A stretch of 64,000 nucleotides of DNA from a virus: the IMG/VR virus record IMGVR_UViG_2907408351_000002, one strand, 5' to 3'. Position 1 is the first letter of the stretch, and each line of letters begins with the position of its first letter. A program made the translations under genes and the position numbers. Shown one piece after another: positions 1 through 64,000 of the stretch. A model generated the notes under the pieces. That model was not told the DNA's origin and did no database searches. It was given only the letters and a program-made list of their open reading frames with translations.

Positions 1-1
1 T

Positions 2-412
2 AGTTGGGATTTAAACCAGAATGGAATTAAAATCCCACTCGATGTTCGAAAATTTTCGAATCTATGGGAACAAAAATATTATCTAAAATTATTGGATATC
101 AAAGAGAAGATAGCGAGACTTAAAAAGGAAAGGCCGGACGCACGTATTCGACGAAAGGTTATCCTTGATACGATGGCATTGAATCGAGAATATCATGAAT
201 ACCAAGATTGTGAAAGTGCATTAACGAGACTTCTTCAGGATATTCAGTCTGGACAGATTCAGGTCGTGAGTATGCTCTTGATTTCCATAAAATCCATCGT
301 CGGTGAAATGGTTATTGATTTAGAAGGATCTGGTTTAACAAAAGAAGAACGAATCGAACTCTTAGAAGAAGCATTAGAAATTGAAAAGCGAGAGGGAGGA
401 AAATGGAATTAA
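2..412 (+). CDS. Hypothetical protein, probably 5'-truncated (reading frame open from window edge to ATG at 92)
   Basis: ORF track 92..412; same frame has no stop between nt 2 and 92, so gene may start upstream of window. Confidence 0.35.
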   Translation, partial: SWDLNQNGIKIPLDVRKFSNLWEQKYYLKLLDIKEKIARLKKERPDARIRRKVILDTMALNREYHEYQDCESALTRLLQDIQSGQIQVVSMLLISIKSIVGEMVIDLEGSGLTKEERIELLEEALEIEKREGGKWN

Positions 413-613
413 CAAACCTCTATTATATTGATCCTGGTATAAAGAAAGTGGTCATTTTTTGTATTCTGAATTTTGAAATCTGTTATTATAAGCAATTCTA
501 TAATCTAAGACGCTGTTCTGATTCGCTCCTTATCTATGAATCGAGAAATTATTTTGAAGTAAAACACTATGCTGAAAATCAAGATTGTATTTTAGTGGGG
601 CCTTTTTACAAAT

Positions 614-1759
614 ATGGGACGTGAATTTCTAAAAACGGGTGGAAACACTTTCAAAGTCGAGATCGGTCCTTCAACTTTCAATCCAAATCCTCCAGACGAT
701 TTAATTCAAAGGCAAGGCGAACCGGTAATATGGTTGAGGTATTTTCCGAATCCAGACACGAACAGTCAGCAACTTATGGCGCTCCCTGGCAAGAATGGAA
801 CTATCTATCGGATTGATCAAACCTTTAGAGTTCCATTGGAGGATCTTCAAAATCAACAGTTTGATGGGAACGATCTTTACACTAGATACGGACCAATTTT
901 AAAAATTCGTAGGTTGTATGTGGTGCGCGCCGAAGAGGAAGGAGGAAACCTTGATTTAGAAATCGAAGAATTCGAAGGCAATAGGATAAGAATAGTTCCG
1001 AACAGGGAATTCGAATCCTATATGTTGGTGCGATGCGATTATGAAATTTCGGTAATCGATAAAGAAGAAATAATTTCAGTTGTTCAGAAGTTTGAAGGCG
1101 GAGTAGTAAATTTAGAACTTTTCCCACATAAATTAGTAACGAACGTTAAAGAAATTTGGCGTAAGAGGCCAACCGAAGATAAATTCTCCAAACTCTCTGA
1201 TTTCAAACACGACCTCGTAAACATATTTCTTAAAGATGTTTCTTCAATTGGATCTGTCTACGAAGTTAAGTTTGATTCTTTCTCTCCTATCAAAATTGGT
1301 TACAGAATGATAGAAGCGAAAGATCGGCGTTTAGGGAAATCCGGTATAGATTTGCAAATTGGCGACCTTGATGTCGTTGTGGGTTCAACGACAAACTTTG
1401 CAAAGGACGATTTGATTATCTTATTGAATTCTCTCATGACCGAGAAAGAAATTTGCAAAAGAAATGAAGAAGGTCTGTATCCAATAAAATACACACCAGT
1501 AAGAGAAATCTATGCAATCCATTCTCAGGATAAAGAATACACAAACTACTCCATTGAGAAATTTAGATTTTTGCGATTGAATGAGAAAACCCTTCCTAAT
1601 CAAATTTCAATCGTTTACGGATATAATCCGAAGTTCAAAATCTTGCCGTCTACTAAGCTATCTGCTCTTGCTGATAAAGTTCAGCCGCGAGAATGGGTTG
1701 CAAGATTGGAACCTGCACTTCTCGATCTTTCGGAAATAATCACCGTCATTTCGCGTTAA
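614..1759 (+). CDS. Hypothetical virion-module protein (381 aa)
   Basis: Long ORF, co-directional and tightly spaced with downstream structural genes; no motif recognised. Confidence 0.5.
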   Translation: MGREFLKTGGNTFKVEIGPSTFNPNPPDDLIQRQGEPVIWLRYFPNPDTNSQQLMALPGKNGTIYRIDQTFRVPLEDLQNQQFDGNDLYTRYGPILKIRRLYVVRAEEEGGNLDLEIEEFEGNRIRIVPNREFESYMLVRCDYEISVIDKEEIISVVQKFEGGVVNLELFPHKLVTNVKEIWRKRPTEDKFSKLSDFKHDLVNIFLKDVSSIGSVYEVKFDSFSPIKIGYRMIEAKDRRLGKSGIDLQIGDLDVVVGSTTNFAKDDLIILLNSLMTEKEICKRNEEGLYPIKYTPVREIYAIHSQDKEYTNYSIEKFRFLRLNEKTLPNQISIVYGYNPKFKILPSTKLSALADKVQPREWVARLEPALLDLSEIITVISR

Positions 1760-1763
1760 ATTA

Positions 1764-4040
1764 TTGCAATGTAAAAACAATCTTCGATTTGTCCCCCATC
1801 GTATGAATCAAGACGAGATAATCCAGAGTTTCTTAAAAGGGCGGAAATTTGAAGTTGGAAGGGAAAGCGTTAGGAAGGACGGAATTTACAGAAAGATTTC
1901 CGATTCAGGTGAAAAATCTAAACAGTGGAAGCTAATTCAAAAACATAACGAGGATAAAAAAAGATTCTCAAAAATATTAGAAGCGATAACGAACTTCTTC
2001 GGAGCTGATAAGAAGGACGCAAAGTTTATTCCGAAACGTGAATACGATTCCAATAAAATCGAAGATAAAGGAATCTCTATTCAAGAGTGGACAAGACATT
2101 TTACTAAATATTTTGAAAGTAAATCTCAAATCGATGCAAAATTTCATCAAGAAAAGAATGCAACTGAAACGAATTCGACTATTATCGAAAATAAGAATAA
2201 TTCAAATCAGGTAACAAATTTCACAACGAATATCACGAATCAAAATACAGGCAAACCTACATTCAAAAAATCAATTTTCAAAATACTTTACGACCTTTAT
2301 GGAGATGGAAATGGAAAATCAAATCGCGATAATGAATCGAATAATCGAGTCGAGTTATCAAATTCTACCGACAAGGGATCCGGAATGGGTCTATCAAAGC
2401 CTACTCGGGATGGCGAAAGCGGACAAATTAGAACCGACACCGGAAAATCTGCTCTCTTTGGCAGGAAATCTGGAAATGGATCTTCTTCAAGAGTTTCAAG
2501 TGACGAACGAATAACAAAAGAAGAATCGTTGGCGCTTTCCGTAGCGGACAAACTAAATACTTTTCGAGGCCTCTGGAGCAAGAAAAAACAAAACGAGATC
2601 AATTTAGAATGTAAGAAAATCCTTTCTACCACCCCACCTGAACAAATTACTTCAGAACAAAAAGAAATTTTAAGATTATACGAAGGTTCTGGAGGACAAA
2701 CGACAAATGCAGAAGTGGAGGCGAATAGAGGAATGCTATATCAATTCCTTACTCCAACAAAAGTCGTCGAGAAAATGCAGGATATACTTTCTCGCTATGT
2801 GAATGAGGGGGACAAGGGCATGGAACCTTCGGCTGGTATCGGCAGGTTTGCTGATGGCAAAGGAGGAAAATACAATTGGGATATGATGGAATATAACCCG
2901 GATGATAAAACAGCCTTTTCTATCGCAAAAATCTTAAATCCAGAAGCGATCGGAATTTTAACTTCGGATACAAAAAATAAAAAAGCAAAAGATCCTGAAC
3001 TTGGAAAGCAGGGACTTTCAAGGTTCACTGAAATTTCCCAGCAATTCAATTCAGCAAAACATCCTTGTAAGATTCTTATTGGGTCGGACGTAATCAAGGA
3101 AGGTGTTTCTTTGAATAACAATACAATTGCCGCGTATAATGCCTCGATAGATTGGAATCCAACTACAGAGGTTCAGAAAAGAGGTAGGCACCATCGACCG
3201 GGAAATTTACAAAAGAATGTTCAATGGATAGATATCTTGATGGAAGACTCTATTGATTCGAAACTCTATCAAAAGCAATCCGAAAAAATTTCTCGTATCA
3301 ATCAAATATTTGAAAAGAGTGGATCGGCAGCAATCGATGTTTCAGATATAAATCCGGAAGAATTGAAAACCGATATAATTCGAGATCCTAAAAGGAAGGC
3401 TCAATTTATTGTAAATGAAGAGGCTGCAAAAGTAAGGCAGGAAGCAAAGGAGCTCCAAGGAAAGTCTTTCACGCTTCAGGGTATAGTCGATGAAATTAGG
3501 GAACTTAGAAACACAGTCCAAAACGAAGAACGATGGTTAAGTGAAGAAAAAAAAGATCTAAAGGAAAATGTAGAAGAGTTTAACAAACTCAAAAAAAAAG
3601 GACGATCGGAAAGCTATGGACCACTGTCCGAATTCTCAATTAGCTATCAAAGAAAGAAAGTTCAAGACTTAGTTACAAGTCTTTCAATCAATAAAGCCAA
3701 GCTACAAAGAAATGAAGAGAACCTAGAAAGAAAAGGACTAAGTGATTTGGTTAAAGCCGAATCAGCGGCGAATAAACTTATGAGTGAGTCAGATAAACTA
3801 TCAGAAAAGGTCCGAGAAATACTCGGGAATAAGAAGGAAGAGTATATTTCAAAATTCACGAAGGAACTCGCGGAGAAGGAGAAGAACAAAGCGAAGGAAT
3901 CAATTGATTCGATTGTTTATAAGCATGTCCGCGAACTTTTATCCGTAGCAGGAATAAACGAGTTCCGTAAATCGCTTGCTTTGAATTCCGAAATCAGGAA
4001 TCGAATTACTCTAAAGCGATACTTGAAATCGGCATGTTAG
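1764..4040 (+). CDS. Large virion-module protein with N6-adenine MTase-like motifs (QFLTP / MEPSAGIGRF) and SNF2-type helicase C-terminal motifs V/VI (LIGSDVIKEGVSL / DWNPtteVQkrGRhHRpG); N/S/T-rich N-terminus, coiled-coil C-terminus
   Basis: Motifs read directly in translation (about nt 2715-2828 and 3073-3203). No Walker A/DEXH core between them. Confidence 0.6.
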   Translation: MQCKNNLRFVPHRMNQDEIIQSFLKGRKFEVGRESVRKDGIYRKISDSGEKSKQWKLIQKHNEDKKRFSKILEAITNFFGADKKDAKFIPKREYDSNKIEDKGISIQEWTRHFTKYFESKSQIDAKFHQEKNATETNSTIIENKNNSNQVTNFTTNITNQNTGKPTFKKSIFKILYDLYGDGNGKSNRDNESNNRVELSNSTDKGSGMGLSKPTRDGESGQIRTDTGKSALFGRKSGNGSSSRVSSDERITKEESLALSVADKLNTFRGLWSKKKQNEINLECKKILSTTPPEQITSEQKEILRLYEGSGGQTTNAEVEANRGMLYQFLTPTKVVEKMQDILSRYVNEGDKGMEPSAGIGRFADGKGGKYNWDMMEYNPDDKTAFSIAKILNPEAIGILTSDTKNKKAKDPELGKQGLSRFTEISQQFNSAKHPCKILIGSDVIKEGVSLNNNTIAAYNASIDWNPTTEVQKRGRHHRPGNLQKNVQWIDILMEDSIDSKLYQKQSEKISRINQIFEKSGSAAIDVSDINPEELKTDIIRDPKRKAQFIVNEEAAKVRQEAKELQGKSFTLQGIVDEIRELRNTVQNEERWLSEEKKDLKENVEEFNKLKKKGRSESYGPLSEFSISYQRKKVQDLVTSLSINKAKLQRNEENLERKGLSDLVKAESAANKLMSESDKLSEKVREILGNKKEEYISKFTKELAEKEKNKAKESIDSIVYKHVRELLSVAGINEFRKSLALNSEIRNRITLKRYLKSAC

Positions 4041-4076
4041 GAAATATTCTCTTGACTAAAATATTTAATAAAGGAT

Positions 4077-5039
4077 TTGTCCCAAGCCATGGCGAATAAT
4101 TGGAAAGGATTTCTTTTTGATAACCCAGATAGAGAAGCGAATCGCCATCTTTTGGAACGGTGTTTTACCGGGAAGGATGTCGCAACGATCGAGAACGGCC
4201 TTCCAGCGCAAGGTGGATGGGGAGCCGTAACGACACCCGATGAAATTCGTTATTCGTGGATGGTTGGAAATTCCCGTTTGATGTCCACGGATGGATCATA
4301 TATTACGAACGAAAATCTTCAAGGTTTGATCCACACTTTGACTTTAGCTTTATCGAATGAGCTCGAGCACGATATTTACCCACAAGTCTACCGTCATAGG
4401 CCGAAAGGAAACCTTCCTCGTAACATTGAGGACCACGCAAAATGGTTCGATGCGATCGATTTCAAAAATGAAGATGTTGGAAATAATTTCTTCGTTTCAT
4501 TGGGGAAAGTGCCTTTGATTAGAGTTTTACGATGGGAATTTGTGAATCCTGTATCCCGAAACTCTGACAATATTCCCGATGGTATGTCGATCGATCTTTT
4601 AAGCAAAGCGAGAATAAATTACGAGTCCGGGATTTTGAGATCAGTTGGGATGCTCGGGAATGGTTTCAATATTAACCCCAATGCCGCGATGAGGTCACAA
4701 AGAGTTTTTGCCGGTCTTCCACAAACAAGGGTTCCGACAGTCCATTACATTGATTTCATTTCAGGATACGATTCCGCAGCGCGAGTTCCCGCGGAATTGA
4801 GAGAAGTGATCGGAATTTTGGCGTGTTTAAGAGTGATGTCCGCACATGGTGAATCTAAAGCCGGCGCGATTGCATCCTACTCTGTGGGGGTCGGGCCGTT
4901 GCACGAATCCATATCCACAACTCAGTCAGCCACTTCATCGTTATTTGGAGCGCGGCAGCTTGAGCTTTACAACAGATTAAAAGCAATTGGTCCTGGACTT
5001 ATTGAAAGGTACAAACAAAAGCGCCTCGCAATTTTATAA
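4077..5039 (+). CDS. Hypothetical head-module protein (320 aa)
   Basis: ORF in structural operon; no motif recognised. Confidence 0.5.
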   Translation: MSQAMANNWKGFLFDNPDREANRHLLERCFTGKDVATIENGLPAQGGWGAVTTPDEIRYSWMVGNSRLMSTDGSYITNENLQGLIHTLTLALSNELEHDIYPQVYRHRPKGNLPRNIEDHAKWFDAIDFKNEDVGNNFFVSLGKVPLIRVLRWEFVNPVSRNSDNIPDGMSIDLLSKARINYESGILRSVGMLGNGFNINPNAAMRSQRVFAGLPQTRVPTVHYIDFISGYDSAARVPAELREVIGILACLRVMSAHGESKAGAIASYSVGVGPLHESISTTQSATSSLFGARQLELYNRLKAIGPGLIERYKQKRLAIL

Positions 5040-5051
5040 AAAAAGGAGAAC

Positions 5052-5078
5052 GGCTTATCGCCACACTGGCAATAAGCC
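5052..5078. promoter_or_regulatory. Hairpin GGCTTAT-CGCC-ACACT-GGCA-ATAAGCC after the 4077..5039 gene (no T-run)
   Basis: Inverted repeat read directly in sequence. Confidence 0.25.
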
Positions 5079-5089
5079 AAGAAATTTGA

Positions 5090-5497
5090 ATGGGTAGATC
5101 ATCGAGAGCATTTTCAAGACGTTTTGAAAAGAAACGTGTTCGAGAAATTTTAAACAAAGAATCATTCGAACTTTTAGGATTTTCGAAAAAGTTTTATGAT
5201 GAGAACATGAATCCGATTCAAAAATGGGTCGTACTAGCGCTCTTTAAAATGCGATTTCAAAAACTTTCTAAATTTGTACAATCCTTCGCGGGATTTACAA
5301 TTACACACGTTTCAAAAATTCCTCCAAAGATCGATATTTATTCTATGGGCACGTACGTCGGTGTCATCGGATATTTTCATTGGACAGGAAACCTTATCAT
5401 TGCTCGTATTCTAAGTTTAGGAAAGGATCCGGCTAAACTGATTGAATCGGCAAAGGTATTAGTTGCTTCAAATTATCGAGAATCTCTGAGTGAATGA
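5090..5497 (+). CDS. Questionable ORF (135 aa) overlapping an antisense ORF
   Basis: ORF track only; no RBS; overlaps 5433..5837 on minus strand. Confidence 0.2.
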   Translation: MGRSSRAFSRRFEKKRVREILNKESFELLGFSKKFYDENMNPIQKWVVLALFKMRFQKLSKFVQSFAGFTITHVSKIPPKIDIYSMGTYVGVIGYFHWTGNLIIARILSLGKDPAKLIESAKVLVASNYRESLSE

Positions 5498-5837
5498 TCC
5501 GAATACGATTGAAGAGCGCGTTTAATTCTGGTTTAGGCGCTTTCATCTTCTTTTGTTTTGGAGTCATGATATCGTATAGATTCCGGTGGTTTATGAATAT
5601 TGAATCTATCAGAGATAGCGTTAAATTTTTTTGTGCGTGAGTTAGGTAAGTAGGTTTTTGACGGATATCTTTTAGTTTTTTCATTTGGGAAGGATATATC
5701 GCAATCTTACCTTCCTCTTGAAGAACAAAGATCCGATCAATCGCCGCGTGAATAACTATAAATTCTGATTGAGGTATATTCGGTTGGTCCTGCATTTCTC
5801 TAGGAGAAAAACTTCTTAAGATTTTTTTGACAATCAT
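5433..5837 (-). CDS. Questionable antisense ORF (134 aa) inside head module gap, possible moron
   Basis: ORF track only; weak GGAAAT upstream of ATG. Confidence 0.25.
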   Translation of the reverse strand: MIVKKILRSFSPREMQDQPNIPQSEFIVIHAAIDRIFVLQEEGKIAIYPSQMKKLKDIRQKPTYLTHAQKNLTLSLIDSIFINHRNLYDIMTPKQKKMKAPKPELNALFNRIRIIHSEILDNLKQLIPLPIQSV

Positions 5838-5910
5838 TATTTTTTTTGTTGCATTTCCTATGAAGGATTCCTCTTGTCCGTCTCCAGTTATTTACATTGC
5901 GGAGAGATAA

Positions 5911-6708
5911 ATGAACCCGGACATTCGGCAAAGAATCCAATTCAATCAAAGCGAAATTTTAAAATCCGAAGTTCTTCTAACTTCATCCGAAAGAATTGGA
6001 CTCAACTTAATCACGGGAAGTAACCCTTTCTTTGCAAGGGAATCCGATACGGGAAGAATACTTTTTTGGGACGGTTGTCGCTGGGTGGATGTATTAAGCG
6101 ATCCGGGATTCTTAGGAGTAAACATTCTTCGATTGGCTTCGAATGTTTCCGATGGAGAAACGATTTCTATTGGCGGACTTACATTTCAATTTGATAGAGC
6201 TGCGGCGGGGGTCCCTGCCGGTAGAATCGGAATCACCTCACATTCAGACGACACACCGGTGAACGTTTCGACTTCGATTGTAGCGGCAATCAATTCTCAG
6301 AATCGGTCCGAAGTTTTGGCTATGAAAATGTCAAATAACGAAATTCTTACGATCAATAAAGACTTCGAATCGAATCCGTCCTTTGGATCAACCATGGCCG
6401 GTGCAAACAATCAGTGGGCATCACCGAATTCTATAGTAGGTGAAAAACCCGGAACGGTTCAATCGGGCTTTGTGAAAAGAATTCCAACCGCCGTGGAAGT
6501 GGCTCTCGGAAAAATTCGAGTAGTTTTTGATTTCCCACCGACTCTTCTGGAAATTCGCGTAGTTCTTTCCGCAAAACCGGGCGTTCAAGTCGCCTGGGAT
6601 GGGACGGTATCGGTATCAGGGAACATTCTTACACTCGATAACGCATCCGGTTCCACTCCGTTTTTGGCAACTCATACAATTACTCTTTGGGTAGGAAAGA
6701 GTGCGTAA
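5911..6708 (+). CDS. Hypothetical head-module protein (265 aa)
   Basis: First gene of translationally coupled run 5911-8311 (overlapping stops/starts). Confidence 0.5.
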   Translation: MNPDIRQRIQFNQSEILKSEVLLTSSERIGLNLITGSNPFFARESDTGRILFWDGCRWVDVLSDPGFLGVNILRLASNVSDGETISIGGLTFQFDRAAAGVPAGRIGITSHSDDTPVNVSTSIVAAINSQNRSEVLAMKMSNNEILTINKDFESNPSFGSTMAGANNQWASPNSIVGEKPGTVQSGFVKRIPTAVEVALGKIRVVFDFPPTLLEIRVVLSAKPGVQVAWDGTVSVSGNILTLDNASGSTPFLATHTITLWVGKSA

Positions 6709-7033
6709 AGTTTTCACCGCTCAAGATCTCGAACTTTCGCGGATCAATAACCACTTCACGATTCCTTTGGTTTCGGTAGATGAAGAAGGTAATCCGATAC
6801 CAAGTCCAAAAATTGTTCTTACAAATCCAGAACGAATTTTCGTGATTTTGGAAGTTAGAGCCGCGGGACCGTGGACTATTACATACCTGAATAACTCCGC
6901 AAAAGATGAAGAGCAAGAATACACAAGAAACGGAAACGGGAATGAACAATTTACCGTTCCGTTTTCCGTAGAAAAAGCAACCCTAACCGGAATTTCAGAA
7001 GTTTCCGGATATTTTATTCCCGTTTTCAAATGA
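6701..7033 (+). CDS. Hypothetical head-module protein (110 aa)
   Basis: 8-nt overlap with upstream gene, 4-nt overlap with downstream; antisense ORF 6721..7029 rejected. Confidence 0.45.
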   Translation: MRKVFTAQDLELSRINNHFTIPLVSVDEEGNPIPSPKIVLTNPERIFVILEVRAAGPWTITYLNNSAKDEEQEYTRNGNGNEQFTVPFSVEKATLTGISEVSGYFIPVFK

Positions 7034-7437
7034 ATCGCCTACGAGTAAAAATTGATATTTCTTTAGTCAATGAGAATGGAGGACTTACTCCTTTCCCAAC
7101 AAAATCGGTTGATTACGATTTTGCAGCGGGAAGTTTCGGAGATTTTTTTGATATCGATAACAATTCACGGGATACTCAAGTTTCTCCGATTCAAGTCGAT
7201 CTTTCTCGTTACAAAACAATCAACGCCGTTTTTCTCTTTGCAAATTATACGGATTCCGATCAGGAAAATGGAATCAAGGCCGGTGATCCCGCTAAAATTC
7301 AATTCCAATCAAAATTGAATGGGGATTGGAAGGAAGCGGAAGTCGTTGCATTGGGAGGATTTCAACCAGAGCAACTTTTAGTTAAGGCACTGGGGACGAG
7401 ACGAATCCGAGTCACAGAGGTAATATCAAGTGAGTGA
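7030..7437 (+). CDS. Hypothetical head-module protein (135 aa)
   Basis: Translational coupling in operon. Confidence 0.45.
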   Translation: MNRLRVKIDISLVNENGGLTPFPTKSVDYDFAAGSFGDFFDIDNNSRDTQVSPIQVDLSRYKTINAVFLFANYTDSDQENGIKAGDPAKIQFQSKLNGDWKEAEVVALGGFQPEQLLVKALGTRRIRVTEVISSE

Positions 7438-8311
7438 TTTCAAAAAAGTCAAAAGTCAACCCTTTCTCAAATCAGCACAAATTCAGGAAGTTGAGAGAGA
7501 AGGAAAGATGCTTAACGTCTTACTAAAAATCTCAAGCGAAACAAGGGATCGACAAGGTGATATGATTCTAAAAGGCGCGTGGGATCATCCAGATGATAAG
7601 GCATACTTTAAAAGTAAATCCTACATAGATTGGAATCATCTTTCTCATGTATTGACTTTTTCAAAATCCGATTCAGCAATCCATCGCGCCGAAATTGAAA
7701 AGGCGAGACAGGGCGCGGTTCTTGGTCGACCTAAAGGGGATTATTTTTGGGAGAACGACGGGCTCTATTGCCAAGCAAGACTCAATACGGAAAACGAATT
7801 TATTAAACCGTATGTTCCTTTGATAGAAGATGGCTTTGCGGGCCTTGAGGCTTCGGCTGCCGGTGGCTTTTATAAACCGACTCAGGAAACAATTTCTAAA
7901 TACGGTCCAAATACTTACGATCGAGCAAGAATCAGTCACATCGCAATTTGTCCACCCGGTCAGGCAGTAAATCCGGACACACAAATGGTCCTCATGAAAT
8001 CCGTACTCGCACAAACTTTCAATTCGGGAATCGCCGGGAGTAATCCTCCGGGTACTGAAATCGTAGTTGGAAAAATAGAAACCCTCCCTCCGATCCCTGA
8101 GAATGCCAATGAAGCAATTTTAGAATACATTCTTCAGTCTTGGGGATATCGAGATTACGTTTCTGATTCACTGATCAAATACATGGAAGCTGGTATTTTA
8201 AAACCGGAATTCGAAGCGATTCGAGATTTCATGATTAAATACGGACTCAACCCGCAGGAAGCCAGCGGACAAACCGTGAAACTTTTAGTTCATTTAGACC
8301 AAAAAGGTTAA
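7430..8311 (+). CDS. Putative prohead protease (assigned by position only: precedes scaffold-like and capsid-like genes)
   Basis: Synteny protease-scaffold-capsid; no catalytic motif confirmed by eye. Confidence 0.45.
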   Translation: MSDFKKVKSQPFLKSAQIQEVEREGKMLNVLLKISSETRDRQGDMILKGAWDHPDDKAYFKSKSYIDWNHLSHVLTFSKSDSAIHRAEIEKARQGAVLGRPKGDYFWENDGLYCQARLNTENEFIKPYVPLIEDGFAGLEASAAGGFYKPTQETISKYGPNTYDRARISHIAICPPGQAVNPDTQMVLMKSVLAQTFNSGIAGSNPPGTEIVVGKIETLPPIPENANEAILEYILQSWGYRDYVSDSLIKYMEAGILKPEFEAIRDFMIKYGLNPQEASGQTVKLLVHLDQKG

Positions 8312-8321
8312 GGAGAAATAA

Positions 8322-9047
8322 ATGAAAGATAAATACGAACAGTGGAAGAAAGGTTTCTTAAGCCCATTTATGAAATCGGAAACCACTCCTCCCGACAGTA
8401 CACCGCCTCCCGAAGCGAATGCGGCGGAAGAGCAGGAATCAGCGATCACTGACGAACTCATTTCGAAGTTGCAAGCTGCGATCGAGAAAGGCGAGGTAAA
8501 AGTCGAAGAAACCGCGATCAAAAAATGGTGCAAGGCGAACGGATTAGAGGAAGAAGATTCTCAAACCGTTTGGGATACGATTAAAGAAATCGTCGATGAG
8601 GAATCTTCCACTGGAACTGAACCGGACAAAACGATGGAAAAGGGAGGATTTGCTTCTTTGAAGTTACGAACTGAGTTTAAGGAATTCAGCAAATCTCTAA
8701 GTTCAATTTCGAAAAGGGACAAGGAACACAGCGCCGTCCTCGCACTCTTAATCCAAGACCTTCAAGCGTCGGATAAACAAATCACTGAGTTCAAAACTCA
8801 AATCGAATTTCTAAAGTCAGAAATTCAAAAAATCGGTGGAAACCCTAAGGATCCAAAAGATTCAAAAACTTCCATCGATCAGATTCCGGACGATCAACTT
8901 GGAACTCGGGATCAGATTGTAAAGAAACTGTTCAAGGGAGTTCAAGATAAAGCCTTAAACTTCGGTGACCTTCAGATATACAAATCACAAGGAACTCTCA
9001 CGGAACCTGCGAAATTATTTTTAAAATCTTCACAAGGAGGAAACTAG
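8322..9047 (+). CDS. Putative scaffolding protein (acidic, helical/coiled-coil, 241 aa)
   Basis: Composition (E/K/D-rich, heptad-like) and position immediately upstream of the capsid candidate. Confidence 0.45.
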   Translation: MKDKYEQWKKGFLSPFMKSETTPPDSTPPPEANAAEEQESAITDELISKLQAAIEKGEVKVEETAIKKWCKANGLEEEDSQTVWDTIKEIVDEESSTGTEPDKTMEKGGFASLKLRTEFKEFSKSLSSISKRDKEHSAVLALLIQDLQASDKQITEFKTQIEFLKSEIQKIGGNPKDPKDSKTSIDQIPDDQLGTRDQIVKKLFKGVQDKALNFGDLQIYKSQGTLTEPAKLFLKSSQGGN

Positions 9048-9050
9048 AAG

Positions 9051-10607
9051 ATGAAACTAAAAAATATTTGGCTAGTTTTAGCTTCGTTGGTTTTGTTGGT
9101 GGCCGGGAATCTTCTAGGTTCTGGAGATCCCTCTTACGTTATGATGGGTTTGGTCCCTGCAACGTTTACGGACATCAAACAATTAACAGAATTCGCTAAA
9201 ACTTTCAACGCGAATCCGGGTATCACGGATGTTGCGGCCCTTACAAATGGCCAAGCAACGACCATGCATTCTTTGGATGAGGAAATGGTCTTACTTGCTC
9301 AAGATAGCAACGAATACAATTTTCTCAACACGATGTATTACAAGGACACAAAATCCACCCTCAATATTTTCGGAAGAATTTTGGATTGGGGCGGAAACGG
9401 TGATTTCTCGTTTGTCGGGGAAGCGGATGACGCGGAATTCAAAGATGTAAGTATCGATAGAGTTGCGAAAATTATTTCCTATCTTGCAGAAGGATACGCT
9501 GTTTCTAAAGTTTTAGACATGTCGGATACCGGTTCCTTTGATCCGGAAGCGATCCAGGTCGAAGGTGCGATCAACCGAATCATGCAAACCCTGGCCTATG
9601 CCGCGTGGTACGGCAACAAATCCATCAATGGACTCGAATTTGACGGTTTCGTTACTGAACTCGTAAAGAGCGGACAGGTGTTCGATGCTGAAGGTGGATT
9701 TCCCGATCTAAAAAGTATCAAAGAATTGACAGTAAACATTCGGACGAATTACGGTTTTACAAACGAATTCTGGCTACATGATTCGGTTAAAAACGTATTA
9801 GACAATTATTATGTAGGAGCAAAGGAATTCATTGCCCAACCGTCAAACGGGAATCCATCTATTGGTTACAACATTCCGAGTTTAATCGGCGCGCCTTTGC
9901 GTAACAGTAAGCTAGATTTCAAAACTGATCTTTGGATCAACAGACACCTCGTTCCGCTTCCTACTTACAGAGCGTCGAATGGAGCTAAAACTCCTGGAAA
10001 AACGAACCCGAAAGCTCCGGATCAACCTACGGCAACTGCGGTCGTTTCCGGTGGTCCCATCTTTGGTTCAAAGTGGAAACCTGCTGATATCAAAGATTCT
10101 TCGAATTCTGATTCTGCAATCAGTTACAAGATTGTTGCATGTAATCGATTCGGAAGAAGTGCTGTGTCTGCAACTGTGACTACTCCAAGTCCTATGGTTA
10201 AAGGAAGATCTGTCGTTCTGACGATTACTCCCGCGGGTTCCGGTGAAACTGCCGACTTCTACCAAATTTTTAGAGAATCTCGTCCTGGAAATGGGGATTT
10301 TAAATTAACGGAACGAATTCCTAAGTCCGGAGGAACAACTACAGTTTATTCCGATGTAAACGAATGGATTCCTGGTTGTACGGAAGGTGTGATCGGTGAT
10401 TTTAACGCTCAGTCTCCGCTGAACCAAACTAGAACCTATCAGATGCTTCGGATGTTACCGATGCTTCAGACTAAATTTTCACCGAACGCAGTCTATCAAA
10501 GAAAGATGGCCGGTATGGTGGAATTTTACGGAGGATTGGCTGTCTTACAACCTAACCGCTTTTACGTAGTTAAGAATTTGCCTACTTCAATGTCCAGAGC
10601 AGCATAA
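9051..10607 (+). CDS. Putative major capsid protein with Ig-like insertion (518 aa)
   Basis: Position after scaffold; followed by strong rho-independent terminator; Ig/FN3-like beta-rich segment (…ISYKIVACNRFGRSAVSATVTT…). N-terminal hydrophobic stretch is atypical. Confidence 0.45.
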   Translation: MKLKNIWLVLASLVLLVAGNLLGSGDPSYVMMGLVPATFTDIKQLTEFAKTFNANPGITDVAALTNGQATTMHSLDEEMVLLAQDSNEYNFLNTMYYKDTKSTLNIFGRILDWGGNGDFSFVGEADDAEFKDVSIDRVAKIISYLAEGYAVSKVLDMSDTGSFDPEAIQVEGAINRIMQTLAYAAWYGNKSINGLEFDGFVTELVKSGQVFDAEGGFPDLKSIKELTVNIRTNYGFTNEFWLHDSVKNVLDNYYVGAKEFIAQPSNGNPSIGYNIPSLIGAPLRNSKLDFKTDLWINRHLVPLPTYRASNGAKTPGKTNPKAPDQPTATAVVSGGPIFGSKWKPADIKDSSNSDSAISYKIVACNRFGRSAVSATVTTPSPMVKGRSVVLTITPAGSGETADFYQIFRESRPGNGDFKLTERIPKSGGTTTVYSDVNEWIPGCTEGVIGDFNAQSPLNQTRTYQMLRMLPMLQTKFSPNAVYQRKMAGMVEFYGGLAVLQPNRFYVVKNLPTSMSRAA

Positions 10608-10631
10608 GAAGGCATTCAAAAATTAGAATTT

Positions 10632-10662
10632 AAAAAAGGGCAGGTTACTCTGCCCTTTTTTG
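10632..10662 (+). terminator. Rho-independent terminator (AAAAAAGGGCAG-gttact-CTGCCCTTTTTT)
   Basis: Perfect 6-bp GC stem, 6-nt loop, T6 run; A-run on 5' side makes it potentially bidirectional. Confidence 0.65.
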
Positions 10663-10673
10663 TATAAGGGATT

Positions 10674-12515
10674 ATGTTAATTTCAAACTCAGAAGGAAAA
10701 ACCGATATCGCCGCTCTTACGAACGGAGCCGCAATTACGAAGGATCCACTGTCGGTTCCGAAGAAGAAAAGTTTTCACGATACGTTCAAAGATTTCTTTA
10801 AAAAAAAGTATAAGAAGTCTGATGATAAGAAAACGATTTGTGTAGACTTCGACGGGGTTATCCATTCATATCAGAGCGGGTGGCTGGGTATTGATCAGAT
10901 CCCGGATCCACCGGTTGAGGGCGCGTTTGATTGGCTTCTCGAAATTTCGAACTTTTTCAATGTCATAATTTATTCTTCCCGGTGTTCGGACGCGAAAGGA
11001 ATCGATGCAATAAAAAGTTTTTTGAATACTCGCCAAGATGAATGGCGACAATCTAGATACGCGAGGAATCTCGGTGTCCCGAAAATGAGTAAATTTTCGG
11101 ATCTATTTCAGTATTCCGCGAATAAAATTCCAGCGCACTTATATTTAGATGATCGAGGAATTCAATTCCAAGGAGTTTTTCCGTCGACAGAAGAGTGTGA
11201 AAATTTTTGTTCTTGGGTAGATTCAAAAGAATTCAAGAAATCATCGTCTTCTTTAAAAATAAAAAAGGGGGATGTGAATTCTGATCCAACAGAAGCACAA
11301 AAGAAAGCCGGAAATTATAAAAAGAAACATCTAAAAATTCATGATCTTCCGATTACGATTGAGAATCCCGCGGGAAGCAGTCGGAAAGGTATCGACCCGG
11401 ATGGAAAATCTTGGGAAACAAAAATGAACCACCATTATGGTTATATAAAGGGTTCAAAGGGAAATGACGGAGACCACATAGACGTTTTTATCGGACCGAA
11501 TCCAAATTCGGAAATTGTTTTTGTAATCAATCAAGTGAATCCGAAAACAAAAGAGTTCGACGAACATAAAGTTATGCTCGGATTTGATTCGGACGAGGAC
11601 GCAAGGAACGGTTACCATTCTTGCTACGAAAAAGGTTGGAGTGGACTTGGAGACATGGTCTCCATGACGATCAACCAGTTTCAAAACTGGTTAGAAAATT
11701 CGGATACTCAAAAGGAAGTTGAAGAATTCTTTCATAAAGCACAAGCGGCGCAAGTTGGAGAAAGAAGAACTTGGAATGACGGTCTTCAACATGAAAAAAC
11801 TTCGAGTGGAGATTGGAAAGCGGTCGGGGCCGGAAAAGAATCTGCTCAAGCATATAAACCCACCGCAAAAGTTCCGACATCCGGGAGTTCCAAAACTCAT
11901 GCAGTCACCCACGAACAAAAGGCCGTCGAAGTTTTGGATCGTTGGAAAGAGTTTGAGCAGAAAGCAAAAGAAAGAAATAAAGAAAGAGTCGCTAGGACTC
12001 CTCCGGAAAAACGAGCGCAACTGAATGACGTAAAATACGCCGTTCCGGGCGATATCGTTCGAATCGAACGTCCAAACAGCGGAAAAATCAATCGTGGTCA
12101 TATCGCGGAAGTTATGGGAAAGGTTGATGATATGATCAAAATCAAACTTCCATCCGGAAGTGAATTTCTTTTTTCACCTCATGATTTGGCCTATGCGAAA
12201 TCATCCGGATCTCAACAGATCTTTTCATATCAGTTCTTAAAAAGTTCAAATTCGGAAAATCCAAACATTCACACTTTTTCCGACGGAAATACTTATCAGA
12301 AAGAAGGAAATGGTTGGCGTTTGATTTCATCAGAAGAAGAAAACGATTCATCTCCGGAGGAAGATAAAGAGTTCGTCGAAAAGGCAATGAAGGCTGGAGA
12401 AAAAGTTCCGGTTAAAGTACTTAAGAATTATCCGGAACTTTTAAAGCAATTTCCGGAATACGAAAATCGGGTCAAGTCCATCGAGGCTCTTTCAAGTAAA
12501 TTCCTGAAACAATGA
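10674..12515 (+). CDS. Three-part protein: N-terminal HAD-superfamily phosphatase (NT5C-like: VDFDGV…VIIYSS…K…YLDDRG), central inorganic-pyrophosphatase-like domain (HHYGYIKG…DGDHIDVFIG…FDEHKVMLGF), K/E-rich C-terminal region
   Basis: HAD motifs I-IV read in order; central block aligns by eye to family-I PPase core (E. coli YPCNYGYI…DGDPVDVLV…). Placement between capsid and neck genes. Confidence 0.55.
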   Translation: MLISNSEGKTDIAALTNGAAITKDPLSVPKKKSFHDTFKDFFKKKYKKSDDKKTICVDFDGVIHSYQSGWLGIDQIPDPPVEGAFDWLLEISNFFNVIIYSSRCSDAKGIDAIKSFLNTRQDEWRQSRYARNLGVPKMSKFSDLFQYSANKIPAHLYLDDRGIQFQGVFPSTEECENFCSWVDSKEFKKSSSSLKIKKGDVNSDPTEAQKKAGNYKKKHLKIHDLPITIENPAGSSRKGIDPDGKSWETKMNHHYGYIKGSKGNDGDHIDVFIGPNPNSEIVFVINQVNPKTKEFDEHKVMLGFDSDEDARNGYHSCYEKGWSGLGDMVSMTINQFQNWLENSDTQKEVEEFFHKAQAAQVGERRTWNDGLQHEKTSSGDWKAVGAGKESAQAYKPTAKVPTSGSSKTHAVTHEQKAVEVLDRWKEFEQKAKERNKERVARTPPEKRAQLNDVKYAVPGDIVRIERPNSGKINRGHIAEVMGKVDDMIKIKLPSGSEFLFSPHDLAYAKSSGSQQIFSYQFLKSSNSENPNIHTFSDGNTYQKEGNGWRLISSEEENDSSPEEDKEFVEKAMKAGEKVPVKVLKNYPELLKQFPEYENRVKSIEALSSKFLKQ

Positions 12516-13261
12516 GCGATTCTATTCTTTCCAAACTCAAATCGAAACCAAACATGTTTCCGCGGTTTTATGCGGTTCTCGGAGCCGCGGCAACTGATAT
12601 ACGAGACAAGTGGGAATTTTTGGCGGGAAAGCGCGCTGGGGTTTCAATCAAAAATGGCGGATTAGGTTGGTGGGGTCAACAGTATCTTGCAAACGGACAA
12701 ATCCAAATCAAACGATCCGGTTTGGGATACCAGATTTTTTATGATAGCAACAAGTCTTCGTATGATTTCGAAAAAGTAGCAGAAAGTGGTCGCGGTTCTT
12801 TTGATATCGCTTCCTACCTACTCTCGAATTCCAAGAAAGTAAGAATAAATGCAAGAGGAAAGAAATTTCTGATCATTCCGATGAAAGGAAAAGAAGAACA
12901 ATCCGCTTCCGCGGTGATGAAAATTCTTTCAACTTCCAAGGTAACCTCGCCAATGGGTGGGAAAGTAAAAAGGAATTCTTATTCGGTTGAAAAAATTGAA
13001 AATAAATCTCGTACAAACACTGTAAAATTTCAGCAGTTGAATGAACGAGGTGGAAGTTCCTCAAGTGTTAGTAAGATGGTGGTTTTAACAGAGGATTCGA
13101 ATTGGGAGCCCTATCCAGAAATAACAGGACAGAAATTTGTTCAAAGAATGCAGGAAGAAGCAGATAGGATTCTCAGAAGTCCTGAATTTTTAAAAAACCT
13201 TGCAGAGGCATTGACGTTTGACTTAAAAGAAATCTATTTAAAGAAGAAAAAAAAGAAATGA
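12512..13261 (+). CDS. Hypothetical neck/head-completion region protein (249 aa, ends in Lys6)
   Basis: 4-nt overlaps with neighbours. Confidence 0.5.
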   Translation: MSDSILSKLKSKPNMFPRFYAVLGAAATDIRDKWEFLAGKRAGVSIKNGGLGWWGQQYLANGQIQIKRSGLGYQIFYDSNKSSYDFEKVAESGRGSFDIASYLLSNSKKVRINARGKKFLIIPMKGKEEQSASAVMKILSTSKVTSPMGGKVKRNSYSVEKIENKSRTNTVKFQQLNERGGSSSSVSKMVVLTEDSNWEPYPEITGQKFVQRMQEEADRILRSPEFLKNLAEALTFDLKEIYLKKKKKK

Positions 13262-14034
13262 TACTTTGTCTTTATCAATGCGATCCGGAACAAAGGGTAA
13301 TCGAAGAGCTCGCAAAATTGTTAGAAGAAAGTGGTTTGGAAGACCGTTCCATAACTTCCAAAGAGATCGTTACCTTTGGGCATCCTTTATATACTTATGC
13401 GAGCGCCGGAGAAATAGCGAACGATAGTTTTTTCCCTAAGATAGGAGTTGAGTTTCAAAATGATGATATCTCATCAGACTTAGGAATGAACCTTCAATAT
13501 TCCGATTTCAATGAACAGATAAAGCGGAAATTGCGGTTTTATAGGGATCGGCATGAATCAGAATTCGAAAATCCGGATTTTGCTCAATTTGATAAAGTCC
13601 TAAATGAAAATTTCAAGACAGTAGAATATTACACTAGTCGGGTTGAATCGAATGTTTTGATCACGGGTTGGGGTGGAGGCGGTGTCGCAGGGAGACGAAC
13701 AAGTAACGATCTTTATAGAATCGTGACGGCCCTTCTCCCATTTCTTTTTACGAGAATTTATAAAAACTACCGCGTTACCGCGCGTATCGATGGAAGGCTA
13801 CAAGCTAATATCGAAGCGCCGGAGATTATGCGCGGCTGTTGGGGTTTTGAATTCTCGATAGTAATTTCGCAGTTAGTCCGAGTTTACAAATTCAGCAAGG
13901 AACCGTTTATCTCAAAAGCAGACGTATATTTCGATGGAAAAGATTCTGATGGTTCAACTTATCAGGCAGGAATAAAATTTCAGGCATTGCACGGAAAAAT
14001 TAAAAATTATTCTCCTGATCCTAAAAAAATCTGA
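13258..14034 (+). CDS. Hypothetical neck/tail-terminator region protein (258 aa)
   Basis: Operon position. Confidence 0.5.
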   Translation: MILCLYQCDPEQRVIEELAKLLEESGLEDRSITSKEIVTFGHPLYTYASAGEIANDSFFPKIGVEFQNDDISSDLGMNLQYSDFNEQIKRKLRFYRDRHESEFENPDFAQFDKVLNENFKTVEYYTSRVESNVLITGWGGGGVAGRRTSNDLYRIVTALLPFLFTRIYKNYRVTARIDGRLQANIEAPEIMRGCWGFEFSIVISQLVRVYKFSKEPFISKADVYFDGKDSDGSTYQAGIKFQALHGKIKNYSPDPKKI

Positions 14035-14059
14035 TTGATTTTTTCAAAGGATACTTCTC

Positions 14060-14341
14060 TTGTCCACATGCCATATGGCAGGCAATGAGAGCTCGACTCC
14101 TACCTCTTCAGAGAATAAAGAAAGTTTTTTAGAAAAGTTCATCACCGAAAAAGAGGAACTTTCGCGTTACTCGATGGCGCATACATTTCGTGTTTTTTGT
14201 ACTCAAAATTTCAAAAAATTTAACGAGTTGAAAACCGAGAATGATATCAAAAATGCCTTCGAACTTTTTTTTCATGGAAGAGAACCAAAAGAAGAATCGA
14301 AAGCACCTGCCACCTTAGAATCTAAAGGTGGTCTTAAGTAA
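14060..14341 (+). CDS. Hypothetical small protein (93 aa) upstream of sheath
   Basis: ORF; stop overlaps sheath start. Confidence 0.4.
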   Translation: MSTCHMAGNESSTPTSSENKESFLEKFITEKEELSRYSMAHTFRVFCTQNFKKFNELKTENDIKNAFELFFHGREPKEESKAPATLESKGGLK

Positions 14342-16149
14342 TGGGAACTTCGGGAAGTGTTTTTCAGGGAAGAGCGCTCGTAGCTCCTGGAGCTCGCGGT
14401 AAATTTCAAAGTATCGGAGCGAATCCCGGCGCCGGCGCGGATAAATTCACTTTAGTTCTCATCGGTAAAGCCGCGAACGGTGTTTATTTTAACGATTCGT
14501 CTTCTCCTTCGCTCCGAGATGATCAGCGGTACTATACAATTTCCGGCGGAGTAAACGGGTACAATCAGGCAAAAAGTATTTTAGGGAGTGGAGAATTACT
14601 TCAAGCAATCAAGTTCGCGACTTTTCCCTCGAGTGATGACAGCCTTGCTCAAGGCCCGCAACTTATCAAATTTCTGAACATCTGCCCAAATACAAAGGCT
14701 TTCAATGACTTCCCGTCTTTAAAGACCGGTCAAACGCATAAAATCTCTTTTCCAATTCCGGGCCCTAACGGGAAGAAGGTTCGGTTTTATAAGAACATCA
14801 CGGATAAGACAATTCAAATCGGTGATGACAAAGGAATTCTACAATCGAGAAAACTTGAGAAAGCCGTTTTCAACGTTTCTTATATTGGAAACGCTACGGC
14901 CGCGCTTTTGGAAATTGACGCAACAAATCTAAAAGTAACTTTAACCGGATCCACCGACAATTCCGCTTCGATTTCTATCAAATTCGCGGATTATCCAACG
15001 ATCGGTGAAGTAGTCGATCAGATCAATTCTCAAGTCGGATACGTGGCTTCGCTCATCGAATCTCCAGAATTTTTAGCTGCAAATCTTGATCATATCGAAG
15101 CGACCGATTCAAATTCAGTAAAGGCGCCAACGAATCAATTGATCTACGCGGATCTTTTTATGGAACAGAAATTCATAGAGGGAACCGGTTTCGGTGAAGT
15201 CGTTTTAGGACCGGTAAGGAAACCTTTCGCCGGTTCTACGATGTTTAAGTATCTTTCGCAAGGCGGAACGACCGGAACACCCGGATCCACCGATTTAAAA
15301 GATGCGATCACCTTCTCCAAAAAAATCTCTGGGTTATACCGAAACATTCTCTCTTCCACCCTTTCCGACAAAACGTATTTTAAACAAGTTTGTTTTGATA
15401 TGATCTCTCCGGATACCGGATTGGAAACAATCGGAGGTTGCGGAGCCGACGGAGTTTTAACAATTCCTCAGAGACAGGACGAAGGCAGAACGCTCGGAAC
15501 GTACTGGATGACTTACGGATTGGAATCGTTTCGAGATTTTGATATCAACGGGATAGAGCAAACTTTCCCTGGGTATTTTCTGGCCGTAATCGATAACGCA
15601 ATTTCCGCGGCGAATTCTCCAAGAATTTCTCCGACATGGAAGTCTTTGAATATTCTGAAAAGCGCGGAGTATATTTCGCGAGATTCCGCGGTACGGGACG
15701 CTTGTATCAAAGCCGGAACTTTGATTTTAGATCAAAAACCTTCCGACGATTCCTGGGTAATTTCAAGAAGTGTAACGACCGAACGAAAAGATGATTTGAT
15801 CTTAAATGAAAAATCATCCGTTGCAACCGCACTTACGATGGTTCGCGAGCTCCGGGTTGGCTTTAACGCGAAATTCATCGGACAAAGTATGGTCGATGAT
15901 TCCTCCCCTGTTTCGGGTGTTCGTGTTCCGGATGTTCTCAACTACATCGAAGGAAAACTCGAGTATTTTGTTCAACAAGGTTACATGATCGGTTCCGCGG
16001 CGCTCGGTGTCGAAGCATTCAAGAAGAATTTCTCTATTCAAGTCGATGGGGACACTTGGTCCTTCATGGACCTTGAAGGGAACGTTACTACACCTTTGAA
16101 TTTCATTTTCTATATTCTTTCCCTAAAACCATTGAGAGGTAAGGCATAA
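14341..16149 (+). CDS. Putative contractile tail sheath protein (602 aa)
   Basis: Size and conserved order sheath-tube-chaperone(frameshift)-tape measure. Confidence 0.5.
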   Translation: MGTSGSVFQGRALVAPGARGKFQSIGANPGAGADKFTLVLIGKAANGVYFNDSSSPSLRDDQRYYTISGGVNGYNQAKSILGSGELLQAIKFATFPSSDDSLAQGPQLIKFLNICPNTKAFNDFPSLKTGQTHKISFPIPGPNGKKVRFYKNITDKTIQIGDDKGILQSRKLEKAVFNVSYIGNATAALLEIDATNLKVTLTGSTDNSASISIKFADYPTIGEVVDQINSQVGYVASLIESPEFLAANLDHIEATDSNSVKAPTNQLIYADLFMEQKFIEGTGFGEVVLGPVRKPFAGSTMFKYLSQGGTTGTPGSTDLKDAITFSKKISGLYRNILSSTLSDKTYFKQVCFDMISPDTGLETIGGCGADGVLTIPQRQDEGRTLGTYWMTYGLESFRDFDINGIEQTFPGYFLAVIDNAISAANSPRISPTWKSLNILKSAEYISRDSAVRDACIKAGTLILDQKPSDDSWVISRSVTTERKDDLILNEKSSVATALTMVRELRVGFNAKFIGQSMVDDSSPVSGVRVPDVLNYIEGKLEYFVQQGYMIGSAALGVEAFKKNFSIQVDGDTWSFMDLEGNVTTPLNFIFYILSLKPLRGKA

Positions 16150-16150
16150 A

Positions 16151-16600
16151 ATGGCTGATCCGCAATTACCCGAAGATCTCCCGGATCCGTCGATCCTCGT
16201 CGGATCGAACGCTCAAGTATATATCGATGGGGTAATTGCCGCCTACATAAACGACGTCGATATCGATGAAAACTACAATCAGACGCCGTTTTATGCGTTG
16301 GGTGATTTTTTTCCGAAAACGACAAAACCTTTACGTTTTGAAGGCACTCTTACCGGAAAGATGTATATCGTCACCGACAATCAAGATCCGGGTGCAGTCA
16401 AAACTCTTCCCGATCTAAGCAATATCATTTCTCACAAAGGGAATCTGCTTGAGTTTAGAGAGAAAAGTACCGGAAAAAGAATCCTTCGCGCTCTGTGCAA
16501 GTTGGATACCCGTAAAACAGGACTCAGTACTGAAAACGGTTCCGCTTCCGATATTTCTATGAAAATTATCCGGATTCAAAAGAAAGAGGCTTATAACTGA
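16151..16600 (+). CDS. Putative tail tube protein (149 aa)
   Basis: Size/position after sheath. Confidence 0.5.
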   Translation: MADPQLPEDLPDPSILVGSNAQVYIDGVIAAYINDVDIDENYNQTPFYALGDFFPKTTKPLRFEGTLTGKMYIVTDNQDPGAVKTLPDLSNIISHKGNLLEFREKSTGKRILRALCKLDTRKTGLSTENGSASDISMKIIRIQKKEAYN

Positions 16601-17031
16601 TGGGACTTTTCCCGGGAGTTGAAAGAAGTTTTTCCTTTGAATTGGAAGGCAGCATTTTCGCGGGTAGTTTTCCGGTTAGGAAAGTTCGTCGGGATATCGA
16701 CGTTGAAGTTGCTCAAAGACTGAAATACGTTCCACTTAACTCGATTCCATCGGACACGTATTCATTAGAGCTGATGTGCGTTACTTTAAACAAAGTTTTT
16801 ACGACGAAACCAAAAGAACTTGAAGGTATCGATTTTGCAGATCTTCCCGACGATGAAATTATCTTGAAGATTTGGGAAAAATACAGAAAACTTGAGAAGG
16901 TCTACGAAGATCAGTTAAAAAAAAATAACCGACCCGATTTACCTAAGAGAACTGATTCGAACGAATCAAGTCTTCCTTTTAAACCTGTATCTACTACTAA
17001 ACTACCGGACGCTGCCGAGCGAGTGGACTAG
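16600..17031 (+). CDS. Putative tail assembly chaperone (143 aa), upstream partner of frameshifted product
   Basis: Position between tube and tape-measure genes; overlapped at 3' end by a start-less ORF in the +1 frame. Confidence 0.45.
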   Translation: MGLFPGVERSFSFELEGSIFAGSFPVRKVRRDIDVEVAQRLKYVPLNSIPSDTYSLELMCVTLNKVFTTKPKELEGIDFADLPDDEIILKIWEKYRKLEKVYEDQLKKNNRPDLPKRTDSNESSLPFKPVSTTKLPDAAERVD

Positions 17032-17284
17032 TTTAGAGGACATTGAGGATGAAGAAAAATTAGCGATTTTCTTCGCCGATTCCCTTCTCTCAAAATGGCT
17101 GAATAGATACAAAGGAACATTCGATATTCAATTGGAAATCGATTCCTTAAAATCAAAAAGTTATAAAGCATTTCTCGAGGTTTGGGAATTTGAAGAATAT
17201 CCACTAAGCCGAGCGAAGCAGTTAGGAGAAATTCGTAGACTCGATAAGATTGCAGAACTTGAGAAACTCAAAGAATTTGGATAA
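16919..17284 (+). CDS. Start-less +1-frame ORF overlapping chaperone 3' end; candidate programmed-frameshift extension (slippery A9 run 16917-16925)
   Basis: Frame open from stop at 16916-16918 to TAA at 17282-17284 with no ATG/GTG start in frame; A9 run at its 5' edge. Confidence 0.35.
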   Translation, partial: KKITDPIYLRELIRTNQVFLLNLYLLLNYRTLPSEWTSLEDIEDEEKLAIFFADSLLSKWLNRYKGTFDIQLEIDSLKSKSYKAFLEVWEFEEYPLSRAKQLGEIRRLDKIAELEKLKEFG

Positions 17285-17286
17285 CG

Positions 17287-18954
17287 ATGGCGAACGATAA
17301 AGTTGAAATCAATGTAGATTCTCTTGCAAAACGAATTTACGAAAAACTTGCTCCCGAATTAAGAAAAGAATTCGATCGCCGTAAAAACTCCCCAAACATA
17401 CCTTCTGCGTCCGACCCCAAACCTTCGAGCGGAAGCAAGGAAAGTAAGAAAAAAAAGAAGCCTGGATCAACCACCGAAGGCTACCAAACCGGTGATCACA
17501 CTGGAACAGGGGTTGAAACGGATCTAAACGAACTAAGATCGGGAAGATTTTCTGGAATTCTTTCGAGAAAAGTCGCATCCGCTAAGAAAATCAAAGACGC
17601 ATTCAAAGAATACCGTGAGAAGAAAAAGAAGAAAGACAAGGATGAAAATCTTCCCGGAATGCCCGATGCTTTCAATCCCACGGGTGGCGGCGGGAAATAT
17701 GATAAGCTCGTCGTTAGAGAAGCCAAGTTTGATAAAGTCATAGGCTTGACTGGAAATGGCGGGGGTGGCGGCGGAGGTCGCGTCTATGGTGGGAAATTTA
17801 CATTTCCGGAAAGGGAGCCGACAGGCGGAAATCAACCCGCACAAGGACAACCTACAGAAACAAAGTCTTCGCTACTCTCAAAAATTGGTTCAGCGATCGC
17901 GCCGGCTGCCTTTGGTGCCGGAGCCGTAGTCGGTGCCGCAACTTCCTTAATTTCCTCGATGGCCGGAATGCACCAACAATCCCTTCAATCACAGGATTCG
18001 AGTTTGGATGCAATGGGAGGTTACGTTGGCGGTGGTGGAGGACTGATAAAGAATGCAGAGTATGCGCAAATTGGAATTGCCCGTGCGAGAATACTAGGAG
18101 GGGAAGGAAGGGACCACATTAGTAGTAATGTCGTTTCTGATAAGAATAAATTGGCAATTCAATATGGATTGACTCAAGGAATTGGAGGATCACAGGGTTC
18201 GGAACTATTCGCAAAGATGAACAAATACGGTGGTTTTCGAGAGAGTAGCACTGAATTAAAAAAAATCATGTCCGATGGAATTCGTTCTGGTTTCTCAGGA
18301 TTAAGACAATCTGAGTTCTTGTCGAATATCTCGTCTGTTTCGGAAAATGCTTATAATTCCGGAATGGGACTTCAAAGTGCGGAAGATATCTCGAGGACAT
18401 TTTCAAATATTGCGAGTTCCGGAATACGTGATAACAGAGTGAATTCTGTATATCAAAATTTGAATGATAACGTTTCTAAAAAGGGAAATTTTATGAATTC
18501 GGTTTTGTTAAGCGAATACACGGCATCGGGTAAAAGTCCATTAGAAGCGATGTCTATGGCTGAACGCGGGATTTCGGATAAACAAAATGCCAATACATTG
18601 AACGGTTTCATGTCTTCATTAGGTTTAGAACCGGAAACTTTAGGTTTATTGCAAAACCAATTAGGAATCACTACTGCTACTGAATCTTATTCCATGGCAA
18701 AATCAGGAAAGAATTTATTTGATTTAGGTAAAAGTACAAACATTTCAAATGAGGGAGAGCAGGCAGTAGAAAAAGTTTCCTCAAGTGAAGGTCAAGTATT
18801 TAGAAGTCATGCAAACGCATTAGACTCTATGGCCGCGACAAGCGAGATGTTTATTAAGGCTAGTCAAATTCAGGAGAGAGTTTTTGATACTATAATAAAT
18901 ACCATCGGAAAAATGGATTCAGTGGTGAAAAAATTAGAAGGCTACTTCAAATGA
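17287..18954 (+). CDS. Putative tail tape measure protein (555 aa, Gly-rich, one hydrophobic segment)
   Basis: Position after chaperone pair; composition. Confidence 0.5.
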   Translation: MANDKVEINVDSLAKRIYEKLAPELRKEFDRRKNSPNIPSASDPKPSSGSKESKKKKKPGSTTEGYQTGDHTGTGVETDLNELRSGRFSGILSRKVASAKKIKDAFKEYREKKKKKDKDENLPGMPDAFNPTGGGGKYDKLVVREAKFDKVIGLTGNGGGGGGGRVYGGKFTFPEREPTGGNQPAQGQPTETKSSLLSKIGSAIAPAAFGAGAVVGAATSLISSMAGMHQQSLQSQDSSLDAMGGYVGGGGGLIKNAEYAQIGIARARILGGEGRDHISSNVVSDKNKLAIQYGLTQGIGGSQGSELFAKMNKYGGFRESSTELKKIMSDGIRSGFSGLRQSEFLSNISSVSENAYNSGMGLQSAEDISRTFSNIASSGIRDNRVNSVYQNLNDNVSKKGNFMNSVLLSEYTASGKSPLEAMSMAERGISDKQNANTLNGFMSSLGLEPETLGLLQNQLGITTATESYSMAKSGKNLFDLGKSTNISNEGEQAVEKVSSSEGQVFRSHANALDSMAATSEMFIKASQIQERVFDTIINTIGKMDSVVKKLEGYFK

Positions 18955-18955
18955 T

Positions 18956-20044
18956 TTACTTAATATACAACACAAGTCTCTTTTGTCCAACACTCAATCC
19001 AAAATCATTAATGTCTACTTGATCTATTTTTCCAGATACATCATAAACTTTACCAATTTTAATATTTCTTACTTCTTCTTTTGAATTAACCAACTTGATG
19101 ACTTCGACAACGCTTATTGCATTGTTTATTTTTTTTAATTCTTCCAAATTATTGTTCGGAAGAATTTGATCATATTCGATTAAATAATTGCCAGTATTTT
19201 TTCCAATACTCCATTTTCTTGTAGAGCCTTTTTCAGGAATCACCGTGTTCGCGCGCAAGTTAGAAAAAGATATATTTTCACCTTTTAATTTAACTTTCAA
19301 GGATGACATTTCTTTTTTAAACTCTTCTTTCTTTTCGGATACTGCAATTTCATTATCCTCTTTTAAAATTTTGTATTTCCATAAGGATTTGAATAGATTT
19401 AGAACTTTAATATACTCATCTTTCATCATCTCATCTAAGGATATTTTATTAATCGCCTCTTTGTATAATGACTCGTCCTCAATATAGACCGTTAAATAAG
19501 ATGGATTGTAATCAATAAAACCAATATAGCCTGCAATCGGAATATATCTTTCATTCCCTTGCTTTATTTTTTCTCTTTCTTCATAGGTAGTACAATTTCC
19601 ATTTTCTTCAGGCTTTGAAATTTTGATTATTTTTATGGCGTCTATTTTCTTATTGGAAACAAACTTTGGGAGTTTTTCATTTCCAAATTGAAATTCAGCA
19701 TAGTGAAGATGTGATTTTAAATTTTTGTTATGGATGTAGCGTTTCAGCGAATATTCGTCGCCATCCCCATTTTCCATTTTTCCAAGATCATCAATATTCA
19801 ATATTTCAATGGAATCGAGAGAGAGAAATTTTCCTTTCAATTTAGAATTTAGAGAAACAATTTTCATTTCTGAAGAATCCTTCATCAGAAAATTCAGGAG
19901 ATTCAGTGTATTAGAATATTCTGCTTCGCTTTGTCGCACAGGAGAGTTCTGTAATTTTTGGTTTAAATTTGAGTCAGAGTATAACCTTAAAGAAAATAAA
20001 AAACAAAAAGTTATTATTAAAAAATACTTCATGAATAGCTCCAA
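18956..20044 (-). CDS. AT-rich secreted/lipoprotein-like moron (362 aa; N-terminal signal MKYFLIITFCFLFS…) on opposite strand inside tail module
   Basis: Signal-peptide-like N-terminus, K/N/I-rich composition, markedly lower GC than neighbours. Confidence 0.55.
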   Translation of the reverse strand: MELFMKYFLIITFCFLFSLRLYSDSNLNQKLQNSPVRQSEAEYSNTLNLLNFLMKDSSEMKIVSLNSKLKGKFLSLDSIEILNIDDLGKMENGDGDEYSLKRYIHNKNLKSHLHYAEFQFGNEKLPKFVSNKKIDAIKIIKISKPEENGNCTTYEEREKIKQGNERYIPIAGYIGFIDYNPSYLTVYIEDESLYKEAINKISLDEMMKDEYIKVLNLFKSLWKYKILKEDNEIAVSEKKEEFKKEMSSLKVKLKGENISFSNLRANTVIPEKGSTRKWSIGKNTGNYLIEYDQILPNNNLEELKKINNAISVVEVIKLVNSKEEVRNIKIGKVYDVSGKIDQVDINDFGLSVGQKRLVLYIK

Positions 20045-20116
20045 ATAATCACGATTAAATTTTGGATTAAAGCAAAGTAAGTCAAGATTTAAAATACTTG
20101 ATTTCTTAGAAATTCT

Positions 20117-20878
20117 TTGAATTTGTCCAAAATCGGAATGGCGATTAAAAAGAAATTATTCGAATCTTTCACTCCTGCAAAGAAAATACAGTTTTCAGGA
20201 CAGGGGCCCTCGGCGCCGTCAATTTTTAATGGATTGGAGCTCGCCGAAATCACTAAGGTTTATTCCGGCCTTTTCAAGTATCGTTGCGATGTTAGGTTGT
20301 TTACCGGAGAAGAAAAAACAAAATTACGACTACCGGGTCCATTTTATGGGGAAATGGGATTTTTCTCCGGCCATAAAGATTCTTATCAAGAAGGACAACT
20401 TTGTCTTGTGGGATTTATCCAAAACAAAAGAGATAACCCGATCGTTCTAAAAATTTTTTCGTTTCCCGGTGGGATTAAAACTCAAACGAATCTAAAAGTA
20501 AATTTGGATTATGATCCGAAAGAAGTATCAACAGGGCATGAATCAGGACACAAAACGATTTGGGATGAAAATGTGCTCAAACACATCGATAAATTAAATC
20601 AAATTCGATTTAAAATCGATGTCTCAACTCCCCCAATTATCAATTCCCTCGAGAAAGCAACACAAGGGGAAACTTTAAAAGCAAAGTTGGAAGAACTCAT
20701 TGATATCGTAAAAGACATTTCAACCGGGATAGCGAATCTCACAGTTCAATGTAACGCACCAGGATCCGCATCTGACGTTCCTAACAATATCGCTAGTTTT
20801 AATTCAGCGGTTACTAAGCTGAACACCTTAAAATCAACTCTACCGAAAATTCTCTCCGAAGTTTTAAAACACTACTAA
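20117..20878 (+). CDS. Hypothetical tail/baseplate-region protein (253 aa)
   Basis: ORF; position. Confidence 0.45.
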   Translation: MNLSKIGMAIKKKLFESFTPAKKIQFSGQGPSAPSIFNGLELAEITKVYSGLFKYRCDVRLFTGEEKTKLRLPGPFYGEMGFFSGHKDSYQEGQLCLVGFIQNKRDNPIVLKIFSFPGGIKTQTNLKVNLDYDPKEVSTGHESGHKTIWDENVLKHIDKLNQIRFKIDVSTPPIINSLEKATQGETLKAKLEELIDIVKDISTGIANLTVQCNAPGSASDVPNNIASFNSAVTKLNTLKSTLPKILSEVLKHY

Positions 20879-20879
20879 T

Positions 20880-21269
20880 ATGGGAAGTATTTGGGATCAT
20901 TTTTCCGAAACTGAATCTGAACATGAAAATCATGTCTCAATCAAATTCGATTTTATTAAATCAAAAAATACAAATTCCTGCGAGTACTGTTCTTCCCATT
21001 GGGGAACGAAGGTTAGACTTTTTGCGAGTTATTCAGATTTCGAAAATTCTGAATTTTTTGGAGGTGATGATACTGTCATTCACGATCCGAATGGAGCGAA
21101 GATCGCGGGCTGGCCAGGAAAAAATAACGTAGGTAGAAATGCGAAGTCTTATTGGCTTTGTTGTCCAGTACATCCGAATTGTGGTTGCGAATTTAAAGAT
21201 TATAGGTTTGTTAGGTCCGAAGAAAAAATGGAGGAACTTGAGGACTGGTATTCTAAATTAGAATTCTAA
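20880..21269 (+). CDS. Cys/His-rich small protein (129 aa; C..C…CC.VHP.CGC), putative Zn-binding
   Basis: Cysteine spacing read in sequence. Confidence 0.45.
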   Translation: MGSIWDHFSETESEHENHVSIKFDFIKSKNTNSCEYCSSHWGTKVRLFASYSDFENSEFFGGDDTVIHDPNGAKIAGWPGKNNVGRNAKSYWLCCPVHPNCGCEFKDYRFVRSEEKMEELEDWYSKLEF

Positions 21270-22762
21270 ATTTCTTTATCCCAATTAGGATTGAGTTTTC
21301 TTTTTCCCCATTTTACTGAAATTGTTTGATCGGCAATGCCGGCGCCGGGAACCCATGTTACGTCTATCCCAGTTACATAGAATTTCGGATCATACATTTC
21401 CAATTCTTTATGAATTTCTTTACTTTGGATTTCGCCGTTCTTATTTACAACTTCCATAATCATTCCTTTGGAAATTTCTCTAAAATATCCACCTGAAAAA
21501 GATCCTGAAAATATTCTTTCTCCGGTCCCGAACGTGTTAAAGATCTTGGATTGAATCGAGTTTAATTTTTCTTTGAATACACTTTGCGATGCCGCGTCCT
21601 GAGATTCTTGCGGGAAACCAGTCCCATCAAGTACGATAGATAAAACTCTTTGCCCGAACTCTGCAAGTAAAGAAGGGCTATACGTGACTGGGTTTAGAGT
21701 AAGTCCAGTGATGTTATCGAAGATTCCAACGTTTATATGCACTCCGGAGAAAATATCGGCAGAGGATTCAGACAATCTGAAACCACTTATCAGCGATTGT
21801 TCAACTTCGGCCACAAGACCTTTGGGAACGATATCAGTGTCGAGATATTCAAAAGGAGTTTTCCGATATACGAGAGTGGCGAGTGGAAGATCCGGAGAGG
21901 AGATTTTTTCTTTTGTAAGTTTTTTTAGTAAGAAAGGCAATGTTTCGCTGATATAAAAATCCACTGCCTGATCATAATGAAAAAATAATTCGTAAAGTGG
22001 AGCCTTTGCGAGAGATTCCATCAATGACCAAATTGATAAAGAATTTCCAAACGTCTGTGAATTTATCCATTGGAGAGTATGAAGGAACGTTGTCGTATAA
22101 GGAAGCGAATCTAAACCTTTCGATGTCTCAACTAACTTAGAAAATAGATTTCCTCCATAACTTCCGTTCGAAAGTAGATGTTCAATCGCGGAATTTGCGA
22201 GAGACTTCAGCATTAAAGTCGGGCTTTTTGTTTCTTTGATCGCGTTTGAAATAACTTGTAATGCAATTTGTAATCTACTCGCAGGCGATTTTGAAGCGGA
22301 TTCCGCGGGCACAGACGCAGAAACAGGTTTCGCGTTATCGAAATCTATGAATAGAATTTGGGAACTGATCGCCTCTTCCAATCCTTCGCCGGAAATCCCG
22401 TATTCAGAATCACCTTTCGCACTCGCTTCATGATCACTTTCAGAAATGCGTCCCGCGAATTTGATCATTTCGTTTTCTGTAATTACGATGATTCTACCCG
22501 GACGAAAAAGTTCCCTCACACGAACACGCTGGTTATTGACTAAAATTTCATTTCGCGCACCTTTTGGAAGATCAATACGAAAAGACCCACCTTCAAGTCG
22601 ATCATTAAAATTGACTCTTTCAAGAAATTCCTTCGGAATCTCGATCGGTGATTTCAAAGCGAGAATTTCACCTGCGCTATATCTTTTCGAAACTGCAGCA
22701 GGATTATCCGGAAGAAACCCGAAAAGAAAAACTCTGAATGAAGGGCTGATTGCGTGTATCAT
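21266..22762 (-). CDS. Hypothetical tail/baseplate-associated protein (498 aa) on minus strand
   Basis: Long ORF; 1-nt overlap with upstream minus-strand gene. Confidence 0.5.
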   Translation of the reverse strand: MIHAISPSFRVFLFGFLPDNPAAVSKRYSAGEILALKSPIEIPKEFLERVNFNDRLEGGSFRIDLPKGARNEILVNNQRVRVRELFRPGRIIVITENEMIKFAGRISESDHEASAKGDSEYGISGEGLEEAISSQILFIDFDNAKPVSASVPAESASKSPASRLQIALQVISNAIKETKSPTLMLKSLANSAIEHLLSNGSYGGNLFSKLVETSKGLDSLPYTTTFLHTLQWINSQTFGNSLSIWSLMESLAKAPLYELFFHYDQAVDFYISETLPFLLKKLTKEKISSPDLPLATLVYRKTPFEYLDTDIVPKGLVAEVEQSLISGFRLSESSADIFSGVHINVGIFDNITGLTLNPVTYSPSLLAEFGQRVLSIVLDGTGFPQESQDAASQSVFKEKLNSIQSKIFNTFGTGERIFSGSFSGGYFREISKGMIMEVVNKNGEIQSKEIHKELEMYDPKFYVTGIDVTWVPGAGIADQTISVKWGKRKLNPNWDKEI

Positions 22763-24639
22763 TAAAAATTTCGCCTCCTTCTTAACTTAAAACTTTTGAA
22801 ATCTCCGATGGGATTGATTTGAACGACATACTCAATGGTATCTCCGTTGAATTCAAAAGATACAATCGACGCATCTTTCACACCTAAGTCGGATTGCATA
22901 TTTTGGAGAATCCGAGATGGAATTACGAGATTGAAAAGACTGTCCGGCGCGGACCCGGGTTCAACGTTTGCTCCGATTCCTGTATGAAATGGGATCTGAC
23001 CTGGAAGAATTCGAAGTTTATCCAAAGCACCATCGACTAGGCAATCAATTCCGGAAGTTAGCGCCAAATCCCCGGCCTCGACCTCAAAATCGTAATCATC
23101 GGAAAGAAGTACGTCTTCTCCAAAATACCATTTTTCCAAAATCTCTTGGGTTTTTTCCGGAGACAAATTTTCTAAAATTCTATGTTCTGTGATCACGCCT
23201 GTATCGATTTGGGAATATGATTTCTGAGACGGAACCCGAATCGATAAACCAATGATGTCGTCCCCTCTTCCAACAAGCAACATTCCGTTATCATTGATTA
23301 GGTTTTGAACCCGCTCGGGAGATCCGTAGTAAAGAGTTGCAATTATTTCCAAAGTCATTCCGGGTCTTACTACGATATACGTGAAACTTTGAGAAAGGTT
23401 TTGATTGTTCACGAGAATTAACGCGGCGCTTATATTTGCCAAAGCCATTTGAATATCAAGAACGGAATTTACTATCGGATCAGTTGCAAGTATGTATTCG
23501 GATTCCTTAACTTCATTTCCGGTAAAAATATTATTGTAAATGGAAACAGGAAGTTCACTTTGATTTATATCCTGCTGGGAAGAACCGGAAGTGATCGGTT
23601 TTTGCGGATTGTCCAACGCGCCCATCTCCGGAGTTACCGAATTCGGAAAATACAGTTGATTTAAGAGTTCATGAAATTGATTTGTTTTCTTCTTTAGCGG
23701 TCCCCCCGATTTTGCAATTTTCTTGATCGCATCCTTATTCGTAATTTCAAACTGTTTCAAATCCTTTTTCATTTCATCCGCGAGATTCGCAATGTCATTG
23801 TAAAGATCCGTTACTGAGGAAAGATATTGTAGCGGTCCGGATAGATCGGTTAGGATATTATCGAAAGCAAGGAGTGCGTTATTGATCAATGCTTTCGGAT
23901 CCGGAAGTGCCGGTCTTCGAAATGGCGCCCTCGCGGAACGATCCTCAATTCCAATTAGATTGAGTGACCAGAACCAAGTTAAAGGATCCTCTTTTGATTG
24001 GGAAATCTTGAATCCTCCTTTTTCAGAAAAAACAACTTCCCAATGAGCGTCTCGATCGTAATCGTGAAAAATCATCACGGTATCTTCAAAATTGAAGGGG
24101 GTATTTCCGGTCGCTTTCGCTTTTATATCCGCGGCATTTGGAAAAAAAGGTGAGAACGTCGGAACTCGGCTATCGGCTTTGTCTTCGTCTCTGATTTCGT
24201 GCATGAGATAGACTAAATCGAAAAAATCTAGATATCCTGCCTTCTTGATCGGATTCAATCCCTCGAGTTCTTGGAGAAGAGCGCTTCCGATCGCCGACGC
24301 GGCTCCCGATAAACTTCCGAATGCGCCGGCCGGTTTTCTTACGGGTGGACCTTCATACTGTTGCCAAATCTCTCCGGAAAGCGCAATATCGCAAATCGAG
24401 TTTCCGTTATCGACAACTTGAACACCTCCGAAAGTTGGCTTCACGGAAATGTTGTAATTATAAGAGTGTTCTTGTCTAGAAAGACCAAGAAGGAAAAAAT
24501 ATTCTCCAAAAGAAATTTCCAGTGCGCCAGGAGTCGAAAGACGTTTTTGAAATTCTAAACTGAAGGCGCCTGTCGCTTCAAACCCGCCGGTTCCTCTCGT
24601 AACGCTCGTTGCCAAAGATCCCATATTCGATGAGGACAA
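22762..24639 (-). CDS. Hypothetical tail/baseplate-hub candidate with LysM-like motif (YIVVRPGMTLEIIATLYYGSPERVQNLINDN), 625 aa
   Basis: LysM-like motif read in translation; located between tape measure and baseplate genes. Confidence 0.5.
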   Translation of the reverse strand: MSSSNMGSLATSVTRGTGGFEATGAFSLEFQKRLSTPGALEISFGEYFFLLGLSRQEHSYNYNISVKPTFGGVQVVDNGNSICDIALSGEIWQQYEGPPVRKPAGAFGSLSGAASAIGSALLQELEGLNPIKKAGYLDFFDLVYLMHEIRDEDKADSRVPTFSPFFPNAADIKAKATGNTPFNFEDTVMIFHDYDRDAHWEVVFSEKGGFKISQSKEDPLTWFWSLNLIGIEDRSARAPFRRPALPDPKALINNALLAFDNILTDLSGPLQYLSSVTDLYNDIANLADEMKKDLKQFEITNKDAIKKIAKSGGPLKKKTNQFHELLNQLYFPNSVTPEMGALDNPQKPITSGSSQQDINQSELPVSIYNNIFTGNEVKESEYILATDPIVNSVLDIQMALANISAALILVNNQNLSQSFTYIVVRPGMTLEIIATLYYGSPERVQNLINDNGMLLVGRGDDIIGLSIRVPSQKSYSQIDTGVITEHRILENLSPEKTQEILEKWYFGEDVLLSDDYDFEVEAGDLALTSGIDCLVDGALDKLRILPGQIPFHTGIGANVEPGSAPDSLFNLVIPSRILQNMQSDLGVKDASIVSFEFNGDTIEYVVQINPIGDFKSFKLRRRRNF

Positions 24640-24714
24640 AGCAATCTTTAGAATTTAAAAACAAGTCCTTTTTTAGTTGCATTTTTACTTAGGACAATCT
24701 TTTGTCCCTTCCCC

Positions 24715-25878
24715 GTGAGCGAGCCAAGTCCATACGTTCCAAGGACATTCTTAGGTTTTTTTTCTAACTTTGTAAGCTACGTGGTTGCTGCAAAAGTTAG
24801 GCTCACGAATTTCAAACCAGGTTCGAGAATCCGTACAATTCTCGAAGCAATCGCTGCGGTCTTATCCCGAATTGAATCCGAATTTTTTGCGGCCTATCTC
24901 TACGCGATTCGAACTTCAAGTTACGAATCATTCGGGTTTGGATTACTTGAGGGAAAAAAATCAACCGGTTTTATCCGCTTTGTAAAAACAGGACATACCT
25001 CTACATTCGCAATTCCAATCTTTACGATTTCCCTCTTTGGCCAAGACTACCAATCCGTTTCTCCATCGAGTATTTCTGTGGGGCAAACTTCCGTGGATAT
25101 CGATATCCGCGCATTAAATTCAGGATCGCAATACAATTTAGATCCACAAGGTATCGATACCAACTTTGGAAAAGGTGATGTTTTTCCAAGCGCGGACCCG
25201 AATGTAATTCTTGAATTCGATCGAATTTATAACCCCTTTTTAATCTCCGGCGGGACTGATCAAGAAACGGAAGAGGAAAGACTTATCCGTTGGCAGGAAT
25301 TTGTAAATAATCTTGGAAGATCTACGTTAGCCGGAATTCTTTCCGGCGTAAAATCGGTTTCAGGCGTAGTGGATTGCTATGTTACTGAAAATCTAAACCC
25401 AATTAACGGACAATCCGAAACCGGTTGGATCAATATCTACGTATCAGATGGAACGAGTAATACCGCTCCAACGATCATTCAAACTGTCACAGATAAGATA
25501 AAGGGAATTCTGGGAACCTCCGAATTCGGCTACAAAGCGGGCGGAACACGGTTATTTGTCGGAAACCTTCTGATTCAATCTATCTCTTTCCATTACGAGC
25601 TCGACGTTCTCATTTCAACGCAACTCTCTGATGCTCAATTCAAGGTCTTAGTCGAACAGGCGATTTCAAATTACGTTAACAAATTACGGAATGGAGAAGA
25701 CGTTATTTTCGATCGATTGAAGGGTGCGGGTATTAACGCTCATCCTGATATTCAAAGAATCCGCTTCGTAGGGATTTCAACAGATATCGTCGTTCCTTTA
25801 GGATCCGTTCCTAAAATTGGAGGAAACGGCGGCGGTTCTATTGTTTGCGATCTGATAAATAGGATCAACCAACCATGA
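24715..25878 (+). CDS. Baseplate J-like protein (P2 gpJ / Mu gp47 family)
   Basis: Motif …ISGGTDQETEEERLIRWQEF… matches the GGxDxExDExLRxR signature of baseplate J; followed by gpI-like and fibre genes. Confidence 0.6.
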   Translation: MSEPSPYVPRTFLGFFSNFVSYVVAAKVRLTNFKPGSRIRTILEAIAAVLSRIESEFFAAYLYAIRTSSYESFGFGLLEGKKSTGFIRFVKTGHTSTFAIPIFTISLFGQDYQSVSPSSISVGQTSVDIDIRALNSGSQYNLDPQGIDTNFGKGDVFPSADPNVILEFDRIYNPFLISGGTDQETEEERLIRWQEFVNNLGRSTLAGILSGVKSVSGVVDCYVTENLNPINGQSETGWINIYVSDGTSNTAPTIIQTVTDKIKGILGTSEFGYKAGGTRLFVGNLLIQSISFHYELDVLISTQLSDAQFKVLVEQAISNYVNKLRNGEDVIFDRLKGAGINAHPDIQRIRFVGISTDIVVPLGSVPKIGGNGGGSIVCDLINRINQP

Positions 25879-26516
25879 TCGCGAAGTATCTTTCTTTATT
25901 TAATCGATCAGGTGCAGTTTTCAAAGCGCTTTTTTTTGATCCGGAACGAATTGAAAAACCTCAGATTAAAAACATCAACGATATCAACAAAGGCGCCGTT
26001 TTCAATGCCCTTGAATGGCATTACAGATTCGTAAAACGACTCATCGAAGAATTTCCGCTTACGAATGCCTCCGGATTCCTCCTAAAAGCCTGGGGAACTT
26101 TCTTAGGTGTTCCGAATGATCAAGCTCTTCCGGATCCAGAATACAGAGCCAAGATTCTTTCAAAGATTCTCGCGATCGTGGGAACGCTTCCGGCGATAAA
26201 GAATTTGGTAAAGAATATTGATCGGGTTGAAGTTAAGGAAGCGCAAGACTTAGGATTCTTCCTCGATGTAGCCTACCTTGACACTCCGGTCTTAAAAAAC
26301 AGACCGTTCGGGTCCGTAATGACGCACCCAACGAATGCAATATACATAATTTTTAATACGATTTTCGATATAGATTCAGCGCTTTTAAGAACAATCTATC
26401 AGCTAAAGAGTGCCGGCATTGGAGTCTTTGCCGGCGTGATTACCGAATATCCTAAATTCGGATTTTTGTATTTAGATTATGGTTTTATCGATAAGGATTA
26501 TTCAGGAGTAAATTAA
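25875..26516 (+). CDS. Putative baseplate protein (P2 gpI / Mu gp48-like position)
   Basis: Synteny only. Confidence 0.4.
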   Translation: MIAKYLSLFNRSGAVFKALFFDPERIEKPQIKNINDINKGAVFNALEWHYRFVKRLIEEFPLTNASGFLLKAWGTFLGVPNDQALPDPEYRAKILSKILAIVGTLPAIKNLVKNIDRVEVKEAQDLGFFLDVAYLDTPVLKNRPFGSVMTHPTNAIYIIFNTIFDIDSALLRTIYQLKSAGIGVFAGVITEYPKFGFLYLDYGFIDKDYSGVN

Positions 26517-27838
26517 TGACCGTAGCTGCAATTCCCGCAAGTAATTCCGTTGCAAAGAGGACGCTCTACAATCCGAATCAGAGAGTGAACTCAAAGACAG
26601 TGGGTCCGATCCCAGGTTTAGAAGACGACATACTCGTCTATCCCAAAGCCATTGCGATGATTTTAAGAGAGCTCTACATGCTGGATCCGGGAGAGATTCA
26701 GTGGTTTGGATGTGATATACCTTCTTTCACAAATACGACAATCAGTACTTTAAAAGGAAGTTTACTCAAAGACGATGAACTCTATTTCTTAGAGGCACTT
26801 TCGTTGCAACCGACCAATCAGGCATTTTGGGGATTTTATGAAATTGAATTGGTTCAACAAGATTCGGATTTAGCGAACCTTCAATTTTTTGATGTTTCAA
26901 CGAACTCATCGTTTCAACAAAATGCGAATACTAGAAAATCCTATATCGTAAAAGTTTATGAAAACTATAATACCACCGCAGCCTTCCCCACACTTACTCC
27001 GGGAAGAATCAAGTGGTTCGAATATAAGAAGGATGCTGCGTTCGGAAATGTGATTTCCGTGAATAAGATTTCTAACTCAGTAAAAATTCCTAAAAACAAA
27101 AACGGAACTCTCATCACTCTCGAAGATAGTACTGCATTGCAAATTCCGATCGGTTCCGTGGTTGAAGATAACTTGGATCGACTGTCTTCTTCCCTCTTCA
27201 AAGACGCGAACGGTCAAGCAATTTCAAGAACATCTTTTTCAACTCTTTGGTCTGCGATCCGGAAAGCTGTGACAGGTATCAATCCGACTTCGGACAGAGT
27301 AATTGTTTCACAGAATTGCATCGAAGGGCAACTTGTAAAATTCTCTTTCACTGGCGGTGGGATTACGGCGCTTACCGAATACTATGTAAGGAACCCGACT
27401 GCTGCGGACTTTCAAGTTTCGACAACTCCTACCGGATCAATCATCGATCTCACTGCGAATCAATCCGGGGACGTCATTGTCAATGTTGAATACGGATTTG
27501 GAGACGGTTCAACCACTTTCAATTTGATGGATCGTGGAGGAGTTTTCGCGAGAGGATCTGGACTAAACGGAACAAGGGCGAAGGCCGCCGGTGGAAATTA
27601 TGATGGTGGCGCAGTCGGATTCAAAGGTCAGGACATGGGCCATAACCACGTACATACGATTCCAAACGTCGCGGAAAGTAGCGGTACGGCAAACTGGAAT
27701 TATGGATCAGGGACAATCGATTTCGTCACAAAAACCACGAGCTCACCGGCTGCGGTTGGCGGAACCGGGGCACCCCGGACCGGAAATGAGACTACCCCCG
27801 CCTGGGTTGCTGTAAGATATAAAGTGAGGGTCGCGTAA
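26516..27838 (+). CDS. Tail fibre protein with C-terminal phage tail-collar (Collar) domain
   Basis: C-terminus …GQDMGHNHVHTIPN…GNETTPAWVAVRYKVRVA matches Collar-domain pattern (HxH…ExRPxN…). Confidence 0.6.
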   Translation: MTVAAIPASNSVAKRTLYNPNQRVNSKTVGPIPGLEDDILVYPKAIAMILRELYMLDPGEIQWFGCDIPSFTNTTISTLKGSLLKDDELYFLEALSLQPTNQAFWGFYEIELVQQDSDLANLQFFDVSTNSSFQQNANTRKSYIVKVYENYNTTAAFPTLTPGRIKWFEYKKDAAFGNVISVNKISNSVKIPKNKNGTLITLEDSTALQIPIGSVVEDNLDRLSSSLFKDANGQAISRTSFSTLWSAIRKAVTGINPTSDRVIVSQNCIEGQLVKFSFTGGGITALTEYYVRNPTAADFQVSTTPTGSIIDLTANQSGDVIVNVEYGFGDGSTTFNLMDRGGVFARGSGLNGTRAKAAGGNYDGGAVGFKGQDMGHNHVHTIPNVAESSGTANWNYGSGTIDFVTKTTSSPAAVGGTGAPRTGNETTPAWVAVRYKVRVA

Positions 27839-28555
27839 ATGAATTACGTAATTGATAAACAAACGAAAGAAGTTCTGTGGATAAATACAGATCCAAAACA
27901 AATTTCCGGACCGGAAGTCTGGTTTGAATTCAATCCGAACAATCATCGTGTGGTTTATTCAGTAAATTATAATCCACAAAAAGGTGATATTTTCAATGCG
28001 GAAATTGTAGATGGAGTTGCTTCCGAGTTTCAGCCAAAATCTGTTTACGATAAAATTTCAGGAATCGAGCGATCACTTGAAGATTGGAACGATAAAATCA
28101 AATCTTCGGAAACTGAAATCCAACCTATCCCTTTTGAAAAATTTCAAAAATTCAACGGAACAACATGGGTTATTGATCAAGAAAGAAGGAGTGCTTATTT
28201 TTTAGAAATCAATTCTGCAATTTTTAATTCTAAAAAGGAAAGTTATAGGGGAACGGTAGAGTTCAAAAATACTATTTGGGATTCTGGAAAGATTTACCAC
28301 GATAATATAAACTCAGTTGTAAGTTTAGCTTCTAAAGGGAAGATTTCAGAAATTCCCCCTTGGAAAGATTCGAATAACGCCTTTTCAATTCTTACAATCG
28401 ACGATCTTCAATCACTAGCTGAATTGATTGAAATTGATTTATACAACGCCGGAATCGCACTCTATCAAAAAAAATGGGAAAACGAAAACACGATCAAAAG
28501 CCTTTCGCCAAGTGATTCGTTTGACCCAAATTCTGCGTGGGAAACAGATGTTTGA
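27839..28555 (+). CDS. Putative tail fibre assembly protein
   Basis: Position directly after fibre gene. Confidence 0.35.
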   Translation: MNYVIDKQTKEVLWINTDPKQISGPEVWFEFNPNNHRVVYSVNYNPQKGDIFNAEIVDGVASEFQPKSVYDKISGIERSLEDWNDKIKSSETEIQPIPFEKFQKFNGTTWVIDQERRSAYFLEINSAIFNSKKESYRGTVEFKNTIWDSGKIYHDNINSVVSLASKGKISEIPPWKDSNNAFSILTIDDLQSLAELIEIDLYNAGIALYQKKWENENTIKSLSPSDSFDPNSAWETDV

Positions 28556-29165
28556 AGATTTATTGAAAGCATTAGGATTAGGTGTATGTATCGGTGTTTA
28601 CACTTTCGTAAAACATTTGTACGACAAATGGGTTGAGAAGAAAGCGATCGAGAATAATAAAAAGAAATCTCTCGGTAAGATCGAACTAGTTTTGAATATC
28701 AATTCGATGGTACAAGACCGTCTCGCTTTACTTCGCGATCATTACTCAGCAAGTCGAGCCAAAGTTTTTCAGTTTCATAACGGTGAGTATTACCTTAACG
28801 GTGCCGGCGTCGAAAAGTTCTCAATGTCGCATATCTCCGTAAAACCGGGAATGGCCGTTCCGTATAACTTTGAAGAGTACTATACAAAAAAAGAGATTTC
28901 GATGTCTGTCGAACTCATTAAACCGATCTGTGACTCATCGTTTTATTATCTTAAAACAGATGATCTTCCGGAAACTTCGCGGTGGAGAAGAATTTTCCGT
29001 TTTAACGATATAAAGGCCCATCTATTCGCCAAAATCGATTATCAAGGATTTGCCGAAGGTTTTATTTCGATTTCGTGGCATGATGACCTTGAACACGATA
29101 CAGACCCAACTGAAATTATTCGCGCCGCGGAAGAAATCGGTTTACTTCTAAGGACAGACAAATGA
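28548..29165 (+). CDS. Membrane-anchored protein with Gly/Ala-rich weakly hydrophobic N-terminus (SAR-like), lysis-cassette candidate
   Basis: ATG at 28548 overlaps upstream stop (ATGTTTGA); N-terminus LLKALGLGVCIGVYTFV. Confidence 0.4.
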   Translation: MFEDLLKALGLGVCIGVYTFVKHLYDKWVEKKAIENNKKKSLGKIELVLNINSMVQDRLALLRDHYSASRAKVFQFHNGEYYLNGAGVEKFSMSHISVKPGMAVPYNFEEYYTKKEISMSVELIKPICDSSFYYLKTDDLPETSRWRRIFRFNDIKAHLFAKIDYQGFAEGFISISWHDDLEHDTDPTEIIRAAEEIGLLLRTDK

Positions 29166-29800
29166 CTCCGGCAAACGCTTTGAAAGGTGTTGAACAAAAC
29201 AGTAAGATCGCTCCGGTCTACTCGGTAGGATTCGGCTCCATGTGCGGTTACATCGCCGCGTGCGTTATCGGTTCTGCGGTCATCCCAAAAATGGCGAGTG
29301 TCGAATACATTCGCTGGTTTGTGGATTATATGGAGCCGAGATTCGGTGCGGCCGGAATCGGCGAAAAGATCCTTCAGAATTTAAAACTAAGAAGCATCGT
29401 CGATACATGGCGTCGTAATAAAGAATTTCGGCTCGGAAGATTTATGGAATGCTATGCCGAGGCTCTCAAAGAAATTCTGAAAGACAATACGATCGAAGTA
29501 AATTTAAGAATCAACGGAGATTGGACCGAAATCGACGACGCGCTTGAAAAAGGTTCTGCAGTTATGCTTGGAACCTCACTTACGAAAAGTGGCCATTTCA
29601 TTGTACTACGGAGAATCGTTTATATCAACGGAATCAAATACTACGAAGTTATCGATTCCTACGGAGACTGGACTACCGGTTACAAGAAAAAAGAAATCAA
29701 CAATCGGTATCTTGCCGAAGACCTCGTTTCTCACTGCGGAATTGATTCCAACAAAGGGATTCATGCGAATTTTATTTATCTCATTCAACTTGGAATTTAA
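29162..29800 (+). CDS. Putative endolysin-like protein with SAR-like N-terminus (…VGFGSMCGYIAACVIGSAVIP…)
   Basis: Position before holin; Cys/His residues compatible with peptidase but not confirmed. Confidence 0.35.
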   Translation: MTPANALKGVEQNSKIAPVYSVGFGSMCGYIAACVIGSAVIPKMASVEYIRWFVDYMEPRFGAAGIGEKILQNLKLRSIVDTWRRNKEFRLGRFMECYAEALKEILKDNTIEVNLRINGDWTEIDDALEKGSAVMLGTSLTKSGHFIVLRRIVYINGIKYYEVIDSYGDWTTGYKKKEINNRYLAEDLVSHCGIDSNKGIHANFIYLIQLGI

Positions 29801-29810
29801 GGAGAATTCT

Positions 29811-30083
29811 ATGAAAAAACAAATCAAGTACGTCGGGAGAATTGCCAAGGATGAATGTAAGAAAAAATCTTTTGCAATCTTCGTGGTCGCCTCTCTTATC
29901 GAGGCAGGTTTACAAGCAACCGGTAAAGCGTCGATGCTATCCTTTTTGGGTCAAAACATTACGTATTTCGGAGTCATTGGGATTTGCTCATTTACGGTTT
30001 ATATGAAAAAACCTCTTACCGAAGTAGTAAATTCTTTCCGGAGCGGAAAAACGAAAGTTGAGGCGGATCCAAATCATGAATAG
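29811..30083 (+). CDS. Holin-like small membrane protein (90 aa, two hydrophobic segments, charged C-terminus)
   Basis: ATG at 29811 preceded by GGAGAA; topology read from sequence. Confidence 0.4.
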   Translation: MKKQIKYVGRIAKDECKKKSFAIFVVASLIEAGLQATGKASMLSFLGQNITYFGVIGICSFTVYMKKPLTEVVNSFRSGKTKVEADPNHE

Positions 30084-30579
30084 AATCATTGCCTTTTTAA
30101 TTTTATTTTCCCTTATTACCTGTTGCGCGACAATTCGTCCGAATTTCGAAGAAGCAATTCAAAATTCTGAAAACGCTTCGAAGGAAGCTGCGGACCTCGC
30201 AAAAAAAGTCGATAACAAACCGATCTCAGAGATTACAGAAGAGGAAAAAGACAAACTTTCAAAAAAACTAAAAGAATTCTCTACCAAGTTTGCAAACAAC
30301 GCGGAAATGTTAAAAAAAAGCAAAGCATACGGAGACGAATGGAAGCAGAAAGCAGAGGATTATAGACCAGATGCTGAAACTTGGAGAACGATTAAGTTTT
30401 TCTTTTATGTTTTTCTAATTTTGTTCATAGCGGTAGCTTTAGCTATTTTAGGAATTCGTTTGTATCTAAAATATGGATCTCTTTCCGGTGTGGCGAATGT
30501 TGCGAATCTAATTTCTAAATCACCTGTGGATATTCCGTTTTTAACAAAACATGTTGAATCTAACGTTATCCCATTCTAA
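30076..30579 (+). CDS. Unimolecular-spanin-like protein: N-terminal lipoprotein signal (MNRIIAFLILFSLITC) plus C-terminal TM helix
   Basis: Lipobox-like LITC, coiled/charged middle, C-terminal FFFYVFLILFIAVALAILGI; last gene of late operon. Confidence 0.45.
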   Translation: MNRIIAFLILFSLITCCATIRPNFEEAIQNSENASKEAADLAKKVDNKPISEITEEEKDKLSKKLKEFSTKFANNAEMLKKSKAYGDEWKQKAEDYRPDAETWRTIKFFFYVFLILFIAVALAILGIRLYLKYGSLSGVANVANLISKSPVDIPFLTKHVESNVIPF

Positions 30580-30596
30580 AAGTATTTCCTATCTCT

Positions 30597-30628
30597 TCCT
30601 CGGGTCCAAAAGATCCGAGGAGTTTTTT
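30597..30628 (+). terminator. Rho-independent terminator (TCCTCGG-loop-CCGAGGA + T6) at end of late operon
   Basis: 7-bp stem, 11-nt loop, TTTTTT run; convergent junction with early region. Confidence 0.55.
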
Positions 30629-30914
30629 ATGGTTCTAATCTTTTCTTCAATTCAACGTAGTATTTTCGCATTCGTTCGGTCTTAATATATTGTGGAAGTT
30701 CTTCCCATCTCTTCGGTATTTTTCCTTTTCTTAGAAAATTCTCGCAATGAATGATCCACAAATTTTCTTGTCTTTGTATGTAATCATCATTTATTTTTTC
30801 ATCACCCATGATTGAAGATAATTTTTTGGAAAGGAACTTCGATCTTCGTTTTTTAGAATTCCAGAATCCTGCACATTCCCCATTCTTCTCCCAGAGAACA
30901 TACGAAAGCAACAT
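30627..30914 (-). CDS. Hypothetical protein (start uncertain)
   Basis: ORF track; overlaps upstream gene by 62 nt so true start may be internal. Confidence 0.3.
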   Translation of the reverse strand: MLLSYVLWEKNGECAGFWNSKKRRSKFLSKKLSSIMGDEKINDDYIQRQENLWIIHCENFLRKGKIPKRWEELPQYIKTERMRKYYVELKKRLEP

Positions 30915-31083
30915 AGATGAAAGCGATCATCACGAACGTTGCCGAAAAGATTCCCGTAAGAATCAGAGTATGACTTCTTCCCGGAACGATACCAATAGAA
31001 AGCATGATCACGATCTCAAGAATCCCGTAAGCGCCTGAACCGAGGAGCCAAAAGAAAAACATGATTAAAAGGATGCCGATCAT
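30853..31083 (-). CDS. Small two-TM membrane protein (76 aa), possible NfeD-like partner of SPFH protein
   Basis: Hydrophobic composition; proximity to band-7 gene. Confidence 0.4.
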   Translation of the reverse strand: MIGILLIMFFFWLLGSGAYGILEIVIMLSIGIVPGRSHTLILTGIFSATFVMIAFIYVAFVCSLGEEWGMCRILEF

Positions 31084-31316
31084 TTGGGCACCTCATTTTC
31101 CGTATCTAATTTAGATCGAACTTCCTTATGTTTTTCTGATCGTTCGCTTGCTTTACCCCACCGTTTCATAGTAAATCCTCGATTGTAATTTGAATCGGAA
31201 GGGTTCGTTATCTCGATCTTAATATCGAAGCAACCGCAAACATGAGTAGTTCCGGCATCGTCGTTTAGAGTCACACGCCTATGAGGAACTTCTTCGCTAT
31301 CGTAAATTATTTTCAT
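31080..31316 (-). CDS. Hypothetical small protein (78 aa)
   Basis: 4-nt coupled overlaps. Confidence 0.4.
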   Translation of the reverse strand: MKIIYDSEEVPHRRVTLNDDAGTTHVCGCFDIKIEITNPSDSNYNRGFTMKRWGKASERSEKHKEVRSKLDTENEVPK

Positions 31317-31555
31317 ACGAGTTTAAACCTTTCTTCGAGTCTACCGAGCAACTTATTGATTTCGAAGTGCCGCTGCGGAGTTCGATCGATCATCTCAATC
31401 AGATCCTCGATGAGATCGTTCTTGCCTTCGTCATACTCTCGGAAGTCTTCGTGATTCGGATCAATTCGAAAGTTAAGAATTTCTTCTTTGAGTGCGGCTT
31501 TGTATTGATCAAGTGTAAGACCTCGATCATAGATAGAAATTTGTTTACCTGGCAT
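31313..31555 (-). CDS. Hypothetical small protein (80 aa)
   Basis: 4-nt coupled overlap. Confidence 0.4.
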   Translation of the reverse strand: MPGKQISIYDRGLTLDQYKAALKEEILNFRIDPNHEDFREYDEGKNDLIEDLIEMIDRTPQRHFEINKLLGRLEERFKLV

Positions 31556-31594
31556 TTTAGCTCCTTAAAACCCGGATACTCTCCGGGCTTCATG

Positions 31595-32377
31595 TTATTT
31601 CAATTGAAAGAGGGTATTCGATCCGCTACTTAGATAGGTGTCGGGATATTTACCGTCCCATTTCTTAATTCGTTCCATCTCGACCATCATAGGTGTGATT
31701 TGTTGAGATTTAAGTCTTAACGCTTCCGCCTCAGCTCGGGCTTGTGCGATCTGTTGTTCGGCTTCAACTTTCACTTTTTCAAGTTCGTTTTTAGCTCGCA
31801 AAGCATCTTGTTCTGCTTTCTGCTTCAACTCAATCGATTCAGAAAATGTTTTAGAGAATTCAAAATCCTTCATGGACACTTCATCCACTAGGATATAGAA
31901 TTTTCCAAGTTTAGTTCTTAGTAGCTCGTGAATCTCTTTCGAGACTGTTTCTCTTTTAGTCACTAAGTCTGATGCAGTAAACTGTGCTGTTACGTGTTTC
32001 ATTGTTTCTAGAATCGCAGGAACAATAATTGTTTCTTCGAAATCCATTCCGACTTCTTGATACAATTTATTAACTTGGTTTGGCGACAAATGATAGGTTA
32101 AAGTAATTTTAGTATGAATTTCTTGCAAATCACTTGAGGGTGCTGCAGAATTCGCTTCTACTTTCTGAACTCTAACATCGATACTCGTGACTGATTGGAA
32201 AAAAGGAGTAATTAAATTTATTCCTTCTCCAAGAATTCTGTCCGAAACTGAACCTAGGTTTGTTACAACCCCTCGATGTCCGGTACTTACACACTTGATT
32301 GGATTGAAAATCAATACCAATATCACCACTAAACCCTTAAGCCAATGCTTTTTAGCCAAATTCAAATATTCTTCCAT
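31595..32377 (-). CDS. SPFH/band-7 (stomatin/prohibitin/HflK-like) membrane protein
   Basis: N-terminal TM then HRGVVTNLG…ITPFFQSVTSIDVRVQ… and long Ala/Glu/Gln coiled C-terminus typical of band-7 proteins. Confidence 0.8.
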   Translation of the reverse strand: MEEYLNLAKKHWLKGLVVILVLIFNPIKCVSTGHRGVVTNLGSVSDRILGEGINLITPFFQSVTSIDVRVQKVEANSAAPSSDLQEIHTKITLTYHLSPNQVNKLYQEVGMDFEETIIVPAILETMKHVTAQFTASDLVTKRETVSKEIHELLRTKLGKFYILVDEVSMKDFEFSKTFSESIELKQKAEQDALRAKNELEKVKVEAEQQIAQARAEAEALRLKSQQITPMMVEMERIKKWDGKYPDTYLSSGSNTLFQLK

Positions 32378-32404
32378 TTTAAATTTCTCCTTAAAAATGA
32401 ATGC

Positions 32405-33244
32405 TCAAAACAACTTCGGTTCGTTTTCTTCTAGTCTCGACACGCACAACGGATTCAGCCAGATCGCTTCGGTCCGCTCGCGGCGCTTATTGTCTCTCGT
32501 TGCCTTTTCTTTCCGGATCCAACCTTTCGTTTCTAACCGATTGGCGTAGAGGTCGGAAGGATAACCCGAAATGACCACCATACCTTTTAAGGAAACGATC
32601 AAGTTCAAAAGATTCTCGTGCTCGATCACAGATTTCATTTCGTGAGTGTAAAGATCTCCAGATCCGCGCACCGATCCGAGGTAAGGTGGATCAAGATAGA
32701 AAAGTGTATTTGGTGAATCGAGTTGATCGGCAATTTTTAGGAATGATTTGTTTTCGATCACAACTCCACGAAGTCGGGACGCCGCTTGATAGTAAGGCTG
32801 GATGTCTGACCATAATCGCGCTGGGATGTATCCTCCGGAGCGATCGAGATTTCCGTGGACTCGGAAGGAGCCGCGGGAAGATCGATTCTGCCCGATGTTC
32901 ATCCAGCATTTCGCACAAAACTTTAAAGCGCGGTCAATCGAGGTTTCTTCAGGTTTATTTTTGGATACCGCCCATTCATGTATTTCCCGGGAATACGGCG
33001 TCCACTTAATGCGGCGAATCAGCTCTTTAGCAGTATCGCGGTTTCCCAACATCGCCATGAAGTTGGTCACTTCAGAATCAAGATCAAAATAGTATTCCGC
33101 GCGCGCCGGTTCTTTTTGAAGCAGGACGTTCGCTGCTCCGCCAAAACCATCGACGTAAACGTCGTGAGTAGGGAAGTAGGATTGTATCCACGGCCCCAAG
33201 AGAAATTTTCCGCCATTGTATTTAAGAGGAGGACGTGTGATCAT
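32405..33244 (-). CDS. dam: DNA adenine methyltransferase (Dam / D12-class N6-MTase)
   Basis: N-terminal …YNGGKFLL…DGFGGAANV… (SAM binding) and …LFYLDPPY… catalytic motif. Confidence 0.8.
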   Translation of the reverse strand: MITRPPLKYNGGKFLLGPWIQSYFPTHDVYVDGFGGAANVLLQKEPARAEYYFDLDSEVTNFMAMLGNRDTAKELIRRIKWTPYSREIHEWAVSKNKPEETSIDRALKFCAKCWMNIGQNRSSRGSFRVHGNLDRSGGYIPARLWSDIQPYYQAASRLRGVVIENKSFLKIADQLDSPNTLFYLDPPYLGSVRGSGDLYTHEMKSVIEHENLLNLIVSLKGMVVISGYPSDLYANRLETKGWIRKEKATRDNKRRERTEAIWLNPLCVSRLEENEPKLF

Positions 33245-34050
33245 GCAATTTCCCTCTGCCCTTTTTCGATATCTTCTATCATAGCCAAAACACGGGAGAT
33301 GTTGCTTTGTGTGTCTTTAAATTTTTCGATCAGAGTTTGCGGAATGAGCTCGTTTATTAAATCGATTTTCTTTTGGACTTCCCATTTTGAGAGGTAGGGT
33401 CTCGTTGCATCAATCCCAAGGTTCTCTAAAAAGATCTTAATTTCCTCATAGGTCTTAATTCTCTTTTCGAGAGTTTCATTCTGCTCCGCAACTTTCCAAA
33501 TCCTTTCTTCTACTTTCTTACGTATTTTCCCGCTTAACGCGCGTCCGAAATTTCGATCCTCCTCCTGAGTTTCCAACCAATTTAAAAGACGTTCTTTCGC
33601 ATTCGCCTTCCAGTAGTTTGTATATTGTTTGTCGATTCGCCACATAAGAACATATCGAAAGATCTCTTCAGGAATTGATTGTGTTCTATAAACGGATTTT
33701 TTTCGGATAAAGAGACGAGTCCCGTTCTTTGAGGTTTCGTAAAGACCCGCTTCTTCCGGAAGTTCCTTCGGGTTGATCAATCCAGGCGGAGTAACGAAAT
33801 AAAAATGATTACAGTAAATGAGATATGATCTCCATTTTTCATCCTGAAGAAAATCAGATCTCGATACTTTGATTTCATAGGCGGTTACCGCATCTTTCGA
33901 CCAGGATTTCGGCATTGACCACCCATCCATTCGGAAGTGATGAGAACCCATCGATGGGCCAGTCTTACACTCCGGTAAATAGATATCGTTGGCGTGCTTT
34001 ACTTTCAATAGTTCGCTGATCATGTGAGCTGTAATTTTTGGATCTTTCAT
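33241..34050 (-). CDS. PD-(D/E)XK-like nuclease-fold protein (…RMDGW…AYEIKVSRSD…) with coiled-coil C-terminus
   Basis: D…ExK arrangement read in sequence; start set at ATG 34050 (ATGA overlap with upstream gene) rather than ORF-track 34107. Confidence 0.45.
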   Translation of the reverse strand: MKDPKITAHMISELLKVKHANDIYLPECKTGPSMGSHHFRMDGWSMPKSWSKDAVTAYEIKVSRSDFLQDEKWRSYLIYCNHFYFVTPPGLINPKELPEEAGLYETSKNGTRLFIRKKSVYRTQSIPEEIFRYVLMWRIDKQYTNYWKANAKERLLNWLETQEEDRNFGRALSGKIRKKVEERIWKVAEQNETLEKRIKTYEEIKIFLENLGIDATRPYLSKWEVQKKIDLINELIPQTLIEKFKDTQSNISRVLAMIEDIEKGQREIA

Positions 34051-34325
34051 TTCTGATTCCTCTCTTCTAATCCGGCATTCCGAAGTGCAACGTAGATAAT
34101 ATCCCAAACCCCGCGGAGTTTCCGGTGAATTCCTTCCGCTCTACTCGACTTCCAAACCTTTTTCGGATTAAAATCCTCGCTCTGCATAAACTTCGCATCG
34201 TAGGAACCATAGGCGCCTTTCGTTGCCTCGGTTGTCTTCCGATCATTCGCAATGTATGCGCAAGAGTGTTCTCTTTTTTTAGTCTCGTCGCCATTCGGCC
34301 AGATTTCAACTTTTACTACGATCAT
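34047..34325 (-). CDS. Hypothetical small protein (92 aa)
   Basis: Coupled overlaps both sides. Confidence 0.4.
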   Translation of the reverse strand: MIVVKVEIWPNGDETKKREHSCAYIANDRKTTEATKGAYGSYDAKFMQSEDFNPKKVWKSSRAEGIHRKLRGVWDIIYVALRNAGLEERNQK

Positions 34326-34786
34326 CCTTCACATCCTTTCCCGATTTGGCCGTGGTTATTCAGATCAACAAACTTTGTCCAATGAACCCACCCTTTCTCC
34401 GGACAATGGAATCCCCAGCCCCTAATCGCGGGTCCGGTTATAAAGATCGTCACCGCTGATTGATTTGTAACTTCAATACGATGAGCAAATTTTGAAGAAC
34501 GAAATCTAAACCCAGAGCCGGTGATCCGCTTTTTCTTATGAATTCCCCCTTCCTGGATCGTATGCTCAATGTATTCACCTTCGAGCAATATCGAGAGAGA
34601 AACCCACGGATGGTCATGCAACGCGCGATCATCATCACTCTTTAGAAATCGGTGAAGATAGACGTTGAAGAGTCGGTTCCTTGGAATCAAATACCACCTT
34701 TGCAAATATGGGTCGGCGGGATCACCAATGACAACGTCCGGATTTCGGGATTCTATGATTCTTTTTGCGATTTGTAGGATTCTCAT
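34322..34786 (-). CDS. Hypothetical protein with His/Asp cluster (LHDHPW … FAHRIEV), possible metal-binding
   Basis: Motif read in translation only. Confidence 0.4.
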   Translation of the reverse strand: MRILQIAKRIIESRNPDVVIGDPADPYLQRWYLIPRNRLFNVYLHRFLKSDDDRALHDHPWVSLSILLEGEYIEHTIQEGGIHKKKRITGSGFRFRSSKFAHRIEVTNQSAVTIFITGPAIRGWGFHCPEKGWVHWTKFVDLNNHGQIGKGCEG

Positions 34787-35100
34787 TTTTTCTTCCCTTT
34801 TAATTTTATAATGAATCTTTTCTTACAGGAAGAACAGATGATAACCTTTGCACCTTTCCTTTTCTGTATGAACTTCCCACCACAATCACAGCTTCGTGTC
34901 TCGATAACTGAGTTCACCATTTCATTCATCTGTTCTCGACCTTTTTCCATTTTCCTTTTTTTAATTTCGGGGTGGAGCTCATGAAGAACTCTCTTATATT
35001 CGGAAGAGATACTTTTATTTTCGTGATGAAGTCCGTCGCCTATCATGTCACCAAGTTTGATCAGACGATTACTGAGATATTCTCGACTAATATCTTGCAT
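34783..35100 (-). CDS. Small Zn-ribbon protein (CDCGGK…CSSCKKRF)
   Basis: Cys pairs. Confidence 0.4.
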   Translation of the reverse strand: MQDISREYLSNRLIKLGDMIGDGLHHENKSISSEYKRVLHELHPEIKKRKMEKGREQMNEMVNSVIETRSCDCGGKFIQKRKGAKVIICSSCKKRFIIKLKGKKK

Positions 35101-35606
35101 TAGTTTTCTTTCCTCTCGTGCTTAAGATTATTATGAACCGTGAAACCTTCTTTCTCGAAACAACTTGTGAGGCCGTGATCAATCAATAACTCTACTTGGC
35201 GGGTCCAGTCCTTTTGAATTAAGTCGTAACTATTTCGGAGATCTGTTAATTCGGTTTCTAAAGAGAGAACCTTCTGCTCCAATTCTGCTCTAATTTCGTG
35301 AGGACTTTTTCCTGTATTCTTAACGAGAATTAGAGAGAGAGTTCTTCCGGATAAATCGTTTAGATCGAGTTGTAAGTAATTTTGAATATTCTCGTTATTA
35401 TGAAGAACGTTCTGCATCGTTTCGGCGAAGAACTTCATAAAATTCAAAATCTTCTTCGCGCTAGGCACGTCCTTATCGAAATCGAAGAGCATTTCATTCC
35501 CCGACATGGTGAAACTTATACCTTTTAAAATTTCTTCTTCAAGATATTGCTCTGTTTGAGTCGCTTTAGTTTTACGCGAGATGAGTTCTGTAATAAATTT
35601 CTTCAT
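35100..35606 (-). CDS. Hypothetical protein (start moved to ATG 35606, ATGA overlap with upstream stop)
   Basis: ORF-track start 35675 would overlap Gp37/Gp68 gene by 73 nt. Confidence 0.4.
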   Translation of the reverse strand: MKKFITELISRKTKATQTEQYLEEEILKGISFTMSGNEMLFDFDKDVPSAKKILNFMKFFAETMQNVLHNNENIQNYLQLDLNDLSGRTLSLILVKNTGKSPHEIRAELEQKVLSLETELTDLRNSYDLIQKDWTRQVELLIDHGLTSCFEKEGFTVHNNLKHERKEN

Positions 35607-36625
35607 ACTCTTCCCTTCGGGAATTGCTTCCACTCGACTCCATCGAGCATCGCACCACTTTCTTTTTTCCCGCAACGCAAGGAAACATTGCCGTCATTCC
35701 AATCATGGAACTTTCCTCGTTGATACATCGCTTTTCTGCCTTCTTCAGATTTCGATTGTTCCAATGGAGTAGAGGCACCGCCAATCCACTCCCCCCACTG
35801 TTTAAAGAAAAATGGAACATCCGCGTCAATGCACTGATCGCGTAAATTGCATATCCAATCTGGGTGGACTGGTCGTGCGTGTGGACCTGATTCTCCACCA
35901 ACAACTACCCAATCGAGTTTGTTTCCAGTTCGTGAGTATTCTCCTTCATAACCAATGTAAATATCCCCTGTAAGGGAATTGATGAGTGTCCCATCTTCAA
36001 GTTCTACTTCTTCCAGATTGACGTATTCCAAAAGAGGCTCTTTCGAAATGAAACGGATGAAAGCTGGAGTTTCCAACAATTTCGGGATACGATCGTTAGC
36101 TGTTTTTTGGTTTTCGGCGGATACTCCAAGCCAAACGTTTGGAAGTGGCCATTCAACAGAACCATTCCAGTTATCCTTCATCCATTCAGGGGGCATCTTG
36201 ACATTCTTATTTTGAAAGTTCATCTCCACAAAAGTGTGTGCCGCCTCTCCAATTTCTGACGCGCGAAATTCTCTTTTCATATAATCGAGCATTCTTTCCG
36301 AACGTTTTGTGAGAATTTGGAATGTATGTTGAGGGTTCAATGCTATGACACCAAACACTCTGTCGATGAAGGAGTCAGGAACATCCTTATGAAAAAGATC
36401 GCTCATCGAATTCACAAAAATCTTTGACGGCTTTCTAATACTAAATGGATCCTTCAGCTTTTTATATTTGAATTCTACTTTGGAAAAATCTCGAATCGCC
36501 CACTCTCCAAACTTTCTTTTACTCAAAGTCTCTGCGTAACAGTTCTTGCAACCCGCGGAAACTTTCGTGCATCCGGTTACCGGATTCCAAGTGTGGTCCG
36601 TCCATTCTATCTTAGAGTCTTTCAT
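35603..36625 (-). CDS. Phage Gp37/Gp68 family protein (DUF5131)
   Basis: Characteristic N-terminus M..KIEWTDHTWNPVTGCTKVSAGCKNCYAE. Confidence 0.7.
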   Translation of the reverse strand: MKDSKIEWTDHTWNPVTGCTKVSAGCKNCYAETLSKRKFGEWAIRDFSKVEFKYKKLKDPFSIRKPSKIFVNSMSDLFHKDVPDSFIDRVFGVIALNPQHTFQILTKRSERMLDYMKREFRASEIGEAAHTFVEMNFQNKNVKMPPEWMKDNWNGSVEWPLPNVWLGVSAENQKTANDRIPKLLETPAFIRFISKEPLLEYVNLEEVELEDGTLINSLTGDIYIGYEGEYSRTGNKLDWVVVGGESGPHARPVHPDWICNLRDQCIDADVPFFFKQWGEWIGGASTPLEQSKSEEGRKAMYQRGKFHDWNDGNVSLRCGKKESGAMLDGVEWKQFPKGRV

Positions 36626-37359
36626 TCAGATTTCCTAATGTTATTCAAGATATTCCATGCAAGTCTAACCACTGCTGGAACCTGTCCGTCTCCAATCGCT
36701 TCGGTGCGGTCCACCCGATAGGCCATCCCATTTCCGCTTCCAGCATTTCTGCGGACGGACTCCATCCACCGCTTAGAGTAAGTGCGAGATTCTTCACGGG
36801 TTCGCTGTATCGGTTCGGCGCCTTGCCGAAACCCCATCCCGCTTTCCCCATCGATTTTCGTGGAGTGGGCAACAATCCAAATTCTTTCCCGAATTTGTGG
36901 AGCTCCGGCTTCTTCCGCTGATAGCACTCCGCATTCCGCATCGAAATCCACCGAGGCCAAATCCCCGAGTACTCTATCGAGTCCACGCCTGGTAAGCATT
37001 GGGGAATTTTCCACGAAGACGAAACGGGGTCGAACTTCGCAAATGATTCGGAACATTTCGTGCCAAAGTCCTGAAAATTCTCCGTCGATTCCGGCTCCCT
37101 TGCCTGCCACTGAGATGTCCTGACACGGGAAACCTCCCGAAACCACGTCAACAAATCCACGCCACGGGAATCCGTTGAAGGAACAAACATCGTCCCAAAC
37201 GGGAAACGGTGAAAAGTGTCCTTCAGTTTGTCGCTGGAGGAGTCGTCGAGCGCGATAGGAATTGATTTCCACGGCGCAAACTGTTCTCCAACCAAGGAGC
37301 TTCCCTCCAAGTATTCCTCCACCAGCGCCTGCGAAAAGTGCCAACTCACGCAACCGCAC
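36622..37359 (-). CDS. Compact DNA cytosine-5 methyltransferase (245 aa)
   Basis: Motif I LFAGAGG, IV GGFPCQDIS, VI FVFVENSP, VIII QIRERIW, X-like GDGQVPAVV; minimal target-recognition region. Confidence 0.75.
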   Translation of the reverse strand: MRLRELALFAGAGGGILGGKLLGWRTVCAVEINSYRARRLLQRQTEGHFSPFPVWDDVCSFNGFPWRGFVDVVSGGFPCQDISVAGKGAGIDGEFSGLWHEMFRIICEVRPRFVFVENSPMLTRRGLDRVLGDLASVDFDAECGVLSAEEAGAPQIRERIWIVAHSTKIDGESGMGFRQGAEPIQRTREESRTYSKRWMESVRRNAGSGNGMAYRVDRTEAIGDGQVPAVVRLAWNILNNIRKSE

Positions 37360-37651
37360 TCTCCTTTCTGTTTATGGAGTCCGGAAAGAAAGCATGCTTA
37401 TCCTTGATTCCACAATTTACGCAGATGAAGTCTACGATCCAACCGCGAAGTCCATCGGTTAAATATTCCTTTTTGAATTTTCCAATTCTATGATAACGAT
37501 GATCTGCAAACGCAGGAGATTTGCATTCTCGAACATTCTTAATTTTAGTTGGAGCGTCATAACCAAAGTCAGGATTCAACTTTTGTAAGGATGTTAACGA
37601 ATCGATTTGAAATGATATTTCCATTTTTATGGTCTTCCAGTTCCTTCGCAT
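37346..37651 (-). CDS. Hypothetical small protein
   Basis: ORF track. Confidence 0.3.
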   Translation of the reverse strand: MRRNWKTIKMEISFQIDSLTSLQKLNPDFGYDAPTKIKNVRECKSPAFADHRYHRIGKFKKEYLTDGLRGWIVDFICVNCGIKDKHAFFPDSINRKESAVA

Positions 37652-37956
37652 TTACTACATTCAACATTCTTAACTCCCTCTTCGACGCTCCAACTTTTAA
37701 AAACTTTTCCGGCTCCGAAGCAGTTTGAGCAACTGCCCTCCTCCAATTCGTATAAATCTCTCTCCTCTTTCAATTCCGCGGTGGAAATTACTATTGTTTT
37801 ATGTGGCTTAGTCCATGTTCTCATTCCATTGAGGTGTTCTGAAGCAATACCTCCTTTAATAATGAACCCACCATCGATAGCCTCGTTTGAAAACCATGCC
37901 CATTCTTTTGGTAGATTATACTTTCTTTGAGCTATCCTGTTATAAAAATCTTCCAT
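37627..37956 (-). CDS. Small Zn-finger protein (CSNCFGAGK…CSKCEGTG)
   Basis: Cys pairs. Confidence 0.4.
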   Translation of the reverse strand: MEDFYNRIAQRKYNLPKEWAWFSNEAIDGGFIIKGGIASEHLNGMRTWTKPHKTIVISTAELKEERDLYELEEGSCSNCFGAGKVFKSWSVEEGVKNVECSKCEGTGRP

Positions 37957-37965
37957 AGAATCTCC

Positions 37966-38175
37966 TTAAATTTGTTTCCCTTGAGCCATACGCTCAATTT
38001 TATTTAACGCCATCACTTCATTCAATTTCAAAATTCGATCATCTTCGGCATCAATCATTTCTACGAATTTTACCAAAAGATCCGAATGATAAACTTCCAA
38101 TTCATCTTCACAAAGACTTTTGATTCTAATTAGAACTAACGGTAGTTTATCCAATTCCACTTCAGTCATTTCCAT
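37966..38175 (-). CDS. Small acidic protein (69 aa)
   Basis: ORF track. Confidence 0.3.
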   Translation of the reverse strand: MEMTEVELDKLPLVLIRIKSLCEDELEVYHSDLLVKFVEMIDAEDDRILKLNEVMALNKIERMAQGKQI

Positions 38176-38362
38176 AATATTTTGAATGTAGCATTACGAT
38201 ACAAAGGAGCCCGATCCCAATTGGAAGTGAAAAATGTTCAGGGAACCATAACGTATTAATTATATCTATAGTGTTGGATTTTCCCAATAACCCTTGAAAG
38301 ATGAACCCTATACCTACAAAAAATATAATTCCGTTATCAAAGCCCTCTTTAAAATTGTTCAC
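38162..38362 (-). CDS. Small membrane protein (66 aa)
   Basis: ORF track; hydrophobic. Confidence 0.3.
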   Translation of the reverse strand: MNNFKEGFDNGIIFFVGIGFIFQGLLGKSNTIDIINTLWFPEHFSLPIGIGLLCIVMLHSKYYGND

Positions 38363-38592
38363 AACCGTTCTCCTCGAAAGATTTCAAAGAAACATCCAGT
38401 CATCGGTTTCTTGAGTCCTCTTTCCAAAATGTTCTCTTTACCTATGTAAATTGGATTTGGATTTTCAATCGGTGCCCTACTTAAAGTTTTAGAAAACAAA
38501 TCGACCAAAGCAAGGAAACACATGACAATCACGAGAACTAAAATAGTATCCCGTAAAACAAGTAACGTCTCTTTGCTTTGATCCATTTCCAT
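38359..38592 (-). CDS. Small membrane protein (77 aa)
   Basis: ORF track. Confidence 0.3.
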   Translation of the reverse strand: MEMDQSKETLLVLRDTILVLVIVMCFLALVDLFSKTLSRAPIENPNPIYIGKENILERGLKKPMTGCFFEIFRGERL

Positions 38593-38593
38593 T

Positions 38594-38770
38594 TTAAATT
38601 CCGGAAGAAGTTGCCCTAAAGACTTTTAGTTTTGATTTACCATCCGTTAAAGCGTCTTCTTTAATACATTTTACTTTGTAAGACTTTCCTAATTTAGATA
38701 TAATTTCCGTTTCCTCACCCTCTTTCATACCTGAAAGAATTTGTTGTGCATTCTGAATTTTGTTGCTCAT
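38594..38770 (-). CDS. Unlisted small ORF (58 aa, MSNKIQNAQQILSGMKEGEETEII…), below ORF-track cutoff
   Basis: Hand translation; AGAGGAAG 12 nt upstream of ATG on minus strand. Confidence 0.3.
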   Translation of the reverse strand: MSNKIQNAQQILSGMKEGEETEIISKLGKSYKVKCIKEDALTDGKSKLKVFRATSSGI

Positions 38771-38774
38771 ACTT

Positions 38775-38990
38775 TTAGGCTTCCTCTTGCTTATCTGAAT
38801 AATTCACTTTTCGATTCAATTTTTTTGCAATTTCGTGACTGATTCCGGTAATTTTGCAAACCTGCTTGATGCCGTATCCACGGTAAAACAGATATGAGGC
38901 CCGATCCTCTGGAGAGGTGGGAATATTATTATCTTCCTTATCCATTCTTTCTATTACCTTCATTGTATTTTTATATTCAGTTTCTTTCAT
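38775..38990 (-). CDS. Small HTH protein (71 aa)
   Basis: …IKQVCKITGISHEIAKKLNRKV… helix-turn-helix-like. Confidence 0.4.
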   Translation of the reverse strand: MKETEYKNTMKVIERMDKEDNNIPTSPEDRASYLFYRGYGIKQVCKITGISHEIAKKLNRKVNYSDKQEEA

Positions 38991-38996
38991 TTTTAA

Positions 38997-39587
38997 TTAT
39001 ACTGCGCTGAACAATTGGCGGTCTTCAGCTTTGACTATAAATTCTATTCTAATTTTTCTATAACATTCTTCCGCAAAATATTTTCTTGCGACCATACTTA
39101 CTGACTCGGGCAAAGGACTTAGAATTTGAATCAAATCCTTTTCAACCTTGATCTCGACCTTTTCTAAAAGTTTATTACTTGAAGGGGTTAATCTTTCTTT
39201 TGCCCAATTCAAAAATCCTAGCCAAGTGGGTTCTTTAATTGTCGCTAAAGATGCGAGTTTGTTTTCTGAATTTATAAATGGAAGCGAGGTAAAATCAGGA
39301 ACAAAAAGTAAATCAGTCGGAATCGTTACGACATAAATATTTGATCTTCTATTTCCTCTCCGTTGTTTTATGAGCCATCCCCGCTTCACGAGTTTATTCG
39401 TAAGTTGAGAAATCCTCCTCGGTTTCAATCTTCCACCTAATCTCCTGGAAATCGTATTTAAAGTTGGCCAACAATTTGCATTATGACCCTGAAAAGACCA
39501 AAGTACTATCCAAACAATCGCTTCTGAATACGGTAGATTTAAAAGAGCCGACAAAGGGGCGAATTCGAAATCTTTCTTCTTTTTCAT
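38997..39587 (-). CDS. Putative replication protein (phage replisome-organiser-like winged-helix N-terminus)
   Basis: …CWPTLNTISRRLGGRLKPRRISQLTNKLVKRGWLI… resembles replisome organiser N-domain; start moved to ATG 39587 (ATGA overlap). Confidence 0.4.
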   Translation of the reverse strand: MKKKKDFEFAPLSALLNLPYSEAIVWIVLWSFQGHNANCWPTLNTISRRLGGRLKPRRISQLTNKLVKRGWLIKQRRGNRRSNIYVVTIPTDLLFVPDFTSLPFINSENKLASLATIKEPTWLGFLNWAKERLTPSSNKLLEKVEIKVEKDLIQILSPLPESVSMVARKYFAEECYRKIRIEFIVKAEDRQLFSAV

Positions 39588-40018
39588 TCTGCCTTTTCGC
39601 CACCCTGGCAATTAGCCAAAAATTCATCTGGAGTTGTTAAATAAATCAGTCTTTCTGCTTGTTCATGTAGGTTTCGATCTCTCAACCATTCAAGTCTCGC
39701 GTCGACGCTCGTATTTTCGTCGTATCCTCCTTTACCTGTATGGAGTGAAGCATTGAGACAAAACATATTTAAAGGGTCCCAAGGCACGTATTTTGTATAT
39801 CTTGTTCTTCTTCCGAGGAGATGACAGACAACGAAATTATTTGAACCTGTTACAAGACACCTTTGGTCCATCTTTCTTCTCTTATTCATTCCATCCTTCA
39901 TACGTTTGGCTGCCTTTGTTGGCTCTTTTGTGCGTCGAGATTCTTGGTAGCGCTTCGCAGATTCCCTTCGTTTATTTTCCCAACGTAACATTCTTTCGTA
40001 TTGAGTCTCACGATTCAA
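39584..40018 (-). CDS. HNH-endonuclease-like protein
   Basis: …CLVTGS…VVCHLLGRR…DPLN…CLNASLH… Cys/His/Asn pattern. Confidence 0.35.
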   Translation of the reverse strand: MNRETQYERMLRWENKRRESAKRYQESRRTKEPTKAAKRMKDGMNKRRKMDQRCLVTGSNNFVVCHLLGRRTRYTKYVPWDPLNMFCLNASLHTGKGGYDENTSVDARLEWLRDRNLHEQAERLIYLTTPDEFLANCQGGEKAE

Positions 40019-40971
40019 ACTTCACCCGCCAACCCATCCATGCAATACGGGCAAGACACAGGGAAGCCGCCCAAATTTTCAGGTAGGGGATCTCCATGTA
40101 AGTCGACGAATATTTCAGTAGTCCCCTTGCAATGAACACATTGACCAGCCTTATCGACACACCAAGTCCGCAATTTTCTCATCGCTTCTTTGTATTCAGT
40201 CCAGGCTTTTAAAAAGTCACTCCCCGGTCTGAACATATAAGATTCTAAACTCTCGGAAAACTCACTAGAGATGTCTAAATGTTTTGCGATCGCATCCGAT
40301 AAAGGCCCCTTCCAAGGGGTGGAAGGGGGACTTGGTGAATTCCTGTTTGAACTTTCAGAAACTTTTTTATAAAGTTTATTTCCGCCAGTCGGAACTTTTG
40401 GTAATCGTTTACCTTCTTTTTCTAATTTTACACGCGACAGTGATTTCGTTCCGGCTTTCACTTTATTAAATTCCTTTGGATCGCTGTTTTTTAATTTAGC
40501 GGCTTCATTGACGTACTTTGAATTCGTTCCCATCAAGTCCGCGGCGATCTGGGCGGATCGTCCTTGGACGCTTGAATCCACATTCCCTTTTTCGGAACTA
40601 TCCTGATTTTTTAGATTCTGAATGCTTCTTTGTTTACTTGCCATTTCAAGCAACGGCAAATACTCGGTTGCAATCGCGGCTCTTTGTGAAGCATTCAGAT
40701 TTCGTCTGAAGTTAGAACGCATCGTATAATTTAATGCTTCGAGTTCGCTACCTTTGAAAGATTCATACTTAGCTTGCTTATTTGTCTCTTTTGCAGCTTT
40801 GTATCGATGCCATCCATCTAATATTTTGGATTCATAAAGAATAACTGGTTTTGTTTCATCATAACCATTCTTTTCCATATCTCCAAGGAGCAAGGCAAAC
40901 TCATCTGCTTGCATTTCCGGATAAAGATTGAAGGGATGTTTTTCTCTTAGTAATTGTGTCTGGTTTTCCAT
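40015..40971 (-). CDS. ParB/Srx-like nuclease-domain protein with C-terminal Zn-ribbon
   Basis: …ILDGWHRYKAAKE… ParB N-domain motif; C-terminal CVHCKG…CPYC. Confidence 0.65.
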   Translation of the reverse strand: MENQTQLLREKHPFNLYPEMQADEFALLLGDMEKNGYDETKPVILYESKILDGWHRYKAAKETNKQAKYESFKGSELEALNYTMRSNFRRNLNASQRAAIATEYLPLLEMASKQRSIQNLKNQDSSEKGNVDSSVQGRSAQIAADLMGTNSKYVNEAAKLKNSDPKEFNKVKAGTKSLSRVKLEKEGKRLPKVPTGGNKLYKKVSESSNRNSPSPPSTPWKGPLSDAIAKHLDISSEFSESLESYMFRPGSDFLKAWTEYKEAMRKLRTWCVDKAGQCVHCKGTTEIFVDLHGDPLPENLGGFPVSCPYCMDGLAGEV

Positions 40972-40990
40972 GCGAATTTTCTCTATATTA

Positions 40991-41269
40991 CTAAATCAAG
41001 AATCTGGAAAGAGGCTTTCCATATCTTATTTTTTTACGCAAATGGTCAGAAACGTCTGACTCAAGCATTTCATTCTCTAATTTATTCTCAGCGAGGAATA
41101 AACCTTCTAATAGACTTCGAGCAATTATCTTTATGTAATTCCCTTGATCTGGACTAAGTGAGTCTGTTCTAATAGAATGACCCATTAGCACGTTCAAAGT
41201 AACGTAACCTTCGAGTTTACTTTTTTCATCCACATCCGATTCTAACAATTCTCCAATTATTTCCATCAA
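40991..41269 (-). CDS. Small acidic protein (92 aa)
   Basis: ORF track. Confidence 0.35.
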   Translation of the reverse strand: MMEIIGELLESDVDEKSKLEGYVTLNVLMGHSIRTDSLSPDQGNYIKIIARSLLEGLFLAENKLENEMLESDVSDHLRKKIRYGKPLSRFLI

Positions 41270-41379
41270 AACTCCTTTATAAAGTATTCCGCGAGAGCCA
41301 TAATTTCACCTTTGAAATTATGCAAGGTCAAAATCATCAAACCCTTTCCCCAGTGGAGCTCTCGCGAGATACTCTACTC

Positions 41380-41634
41380 CTAATTCTTTTTAAAATAATG
41401 ATCAAAACACGAAAACATCATAGGCGGATTCTTTGAACCGACCTTGAGACCATCTAAGTAGATACTTACATGAACAGGATCTTTTACGCACATTACCCTT
41501 TCATCATTCTTTCTGAAACACACTTGATCTCGTATATATGCAACTGTTCCGTTCGGATAATGATACTTATTTGGAACAACTGATTCGATGAAACCATTCT
41601 CTATAAGTAATTTCTTAATTACATCATCGTTCAT
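41380..41634 (-). CDS. Hypothetical small protein (84 aa)
   Basis: ORF track. Confidence 0.35.
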   Translation of the reverse strand: MNDDVIKKLLIENGFIESVVPNKYHYPNGTVAYIRDQVCFRKNDERVMCVKDPVHVSIYLDGLKVGSKNPPMMFSCFDHYFKKN

Positions 41635-41969
41635 TTTTGTCCCTGATTTTTGTTAATATGTCTCATTGGTTTATAAAAAAAAGAATCCGCGGGTCTGCTT
41701 TTGGAATCCTCAAGGTATGAATTCGCCGCTTTCAGAGCCGACAGTTCACGTCTTTTTAAAACCTGATTTTTTACATTAGCTTTGAATTCTTCAAACCACC
41801 TCGAAGGGAGGATTTCCGAATCAGTGCAATTGACCCACTGGGCAAAGTAAAAGATACCAATGGCGATGATGAAAAGCATTCCGAAAATTACATTCATAGA
41901 ACTACACCCCACCCTATGATCAGGAACGTAACGAGATAACCACATGTGACGACGGGTCTGATGGGCCAT
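41631..41969 (-). CDS. Small membrane protein (112 aa)
   Basis: Hydrophobic segment IFGMLFIIAIGIFYFAQW. Confidence 0.35.
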   Translation of the reverse strand: MAHQTRRHMWLSRYVPDHRVGCSSMNVIFGMLFIIAIGIFYFAQWVNCTDSEILPSRWFEEFKANVKNQVLKRRELSALKAANSYLEDSKSRPADSFFYKPMRHINKNQGQK

Positions 41970-42048
41970 TCGGTTTTGGAATCATACCCATGTCTCAGAA
42001 TCGCGATCCGTTTCCGGAAACGAAAAGTGCACAACTTGCGTTCGATGT

Positions 42049-42333
42049 TCATTTTGCTTTCCTTCCTCCATTGTGCTTTATTCCATTCTTTTTAATCGAA
42101 AGTTTGATTCGTTTCGATTCGCAATGCCGGCATATGTTTAAGAAAAATTTCTGTTTCCATTTTACCGGAAACATCCAAAGTTCCTTTGTCGCTTCACATA
42201 CATCGCATCGTCTCACGGTGTGAATGAGCTCCTTACCGAATTCTTTTACCATCCTCTCGTAAGCTCTTCGGAGACGAACATTATCCCGGCCGCCTGCGTT
42301 CTGGAAGGAAACCTTTCCTTTAAACGACTTCAT
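42049..42333 (-). CDS. Small Zn-ribbon protein (start uncertain; ORF-track start 42432 overlaps sbcC-like gene)
   Basis: CDVCE…CRHCE motif. Confidence 0.3.
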   Translation of the reverse strand: MKSFKGKVSFQNAGGRDNVRLRRAYERMVKEFGKELIHTVRRCDVCEATKELWMFPVKWKQKFFLNICRHCESKRIKLSIKKNGIKHNGGRKAK

Positions 42334-44704
42334 AGTCCACCTCAAGCAACTCATCCTCGGCCTCAAATTCTTCGGACCCAAAGGATAGATCGTAAATTTT
42401 TCCATTTTTAACTTCAAAAATTCGATCCGCAAGTTCTTGAATCGCCTTCTTGTGAGTAATAAAAATCACTTGTTTGAATCGACCTTCTTCAATCGCTCGA
42501 TCTAGCATTTTTTGGTATTGGAAAACGGTATCGGAATCTAATCCTCCGTCGGATTCATCCCGAAGCAGCGTTTGAATATCCGCTCCAAATTTGTTCCGTT
42601 TATATACCGCCACTCCTAATGAAATCGCTTCATTGAGAATGTTCCCTTCTCCGCCAGATTTATTTTTAATTAAGGATTCGATACCGGTCCGGTTATCCAA
42701 TACTGTAACTGAAAAATCCTCTTTAGAATTCCCGGTCGCGTTTTCTCTTAAAGTATTGATTTTGATTTGAAATACTCCGGGGAAAGATTCCGCGAGAATC
42801 GAATTGATTGCCGAAGATATTTCGGGACCGGCAGCGTCGACCATCAAGGCGCGGGCTCCTTTTGGACCAAGTGCCTCACAAATGGATCGCAATTTTCCGA
42901 GTTGGGTTTCTTTTGAAATTCTTTCTTCATTGAGATCTGAAACTCTTTTCTCATTTTTTAATGCGATTTCTAGTTTAGCAGAATGAGAACCGATTTCCTT
43001 TTCTATCTCAGATTTAGATTCCTGCAACGGCGTGAGAAGTTCTTCGGAATCTTTGAGTTCTTTTTCCGCATTTGTGATTGCTGTCTCCTCGTCCGATTTC
43101 GCGTTTATAAGAATTTCGGTTTCTGATTTGAGAATATCTTTTCTAGAATTTGATTCTTTTAGTTGCTGGATGCTTTTTTTGTAGTCCTCAATTTTTTCTT
43201 CCGCGGTTTCTAAATATGGAATCAATTTTACCAAATCAGTATGTGTGGAATCTTTCAACTTTGCTTGAAGCGATTCCAATTCTTTTTCTAAATCAGAGTA
43301 GGTGCTTTTCGCGAGCAGAAATTCCGGAATTGATTTAAGATTAAGAAGTTCATCTTCGATCTGTTTGATCTCCGATTTTCGAATCGAAATGAATTCCTCA
43401 TCGATCTTAATATCCGAGATTTGATTTTCGAGCTCTTCTAATTTTGTTAAAAGCGGAGGGAGTTCCGCTTGAGACACCCTTGCATCTTTAAGTAGCGGGC
43501 AGGCTTCCGGGAGATCAATACCTTCGATAATTTTCCCGCGGCAAGGGACTTCGCTAAGAAGCCTTGTTTTTGATTGAGTTTCCTTGATTTTAGAAGCAAG
43601 ACCGGCTTTTTCTACCTGTAGTTTTGTTCTTATCTCAGATTGAATTTTGTTTTCTTTCTCTTGAGGAGAAATTTCATTTTCAAGTTTTGTTTTTTTTGAT
43701 GAGAGCTCATTTTCTTTTTCTTCTACAAACTTTTCCTGATCTTCAAGACTTTTCTTTGCTCGCTCTTTTTTAGGAAGTATTTCTCTCTCCTTCTTTTCCC
43801 ATTCCTTTTGATTCAACTCTGCTTCTCTGATTTCTCTGGATCGAGCAAGCAGTTGAGTTTTATTTGCTTCAATTTTTTTCTCGAATCCTTCGATTGAAGA
43901 AACGTCTGAAGCAATTTCTTTCCGAATCGCTTCCAGTTTGTCCTTTAATTCGGATATGTCTTTGAAATTTGCTCTTAGGTCCGCTAACCTTTGTCTTTTC
44001 TCATTCGAATCTTGAGTTACCTTTTCGATTTCCTTTATCTTTGCGTTTAAGATTTCTTGTTTCGTATCCAATTCTTTTCGGAGATCAACGGATGATTCGG
44101 AATTGGAAATCATTTGAATACCAGACTTTATTCCTTCTAATTCCTTAGATACTTTTGTTCGCTTCGTATCAAAGAATGAAAATTGTTTGTCGTATTCACT
44201 AAAATTTAGAAGGTCATCGAAAAGTTCGCGAACATCTTTTTGGTCTAACCCAGTAAGTCTACCTTTTCCGGTTTGGGCATGGTAGATTGCGGATAAAAAC
44301 ACTCTTTCGGTGATTTTTGTTACTTCAAAGAGTTTATCGTTGAAGTCCTTTATTTTTCCTTCTGAAACCGCTTTCCCATCAATATAGAGATACGGTATTT
44401 GTTTTCTGGATACCGGATCGATTAGTCGTTTAGCGTGGATCGTGTGGCCGTTCATCGAAACTGTCGATTCGACAAATGAATCACGAGCGATAAAACAATC
44501 GTAAATCGCGCCTTCATCCCGGCCGGAAGCGGATTCGCGCAGGGGAGTTTTCCCAAACCAGGACATGAAGAGCGTATCCATCAATGAGGATTTTCCCGCA
44601 CCGGTTCTTCCTACGATCGCGATTTTCTTAAGATTAGGGATTCTAAAATCAGTTTCTTCAGGGAAAGCAATCATCCCCTTTGTTTTTAGTGCTTCGATGA
44701 TCAT
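42320..44704 (-). CDS. sbcC: SbcC/Rad50-like ATPase (794 aa)
   Basis: Walker A IVGRTGAGKSSL, long coiled-coil, C-terminal signature KSGGEGN and D-loop LLRDESDGGLD. Confidence 0.75.
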   Translation of the reverse strand: MIIEALKTKGMIAFPEETDFRIPNLKKIAIVGRTGAGKSSLMDTLFMSWFGKTPLRESASGRDEGAIYDCFIARDSFVESTVSMNGHTIHAKRLIDPVSRKQIPYLYIDGKAVSEGKIKDFNDKLFEVTKITERVFLSAIYHAQTGKGRLTGLDQKDVRELFDDLLNFSEYDKQFSFFDTKRTKVSKELEGIKSGIQMISNSESSVDLRKELDTKQEILNAKIKEIEKVTQDSNEKRQRLADLRANFKDISELKDKLEAIRKEIASDVSSIEGFEKKIEANKTQLLARSREIREAELNQKEWEKKEREILPKKERAKKSLEDQEKFVEEKENELSSKKTKLENEISPQEKENKIQSEIRTKLQVEKAGLASKIKETQSKTRLLSEVPCRGKIIEGIDLPEACPLLKDARVSQAELPPLLTKLEELENQISDIKIDEEFISIRKSEIKQIEDELLNLKSIPEFLLAKSTYSDLEKELESLQAKLKDSTHTDLVKLIPYLETAEEKIEDYKKSIQQLKESNSRKDILKSETEILINAKSDEETAITNAEKELKDSEELLTPLQESKSEIEKEIGSHSAKLEIALKNEKRVSDLNEERISKETQLGKLRSICEALGPKGARALMVDAAGPEISSAINSILAESFPGVFQIKINTLRENATGNSKEDFSVTVLDNRTGIESLIKNKSGGEGNILNEAISLGVAVYKRNKFGADIQTLLRDESDGGLDSDTVFQYQKMLDRAIEEGRFKQVIFITHKKAIQELADRIFEVKNGKIYDLSFGSEEFEAEDELLEVDYEVV

Positions 44705-45879
44705 AAAACGCTTTCCTCTATTCTCAACCCTTCAGTCATTTCAAAATACCCCATCCGATATTCTTCCAATAACCCATGGATCTCACTTTCTGGTTTATTT
44801 TTTGCCCGGAAATATACGATAACTCCGTCTTCAATAGACTCGACGGATCCGATTTCTTCCGACCGAACCGCGACAGTTGAAATGGTGTTCCTTTCAGGTT
44901 TCAACTCTGTTGCATTGGGGAAAAATGATTCGAGTTTTTTCGGAACTGAATGAGAAAGCGATTCCGGAACATCAAGACGTATCCGGATCTTTCCTTTGAA
45001 TTCCGACGGTTCCAGAATTTTTCCGGATTCCTTATCGATAAGGTTTTCACCATCCCAGTTGAGGTTCACGGTTCGCATCGGGGCCGGATTCAGGGAAATG
45101 AAATCAGGTTCTAGTCGCCAAGATCCTTCTTCGATTTCCCAAATAAGAATCCCTTTATCGTCTTCCGCCTCTCCCCAGGTTTGTCGGGTCGTTGATCCAG
45201 AATACCAAATCCATTTACCGATCTTCTGGCAAAAATGATAGTGTCCACCAACCACCGGACAACCGAATGAATCCAGGATCGTCTGAGGAAGAAACATACC
45301 ATTGTTTCTGGGGATTCTCTTGTTATCTAGTACTGCACCTGAAACTGTCCCGTGGAATAAAACCAGAGAGGGTCCGGAATAGTTTCGAATTTTTTGAAAC
45401 CAATCTTCAAGTAAATCTACGATCAGGTTGTTTCCCTTTGAATGGAAATCCTCAATCGATTGATTTTGGAGCGCGAGCGCTCCGGCGCCGAAATGCGGAA
45501 GCGCGAAGACCTGAATTCTTTCAAGCGAATCCGGAAGAACTATGTGACCCGGCTTATCAAATTCGTAACAAAGAGGATTCAGTTTATCCTTGAACGATCT
45601 TAAATCCTTTGGTTTGTCGTGATTTCCTCGTAGGATAATTGTCGTGATTCCCGCACTATGAAGGGTATCGAGGAAGATTCTGAAAACAAGCCTTTGCTCA
45701 GGGTCGGAAACATCCTCGAAGATATCCCCGTTGACACAAACGATCTTGCACCCTTTTTCGATAAAGATACCGGCGGCTTTCATCAGAGCCACCGCCTCTT
45801 CCGTACCTTCGCCACCGCGGAGATGAATGTCTGCTATTTGTCCTACGATCATTGCTTTCTCGCTCCGAGTTCTTTCCAT
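44701..45879 (-). CDS. sbcD: SbcD/Mre11-like nuclease (calcineurin-like phosphoesterase)
   Basis: Motifs DIHLRGG, VCVNGDIFED, LRGNHD. Confidence 0.8.
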   Translation of the reverse strand: MERTRSEKAMIVGQIADIHLRGGEGTEEAVALMKAAGIFIEKGCKIVCVNGDIFEDVSDPEQRLVFRIFLDTLHSAGITTIILRGNHDKPKDLRSFKDKLNPLCYEFDKPGHIVLPDSLERIQVFALPHFGAGALALQNQSIEDFHSKGNNLIVDLLEDWFQKIRNYSGPSLVLFHGTVSGAVLDNKRIPRNNGMFLPQTILDSFGCPVVGGHYHFCQKIGKWIWYSGSTTRQTWGEAEDDKGILIWEIEEGSWRLEPDFISLNPAPMRTVNLNWDGENLIDKESGKILEPSEFKGKIRIRLDVPESLSHSVPKKLESFFPNATELKPERNTISTVAVRSEEIGSVESIEDGVIVYFRAKNKPESEIHGLLEEYRMGYFEMTEGLRIEESVL

Positions 45880-46712
45880 TTTCTTCCCAAAATTGCGCGG
45901 AGACCTTCGAACGTAACCTGATCAAAATCTTTTTGCGAGAACGTCGAGGATAGAGACTGGACGTCTTCTTGAGTTTTGCAGTTTTCCAATTTCTCAAGAA
46001 TCGATTCCTGAGATGGCCCGAGATTGATTGACTTAGTATTTTCTCCATAAAGCGCATCTGCCGCGGCAGTCGCGGAACCGGTCACTGTTTTATCCACCGG
46101 AGCTCCTTCCGCAAAAACAGGTTTGAGACATACCCACATTTTCAATGCTTGGGATTTTAGCATTTGAGTTGGTAAGTTAAGCAGATACTTTATCGCGTTC
46201 CGTTGCGCTTTCTTGTCAACACTCTCGTTTAGATGGGCTTGCTGCTTACCATGTTTAGTCATCATGGGTAACGCTTTAGGAATCGGTGGAGTGTTTATTT
46301 TTACTCCATTGGGTAGAATCATGGAAGCAACGTAGGTTATTTCTAAGTGTTTTAATCCATTGATTTCTATCTCTTCCCTTCCAACTCTTTCCAATTTTAT
46401 TCCTGTCGCTTGACCTAATGAAATAATTTTTTCGACTTTCAACATCGCATGATCTTTTGCTATGCCAATTTCTAATCCAGTTACTTCGTCATAGACATCA
46501 TTTTCGGAGACTTCTATGATTTGTGGCACGAGAGAAACACCGGCCGGTAAATGACTCATCAAAAATTCTGAGAACAATACTACGTTATAATCCTCCGGTG
46601 GAAATAATGTTCTCAACGCGGCCAGTTTATCTTTGTGATTGTTTTTGTAAGCCATCGGGTTAATGGCACCGTTCGCCAAAACGAGATCTGAAATTTTATC
46701 TGTAACACTCAT
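45849..46712 (-). CDS. Hypothetical early protein (287 aa), possible recombination partner of SbcCD-like pair
   Basis: Position only. Confidence 0.45.
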   Translation of the reverse strand: MSVTDKISDLVLANGAINPMAYKNNHKDKLAALRTLFPPEDYNVVLFSEFLMSHLPAGVSLVPQIIEVSENDVYDEVTGLEIGIAKDHAMLKVEKIISLGQATGIKLERVGREEIEINGLKHLEITYVASMILPNGVKINTPPIPKALPMMTKHGKQQAHLNESVDKKAQRNAIKYLLNLPTQMLKSQALKMWVCLKPVFAEGAPVDKTVTGSATAAADALYGENTKSINLGPSQESILEKLENCKTQEDVQSLSSTFSQKDFDQVTFEGLRAILGRKWKELGARKQ

Positions 46713-46713
46713 C

Positions 46714-47004
46714 TTATGCCTCCACCGTAAAATTGTAAGAAGACCTGATATCGGAAATCTTTGCTTTCAAATCCAAGACTTCTTTTTTTAATTTCCGATT
46801 CTCATTGAGGATCTCGCGGAAACGATTCCAGAGATTTCGGAGAACTCCGATTGATCTGATTGGTTTCATAGCATTTCGATTCAGTTTTTTTAAGGACTTC
46901 CGAATTTCAGGAGTCGATTCCGCTTCGGTAAATTCCGGAAAATCCAAAGGATTACGATTGAGCATCAATTTTCGGAGTGGTTTCATTTGCAGATCTGCAT
47001 TCAT
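46714..47004 (-). CDS. Hypothetical small protein (start moved to ATG 47004, ATGA overlap)
   Basis: Coupling logic. Confidence 0.35.
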   Translation of the reverse strand: MNADLQMKPLRKLMLNRNPLDFPEFTEAESTPEIRKSLKKLNRNAMKPIRSIGVLRNLWNRFREILNENRKLKKEVLDLKAKISDIRSSYNFTVEA

Positions 47005-47279
47005 AGTACTACGCCCTTCTCTTCTAAATATTTTAGAAGCCCGCTCATCCCGTATCCAAGTTCCGCGATTATTTTTACGCAATCTTCCGGGGATTCAACG
47101 TGATCTACAAGATTCTCATAAAGGTCCGATATCGAGAATATCCGAACATGGCAATCACCCTCTACTGCTCTGGCGAAGGCTTCAGAAAATGAAATGTCGC
47201 TAAAATCGGAAGCCGATCCGGTTACAGGAAATTTTCTTAATTCATCTCCTGCGCTTATTGTCCTAAAATTTTGGTTCAT
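47001..47279 (-). CDS. Hypothetical small protein (start at ATG 47279 preceded by AGGAGA)
   Basis: RBS on minus strand; ORF-track start 47336 lacks one. Confidence 0.4.
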   Translation of the reverse strand: MNQNFRTISAGDELRKFPVTGSASDFSDISFSEAFARAVEGDCHVRIFSISDLYENLVDHVESPEDCVKIIAELGYGMSGLLKYLEEKGVVL

Positions 47280-47441
47280 GGTTTTCTCCTTTACTTTTTT
47301 TCTAAAACTCAGGCTCATGATCCAAAAGGGCATCATGGCCTTTTCTCCAGCCTCGTTTCCGTTCCAGCGGGAACGGGGCTTCTTTATTTTGCGACCTTAC
47401 TTGATTGATAAAATATCTCAAACGGTCACATTGCTTTTTTT

Positions 47442-47864
47442 CTATGCTGTTAGCTTTGATATTCTCATTTCAGATTTTATAAGATTCCTAACGAAAGATG
47501 ACATTCCTTCCTTTGTTTTTGCTCCTTGTTCTTCTACAAACTCACGTTCTTCTTTCGTAAGGAGAACAAGAACCTGCTCGGAATAATATGAATTCACGTC
47601 CGATCGTTTTTTATAAATGCTATATCCCTTTCGATTCAAGAACTTGTATTCAGCTCTGCTTAAAGGCTCTTTTCCGATTTTTTCCGACAAATAATTCATT
47701 CGTGTTGTTACTCTAAGTTTCTTAAGATCCGAAACCTTGAATCCATGTTCAGAGTATTTTTTTATTAGTTTTGTTTCAGATTGATTGGTAATCTTTGCAA
47801 TTTCTCGTAACGTATTTCCCTCGACGTACATCCGCAAAAGTTCTTGTATTTCGATCTTTTCCAT
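47442..47864 (-). CDS. HTH DNA-binding protein (140 aa), early regulator candidate
   Basis: N-terminal …GNTLREIAKITNQSETKLIKKY…. Confidence 0.45.
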   Translation of the reverse strand: MEKIEIQELLRMYVEGNTLREIAKITNQSETKLIKKYSEHGFKVSDLKKLRVTTRMNYLSEKIGKEPLSRAEYKFLNRKGYSIYKKRSDVNSYYSEQVLVLLTKEEREFVEEQGAKTKEGMSSFVRNLIKSEMRISKLTA

Positions 47865-47877
47865 TGGATTTACTTTT

Positions 47878-48129
47878 TCAAGATGCTCTTTTATACTTGC
47901 TCGGCGTCCGGCCGTGATTTATCCCGAGATCCTTCAAATATTGAAGCACCTGATCGTTGTTAGATCTTCCTTTGATAGTATGCCGCACCGTGTCGTAGGA
48001 AACGCCCGCGATTCGAAGTTTTAAATCCATATAACCCAAACCCAGGACTTTAAGTTTTTCATCAATTTCTTCTGGCGACATAACTCCCTTCGGCCATTTT
48101 CCTTGTTGCAATTTATTACCTTTCATCAA
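47878..48129 (-). CDS. Cro-like HTH regulator (83 aa), first gene of leftward early operon
   Basis: HTH …AGVSYDTVRHTIKGRS…; divergent from CI-like gene across operator region. Confidence 0.45.
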   Translation of the reverse strand: MMKGNKLQQGKWPKGVMSPEEIDEKLKVLGLGYMDLKLRIAGVSYDTVRHTIKGRSNNDQVLQYLKDLGINHGRTPSKYKRAS

Positions 48130-48174
48130 TCGTTCCTTCTACAATGTCGTCGGTGTCGGCGTCAGAAATACACT

Positions 48175-48191
48175 GGTTTACAATGTAAACC
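48175..48191. promoter_or_regulatory. Operator O1: perfect palindrome GGTTTACA-A-TGTAAACC
   Basis: Read directly; lies in 83-bp divergent intergenic region. Confidence 0.5.
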
Positions 48192-48206
48192 TAGTCAAGC
48201 ATAAAA

Positions 48207-48220
48207 TTTACATTGTCAAC
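48207..48220. promoter_or_regulatory. Operator O2-like imperfect copy TTTACATTGTCAAC overlapping the CI-like start codon
   Basis: Shares TTTACA…TG half-sites with O1. Confidence 0.35.
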
Positions 48221-48611
48221 AGATAAATTTAAAGATTCAAAATACAGAATTCAAGAGATTTTGGACTCAAGCGGATTGGCGAAAAACGAATTCGCTGATC
48301 GGCTCGGGATCACGAAGGGTCAAGTATCTCATCTCTTATCCGGAGCGAGGAAACCTTCTCTAACGTTATCTAAACTTATAAAGTTTGAATTTGGATATTT
48401 AGAAGAGTGGACTTTTAAAGGAGAAGGTCCGATGAAATACTCTCCTCCTGGAAAGGAAGAGATGTTTAGGAAAATGGAAGAAGAAGAAAACTTTCAAAGA
48501 AAAATTAGAAATACAGAGGGAGCTCGGGAATTCGTGATGGAATATTTCGAACTGACCCCTGAGAGTCGTTCGATTTTTCTCAACTTAATGCGAAATCGAA
48601 TGAAAAATTAA
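48213..48611 (+). CDS. CI-like repressor (HTH_XRE family, no S24 peptidase domain), TTG start
   Basis: …LAKNEFADRLGITKGQVSHLLSG… HTH; divergent to Cro-like. Confidence 0.5.
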   Translation: MSTDKFKDSKYRIQEILDSSGLAKNEFADRLGITKGQVSHLLSGARKPSLTLSKLIKFEFGYLEEWTFKGEGPMKYSPPGKEEMFRKMEEEENFQRKIRNTEGAREFVMEYFELTPESRSIFLNLMRNRMKN

Positions 48612-48629
48612 TAAGAAATTTTTTACCTT

Positions 48630-49532
48630 TTACTTCAATCGATGTTTAAATTTATCGTATAGTTTTTTTGATCTTGCCCTGACATTCATATTTAAAGATT
48701 CACTTAAATAATTATTCTCTAGAAGTATTCCCGCGGTTACCGCAATCTTGCTTTCTGCTAACTTTAGATTATACCCTGCCGGATCCAATACGTTATACAG
48801 CGTCATCATTATACTAGAAGAATACCGAGACAAAATCGGAGTGCGCTCCCCCTCTAGAATTCTTTCTCGAATTTCAAACGTATCGTAATGAAGTACTGCA
48901 ACCGCCCAAAATAAAAAGAAAGGGATGAATCCGAACGCCGACTTTGAAGCCCAAAAATATCCGAAAAGAGGCATTATCCAAACACAAAAAATTGTGAATA
49001 ATAAAGCCATGATGGTTCCTGCTGAAAGAAGGAATGCCCGTATCCGTAAGTCACCGGAAAATCGAAACACCGACCTAACTAAGACTGCACAAGAAAAAGA
49101 GATATATGTGAATTCATAAAGGATTATTGCGTGATAATTTATCGTAGGCCGATATGTGAATCGTTCTGGATCTTTTATTTCTACTGCATTACACAGAAAC
49201 ACTGAGCCTATCATATAAATGAAGCCAAATAAATGTATTTGAGAAATCGTCGAACCGATCTTTAGCTCCGGGCGAAAAATCAAACGAACTATTTGGAAGA
49301 GTGAATGCGGTACAAATAAGATTGGAATCAACGTCCAGTTTAACGCAAGTTCGCGGAGAAATTCTGGTAAGAGAATACGAAATCCGTGACAGAACATCCA
49401 AACTGACAAAGCCAAGGATAATTGGAAAAAATGCTTTTGAGCAATCTTTCCTGACCCTACATTCCGAACATAAAAACCTAAAAGAACAATGAACAACCCA
49501 ACCGAAACGCTAAATATGTTTGTTACTTGCAT
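48630..49532 (-). CDS. Polytopic membrane protein (~8 TM, 300 aa); exosortase-like or sensor/transporter candidate
   Basis: Eight hydrophobic segments; SCAVLVRS motif; last gene of cargo operon. Confidence 0.5.
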   Translation of the reverse strand: MQVTNIFSVSVGLFIVLLGFYVRNVGSGKIAQKHFFQLSLALSVWMFCHGFRILLPEFLRELALNWTLIPILFVPHSLFQIVRLIFRPELKIGSTISQIHLFGFIYMIGSVFLCNAVEIKDPERFTYRPTINYHAIILYEFTYISFSCAVLVRSVFRFSGDLRIRAFLLSAGTIMALLFTIFCVWIMPLFGYFWASKSAFGFIPFFLFWAVAVLHYDTFEIRERILEGERTPILSRYSSSIMMTLYNVLDPAGYNLKLAESKIAVTAGILLENNYLSESLNMNVRARSKKLYDKFKHRLK

Positions 49533-49562
49533 GAAAAATGTATACTCAATACTGCATAAATA

Positions 49563-50186
49563 CTACATTTTCGAGGCAATTTTTTGTAAACATTCTTTTT
49601 CCAACTCGATCACATGGAATTTAGATAGTTTGCCGTTCAAATAAAATCCCGGAAAATAAAGTAAATCCGGATATCTCTCGGAATGAACGGCGCCTTCACT
49701 CAAATAGAGCTTTTCTATTCCTTTCAAATTTGGGTTGTACATTCCGTAGACAACGTCGTATCCCTTTTCATAACAGTGCTTCGCAACGGTTCTAAATGTT
49801 TTTTTTGCGGCCATCCACCCCGTTCGACTCAACTCAAATGCGACTGCGTTCCAATCTGCGACGTTCTCCGAAAGAACCGCGTAACGTATCGGTTTTTCCA
49901 AGGTCTTATCCAGAACTGCAACCTCCAGAGGTAGAAAATTTTCCGGCTGTTTCTCTACGACCCTCATTGCGGATAAGATCCTTCCCTCCTCCTCAGCGAA
50001 AAACCATGTCGACCAGTCATCGTAATCTATGTTTTTCCAACGAGAAGAAGAATAGCCTGCCTCAGAAAATATACGATTTACGAAAGCCTTTATACGCGGG
50101 ATGTCCTCGCTATCCCCGGATACGATTTTCACGGGAATTTGAGTTCTTGATTTTCGAACGGAATACTCGAGAGGATTTACGGACAT
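49563..50186 (-). CDS. LuxI/FeeM-like N-acyl synthase (autoinducer-synthase fold) candidate
   Basis: R-IF…GY, NIDYDD, EGRILSAMRVV, FELSRTGW align by eye to LuxI blocks R..VF..LGW, E.D.YD, G.v.GC.RLLP, WELSRF. Confidence 0.5.
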   Translation of the reverse strand: MSVNPLEYSVRKSRTQIPVKIVSGDSEDIPRIKAFVNRIFSEAGYSSSRWKNIDYDDWSTWFFAEEEGRILSAMRVVEKQPENFLPLEVAVLDKTLEKPIRYAVLSENVADWNAVAFELSRTGWMAAKKTFRTVAKHCYEKGYDVVYGMYNPNLKGIEKLYLSEGAVHSERYPDLLYFPGFYLNGKLSKFHVIELEKECLQKIASKM

Positions 50187-50316
50187 AATTTTATTATGTC
50201 ACATAAATTCGTTGGAATTATCAATTAGAATATTACGGAATTCGGATGTTTGTGTGATTTTTCGTTAAGGTCTTAAAGAACGGATCCGGTTTCTTCGCTT
50301 CAATCGTCTGGAGAAT

Positions 50317-50640
50317 TCAGAATCCTTCCAATATGGATTTCAAGATTGGGGTTCGATTTAATTTTCGTAGCAAATCCGTATCGCGGTCAAGTTGGGAAAT
50401 TTTTTCAGCCAACGGAATTTCGTCTTTAGGTCCGAGACCGCGGGAAAGCCAAAGATATTCTACTTTGAAAACTTCCGAAAGTTTAAGAAGAGCTGCTTCT
50501 GAAAGTTCCACCCTTTCACCAGCAAACAAAGCTTTGATAGTTGCGAATGGAACTCTGGACTGCTTCGAGATCGCTTTTGGACGCAAACCGGATTCTTTAA
50601 TGACCGTAAGGAGTCTTTCAAGCATTTCTGTGGTGATCAT
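50317..50640 (-). CDS. XRE-type HTH regulator (107 aa)
   Basis: …LRPKAISKQSRVPFATIKALFAG…. Confidence 0.5.
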   Translation of the reverse strand: MITTEMLERLLTVIKESGLRPKAISKQSRVPFATIKALFAGERVELSEAALLKLSEVFKVEYLWLSRGLGPKDEIPLAEKISQLDRDTDLLRKLNRTPILKSILEGF

Positions 50641-50667
50641 AATGGATATCTCTAAATTTAAGAAGTG

Positions 50668-51027
50668 CTATTGACTATTCTGATTAGCCTCATTGTTATC
50701 AACAGAATGCTCATTCATTTTTATGTTCGATGCCGAATTTCTGGAAGAAGTAATTTTCGCTGAGTCAAAGTCTTCAATTTTCGATTTCAAAGGTGGAAAA
50801 ATCGTTCGTATAAAATACAGATCTGAAATGGCTCCGAATGAAAACTGAGTTATTTTTTTTGATTTAAGTCCCTGGCCCCGTATCCAATAAGTAGCGAAGC
50901 CAGTTTCTATAGAAGCTAACTTTCCGAGATCTTCTGGTATATTTGTAATCTCGTAAGGAGCTTCCCAATCGATTGAATAGCCTTTCTCAATTACTATCTT
51001 TAAAACTTTCTCTAAAGAATAGGCCAT
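50668..51027 (-). CDS. Hypothetical protein (119 aa)
   Basis: ORF track; operon position. Confidence 0.4.
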   Translation of the reverse strand: MAYSLEKVLKIVIEKGYSIDWEAPYEITNIPEDLGKLASIETGFATYWIRGQGLKSKKITQFSFGAISDLYFIRTIFPPLKSKIEDFDSAKITSSRNSASNIKMNEHSVDNNEANQNSQ

Positions 51028-51036
51028 ACTTTAATT

Positions 51037-51702
51037 TTACTGAGCAAGGGCTCCAATTCGAATATCTGGCTGTTGCTCCGTCCATTCTTCCTGGCCACCT
51101 TCCAATCCGTTCCGGAGTTCAGTGATTGTTCTATTTTGTTCCTCAATCTGCTTGATCTTTGCATCCAGTTCTTTCAGAATATTTCTAATCAATTCATGTT
51201 GCTGATCAATGGTAGCGTCCTTTTGGCTCGTGACCTTTTCATGGTGATTCTTTGAAACCACTTCTAAGCCGACATTCGGTTGGACGATTTTCGACCCAAG
51301 TTCCTTCAGTTCTGCCTTCGTAGTTTTTGAATTAAAGGATTTTTCAACAAATTCCAAGTTAGCTCTGAACTTTTCGGCAAGATAACGGCGGACTCGTCCC
51401 CACAATTCTTCATTTTCGGTCGTCTCCAAAGTTTCTAATAAAAATTCTTTTCCTTCCTTCTTGATCGTAGAAAGGAAATAATCGTGCATAAGATTGATTA
51501 ACCCGACTACGGCTGATTGTGGCTCATGGCTTTCGAATGCCTGTGAATATTCCAAGCAGGTAGCCAAAAAGGATTCTTGCCCTTTATCATTTTCGTAGCT
51601 TTCAACCACGATATGAATAAGTGGAAAATTTACGATGATCGATGTTGATCTATGTTTAGCGGATAGGACTATTCGAAAATAATCTTGGATAACAGTTTCC
51701 AT
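51037..51702 (-). CDS. Hypothetical protein (221 aa), first gene of cargo operon
   Basis: ORF track. Confidence 0.45.
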   Translation of the reverse strand: METVIQDYFRIVLSAKHRSTSIIVNFPLIHIVVESYENDKGQESFLATCLEYSQAFESHEPQSAVVGLINLMHDYFLSTIKKEGKEFLLETLETTENEELWGRVRRYLAEKFRANLEFVEKSFNSKTTKAELKELGSKIVQPNVGLEVVSKNHHEKVTSQKDATIDQQHELIRNILKELDAKIKQIEEQNRTITELRNGLEGGQEEWTEQQPDIRIGALAQ

Positions 51703-51990
51703 TTTTTTCCTCAGCCTTTTCAGGGCCTTCTATCATATTCGACCAATCCGAGTCACTCCTGGATTCAAAATTGTCGAATTTACGTTTCCAAATGGGTCTT
51801 CTGGGATCTAATCGAGACTCCACGTTTTTTGCAACCATTATTATACTGGGTTAAATCTTCAAAAGCATCCAAAAGGCCGGACTACCAAACAATGAAGATC
51901 ATTTCAAGACCCGATTCTGCCTGAATCACCTCTTTTGAATTTCCAATTTTTTCCAATAATTCTTATCATCTTCAAAATTCCGCTTTCGTA

Positions 51991-52010
51991 AAATTCGAGA
52001 TTTCGAATTT
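51991..52010. promoter_or_regulatory. Inverted repeat AAATTCGA-GATT-TCGAATTT upstream of parA (operator/centromere-like); further TCGAATTT half-sites at 51774-51781 and ~51975
   Basis: Read directly. Confidence 0.45.
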
Positions 52011-52019
52011 CTAAAACTA

Positions 52020-52760
52020 ATGAAAATTGTCGCAATTTGCTCGGGCAAAGGTGGCGTCGGAAAAACAACGACGACGATCTATCTTGGTCAATCCCTCGCT
52101 TATTTAGGGTTCCGCGTCCTCCTAATTGACTTTGATTTTAACTCAAATTTGAGTAAGTTTTTCTTCAAACTCTTCAAAGACGTCGTGAACGAATCGGAAG
52201 GAAAAAATTCGTATAAAGCACTAGTCGATGGTTGCGATTTTGAACCTCATATCTACAAAACCGGAACGAAAATAGATTTCATTTCGACAATCGAGCGTTT
52301 GAAAAAAATTGACTTTGAATTCTATGATGACCCAGGGTTTAAATCACTGTTTGGAAGAGAGCTCCGAAAATTGGATTACGATTTCGTTCTAATCGATCTT
52401 CATAACGTTGTGAACGTGGTGTTGGACGCTGCGGTATTTAATGCGGATCAAATTGTTTCTCCAATGGAATACGGAGATTGGAGCCAGGATGGAACCGCAA
52501 AAATCTTAAAGCTCCATCGCGAAAATGAAATATTACAGAAAAGAAAAATCCCACTAAGAGTCGTACCTTCTCGGGTAACAAAAAAAAAGGCGGAGAAAAT
52601 CATTTCCCTCGGTGCGCAGGTCGGTCTGACTGTCAGCGGGTGCGTAAATATCAATGATGATGTCGTGCTCACGAGCTCAAACCTTGGCGAGCTATTGAAG
52701 CCCGATGTTCATGCCGCATTTGCGCGTTTCCTTGAGCTTGCGAAGGAGGTTTCAATTTGA
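52020..52760 (+). CDS. parA: ParA partition ATPase (small type-Ib-like)
   Basis: Deviant Walker A KGGVGKTT at N-terminus, 246 aa. Confidence 0.85.
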   Translation: MKIVAICSGKGGVGKTTTTIYLGQSLAYLGFRVLLIDFDFNSNLSKFFFKLFKDVVNESEGKNSYKALVDGCDFEPHIYKTGTKIDFISTIERLKKIDFEFYDDPGFKSLFGRELRKLDYDFVLIDLHNVVNVVLDAAVFNADQIVSPMEYGDWSQDGTAKILKLHRENEILQKRKIPLRVVPSRVTKKKAEKIISLGAQVGLTVSGCVNINDDVVLTSSNLGELLKPDVHAAFARFLELAKEVSI

Positions 52761-53377
52761 GTACTCCTGAAAAAAAACCCACTAAACAAGAACGTGTCGA
52801 CGCCGAGCTCGTGAAGACATTTTCGGCAAATAACGAGAAACTTCCTGCAATGAGTTCATCAGATGAGGATCCGGCGCTTACGAGACTGAAGGAAGCATAC
52901 GCATCTGTAATTTCTGCTCAAAAAAGAACCATTAAAGTTGCTATCGAATTCGGGGCAATTTTATACGAGGTGAAGCAACAGCTTAACCACGGTGACTGGT
53001 CTAAGTATATTGAGGACAACTATAACTTCCTAAAGTTTGGAACACGTGTCGCGAGTTCTTACATGAGAATTTACGACTATCGGGATCGGGTTGGAGAATG
53101 CAGAAGTATTAGAGAAGCGGATACTCTTATTCAGAGCATCATCGCTGGTGAACTTCCAGGTCCTACCGAAAAAGAAATCAACCCACCTCCCAAAAAAATT
53201 ACTCCTGAAGCCATCCTTATATTGAGAAAGCGCTTAAAAAAGGAAGGCAAAAGTTCCCTTAAAAAAAGGGAGATTTCTGAGCTAAAAAAATATCTCGATG
53301 ATATTATTAACTCGAAGACTCAGAAGTTCAATGATTCGATAAAACCGATCCAAGAAGAAAGGGATTTGCTTGAGTAG
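52757..53377 (+). CDS. Putative partition adaptor / centromere-binding protein (ParB-function, not ParB-fold)
   Basis: 4-nt overlap with parA; basic C-terminus. Confidence 0.45.
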   Translation: MSTPEKKPTKQERVDAELVKTFSANNEKLPAMSSSDEDPALTRLKEAYASVISAQKRTIKVAIEFGAILYEVKQQLNHGDWSKYIEDNYNFLKFGTRVASSYMRIYDYRDRVGECRSIREADTLIQSIIAGELPGPTEKEINPPPKKITPEAILILRKRLKKEGKSSLKKREISELKKYLDDIINSKTQKFNDSIKPIQEERDLLE

Positions 53378-53387
53378 GCAAATCGGA

Positions 53388-53411
53388 AGCGCGCTTCCGA
53401 TTTGAGAGGCC
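53388..53411. promoter_or_regulatory. Perfect 24-bp palindrome AAATCGGAAGCG|CGCTTCCGATTT followed by T7 run (terminator and/or protein-binding site)
   Basis: Read directly. Confidence 0.45.
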
Positions 53412-53439
53412 TGATTTTTTTATTCAGATGGCAAAAAAT

Positions 53440-53826
53440 GTGTACCCAAAATCGTACACGGGTTTTAGAGTACCGAGAGAAAGGAAGGCGCCCGCCTAAA
53501 CCTTTTCTGTTTCGATGCCTGCGGCGGAGGTGAGAGTCCACGCAGGTTTTTCTCCCGCCTAAAGCACGTTCCAAGAGACATAAATTTTTATGAGACATAG
53601 TATTATTATGCTTGACTGTTTTTTCAAAAATCCCGCTAGTCTGTACCCGTTTAGTCGACATAGCTAAACAACGGCCACTCTCACAATTCGGCCGAATGAA
53701 ACAGAAAAGGGAACCATACTTTCGGCTCCACGCTCGATCTATGCTTCTCGATTCCAAAGAGTAGGGTAGTCCATCTGCCGTGCCGCACCCGATTTATGTC
53801 CGGCGCCTCAGAAAAGGAAAAGGATC
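53440..53826. other. Origin-like non-coding region upstream of rep: direct repeats CCCGCCTAAA (53499-53508, 53562-53571), palindromes GTGTAC…GTACAC (53447-53466) and ATTCGGCCGAAT (53694-53705), AT-rich block 53590-53640
   Basis: Repeats read directly; GC-richer than flanks; overlapping minus-strand ORF 53320..53757 looks non-coding (Arg/Cys-rich). Confidence 0.4.
53526..53559 (+). terminator. Hairpin CCTGCG-17 nt-CGCAGG + T5
   Basis: Read directly. Confidence 0.45.
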
Positions 53827-54528
53827 ATGAAAGAATTGATCTATGGCGAGTTCATACCTCGCACTATAATCAACACCAAACTTGGCAGAGGAATGCGTGA
53901 CGTCCTCGCAAAAATTACGCTCCTCGATATCAACGGACGCATCGAAGGTCGCGGTGGATGCTACGCAGGGAATGAATACTTGGGTCAGGTTTTAGGAATG
54001 GCGACGACGACCATAGCAAAATATATTTCTCGCCTACGAAAAGCTGGTTACATAAATCAAGTTTCTTTCAACGGAAGGATTCGAGTAATTCAATCAAGTT
54101 TTCATGACGCCGTTATATTCGAAAGAGCTCAGTATCAAATATCCAAAACCGCCGTTCAAAACGATCCTAGTCAGAATAGTACGGATGGTAAGGGCAGGGG
54201 GGTACGAGATTCCAAATCTGCCAAAGATAAACGTTCCGCTCCTGTACGTACTAAAGAAGAGAGAGCAAAAACAGTAAATCTACCGGGTGCTGATAAATTG
54301 AAACCGACTTGGAGCGATTTCCAGCCTTGGTATAAGGATCGCTTAACAAAATCAAGTATAGATATTTTAGATAATCTTCAATTTGAATTCGTACATGATA
54401 AATTGATAATTTTGTGTGGAGTTCCGAATTCATTAAAAATGATTATCGAGAAATTCTTCACTGAAGAAGTCGTCACTCCAATTCAGGTTGTATTTCGCGA
54501 ACAGCATAAGGAGAGAACGGCCGCATGA
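53827..54528 (+). CDS. Putative replication initiator (winged-helix)
   Basis: …LGQVLGMATTTIAKYISRLRKAGYINQV… HTH; position next to parAB and iteron-like repeats. Confidence 0.4.
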   Translation: MKELIYGEFIPRTIINTKLGRGMRDVLAKITLLDINGRIEGRGGCYAGNEYLGQVLGMATTTIAKYISRLRKAGYINQVSFNGRIRVIQSSFHDAVIFERAQYQISKTAVQNDPSQNSTDGKGRGVRDSKSAKDKRSAPVRTKEERAKTVNLPGADKLKPTWSDFQPWYKDRLTKSSIDILDNLQFEFVHDKLIILCGVPNSLKMIIEKFFTEEVVTPIQVVFREQHKERTAA

Positions 54529-54612
54529 TTACTGTCGCATTAACGAGTAGTTTTTTAAAAGGAACAAAAGAGTAAAATTGACTTTCTTTTATAGGTATAC
54601 TAATGTGTAGTT

Positions 54613-55065
54613 GTGGCGATTTCAGAGATAGAAATTCTAAAACCAAAATTTACGCCTGGAAACGAATACCCGTTCCTTGAAGGAATAAGCGCGGGCTTCT
54701 CATCTCCGGCGGAAGAGTATTTAGAAAACGTTCTCGATTTGACAGAAGCGGTCGTGAAAAATCCGAATTCAACTTTTTTCGGACGGGTCCGTGGAAACTC
54801 GATGATCGGCGCGATGATTGCGGAAGGGGACATCCTCGTCATAGACAAATCTGTTCGACCGATTGATGGAGACCCGGTGGTTTGTTCGATTGATGGGGCC
54901 TTTCTCTTGAAGTTTCTTAAAATAGAAAAAAGTGAAGGGTGGCTGATACCGGCAAATCCCGAATACAAGCCGATTCGAGTCACGAAGGAGAATGATTTCC
55001 AGATTTGGGGGACCGTCATGTGGATAACACACAGGGCCAGAAATGTACGCGCTTATCGACTGTAA
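54613..55065 (+). CDS. umuD: UmuD-like S24 peptidase (LexA C-terminal domain family), GTG start
   Basis: Ala-Gly cleavage site (GISAGF), GNSM active-site Ser, downstream Lys (FLLKFLK). Confidence 0.8.
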
Positions 55066-56305
55066 TTCCTTCTACGTTTCTTGTGAGCGTATTTTTAGAC
55101 CGGATCTTCAAAAAAAACCGGTTGTCGTTCTTTCGAACAATGACGGGTGCGTTGTATCGCGGAGCCAGGAAGCAAAAGACCTCGGGGTAAAAATGGGAGA
55201 AGCGGTTTTTCTCCGAAAGGAATATTTCACGGAAAACCGGATCGAAATGTTTTCTTCCAATTATACTCTATACGGAGATATTTCCAGAAGAGTAATGAAT
55301 CTTCTTTCCGATTTCTCTCCGGAAATGGAAATCTATTCCATCGATGAGGCATTCCTGGGATTTTCCGGCATCGCAGAGGAAAGCCATCCGGGAATCGCGA
55401 GACGAATCAAGGAAACGATTCCGAGAAACACCGGAATTCCTGTGAGCGTCGGCATGGGACCAACTCGGACGCTTGCGAAACTCGCGAACCATATCGCGAA
55501 GAAGCGAAAAGAATATAACGGAGTCTATATCATAAAAAACGAAAGCGTCAGAGAAGAAGCGCTCCGGATGGTATCGATCGGGGACGTTTGGGGAGTCGGC
55601 CCGAGTTACCGGAAGAAACTTGAAAAGGTAGGGATCGAAACCGCATATGATTTTTCCCGGATGAATGTCCACTGGGTTCGGAAAAACTTAACGGTCGTCG
55701 GTGCGCGGATGAATTACGAACTCCGAGGAATTCCCTGTTCTGGTCTCGTTCCTCCGGACGCGGAAAAAAAATCGATTTCGATCGCCCGGTCTTTCGGAGA
55801 GATGCAGGAAGATTTCGATTCAATGGCCGCGGCAGTTGCTACTTTTGCGAGCCGTGCCGCCTACAAACTCCGGAGGCAAAAAAGTTTTGCGAATATGGTT
55901 CTCGTTTTTATTCATACAAACCCGCACAGGCAAGATCTGGAGCAATATGCCCGGAACATCGTTGTCCGACTCCCGGTTGCTTCGGATTCCACCTTTGAGA
56001 TTGTTCGCTACGCACTCGCCGGACTTCGGCAGATATACAAACCAGGATTCAAATATAAAAAAGCCGGGATCGTTTTGGACGGAATTGTTTCGGGAACCGG
56101 AATTCAGCCGGGACTTTTTGATTGCGTCGATCGTCCACGGGATGCGAAAATCATGGAAGTCATAGACTCGATGAATTCGAAATTCGGTAAGGAGCGGATC
56201 CGTCTCGCTGTTACCGCCCAAAAAGACTCTTGGAAACTTAGACAGGAACACCATTCCCCGAACTATACGACTGACTGGAAGGAGATAATCAATGTGCTTT
56301 CATAA
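55043..56305 (+). CDS. umuC: UmuC-like Y-family DNA polymerase
   Basis: N-terminus [15 protein letters not shown]… and …SIDEAFLG… catalytic motifs. Confidence 0.9.
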
Positions 56306-57026
56306 CTCGATGTCAGCGGACGCGATGAGTCTGAAGAAGAGATACAACGCCGAGCTGATTCATCCGGAAAAATTCCAGCCAATATACCACGAAAACGCTT
56401 TCCAACATCGCCCGCGCCCTATTATCACCGGAGACAACCCGAAGTTTATTCAAAATTTCGTTTGGGGCCTAATTCCTTCCTGGACAAAGACGGAAGTTTC
56501 CGCAAAGGAAATTCAAGAATATACTCCGAACGCTAGATCAGAATCGGTTTTTGAAAAGCCGTCATTTCGTGGTGTGATCAGGTCTAAGCGTTGTCTCATA
56601 CCATCGACTGGTTTTTTTGAATGGCAGGACTTCAAGGGAAAGAAATACCCCTATTTCATTTTTCTGAAAGACCAGGAGATCTTTTCTTTTGCAGGTATTT
56701 GGGATTCTTGGAAGAATCCAGCATCGAAAGAAACAATATACTCATTCTCCATTTTAACAACGGACGCGAATAAATTCATGTCCCGGATCCATAATTCTAA
56801 AAAAAGGATGCCGTTGATACTTCCGAAGAAAGAGGAGGGGGCTTGGATAAATCCGGATCTGAAAGATGAAAAAGAAATTCGAAAATTGTTTAAGATTTTC
56901 CCAGAAGAAAAAATGGAAGCCTACACAATCTCAAAGTTGATAACATCGAGAAAAGAAAACTCAAATACTTTGGAAGTAAATTTAGAGTTCAGTTATCCGG
57001 AGTTGACCGAAGAGAATTTATTTTAA
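56292..57026 (+). CDS. yedK: SRAP/YedK-family abasic-site processing protein
   Basis: Cys2 start (MC…), [37 protein letters not shown] align to E. coli YedK blocks. Confidence 0.85.
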
Positions 57027-57041
57027 AAAAAAGAAGGTGCT

Positions 57042-57632
57042 ATGTTTGATTGCGATTGTTTGTTCGATTGGAAGGAAGTTTACTCATTGTTAAAAGATTT
57101 CTTGGCATTCATTTTAGGAGTCTATACAGTTTGTATCGCGAAGGAAGGTTTGAAAACATGGAAGGAGCAAATTCGAGGAGGGAATAATTATCAGCTCGCG
57201 AAAAGAATACTTATTAAGTTAAATAAATTGCGAAATGAATTGAGAAAATTAAGGTCTCCAATTCGGTTTGCAAAATATAACGAATTTCTTATTGGGGCTC
57301 CTGACGAATTTAAAGAAACAATAAAAGAGGAATGGAGAGGCGTATCAAATTCGTATGCAGAATTAGAATTCGATATTTATGAAGCAGGAATAGTTTTTGG
57401 AGAAGAATTTAAGGAAAAATTTAAACCAGTAATGGCTTATATAATTAATATTGAAGGAGAATTAAATCTATTTTTATCTGAAGCCATAACAAAAGGAGAT
57501 TCTCAAAGGTTAGGATCGGAAATTTTTGGATCGCCTACTTTGGCAGGGGTGGAATCAGATCATGATGCTAAATTCAAAGAATTAATTCAATCCGTCGAAA
57601 ATATATTAAGAAAGCATATTTCAATTTCATAA
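57042..57632 (+). CDS. Hypothetical protein (196 aa)
   Basis: ORF track. Confidence 0.4.
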   Translation: MFDCDCLFDWKEVYSLLKDFLAFILGVYTVCIAKEGLKTWKEQIRGGNNYQLAKRILIKLNKLRNELRKLRSPIRFAKYNEFLIGAPDEFKETIKEEWRGVSNSYAELEFDIYEAGIVFGEEFKEKFKPVMAYIINIEGELNLFLSEAITKGDSQRLGSEIFGSPTLAGVESDHDAKFKELIQSVENILRKHISIS

Positions 57633-57731
57633 AGAAGCAATATACAAAATGTGAAAGATGTGTCATTCGCTCAACTTACATCAAAAAAATTACTCCATTG
57701 AACGCACCTAATTGATTTTTCTTGAACAAAG

Positions 57732-57805
57732 TGCCTTGTATGTCGCCAATTGAATTCCGGATTTCTTATAGAGAAAACTTTTAAATCAAGCAAGCTGCCT
57801 TGTAT
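57732..57805. repeat. Direct repeats TGCCTTGTAT x2 (57732-57741, 57796-57805) in 370-bp non-coding region upstream of lipoprotein genes
   Basis: Read directly. Confidence 0.35.
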
Positions 57806-58004
57806 AGAGGTAAAACGACGTATGTCAAAAAGTGGCAAGTCAACTACAGGGCTTTATCAATTTGATCGGGGTTGTTGCCTGAATAAATCCGTTCCTATAT
57901 GAAAAATTAGATAAAATCGTAAATTAAAACTTTTGAATCATAAACGTCGAAAAATGTGTAAGTGCAACTTGACATAAGCAATTCTATGGGAAGATTGGCT
58001 AAAT

Positions 58005-59267
58005 ATGTCAAAAATAGGATCAATTTGCGTCTCTTTGGGGCTCTTAACTCATTTAAGTTGTAGCAAAGTTTCTAATCCAAGTAATTTACTTTGGCTTTCG
58101 GCAATTGGATTAAATCCAAATTTTGCAAATGTAATAAATGGTTCTGGGAGCGGCCCGGATTTTAATATAACGTCCTCACCTGAAACTCGATTCCAAATTA
58201 ACCCCGAAGTTGTAGAAAATTTAGGATTCCTTTTCAATAATGATCCCCATTTTCCTGAACTAAGAAAAATTCAAGATTTTTCAATCGTCTCCTTAGATCC
58301 ACTTATAAGAGATCCACTGTCACGTCCGACCGATGTAAATTTATTTATACTTGATTCAACAAAAGGGAATATTATTTATTCAAAAAATCCTGGGAAGATT
58401 TCTTACTTCCAAGATTCCTCGCTTACAAATTATTCCTCAATTCTTGTTCTCCCCTCTGGGAAAATCCTTTTGGTATCGAAAACTGGATTTTTAAATACCT
58501 GTTTTCAATATACCGCCGTCGGGTCTGTCGTGAAAACACCATCGTGCAATGATTCAACGATTCAGGTTTCGAAGTTGTTTAACTTTAAAACAGAAAAAGG
58601 GGAGATTCTTTTTAGGGCTCCTTCCGGATCTCTTAAAATCTTCTCAGTTGAAAATCAATCGATAAGTGAGATATCCATAAATCCGACGCCTATTGGAATC
58701 ATTGATGTTTCGTATTCTTCAAATCAAAAATCCCTCGTAGTCTCGGAAAATGTAGGTAAGCGAATTTCAGTTTATAAGGAAAATCAGAACGGTTCGTTTA
58801 TTTTAGAAAATAAAATCGAATCTTTCTCGTTTACAAATACTTTAGGAAAATCGTATAAAGCACCTTACATAAGTAGTGTTGCGGTTAACAAGGATGGGGT
58901 CATATACGCATTGAGCAACGTTGAGGATGCCGTTTACACTATAGATCCTTATCTAAAAATTGTAAACGTGTTCGAGGACACATTGCAGTTCCGACCATTT
59001 AGAAAAATGATGGAACCGCTACGGATAAGGATTTCATCCGGAAATGAAGATCTGTATGTTCAGACAAAAAATGAAATCTCTGTTCTTAGGGATGTTGAAG
59101 TAAATAAGAGTTCCGATTTTCAGTGGTCGCTACCAATTAATCAGGATAGTTTAAAGCAAGCAGTCATCGAATCCCTAAAACAATCGAACTACAATTTAAA
59201 CAAAAGTATTTTTGATCAGCCCGCGGTAAAGGCGGTGCTGGATTCATATAGGAATTTGGCTCAATGA
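58005..59267 (+). CDS. Lipoprotein (signal …LGLLTHLSC; 420 aa)
   Basis: Lipobox-like LSC after hydrophobic stretch. Confidence 0.55.
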   Translation: MSKIGSICVSLGLLTHLSCSKVSNPSNLLWLSAIGLNPNFANVINGSGSGPDFNITSSPETRFQINPEVVENLGFLFNNDPHFPELRKIQDFSIVSLDPLIRDPLSRPTDVNLFILDSTKGNIIYSKNPGKISYFQDSSLTNYSSILVLPSGKILLVSKTGFLNTCFQYTAVGSVVKTPSCNDSTIQVSKLFNFKTEKGEILFRAPSGSLKIFSVENQSISEISINPTPIGIIDVSYSSNQKSLVVSENVGKRISVYKENQNGSFILENKIESFSFTNTLGKSYKAPYISSVAVNKDGVIYALSNVEDAVYTIDPYLKIVNVFEDTLQFRPFRKMMEPLRIRISSGNEDLYVQTKNEISVLRDVEVNKSSDFQWSLPINQDSLKQAVIESLKQSNYNLNKSIFDQPAVKAVLDSYRNLAQ

Positions 59268-60298
59268 AATTATCTTCAAAATATATTTTACTTTTTGTTT
59301 TGTTTACTTCCTCTTTTGCTTCGTATTTTCGATGCGGCGATAAAGAAGTTCTCTTCGTCGCGATCGGGATTTGCACGTATTGGGATACTTCAAAATTCGG
59401 ACCAAAACCTGTTTATTGTGACTATCTTCCTGATCCTAGTAAGATTCCTCCTCCGGGTCCGGGAGTAGGGAAATGTGTGAGTTGCGATTCTGGATACACT
59501 GTCGGTTACTGCGCAGATGGATTGTATTGGCAATCCGATGTGAATGGTAAAAAATGCGGACGGGACGCCGGACTATTCGGCGGGCAGACAGGTTGCGCGA
59601 CCGCCGATCGGTGTTATGGAGTTGGAGGAACTCCGATTCAAACTTTTTATTCGGGATTTATTTCTACTGGCGAGGAGCCTTTGCCTCCGAACGTATTATC
59701 GATCTCGCCTTCGAATGGTTCTACGATCTATCCAAATACAACTGTCACCGTTCAAACTTCAAAATCAATCGAAGGGAGTTCAATAAATCTTTCTGGATCA
59801 GTCGGAGATTTTATCGGAAGCAATTTCGTTATAAAGCGAAAAGATATCTACAATGATCAAATTGTTTTTCAATTGGATCAGAATGTTCCGAAAGGAGCTC
59901 ACAAGGCTCTCGTTGTAAAAGGTAAAGATGTTGATGGACAGGATCTACAGATTAATTTGAATTACTCAATCTTATCGAATGGTCAATCGGCAAGTTTGAG
60001 TTCTACGACTTGTCAGCCTGAATGTTTAGTTCGATGGATTTTCGATTCGTATGTGATTCCATTTCAAGCACAAGGCGGATTTCCCCCTTACACTTGGTAT
60101 ATGAATGGACAGACTCCGCCGGGCGCGGCCATGTCTTCGGACGGGGTGCTGAGTGGCCCTCCAACCGGGAACTTTCTCGGAAAATACTATTTCGTAGTTA
60201 CAGTCGTCGATTCAAACAATTCGGTCGCAAATTTTTCAGTCTCAATAAATTCTTTTGATTTGGGCGCCGCTTGCTTTTTTTCTGGAATATGTTGGTAG
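59264..60298 (+). CDS. Secreted Cys-rich protein with Ig-like (Big) and putative-Ig (He_PIG-like) domains; adhesin-like
   Basis: Signal peptide; …QTPPGAAMSSDGVLSGPPTGNFLGKYYFVVTVVDSNNS… matches the putative-Ig domain pattern. Confidence 0.55.
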   Translation: MKLSSKYILLFVLFTSSFASYFRCGDKEVLFVAIGICTYWDTSKFGPKPVYCDYLPDPSKIPPPGPGVGKCVSCDSGYTVGYCADGLYWQSDVNGKKCGRDAGLFGGQTGCATADRCYGVGGTPIQTFYSGFISTGEEPLPPNVLSISPSNGSTIYPNTTVTVQTSKSIEGSSINLSGSVGDFIGSNFVIKRKDIYNDQIVFQLDQNVPKGAHKALVVKGKDVDGQDLQINLNYSILSNGQSASLSSTTCQPECLVRWIFDSYVIPFQAQGGFPPYTWYMNGQTPPGAAMSSDGVLSGPPTGNFLGKYYFVVTVVDSNNSVANFSVSINSFDLGAACFFSGICW

Positions 60299-60306
60299 GA
60301 AATTAT

Positions 60307-60819
60307 ATGAAAAACCTTTTTTTGAAAATTACGCTTTTACTTTGTATTTCACTTCTCATTCCGACTTGCAAACGAGATCACAAGGAAGACGATCAAAACG
60401 ATCCAATTTCATCCTCAATTCTTTACGGTGCATTCGTAAGAATGGATACTTTGCTGAGAGTAGAAAATTTAACTTCAGCGCCTGTGGCTGTAAAAATATA
60501 CGATAACTCAACTTGTAACGCGAGCTCAACTGCAGTAAATTCTGGAATGCCTTCGTTTTATGATTTCGGAACGTTAGCTGCAAATTCGAAATCAAATTTT
60601 TACCCACTTCCTTTCAGTTCCAATCTCCAATACAATGAAGTCACGATGTACGTTCAGTTCACCGGGCCATGTAATTTCCCACTTCCGAACAAACTGAAAG
60701 CCGGTTCCCTTTCAAATTTAAGAGGGTATCTGCTGCAGATAAAGCCTGCGACCGGAGGAAGCGCGAATTATTTGGATATCGAGGAAAGGAACGGAATATT
60801 CGCCTATCCGCCGCTGTAA
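60307..60819 (+). CDS. Lipoprotein (MKNLFLKITLLLCISLLIPTC…), 170 aa
   Basis: Start moved to ATG 60307 with signal peptide. Confidence 0.5.
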   Translation: MKNLFLKITLLLCISLLIPTCKRDHKEDDQNDPISSSILYGAFVRMDTLLRVENLTSAPVAVKIYDNSTCNASSTAVNSGMPSFYDFGTLAANSKSNFYPLPFSSNLQYNEVTMYVQFTGPCNFPLPNKLKAGSLSNLRGYLLQIKPATGGSANYLDIEERNGIFAYPPL

Positions 60820-60885
60820 TCGTTTACTTTAAAACCGGTAGGAACCGGTTCTAAAAATTCTCGACATAAAGTTAAATACCCGGAT

Positions 60886-61752
60886 TTGTCTCTTATGCCT
60901 AAAATCCGCTATTCTAACGTGGAAGATATTCCACTCGATAAACTTGTAATTCATAAAGACAACTTTATGCGGGATGTTCCCGACGATGAACAAAAGGCAT
61001 TTGAAAAACAAATTGCCGAGCAGGGCGTCGAAATTCCGATTTATATTACCAAAGAACCGGATAAGAACGGAAATTACGAAATTTTAAACGGAGCGCGCCG
61101 GTTCCGTGCATCGAAGAAAGCAAAGTTTCCATCGATTCCCTGTAAAAGAGTTCTTACTGAACTTTCGGATTGGGTTCGTGCAAGAGTCATGGTTGCTGGG
61201 AATGATTGGGCGAAAAATTATTCTCCCGAAAATCGGAAACAAGTCATTCAAATTTGGTTTAAAGAAATCGAAATCCTCCAAGACGAAAGAGGAGGGGCCT
61301 TCGGAAATCAGTATTCAAATGTTCGGGAATACAAAACTCCCCTCCGTCTTAGAATTCACGAGTTATTTGGTTGGCCTTTGCGTACTGTTGATCGGGATCT
61401 TTCGGAAATTCGTAAAGAAATTATTTCCACAAAGAAGAAGCCGATGAAGGATCTCCCAGATCTCCTTGACGGAGAGAAGTTGTATTTCAACAACCGAGTT
61501 TCAGATTGGTGGTCGTCCGAACTTCAAAAGAAACAACTTCTTCAAGAACTCAAGAAAGAAGAGGATGCGGTCAAAAAAAGGATCTTAAAGATATCTGATA
61601 TGCAAAAAAAATACATACGAGATTTTAAAAAAGTCGGTGGTCTGCAAACTTATATCCGTCTCGCGATAAAAAAGGATCCGGTCCTGAAGAAAATTAAGGG
61701 ACTCAAAGAATTCGTCGAAGAAGAAATTAAAAAAGAAAAGAAATCGAAATAA
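60886..61752 (+). CDS. ParB/Srx-like nuclease-domain protein upstream of terminase
   Basis: …ILNGARRFRASKKA… ParB N-domain box. Confidence 0.6.
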   Translation: MSLMPKIRYSNVEDIPLDKLVIHKDNFMRDVPDDEQKAFEKQIAEQGVEIPIYITKEPDKNGNYEILNGARRFRASKKAKFPSIPCKRVLTELSDWVRARVMVAGNDWAKNYSPENRKQVIQIWFKEIEILQDERGGAFGNQYSNVREYKTPLRLRIHELFGWPLRTVDRDLSEIRKEIISTKKKPMKDLPDLLDGEKLYFNNRVSDWWSSELQKKQLLQELKKEEDAVKKRILKISDMQKKYIRDFKKVGGLQTYIRLAIKKDPVLKKIKGLKEFVEEEIKKEKKSK

Positions 61753-61829
61753 GTGCGAAAGTATCATCTACTTTTCGGATTCATTTAGGAATTGACTTTT
61801 AGAAAATCCCGAAACTTTGTCCCCGCCTT

Positions 61830-62396
61830 GTGGAGAAAAAACAAGCCAAAAGGGGACAAAGTGGCAAAACCGCTCCGAAGAAGAAATCATCTTCTCAAAA
61901 GGGTCGGAATACACCCAAGGTATTCGACCCACCTTACGAAAACCCCTATAAGAATGTAGATCCGGATCAGTTCAAAGCGATTCTTTTGCTTTTGGACGGC
62001 CAGACAATCGCTCAAACGGCGAAAGTCTTGGGCGTTGCCGACTCTACCATTAAGCGTTGGCTGTATTCGGATGAGGCCGTCGCTTTGCGCTTTCGAGAAG
62101 CATACGAAAAAGAAGCGTCACGCCGAATTGACGCAATGCGAATGAACGCGGACTCGATCGCGTTTGATCTTTATGGGATTTTGAAAGAATGGATTGCGGA
62201 ACTTAAAAAAAGAAAAGGGAAGGTAAGCCCAAAAGAAATCCAGCAAGTCCTTTCTCATTTATCGACTTCGAAATACATCCTGAAGAATAAAACAGAGGCC
62301 GAATCTGAATCAGCGAGAAAGAAACTTCTCTCCGGACTCGAAGCCTATCTTGAGGAGAAAATCCTTGAGACCGTTTCCGGAGGAGCGGGGGAGTGA
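61830..62396 (+). CDS. terS: Terminase small subunit (HTH), GTG start
   Basis: …IAQTAKVLGVADSTIKRWL… HTH; stop overlaps terL start (GTGA). Confidence 0.6.
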   Translation: MEKKQAKRGQSGKTAPKKKSSSQKGRNTPKVFDPPYENPYKNVDPDQFKAILLLLDGQTIAQTAKVLGVADSTIKRWLYSDEAVALRFREAYEKEASRRIDAMRMNADSIAFDLYGILKEWIAELKKRKGKVSPKEIQQVLSHLSTSKYILKNKTEAESESARKKLLSGLEAYLEEKILETVSGGAGE

Positions 62397-64000
62397 AGAT
62401 CGATCTTTCGGAGATCCTAAAAGGAACTCCTTATGAAAACGTAGACCCCTCAATCCTTGGCGAAGCGGTCCGTAACGTTTCCGAAAGACTCAAATCGAAA
62501 GTAGTTGGAGCGAATCGCGAGAAGAATATCTGCCGAAAGCGTGCTACCGGTAAACGAGGCTCATATCTTTTCTTCTGCAGGCATTATTTCCCACATTATT
62601 TTTCAATTCCTTTCGGTGAACAACAGATGGAACTCATCCATCTTATTCAATCATATCGATCTACGCGGAACAAAGACGGAAGTAAAAACAGGAAACCGGT
62701 TCGCTCCTTAGTTGCGCTTTCCCGCGGATTCGGTAAGTCGACGATTCTGACATTGTGCGGAGTCCTTTGGCTTCTTTTGACCGGAACATGGAAATTCCCT
62801 ATTTTGATATCCTCCACCTTAAATCAGGCGAAAGAATTCTTACGGAAGATCCAGGAGGAAATAGAGGACAATGCAGCTCTCTCGAAAGATTTTCCCGAAC
62901 TACTTCCGAAGAAAGATATTAAGGGCCAAAATGTTTCGTGGTCGGATTTTGATTTGGTTTTTATGGGAGGATTCCGGGTTATCGCGAAAGGGTGGGGGAA
63001 CGCGATCCGCGGGAAACGTCATAAGAACTTCCGGCCGGATGCGCTTCTCATGGATGATCCGGACGAAGAGAAAGATGTAGAGAGCGAATCGACGATGCGT
63101 CGGAAATACCGTTGGTTGGAACGGGCCGCTCTTAAACTCGGAACCGTATGGGGTATCGATGCGATTCTTTCCTATACGACGATCGCGCCGAATTGCGTAG
63201 GGGAATACGTTTTTAATTCCGAACGTTACAAAGAATGGATTAGGAAGAAATACCAAGCCTTGGTTACGGACCCAGACGGGACCGAGCGATCATCGTGGCC
63301 GGCCGGAGCTCCGCTTGATTTACTCCAGAAAGAACGAGACGAAGATCCAATTACATTCGCGCAAGAAAGACAGAACGATCCTCTTCCTGAAGTCGGCCAG
63401 AAATTCAAAGGGCTTATTCAAACTTGGAAATTCGAACGACCCGAATCATTTGCTGGTTGGCAGTTGGCTTTGGCTCTTGACTTATCTCTCGGTAAAACAG
63501 AGCGATCGGATTTCTCTGCAATCGTCGGCCTCGGACTTTCACCTTTAGGAAAATTCTACGAACTTTATTCTGATATTCAGAGAAGGCGTCCTGATCAGAT
63601 CCAGAAAGACTTTATTCAGGCTTTACAGGCGTTTCCCTGGGACATCGCGGGAATAGAGACCAACGGAGGCCAAGAACACTTTCTGGATGGCTTTAAAACG
63701 CGTCTGGAAGACTGGAATGAACTTTGCTCTTTAGAAAGTAGTGAACTTGGTTTAACTCTCGCGAATAAAATCATTGTTCCGGTTATTGGAATTGAAAATG
63801 GCGGAGATAAGATTCGGCGCATTGAAGGAGCACTTCAAGTTCCGATTGCTACCGGACAACTCTTGCTTAGAGAAGACTCGAAAATTCTTAGAGAGCAATT
63901 TGAGGAATTCCCTTTTAAAAAGAAAGACGGACCTGACGCGACTGAAATGGCTCATCGATTGATTGTTGAAAGACTTGGAAGTTCAATTTCATTTCTTTCT
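62393..64000 (+). CDS. terL: Terminase large subunit, 3'-partial (runs off window; absent from ORF track)
   Basis: Hand translation from GTG 62393: Walker A LSRGFGKST, Walker B LLMDDPD, nuclease-domain Asp motifs (LALDLSLGK…SDFSAIVG; KKKDGPDATE); 536 codons without stop. Confidence 0.85.
   Translation, partial: MKIDLSEILKGTPYENVDPSILGEAVRNVSERLKSKVVGANREKNICRKRATGKRGSYLFFCRHYFPHYFSIPFGEQQMELIHLIQSYRSTRNKDGSKNRKPVRSLVALSRGFGKSTILTLCGVLWLLLTGTWKFPILISSTLNQAKEFLRKIQEEIEDNAALSKDFPELLPKKDIKGQNVSWSDFDLVFMGGFRVIAKGWGNAIRGKRHKNFRPDALLMDDPDEEKDVESESTMRRKYRWLERAALKLGTVWGIDAILSYTTIAPNCVGEYVFNSERYKEWIRKKYQALVTDPDGTERSSWPAGAPLDLLQKERDEDPITFAQERQNDPLPEVGQKFKGLIQTWKFERPESFAGWQLALALDLSLGKTERSDFSAIVGLGLSPLGKFYELYSDIQRRRPDQIQKDFIQALQAFPWDIAGIETNGGQEHFLDGFKTRLEDWNELCSLESSELGLTLANKIIVPVIGIENGGDKIRRIEGALQVPIATGQLLLREDSKILREQFEEFPFKKKDGPDATEMAHRLIVERLGSSISFLS

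Follow-up and report, generated by a model that had tools for sequence, protein, structure and literature searches.

A three-gene operon encoding predicted exported proteins as cargo of an LE1-like phage-plasmid in Leptospira adleri

Do three consecutive genes for predicted exported proteins on a temperate leptophage belong to the phage itself, or are they cargo that could alter the carrier cell, and where do they come from? The genes, named g1, g2 and g3 here, lie in a 64,000 nt stretch of viral DNA (IMG/VR record IMGVR_UViG_2907408351_000002; "the window" denotes this whole stretch). A first-pass annotation had described them as typical host-interaction morons behind a repeat-bearing, non-coding leader, located between a DNA-repair cassette and the packaging genes.

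The variable slot of an LE1-like phage-plasmid

The element is an LE1-like temperate myovirus which persists as a circular plasmid (phage-plasmid) in Leptospira adleri, a species of the pathogen group. PHROG matches in the window include a major head protein, tail sheath, baseplate, tail fibre and terS, and the element carries the plasmid-type genes ParA, Rep and ParB-N. Its terL shows 61% identity to LE1 and 82% to pLiSL21 and pLiSL40. Circular prophages of the LE1 type are documented across Leptospira (PMC4758666).

The trio was found in a variable region that has replication/partition genes on one side and packaging genes on the other. The upstream part of this slot encodes a UmuD-like S24 peptidase, a UmuC-like Y-family polymerase and an SRAP peptidase (54613–57026, plus strand), all supported by Pfam (Peptidase_S24, 7.7e-28; IMS, 1e-38, with IMS_C and DUF4113; SRAP, 1.1e-55). 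A 196-aa ORF without assigned function follows (57042–57632, plus strand; 32% GC), which was found only in this element using tblastn; an unrelated 109-aa ORF takes its place in L. ainazelensis. Downstream of the slot, the conserved phage backbone (60886–64000, plus strand) comprises the ParB-N protein, the small terminase (61830–62396) and the large terminase (62393 to the window end). The position between DNA-repair and packaging genes was, therefore, correctly described.

In pLiSL21 and pLiSL40, the trio is missing and VapBC, HigA and HicAB toxin-antitoxin modules are present in the same slot; LE1 also lacks the trio, and other genes occupy its slot. No match for g1 or g2 was obtained at the DNA or protein level in phage and plasmid collections (50,697 phage and 72,556 plasmid records), PHROGs contained no match for g1–g3, and the trio lies outside the head-tail block. 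With toxin-antitoxin modules taking its place in related phage-plasmids, the trio is, judging by gene content, non-phage cargo in a variable slot of an LE1-like phage-plasmid. The GC content amounts to 36% in g1, 34% in the leader, 43% in g2 and 40.5% in g3, the latter two being close to the window mean of 40.5%; umuDC and terS/terL reach 46–48%.

Operon layout, export signals and predicted products

As annotated, three co-oriented genes are present on the plus strand, namely g1 (58005–59267, 420 aa), g2 (59264–60298, 344 aa) and g3 (60307–60819, 170 aa). The ATGA overlap of g1 and g2 suggests translational coupling. g3 starts 8 nt after the stop codon of g2 and is preceded by AGGA, and its ATG start is backed by homologues. 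The dN/dS values (0.09 for g1, 0.04 for g2 and 0.04 for g3) are in the same range as those of parB, terS and umuC and are evidence of selection on the proteins only, not of a phenotype. The trio is maintained by strong purifying selection.

All three N-termini consist of a K/R-containing start and an uncharged hydrophobic 10-mer, followed by a Cys. This pattern occurs in five of the 99 window ORFs of at least 100 aa, three of which are the consecutive genes g1–g3. The first Cys after the hydrophobic region (C19, C24 and C21, respectively) is kept in all three families. The strict PROSITE lipobox PS51257 fails in g1 (H at −3), g2 (R at −1) and g3 (T at −1) and passes in the relatives P0004, P0007 and P0166; spirochaetal lipoboxes are looser than the strict pattern. 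By heuristics only, the products of g1–g3 look exported. The earlier claim of secreted and lipid-modified products is, thus, borne out by signal-like N-termini with a Cys in all three proteins, but not by the strict lipobox. The proposed division into two lipoproteins and one secreted protein fits the lipobox-like N-termini of g1 and g3, but is doubtful for g2, in which C24 directly follows the hydrophobic region. After the first Cys, 2, 12 and 2 further Cys are invariant in g1, g2 and g3, respectively. Because each of these numbers is even, we propose that the proteins would be disulfide-bonded outside the cytoplasm.

g1 has the lipobox-like N-terminus MSKIGSICVSLGLLTHLSC with a putative lipidated Cys at position 19, preceding the propeller region. 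Its n-region is 8 residues shorter than in the rest of the family and contains only one Lys, and no other member has a weaker hydrophobic core. It belongs to the equivalog family NF047521 of NCBIfam (536.5 bits against a cut-off of 400, E-value of 2.8e-161), and the alignment of residues 19–416 to positions 1–398 of the 398-position model begins exactly at Cys19. C166 and C181 are invariant in the family alignment. The AF2 model reaches a pLDDT of 80–95 across residues 112–324 and was matched by Foldseek to NHL, Vgb-lyase and Drp35 propellers with E-values of about 3e-9. On this modeled structure and the family match, g1 is a predicted β-propeller of the LIC_11904 family. LIC_11904 itself, a paralogue with 41% identity to g1, was 26-fold enriched in culture supernatant of L. 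interrogans (PMC8308593), and this supernatant-proteome match was the only published mention of core-locus proteins that we found.

g2 encodes a predicted exported protein with a putative signal peptide. An orphan Cys-rich domain (residues ~25–135, with 8 invariant Cys) is followed by a Big_5-like domain (141–226) and a He_PIG domain (~250–330), and an invariant motif AAC-x-F-x-GIC is found at the C-terminus. Of its 13 Cys, 12 are invariant across seven homologues. The He_PIG profile (Pfam PF05345) scored 23.3 bits, 0.7 short of the gathering threshold of 24, and 36.9 and 30.8 bits in full-length relatives. Using phmmer, residues ~245–335 align to thousands of giant proteins with He_PIG repeats, which contain 10–12 repeats and yield E-values down to 1e-148 summed over the repeats; membership of g2 in He_PIG is, therefore, based on homology to members. 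Big_5 (Pfam PF13205) scored 21.9 bits on residues 141–226 against a threshold of 23.6, and the corresponding segments of the relatives P0135 and P0150 reached 26.2 and 24.5 bits. The Cys-rich protein with Big- and He_PIG-like Ig domains of the first-pass annotation is, hence, g2; homology backs its He_PIG domain and makes the Big_5-like domain probable, as full-length relatives pass both cut-offs. The AF2 model (pLDDT 36) is too poor to confirm an Ig fold. As C24 abuts the hydrophobic region in every member of the family and several members have a good lipobox there, g2 may be a lipoprotein with an atypical Arg at −1.

g3 is an orphan for which no described family was matched. It has a lipoprotein-like N-terminus (MKNLFLKITLLLCISLLIPTC) with an invariant Cys21 as well as invariant C70 and C122, and its homologue in the core locus shows 33% identity (E-value of 4e-16).

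The leader and flanking signals

The intergenic leader of g1 covers 372 bp (57633–58004) and contains neither an Rfam match nor a predicted terminator. It is intergenic as claimed but not simply non-coding, since it holds a relic of a minus-strand ORF (57700–57918) with five in-frame stops, which is open in L. ainazelensis as an ORF of 87 codons (L003 8302–8565). The relic is 38% identical to this ORF over 74 aa (tblastn, E-value of 8e-10), and its start region is deleted in the window; at the DNA level, the region shows 68% identity with a deletion of about 100 nt relative to L. ainazelensis. No homologue of the intact 87-codon ORF was found in the phage and plasmid collections, so that this ORF is a putative gene only. 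By comparison with this species, most of the 372 bp leader is a decayed ORF relic.

Two copies of TGCCTTGTAT are indeed present on the plus strand (57732–57741 and 57796–57805), as parts of a 15-nt repeat with 13 of 15 identical positions and a spacing of 64 nt, and both lie inside the relic. The expected number in the whole window is 0.08, and the sequence was found twice, at 57732 and 57796. Among dinucleotide shuffles of the leader, 22% hold some exact 10-mer repeat and 2.6% hold two. The first copy reads TTTCTTGAAT in L. ainazelensis, the nearest relative, and the pair is not conserved. ATGTCAAAAA does not exceed chance, as two matches or more are seen in 9 of 100 shuffles, and the g1 start codon accounts for its second copy. 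The repeats named in the earlier description thus exist but are weak. We rejected a repeat-bearing leader as a regulatory feature, because TGCCTTGTAT is not conserved and marginal against shuffles and the leader is mostly an ORF relic.

A conserved upstream element is the TTGACA box (57969–57974, plus strand), which is located 30 nt upstream of the ATG of g1 and is a candidate −35 element for a promoter belonging to the operon itself. The six phage-plasmid and accessory copies all have CTTG[A/G]C at this distance, and two core loci have TTGACA ~30–35 nt upstream; the box is, thus, present across all eight loci examined. No convincing −10 element was found for it, and a consensus promoter scan did not report the box. 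At the other end, a 7-bp hairpin (AACCGGT-AGGA-ACCGGTT; 60833–60850, plus strand) without a U-tract follows the stop codon of g3. Its fold z-score against shuffles is −0.5, its sequence is not kept in L. ainazelensis, and a terminator scan did not report it; support for a terminator at this hairpin is weak at best. As its neighbors have the same orientation, the operon may be reached by transcripts from the umuDC side, and its own transcripts may run on into parB/terS.

Three lineages and the role of the cargo

According to an identity matrix, the trio forms a fixed-order operon in three lineages. The phage-plasmid lineage is present in L. adleri and L. ainazelensis. The accessory lineage comprises chromosomal or island copies in four species with 59–71% amino acid identity to the window proteins, and forms a separate clade with 73–96% identity within. 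Its members in L. kmetyi and L. barantonii are located between eutBC and trkH with no phage genes nearby, and those in L. santarosai and L. borgpetersenii in integrase/IS/defence islands. These copies are collinear with the window operon (428, 338 and 170 aa) but differ in their non-phage context. The third lineage is the core LIC_11904 locus (29–42% amino acid identity), in which an NF047521 gene, an "Ig domain-containing protein" and a small lipoprotein show the same order and overlaps. It has the upstream TTGACA box in common with the window copy, along with the Cys pattern and the AAC-F-GIC motif at the C-terminus of g2, but is chromosomal and followed by further exported-protein genes, whereas the window copy stands alone on a phage-plasmid. 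At the DNA level, homology with the chromosomal copies does not extend beyond the gene bodies (58190–60782). The g2 family also occurs in intermediate Leptospira species, and the other lineages reside on chromosomes of pathogenic Leptospira; among the matches listed, the trio family was found only in pathogenic and intermediate species. Taken jointly with the export and surface mechanism outlined below, we consider it reasonably probable that the trio is a phage-plasmid lineage of an older Leptospira operon founded by the LIC_11904 locus.

The label "typical morons" is, therefore, replaced by a diverged lineage of a chromosomal operon, some copies of which have no phage genes nearby. The prophage morons of lambda for envelope proteins, bor (lipoprotein) and lom (outer-membrane protein), appear analogous as non-essential insertions in a temperate phage with exported envelope products thought to be expressed by the lysogen. 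However, there is no sequence relationship, and a classic moron consists of one gene that has its own promoter and terminator, whereas the trio is a three-gene operon with only a candidate −35 box and no clear terminator. The cp32 prophage-plasmids of Borrelia, which carry the erp, mlp and bdr lipoprotein loci, are likewise circular prophage-plasmids of a spirochaete with predicted surface-lipoprotein cargo in variable loci near maintenance genes, and their cargo also forms paralogous families spread over replicons, but phage lineage and proteins are unrelated. For Erp proteins, surface exposure and host-ligand binding have been shown experimentally, whereas for the trio they are putative. The trio is not a new kind of system, and we infer the function of all three proteins.

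Overall, the best explanation, which we favor with some confidence, is a cargo operon with its own promoter, whose exported products act at the envelope. The operon would be transcribed from this promoter with a very short 5′ UTR during plasmid carriage, independently of the late genes. All three products would be exported by Sec, probably lipid-modified at C19, C24 and C21, and would act together at the outer membrane/cell surface or be released, with g1 as a β-propeller ligand-binding module, g2 as a two-Ig stalk with a Cys-rich head and g3 as a small partner; that the three form a physical complex is suggested by conserved synteny only. The trio could alter the carrier surface and, speculatively, the carrier cell would gain a second version of the envelope module that is antigenically and perhaps functionally distinct.

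A strict adhesin module, in which host cells or extracellular matrix would be bound by g2, possibly together with g1, and the phage would thereby convert adhesion of the lysogen, is a special case of this explanation rather than an alternative to cargo and export. Giant adhesin-like proteins typically contain Ig-like domains of the Big_5 and He_PIG types, the β-propeller is a common ligand-binding fold, and the restriction to pathogenic and intermediate Leptospira among the matches listed fits such a role. However, Ig-like domains number just two in g2, which is not homologous to known leptospiral adhesins. LigA and LigB resemble it as (predicted) exported Ig-like-domain proteins found, as far as seen, in infectious Leptospira only; unlike g2, with one Big_5-like, one He_PIG and an orphan Cys-rich domain, Lig proteins consist of long tandem Big_2 arrays, and no homology between g2 and Lig proteins was detected. 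Expression of Lig proteins in L. biflexa is reported to have produced adhesion phenotypes (PMC3133549). Adhesin and surface-conversion roles of the trio are plausible, but we regard the strict adhesin module as rather doubtful.

Superinfection exclusion or receptor masking, in which the exported proteins would cover or modify a phage receptor and the carrier would resist related leptophages, is unlikely. Small prophage lipoproteins give such resistance in other systems; the genes are prophage-borne with exported, lipoprotein-like predicted products, sister elements hold addiction/defence-type cargo in the same slot, and the accessory copies of L. santarosai adjoin SIR2 and KAP-NTPase defence genes. 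On the other hand, PADLOC-DB HMMs yielded no family at an E-value of 0.1 or better for g1, g2, g3 or the 196-aa ORF, many species have the same operon at a conserved site on the chromosome without phage context (eutBC–trkH and core), and this three-gene module of roughly 930 aa is far larger than the exclusion lipoproteins known to us.

Even less probable is a periplasmic or envelope enzyme system with a metabolic or detoxifying trait, in which g1 would be a lactonase/lyase-type β-propeller and g2 and g3 accessory proteins. The top Foldseek matches of the g1 model do include virginiamycin B lyase, Drp35 lactonase and xylonolactonase, but identities of 12–16% and TM-scores of 0.5–0.6 equal those of non-enzymatic NHL and WD40 propellers, and no enzyme family was matched in Pfam or NCBIfam. 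Finally, virion decorations or receptor-binding accessories are highly improbable: Ig-like domains and β-propellers do occur in phage structural proteins, generic BFVD propeller matches include a baseplate wedge subunit, and the trio is co-oriented with terS and terL directly downstream, but all three proteins have Sec-type N-termini with a conserved Cys, LE1, pLiSL21 and pLiSL40 have the structural genes in common with this element but lack the trio, intact chromosomal copies have no phage genes nearby, PHROG matches are lacking for g1–g3, and the three genes lie outside the head-tail block.

Building on the preferred reading of an exported cargo operon, we tentatively propose, as a possibility rather than an expectation, that LE1-like phage-plasmids spread a third lineage of the LIC_11904 operon, which is highly diverged, and convert the surface or secretome of pathogenic Leptospira. 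We know of no lysogenic-conversion trait shown in Leptospira, and to our knowledge very little is known of what leptospiral prophages contribute to their hosts. If the proposal is true, phage acquisition would give pathogenic Leptospira a new set of surface or secreted proteins with changed antigenicity or ligand specificity, lysogenic conversion in the genus would, as far as we know, have its first concrete candidate in this locus, and the accessory copies scattered over chromosomes and islands of other species would be footprints of the same traffic. The locus is a testable candidate, being an intact, selected operon of three predicted exported proteins on a plasmid-like temperate phage; its paralogues occupy a conserved chromosomal locus that, among the matches listed, has so far been found only in infectious Leptospira. 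The uncharacterized LIC_11904 becomes the first gene of a conserved three-gene unit which exists in three lineages and moves between replicons, and knowledge of this unit may help to prioritize functional and vaccine-antigen work.

Gene order and relatives of the trio in Leptospira

As the first-pass annotation had proposed, three genes lie between a DNA-repair cassette and the packaging genes. They are co-oriented on the plus strand: g1 (58005-59267), g2 (59264-60298) and g3 (60307-60819), preceded by UmuD-, UmuC- and SRAP-family genes and a 196-aa orphan ORF, and followed by ParB-N, terS and terL. g1 and g2 overlap by ATGA, and a gap of 8 nt, with AGGA before g3, separates g2 from g3.

Homologs of g1, g2 and g3 were found in Leptospira only, where an identity matrix separates three lineages with the same gene order and overlaps. 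The phage-plasmid lineage consists of the L. adleri element in the window and an L. ainazelensis element, which carry the trio in the same slot with 79-87% mutual identity. Accessory copies (59-71% identity to the window) are located between eutBC and trkH in L. kmetyi and L. barantonii, where no mobile genes are close by; those of L. santarosai and L. borgpetersenii lie in islands that also carry integrases, IS elements and SIR2/KAP-NTPase genes. The third lineage is the core LIC_11904 locus (29-42% identity to the window). L. borgpetersenii and L. kmetyi contain both core and accessory copies, and the g2 family also occurs in the intermediate species L. selangorensis, L. koniambonensis and L. 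wolffii. The genome-contig scan depended on short patterns and returned at least three loci.

At the DNA level, the window resembles the chromosomal copies within the gene bodies alone, and none of the genes around the L. santarosai and L. borgpetersenii copies has an equivalent in the window. The unit recurring across contexts is thus only the three genes with a short promoter region. The lack of shared flanking genes also rules out that the islands are remnants of the window phage. In L. santarosai, the accessory copy adjoins a 992-aa protein, SIR2_2 and KAP-NTPase proteins and then an integrase (locus L012, 13714-19839; locus L004 of CP097245, 12431-18555), surroundings which look like a defence island. 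Decayed operons were seen as well: L. santarosai CP097245 retains only a 107-aa 3′ remnant of a g1 homolog (L004, 9681-10004), and the core g2 homolog of L. borgpetersenii Hardjo-bovis (LBJ_1515) is truncated to 219 aa.

Leader and upstream region

The intergenic leader 5′ of g1 (57633-58004) had been described as repeat-bearing. TGCCTTGTAT is indeed present twice, at 57732 and 57796. However, 22% of dinucleotide shuffles of this 382-nt stretch hold some exact 10-mer repeat and 2.6% hold two, which makes the finding marginal, and the first copy is not conserved in L. ainazelensis. The second proposed repeat, ATGTCAAAAA, occurs at chance level; its second copy is the g1 start codon plus Ser-Lys, and this start (ATG-T/G-CAAA) is kept in all lineages. 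The earlier observation is largely right, but its repeat-bearing leader does not stand.

Compared with the L. ainazelensis element, the nearest relative, the most diverged part of the region is 57685-57920 (68% identity; flanks 80-84%), within which the window carries a deletion of about 100 nt. This segment matches an 87-codon minus-strand ORF which is open in L. ainazelensis, whereas the window frame contains five stops (38% identity, E 8e-10). The leader segment is likely, though not certainly, the relic of a former gene, as no homolog of the 87-aa ORF was found in phage or plasmid collections. Neither an Rfam family nor a terminator was detected in the leader, and a promoter/terminator scan gave counts not above those of shuffles and nothing convincing within it.

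The conserved part of the upstream region is the proximal 80 nt or so. Each of the six phage-plasmid and accessory copies has a CTTG[A/G]C box 30 nt upstream of the ATG; the two core loci have TTGACA at about the same distance, while their remaining upstream DNA cannot be aligned. We infer that this box is a candidate −35 element of the operon's own promoter, for which no −10 was identified and which would leave a very short 5′ UTR. From this promoter, the operon would be transcribed in the plasmid state. In L. borgpetersenii serovar Javanica, about six tandem copies of CCCAAATAA are found approximately 70 nt 5′ of the core operon start (locus L009, 7710-7765).

The phage-plasmid and its cargo interval

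NCBI lists the exact g1 and g3 proteins under Leptospira adleri, on a contig of about 68.9 kb; the L. adleri carrier strain is the source of ERR3047368. The window combines myovirus-type genes (major head protein, tail sheath, baseplate, tail fibres, small terminase, portal) with plasmid-type genes (ParA, a DUF3102 protein, an HTH replication initiator, a ParB-N protein). The large terminase, which extends past the window end, shares 61% identity with that of Leptospira phage LE1 and 82% with genes of the circular plasmids pLiSL21 (L. kirschneri) and pLiSL40 (L. interrogans). LE1 is a plasmid-replicating phage, and LE1-like circular prophages are common across Leptospira (PMC4758666). Because virion genes, plasmid genes, terminase identity and the plasmid replication of LE1 agree, we classify the element from its gene content as an LE1-like phage-plasmid.

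Between the HTH replication gene and ParB-N, pLiSL21 and pLiSL40 contain VapBC, HigA and HicAB modules and LE1 has other genes, while the L. adleri and L. ainazelensis elements carry umuD-umuC-SRAP, a variable small ORF and the trio. Since its content differs between these elements, the interval is a variable cargo slot. Comparison of 54613-57632 with loci L017 and L020 showed that the whole interval from replication gene to ParB-N swaps, with stacked toxin-antitoxin modules in the L. kirschneri and L. interrogans plasmids; a translesion-polymerase cassette on a phage-plasmid may merit interest by itself. The GC content is 32-36% in g1, the leader and the 196-aa ORF, 40-43% in g2 and g3, and 46-48% in the flanking genes. 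Neither megablast of 57000-61200 nor tblastn of g1 and g2 gave a match in phage and plasmid collections, the sole match in a viral-contig scan was an unrelated He_PIG domain, and a PADLOC defence search returned no match. A leptospiral SOS-box pattern, TTTGN5CAAA, occurs at chance frequency and is missing near the cassette and umuD, so SOS control is not supported.

When the L. adleri and L. ainazelensis phage-plasmid copies are compared, dN/dS is 0.09 for g1 and 0.04 for both g2 and g3, equal to the values of parB, terS and umuC; as dS is near saturation these values are approximate, yet clearly far below 1. Such purifying selection indicates that the trio is kept functional on the phage.

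Several other genes of the element were recorded. A 173-aa ORF closing the tail-fibre block (30058-30579, plus strand) begins with MNRIIAFLILFSLITCC, which resembles a lipoprotein signal, and has only sub-threshold Pfam matches and no significant family. A 362-aa minus-strand ORF (18956-20044) with a signal-peptide-like N-terminus and no family match sits within the otherwise plus-strand structural module, a layout typical of inserted cargo. The 758-aa protein encoded at 1764-4040 (plus strand) aligns solely to positions 1446-1783 of phrog_1685 (2278 positions); in the corresponding position, LE1, pLiSL21 and pLiSL40 have an SNF2/methylase-type gene of 5-6 kb, compared with which the window gene appears much shortened. 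At 10674-12515 (plus strand), a 613-aa protein is phosphoheptose-isomerase-like in its N-terminal region and matches minor-head, DarB-like or virion proteins in its middle region. Rfam and tRNA searches of the whole window gave no match.

Predicted products and role of the trio

The N-termini of g1, g2 and g3 consist of a short K/R-containing segment, an uncharged hydrophobic stretch and then a Cys. Of the 99 window ORFs with 100 aa or more, only five show it, the adjacent trio genes accounting for three of these. The strict PROSITE lipobox is absent from all three trio proteins but present in some orthologs. The first Cys is kept at the same position in every member of the three families, and the NCBIfam model of g1 starts at Cys19. 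After it, 2 (g1), 12 (g2) and 2 (g3) Cys are invariant, all even numbers, as expected for disulfide-bonded extracytoplasmic proteins. The trio had been read as two lipoproteins plus one secreted protein. Export-type N-termini are indeed present in all three genes, but the split is uncertain because C24 of g2, preceded by FR in the window (FRC) and found as VTSC, YSC, ITC or YNC in relatives, behaves like the putatively lipidated Cys of g1 and g3. The g1 signal peptide (58005-58061) lacks eight n-region residues that the L. ainazelensis copy and every accessory copy have (MSKIG-FLEKRRIG-S...). It is left with a single Lys and the weakest hydrophobic core in the family, which could lower export efficiency.

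g1 belongs to the LIC_11904 family (NCBIfam, 536.5 bits, cut-off 400). An AlphaFold model of g1 from a 12-sequence alignment shows an all-β repeat and is confident over residues 112-324 (pLDDT 80-95); Foldseek matched this model to six- and seven-bladed propellers (virginiamycin B lyase, TRIM NHL domains, Drp35, YncE; E about 3e-9, TM 0.5-0.6 of target, identity 12-16%). The predicted fold is clearly a β-propeller, which does not point to one specific function. Sequence-profile searches of PDB gave weak propeller hints for g1 (E 0.002) and nothing for g2, and BFVD returned only generic propellers. For the Ig domains claimed earlier for the Cys-rich protein, homology searches bore out He_PIG and pointed to a Big_5-like domain: g2 falls just below the Pfam cut-offs of He_PIG (23.3 versus 24) and Big_5 (21.9 versus 23.6), and full-length relatives exceed both. 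In an exhaustive phmmer search, g2 residues 245-335 or so align to thousands of giant proteins, two of which were inspected and have 10-12 He_PIG repeats each. Neither the Cys-rich N-terminal domain of g2 nor any part of g3 matches a Pfam (E up to 10), NCBIfam or PHROG family, and the AF2 model of g2 (3-sequence alignment, pLDDT 36) is unusable.

Trio products would be exported by Sec, lipidated and disulfide-bonded, and would act jointly at the outer membrane or cell surface, or once released. The single experimental anchor is LIC_11904, which founded the g1 family and is 41% identical to g1: it is expressed in culture, with 26-fold enrichment in the L. interrogans supernatant fraction (PMC8308593). 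Most likely, the trio serves as a ligand-binding envelope module. The ligand may be a host molecule, making the trio an adhesin; it may be a phage receptor, with exclusion as the outcome; or it may be a small molecule acted upon by an enzyme. The leptospiral genes ligA and ligB have been expressed in L. biflexa (PMC3133549). A virion-protein role is rejected: the trio has signal peptides, occurs on chromosomes outside any phage context and is absent from sister phages. Of the earlier view of the trio as morons changing the lysogen's surface, the cargo status is supported by the variable slot, and the predicted surface change is plausible and partly supported. Envelope-protein cargo of a temperate phage or phage-plasmid is an already known kind. 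New is that LIC_11904 opens a conserved operon of three genes, which exists in three lineages, one of them phage-borne; as a ligand-binding envelope module, the trio would most likely represent a divergent extra allele supplied by the phage.
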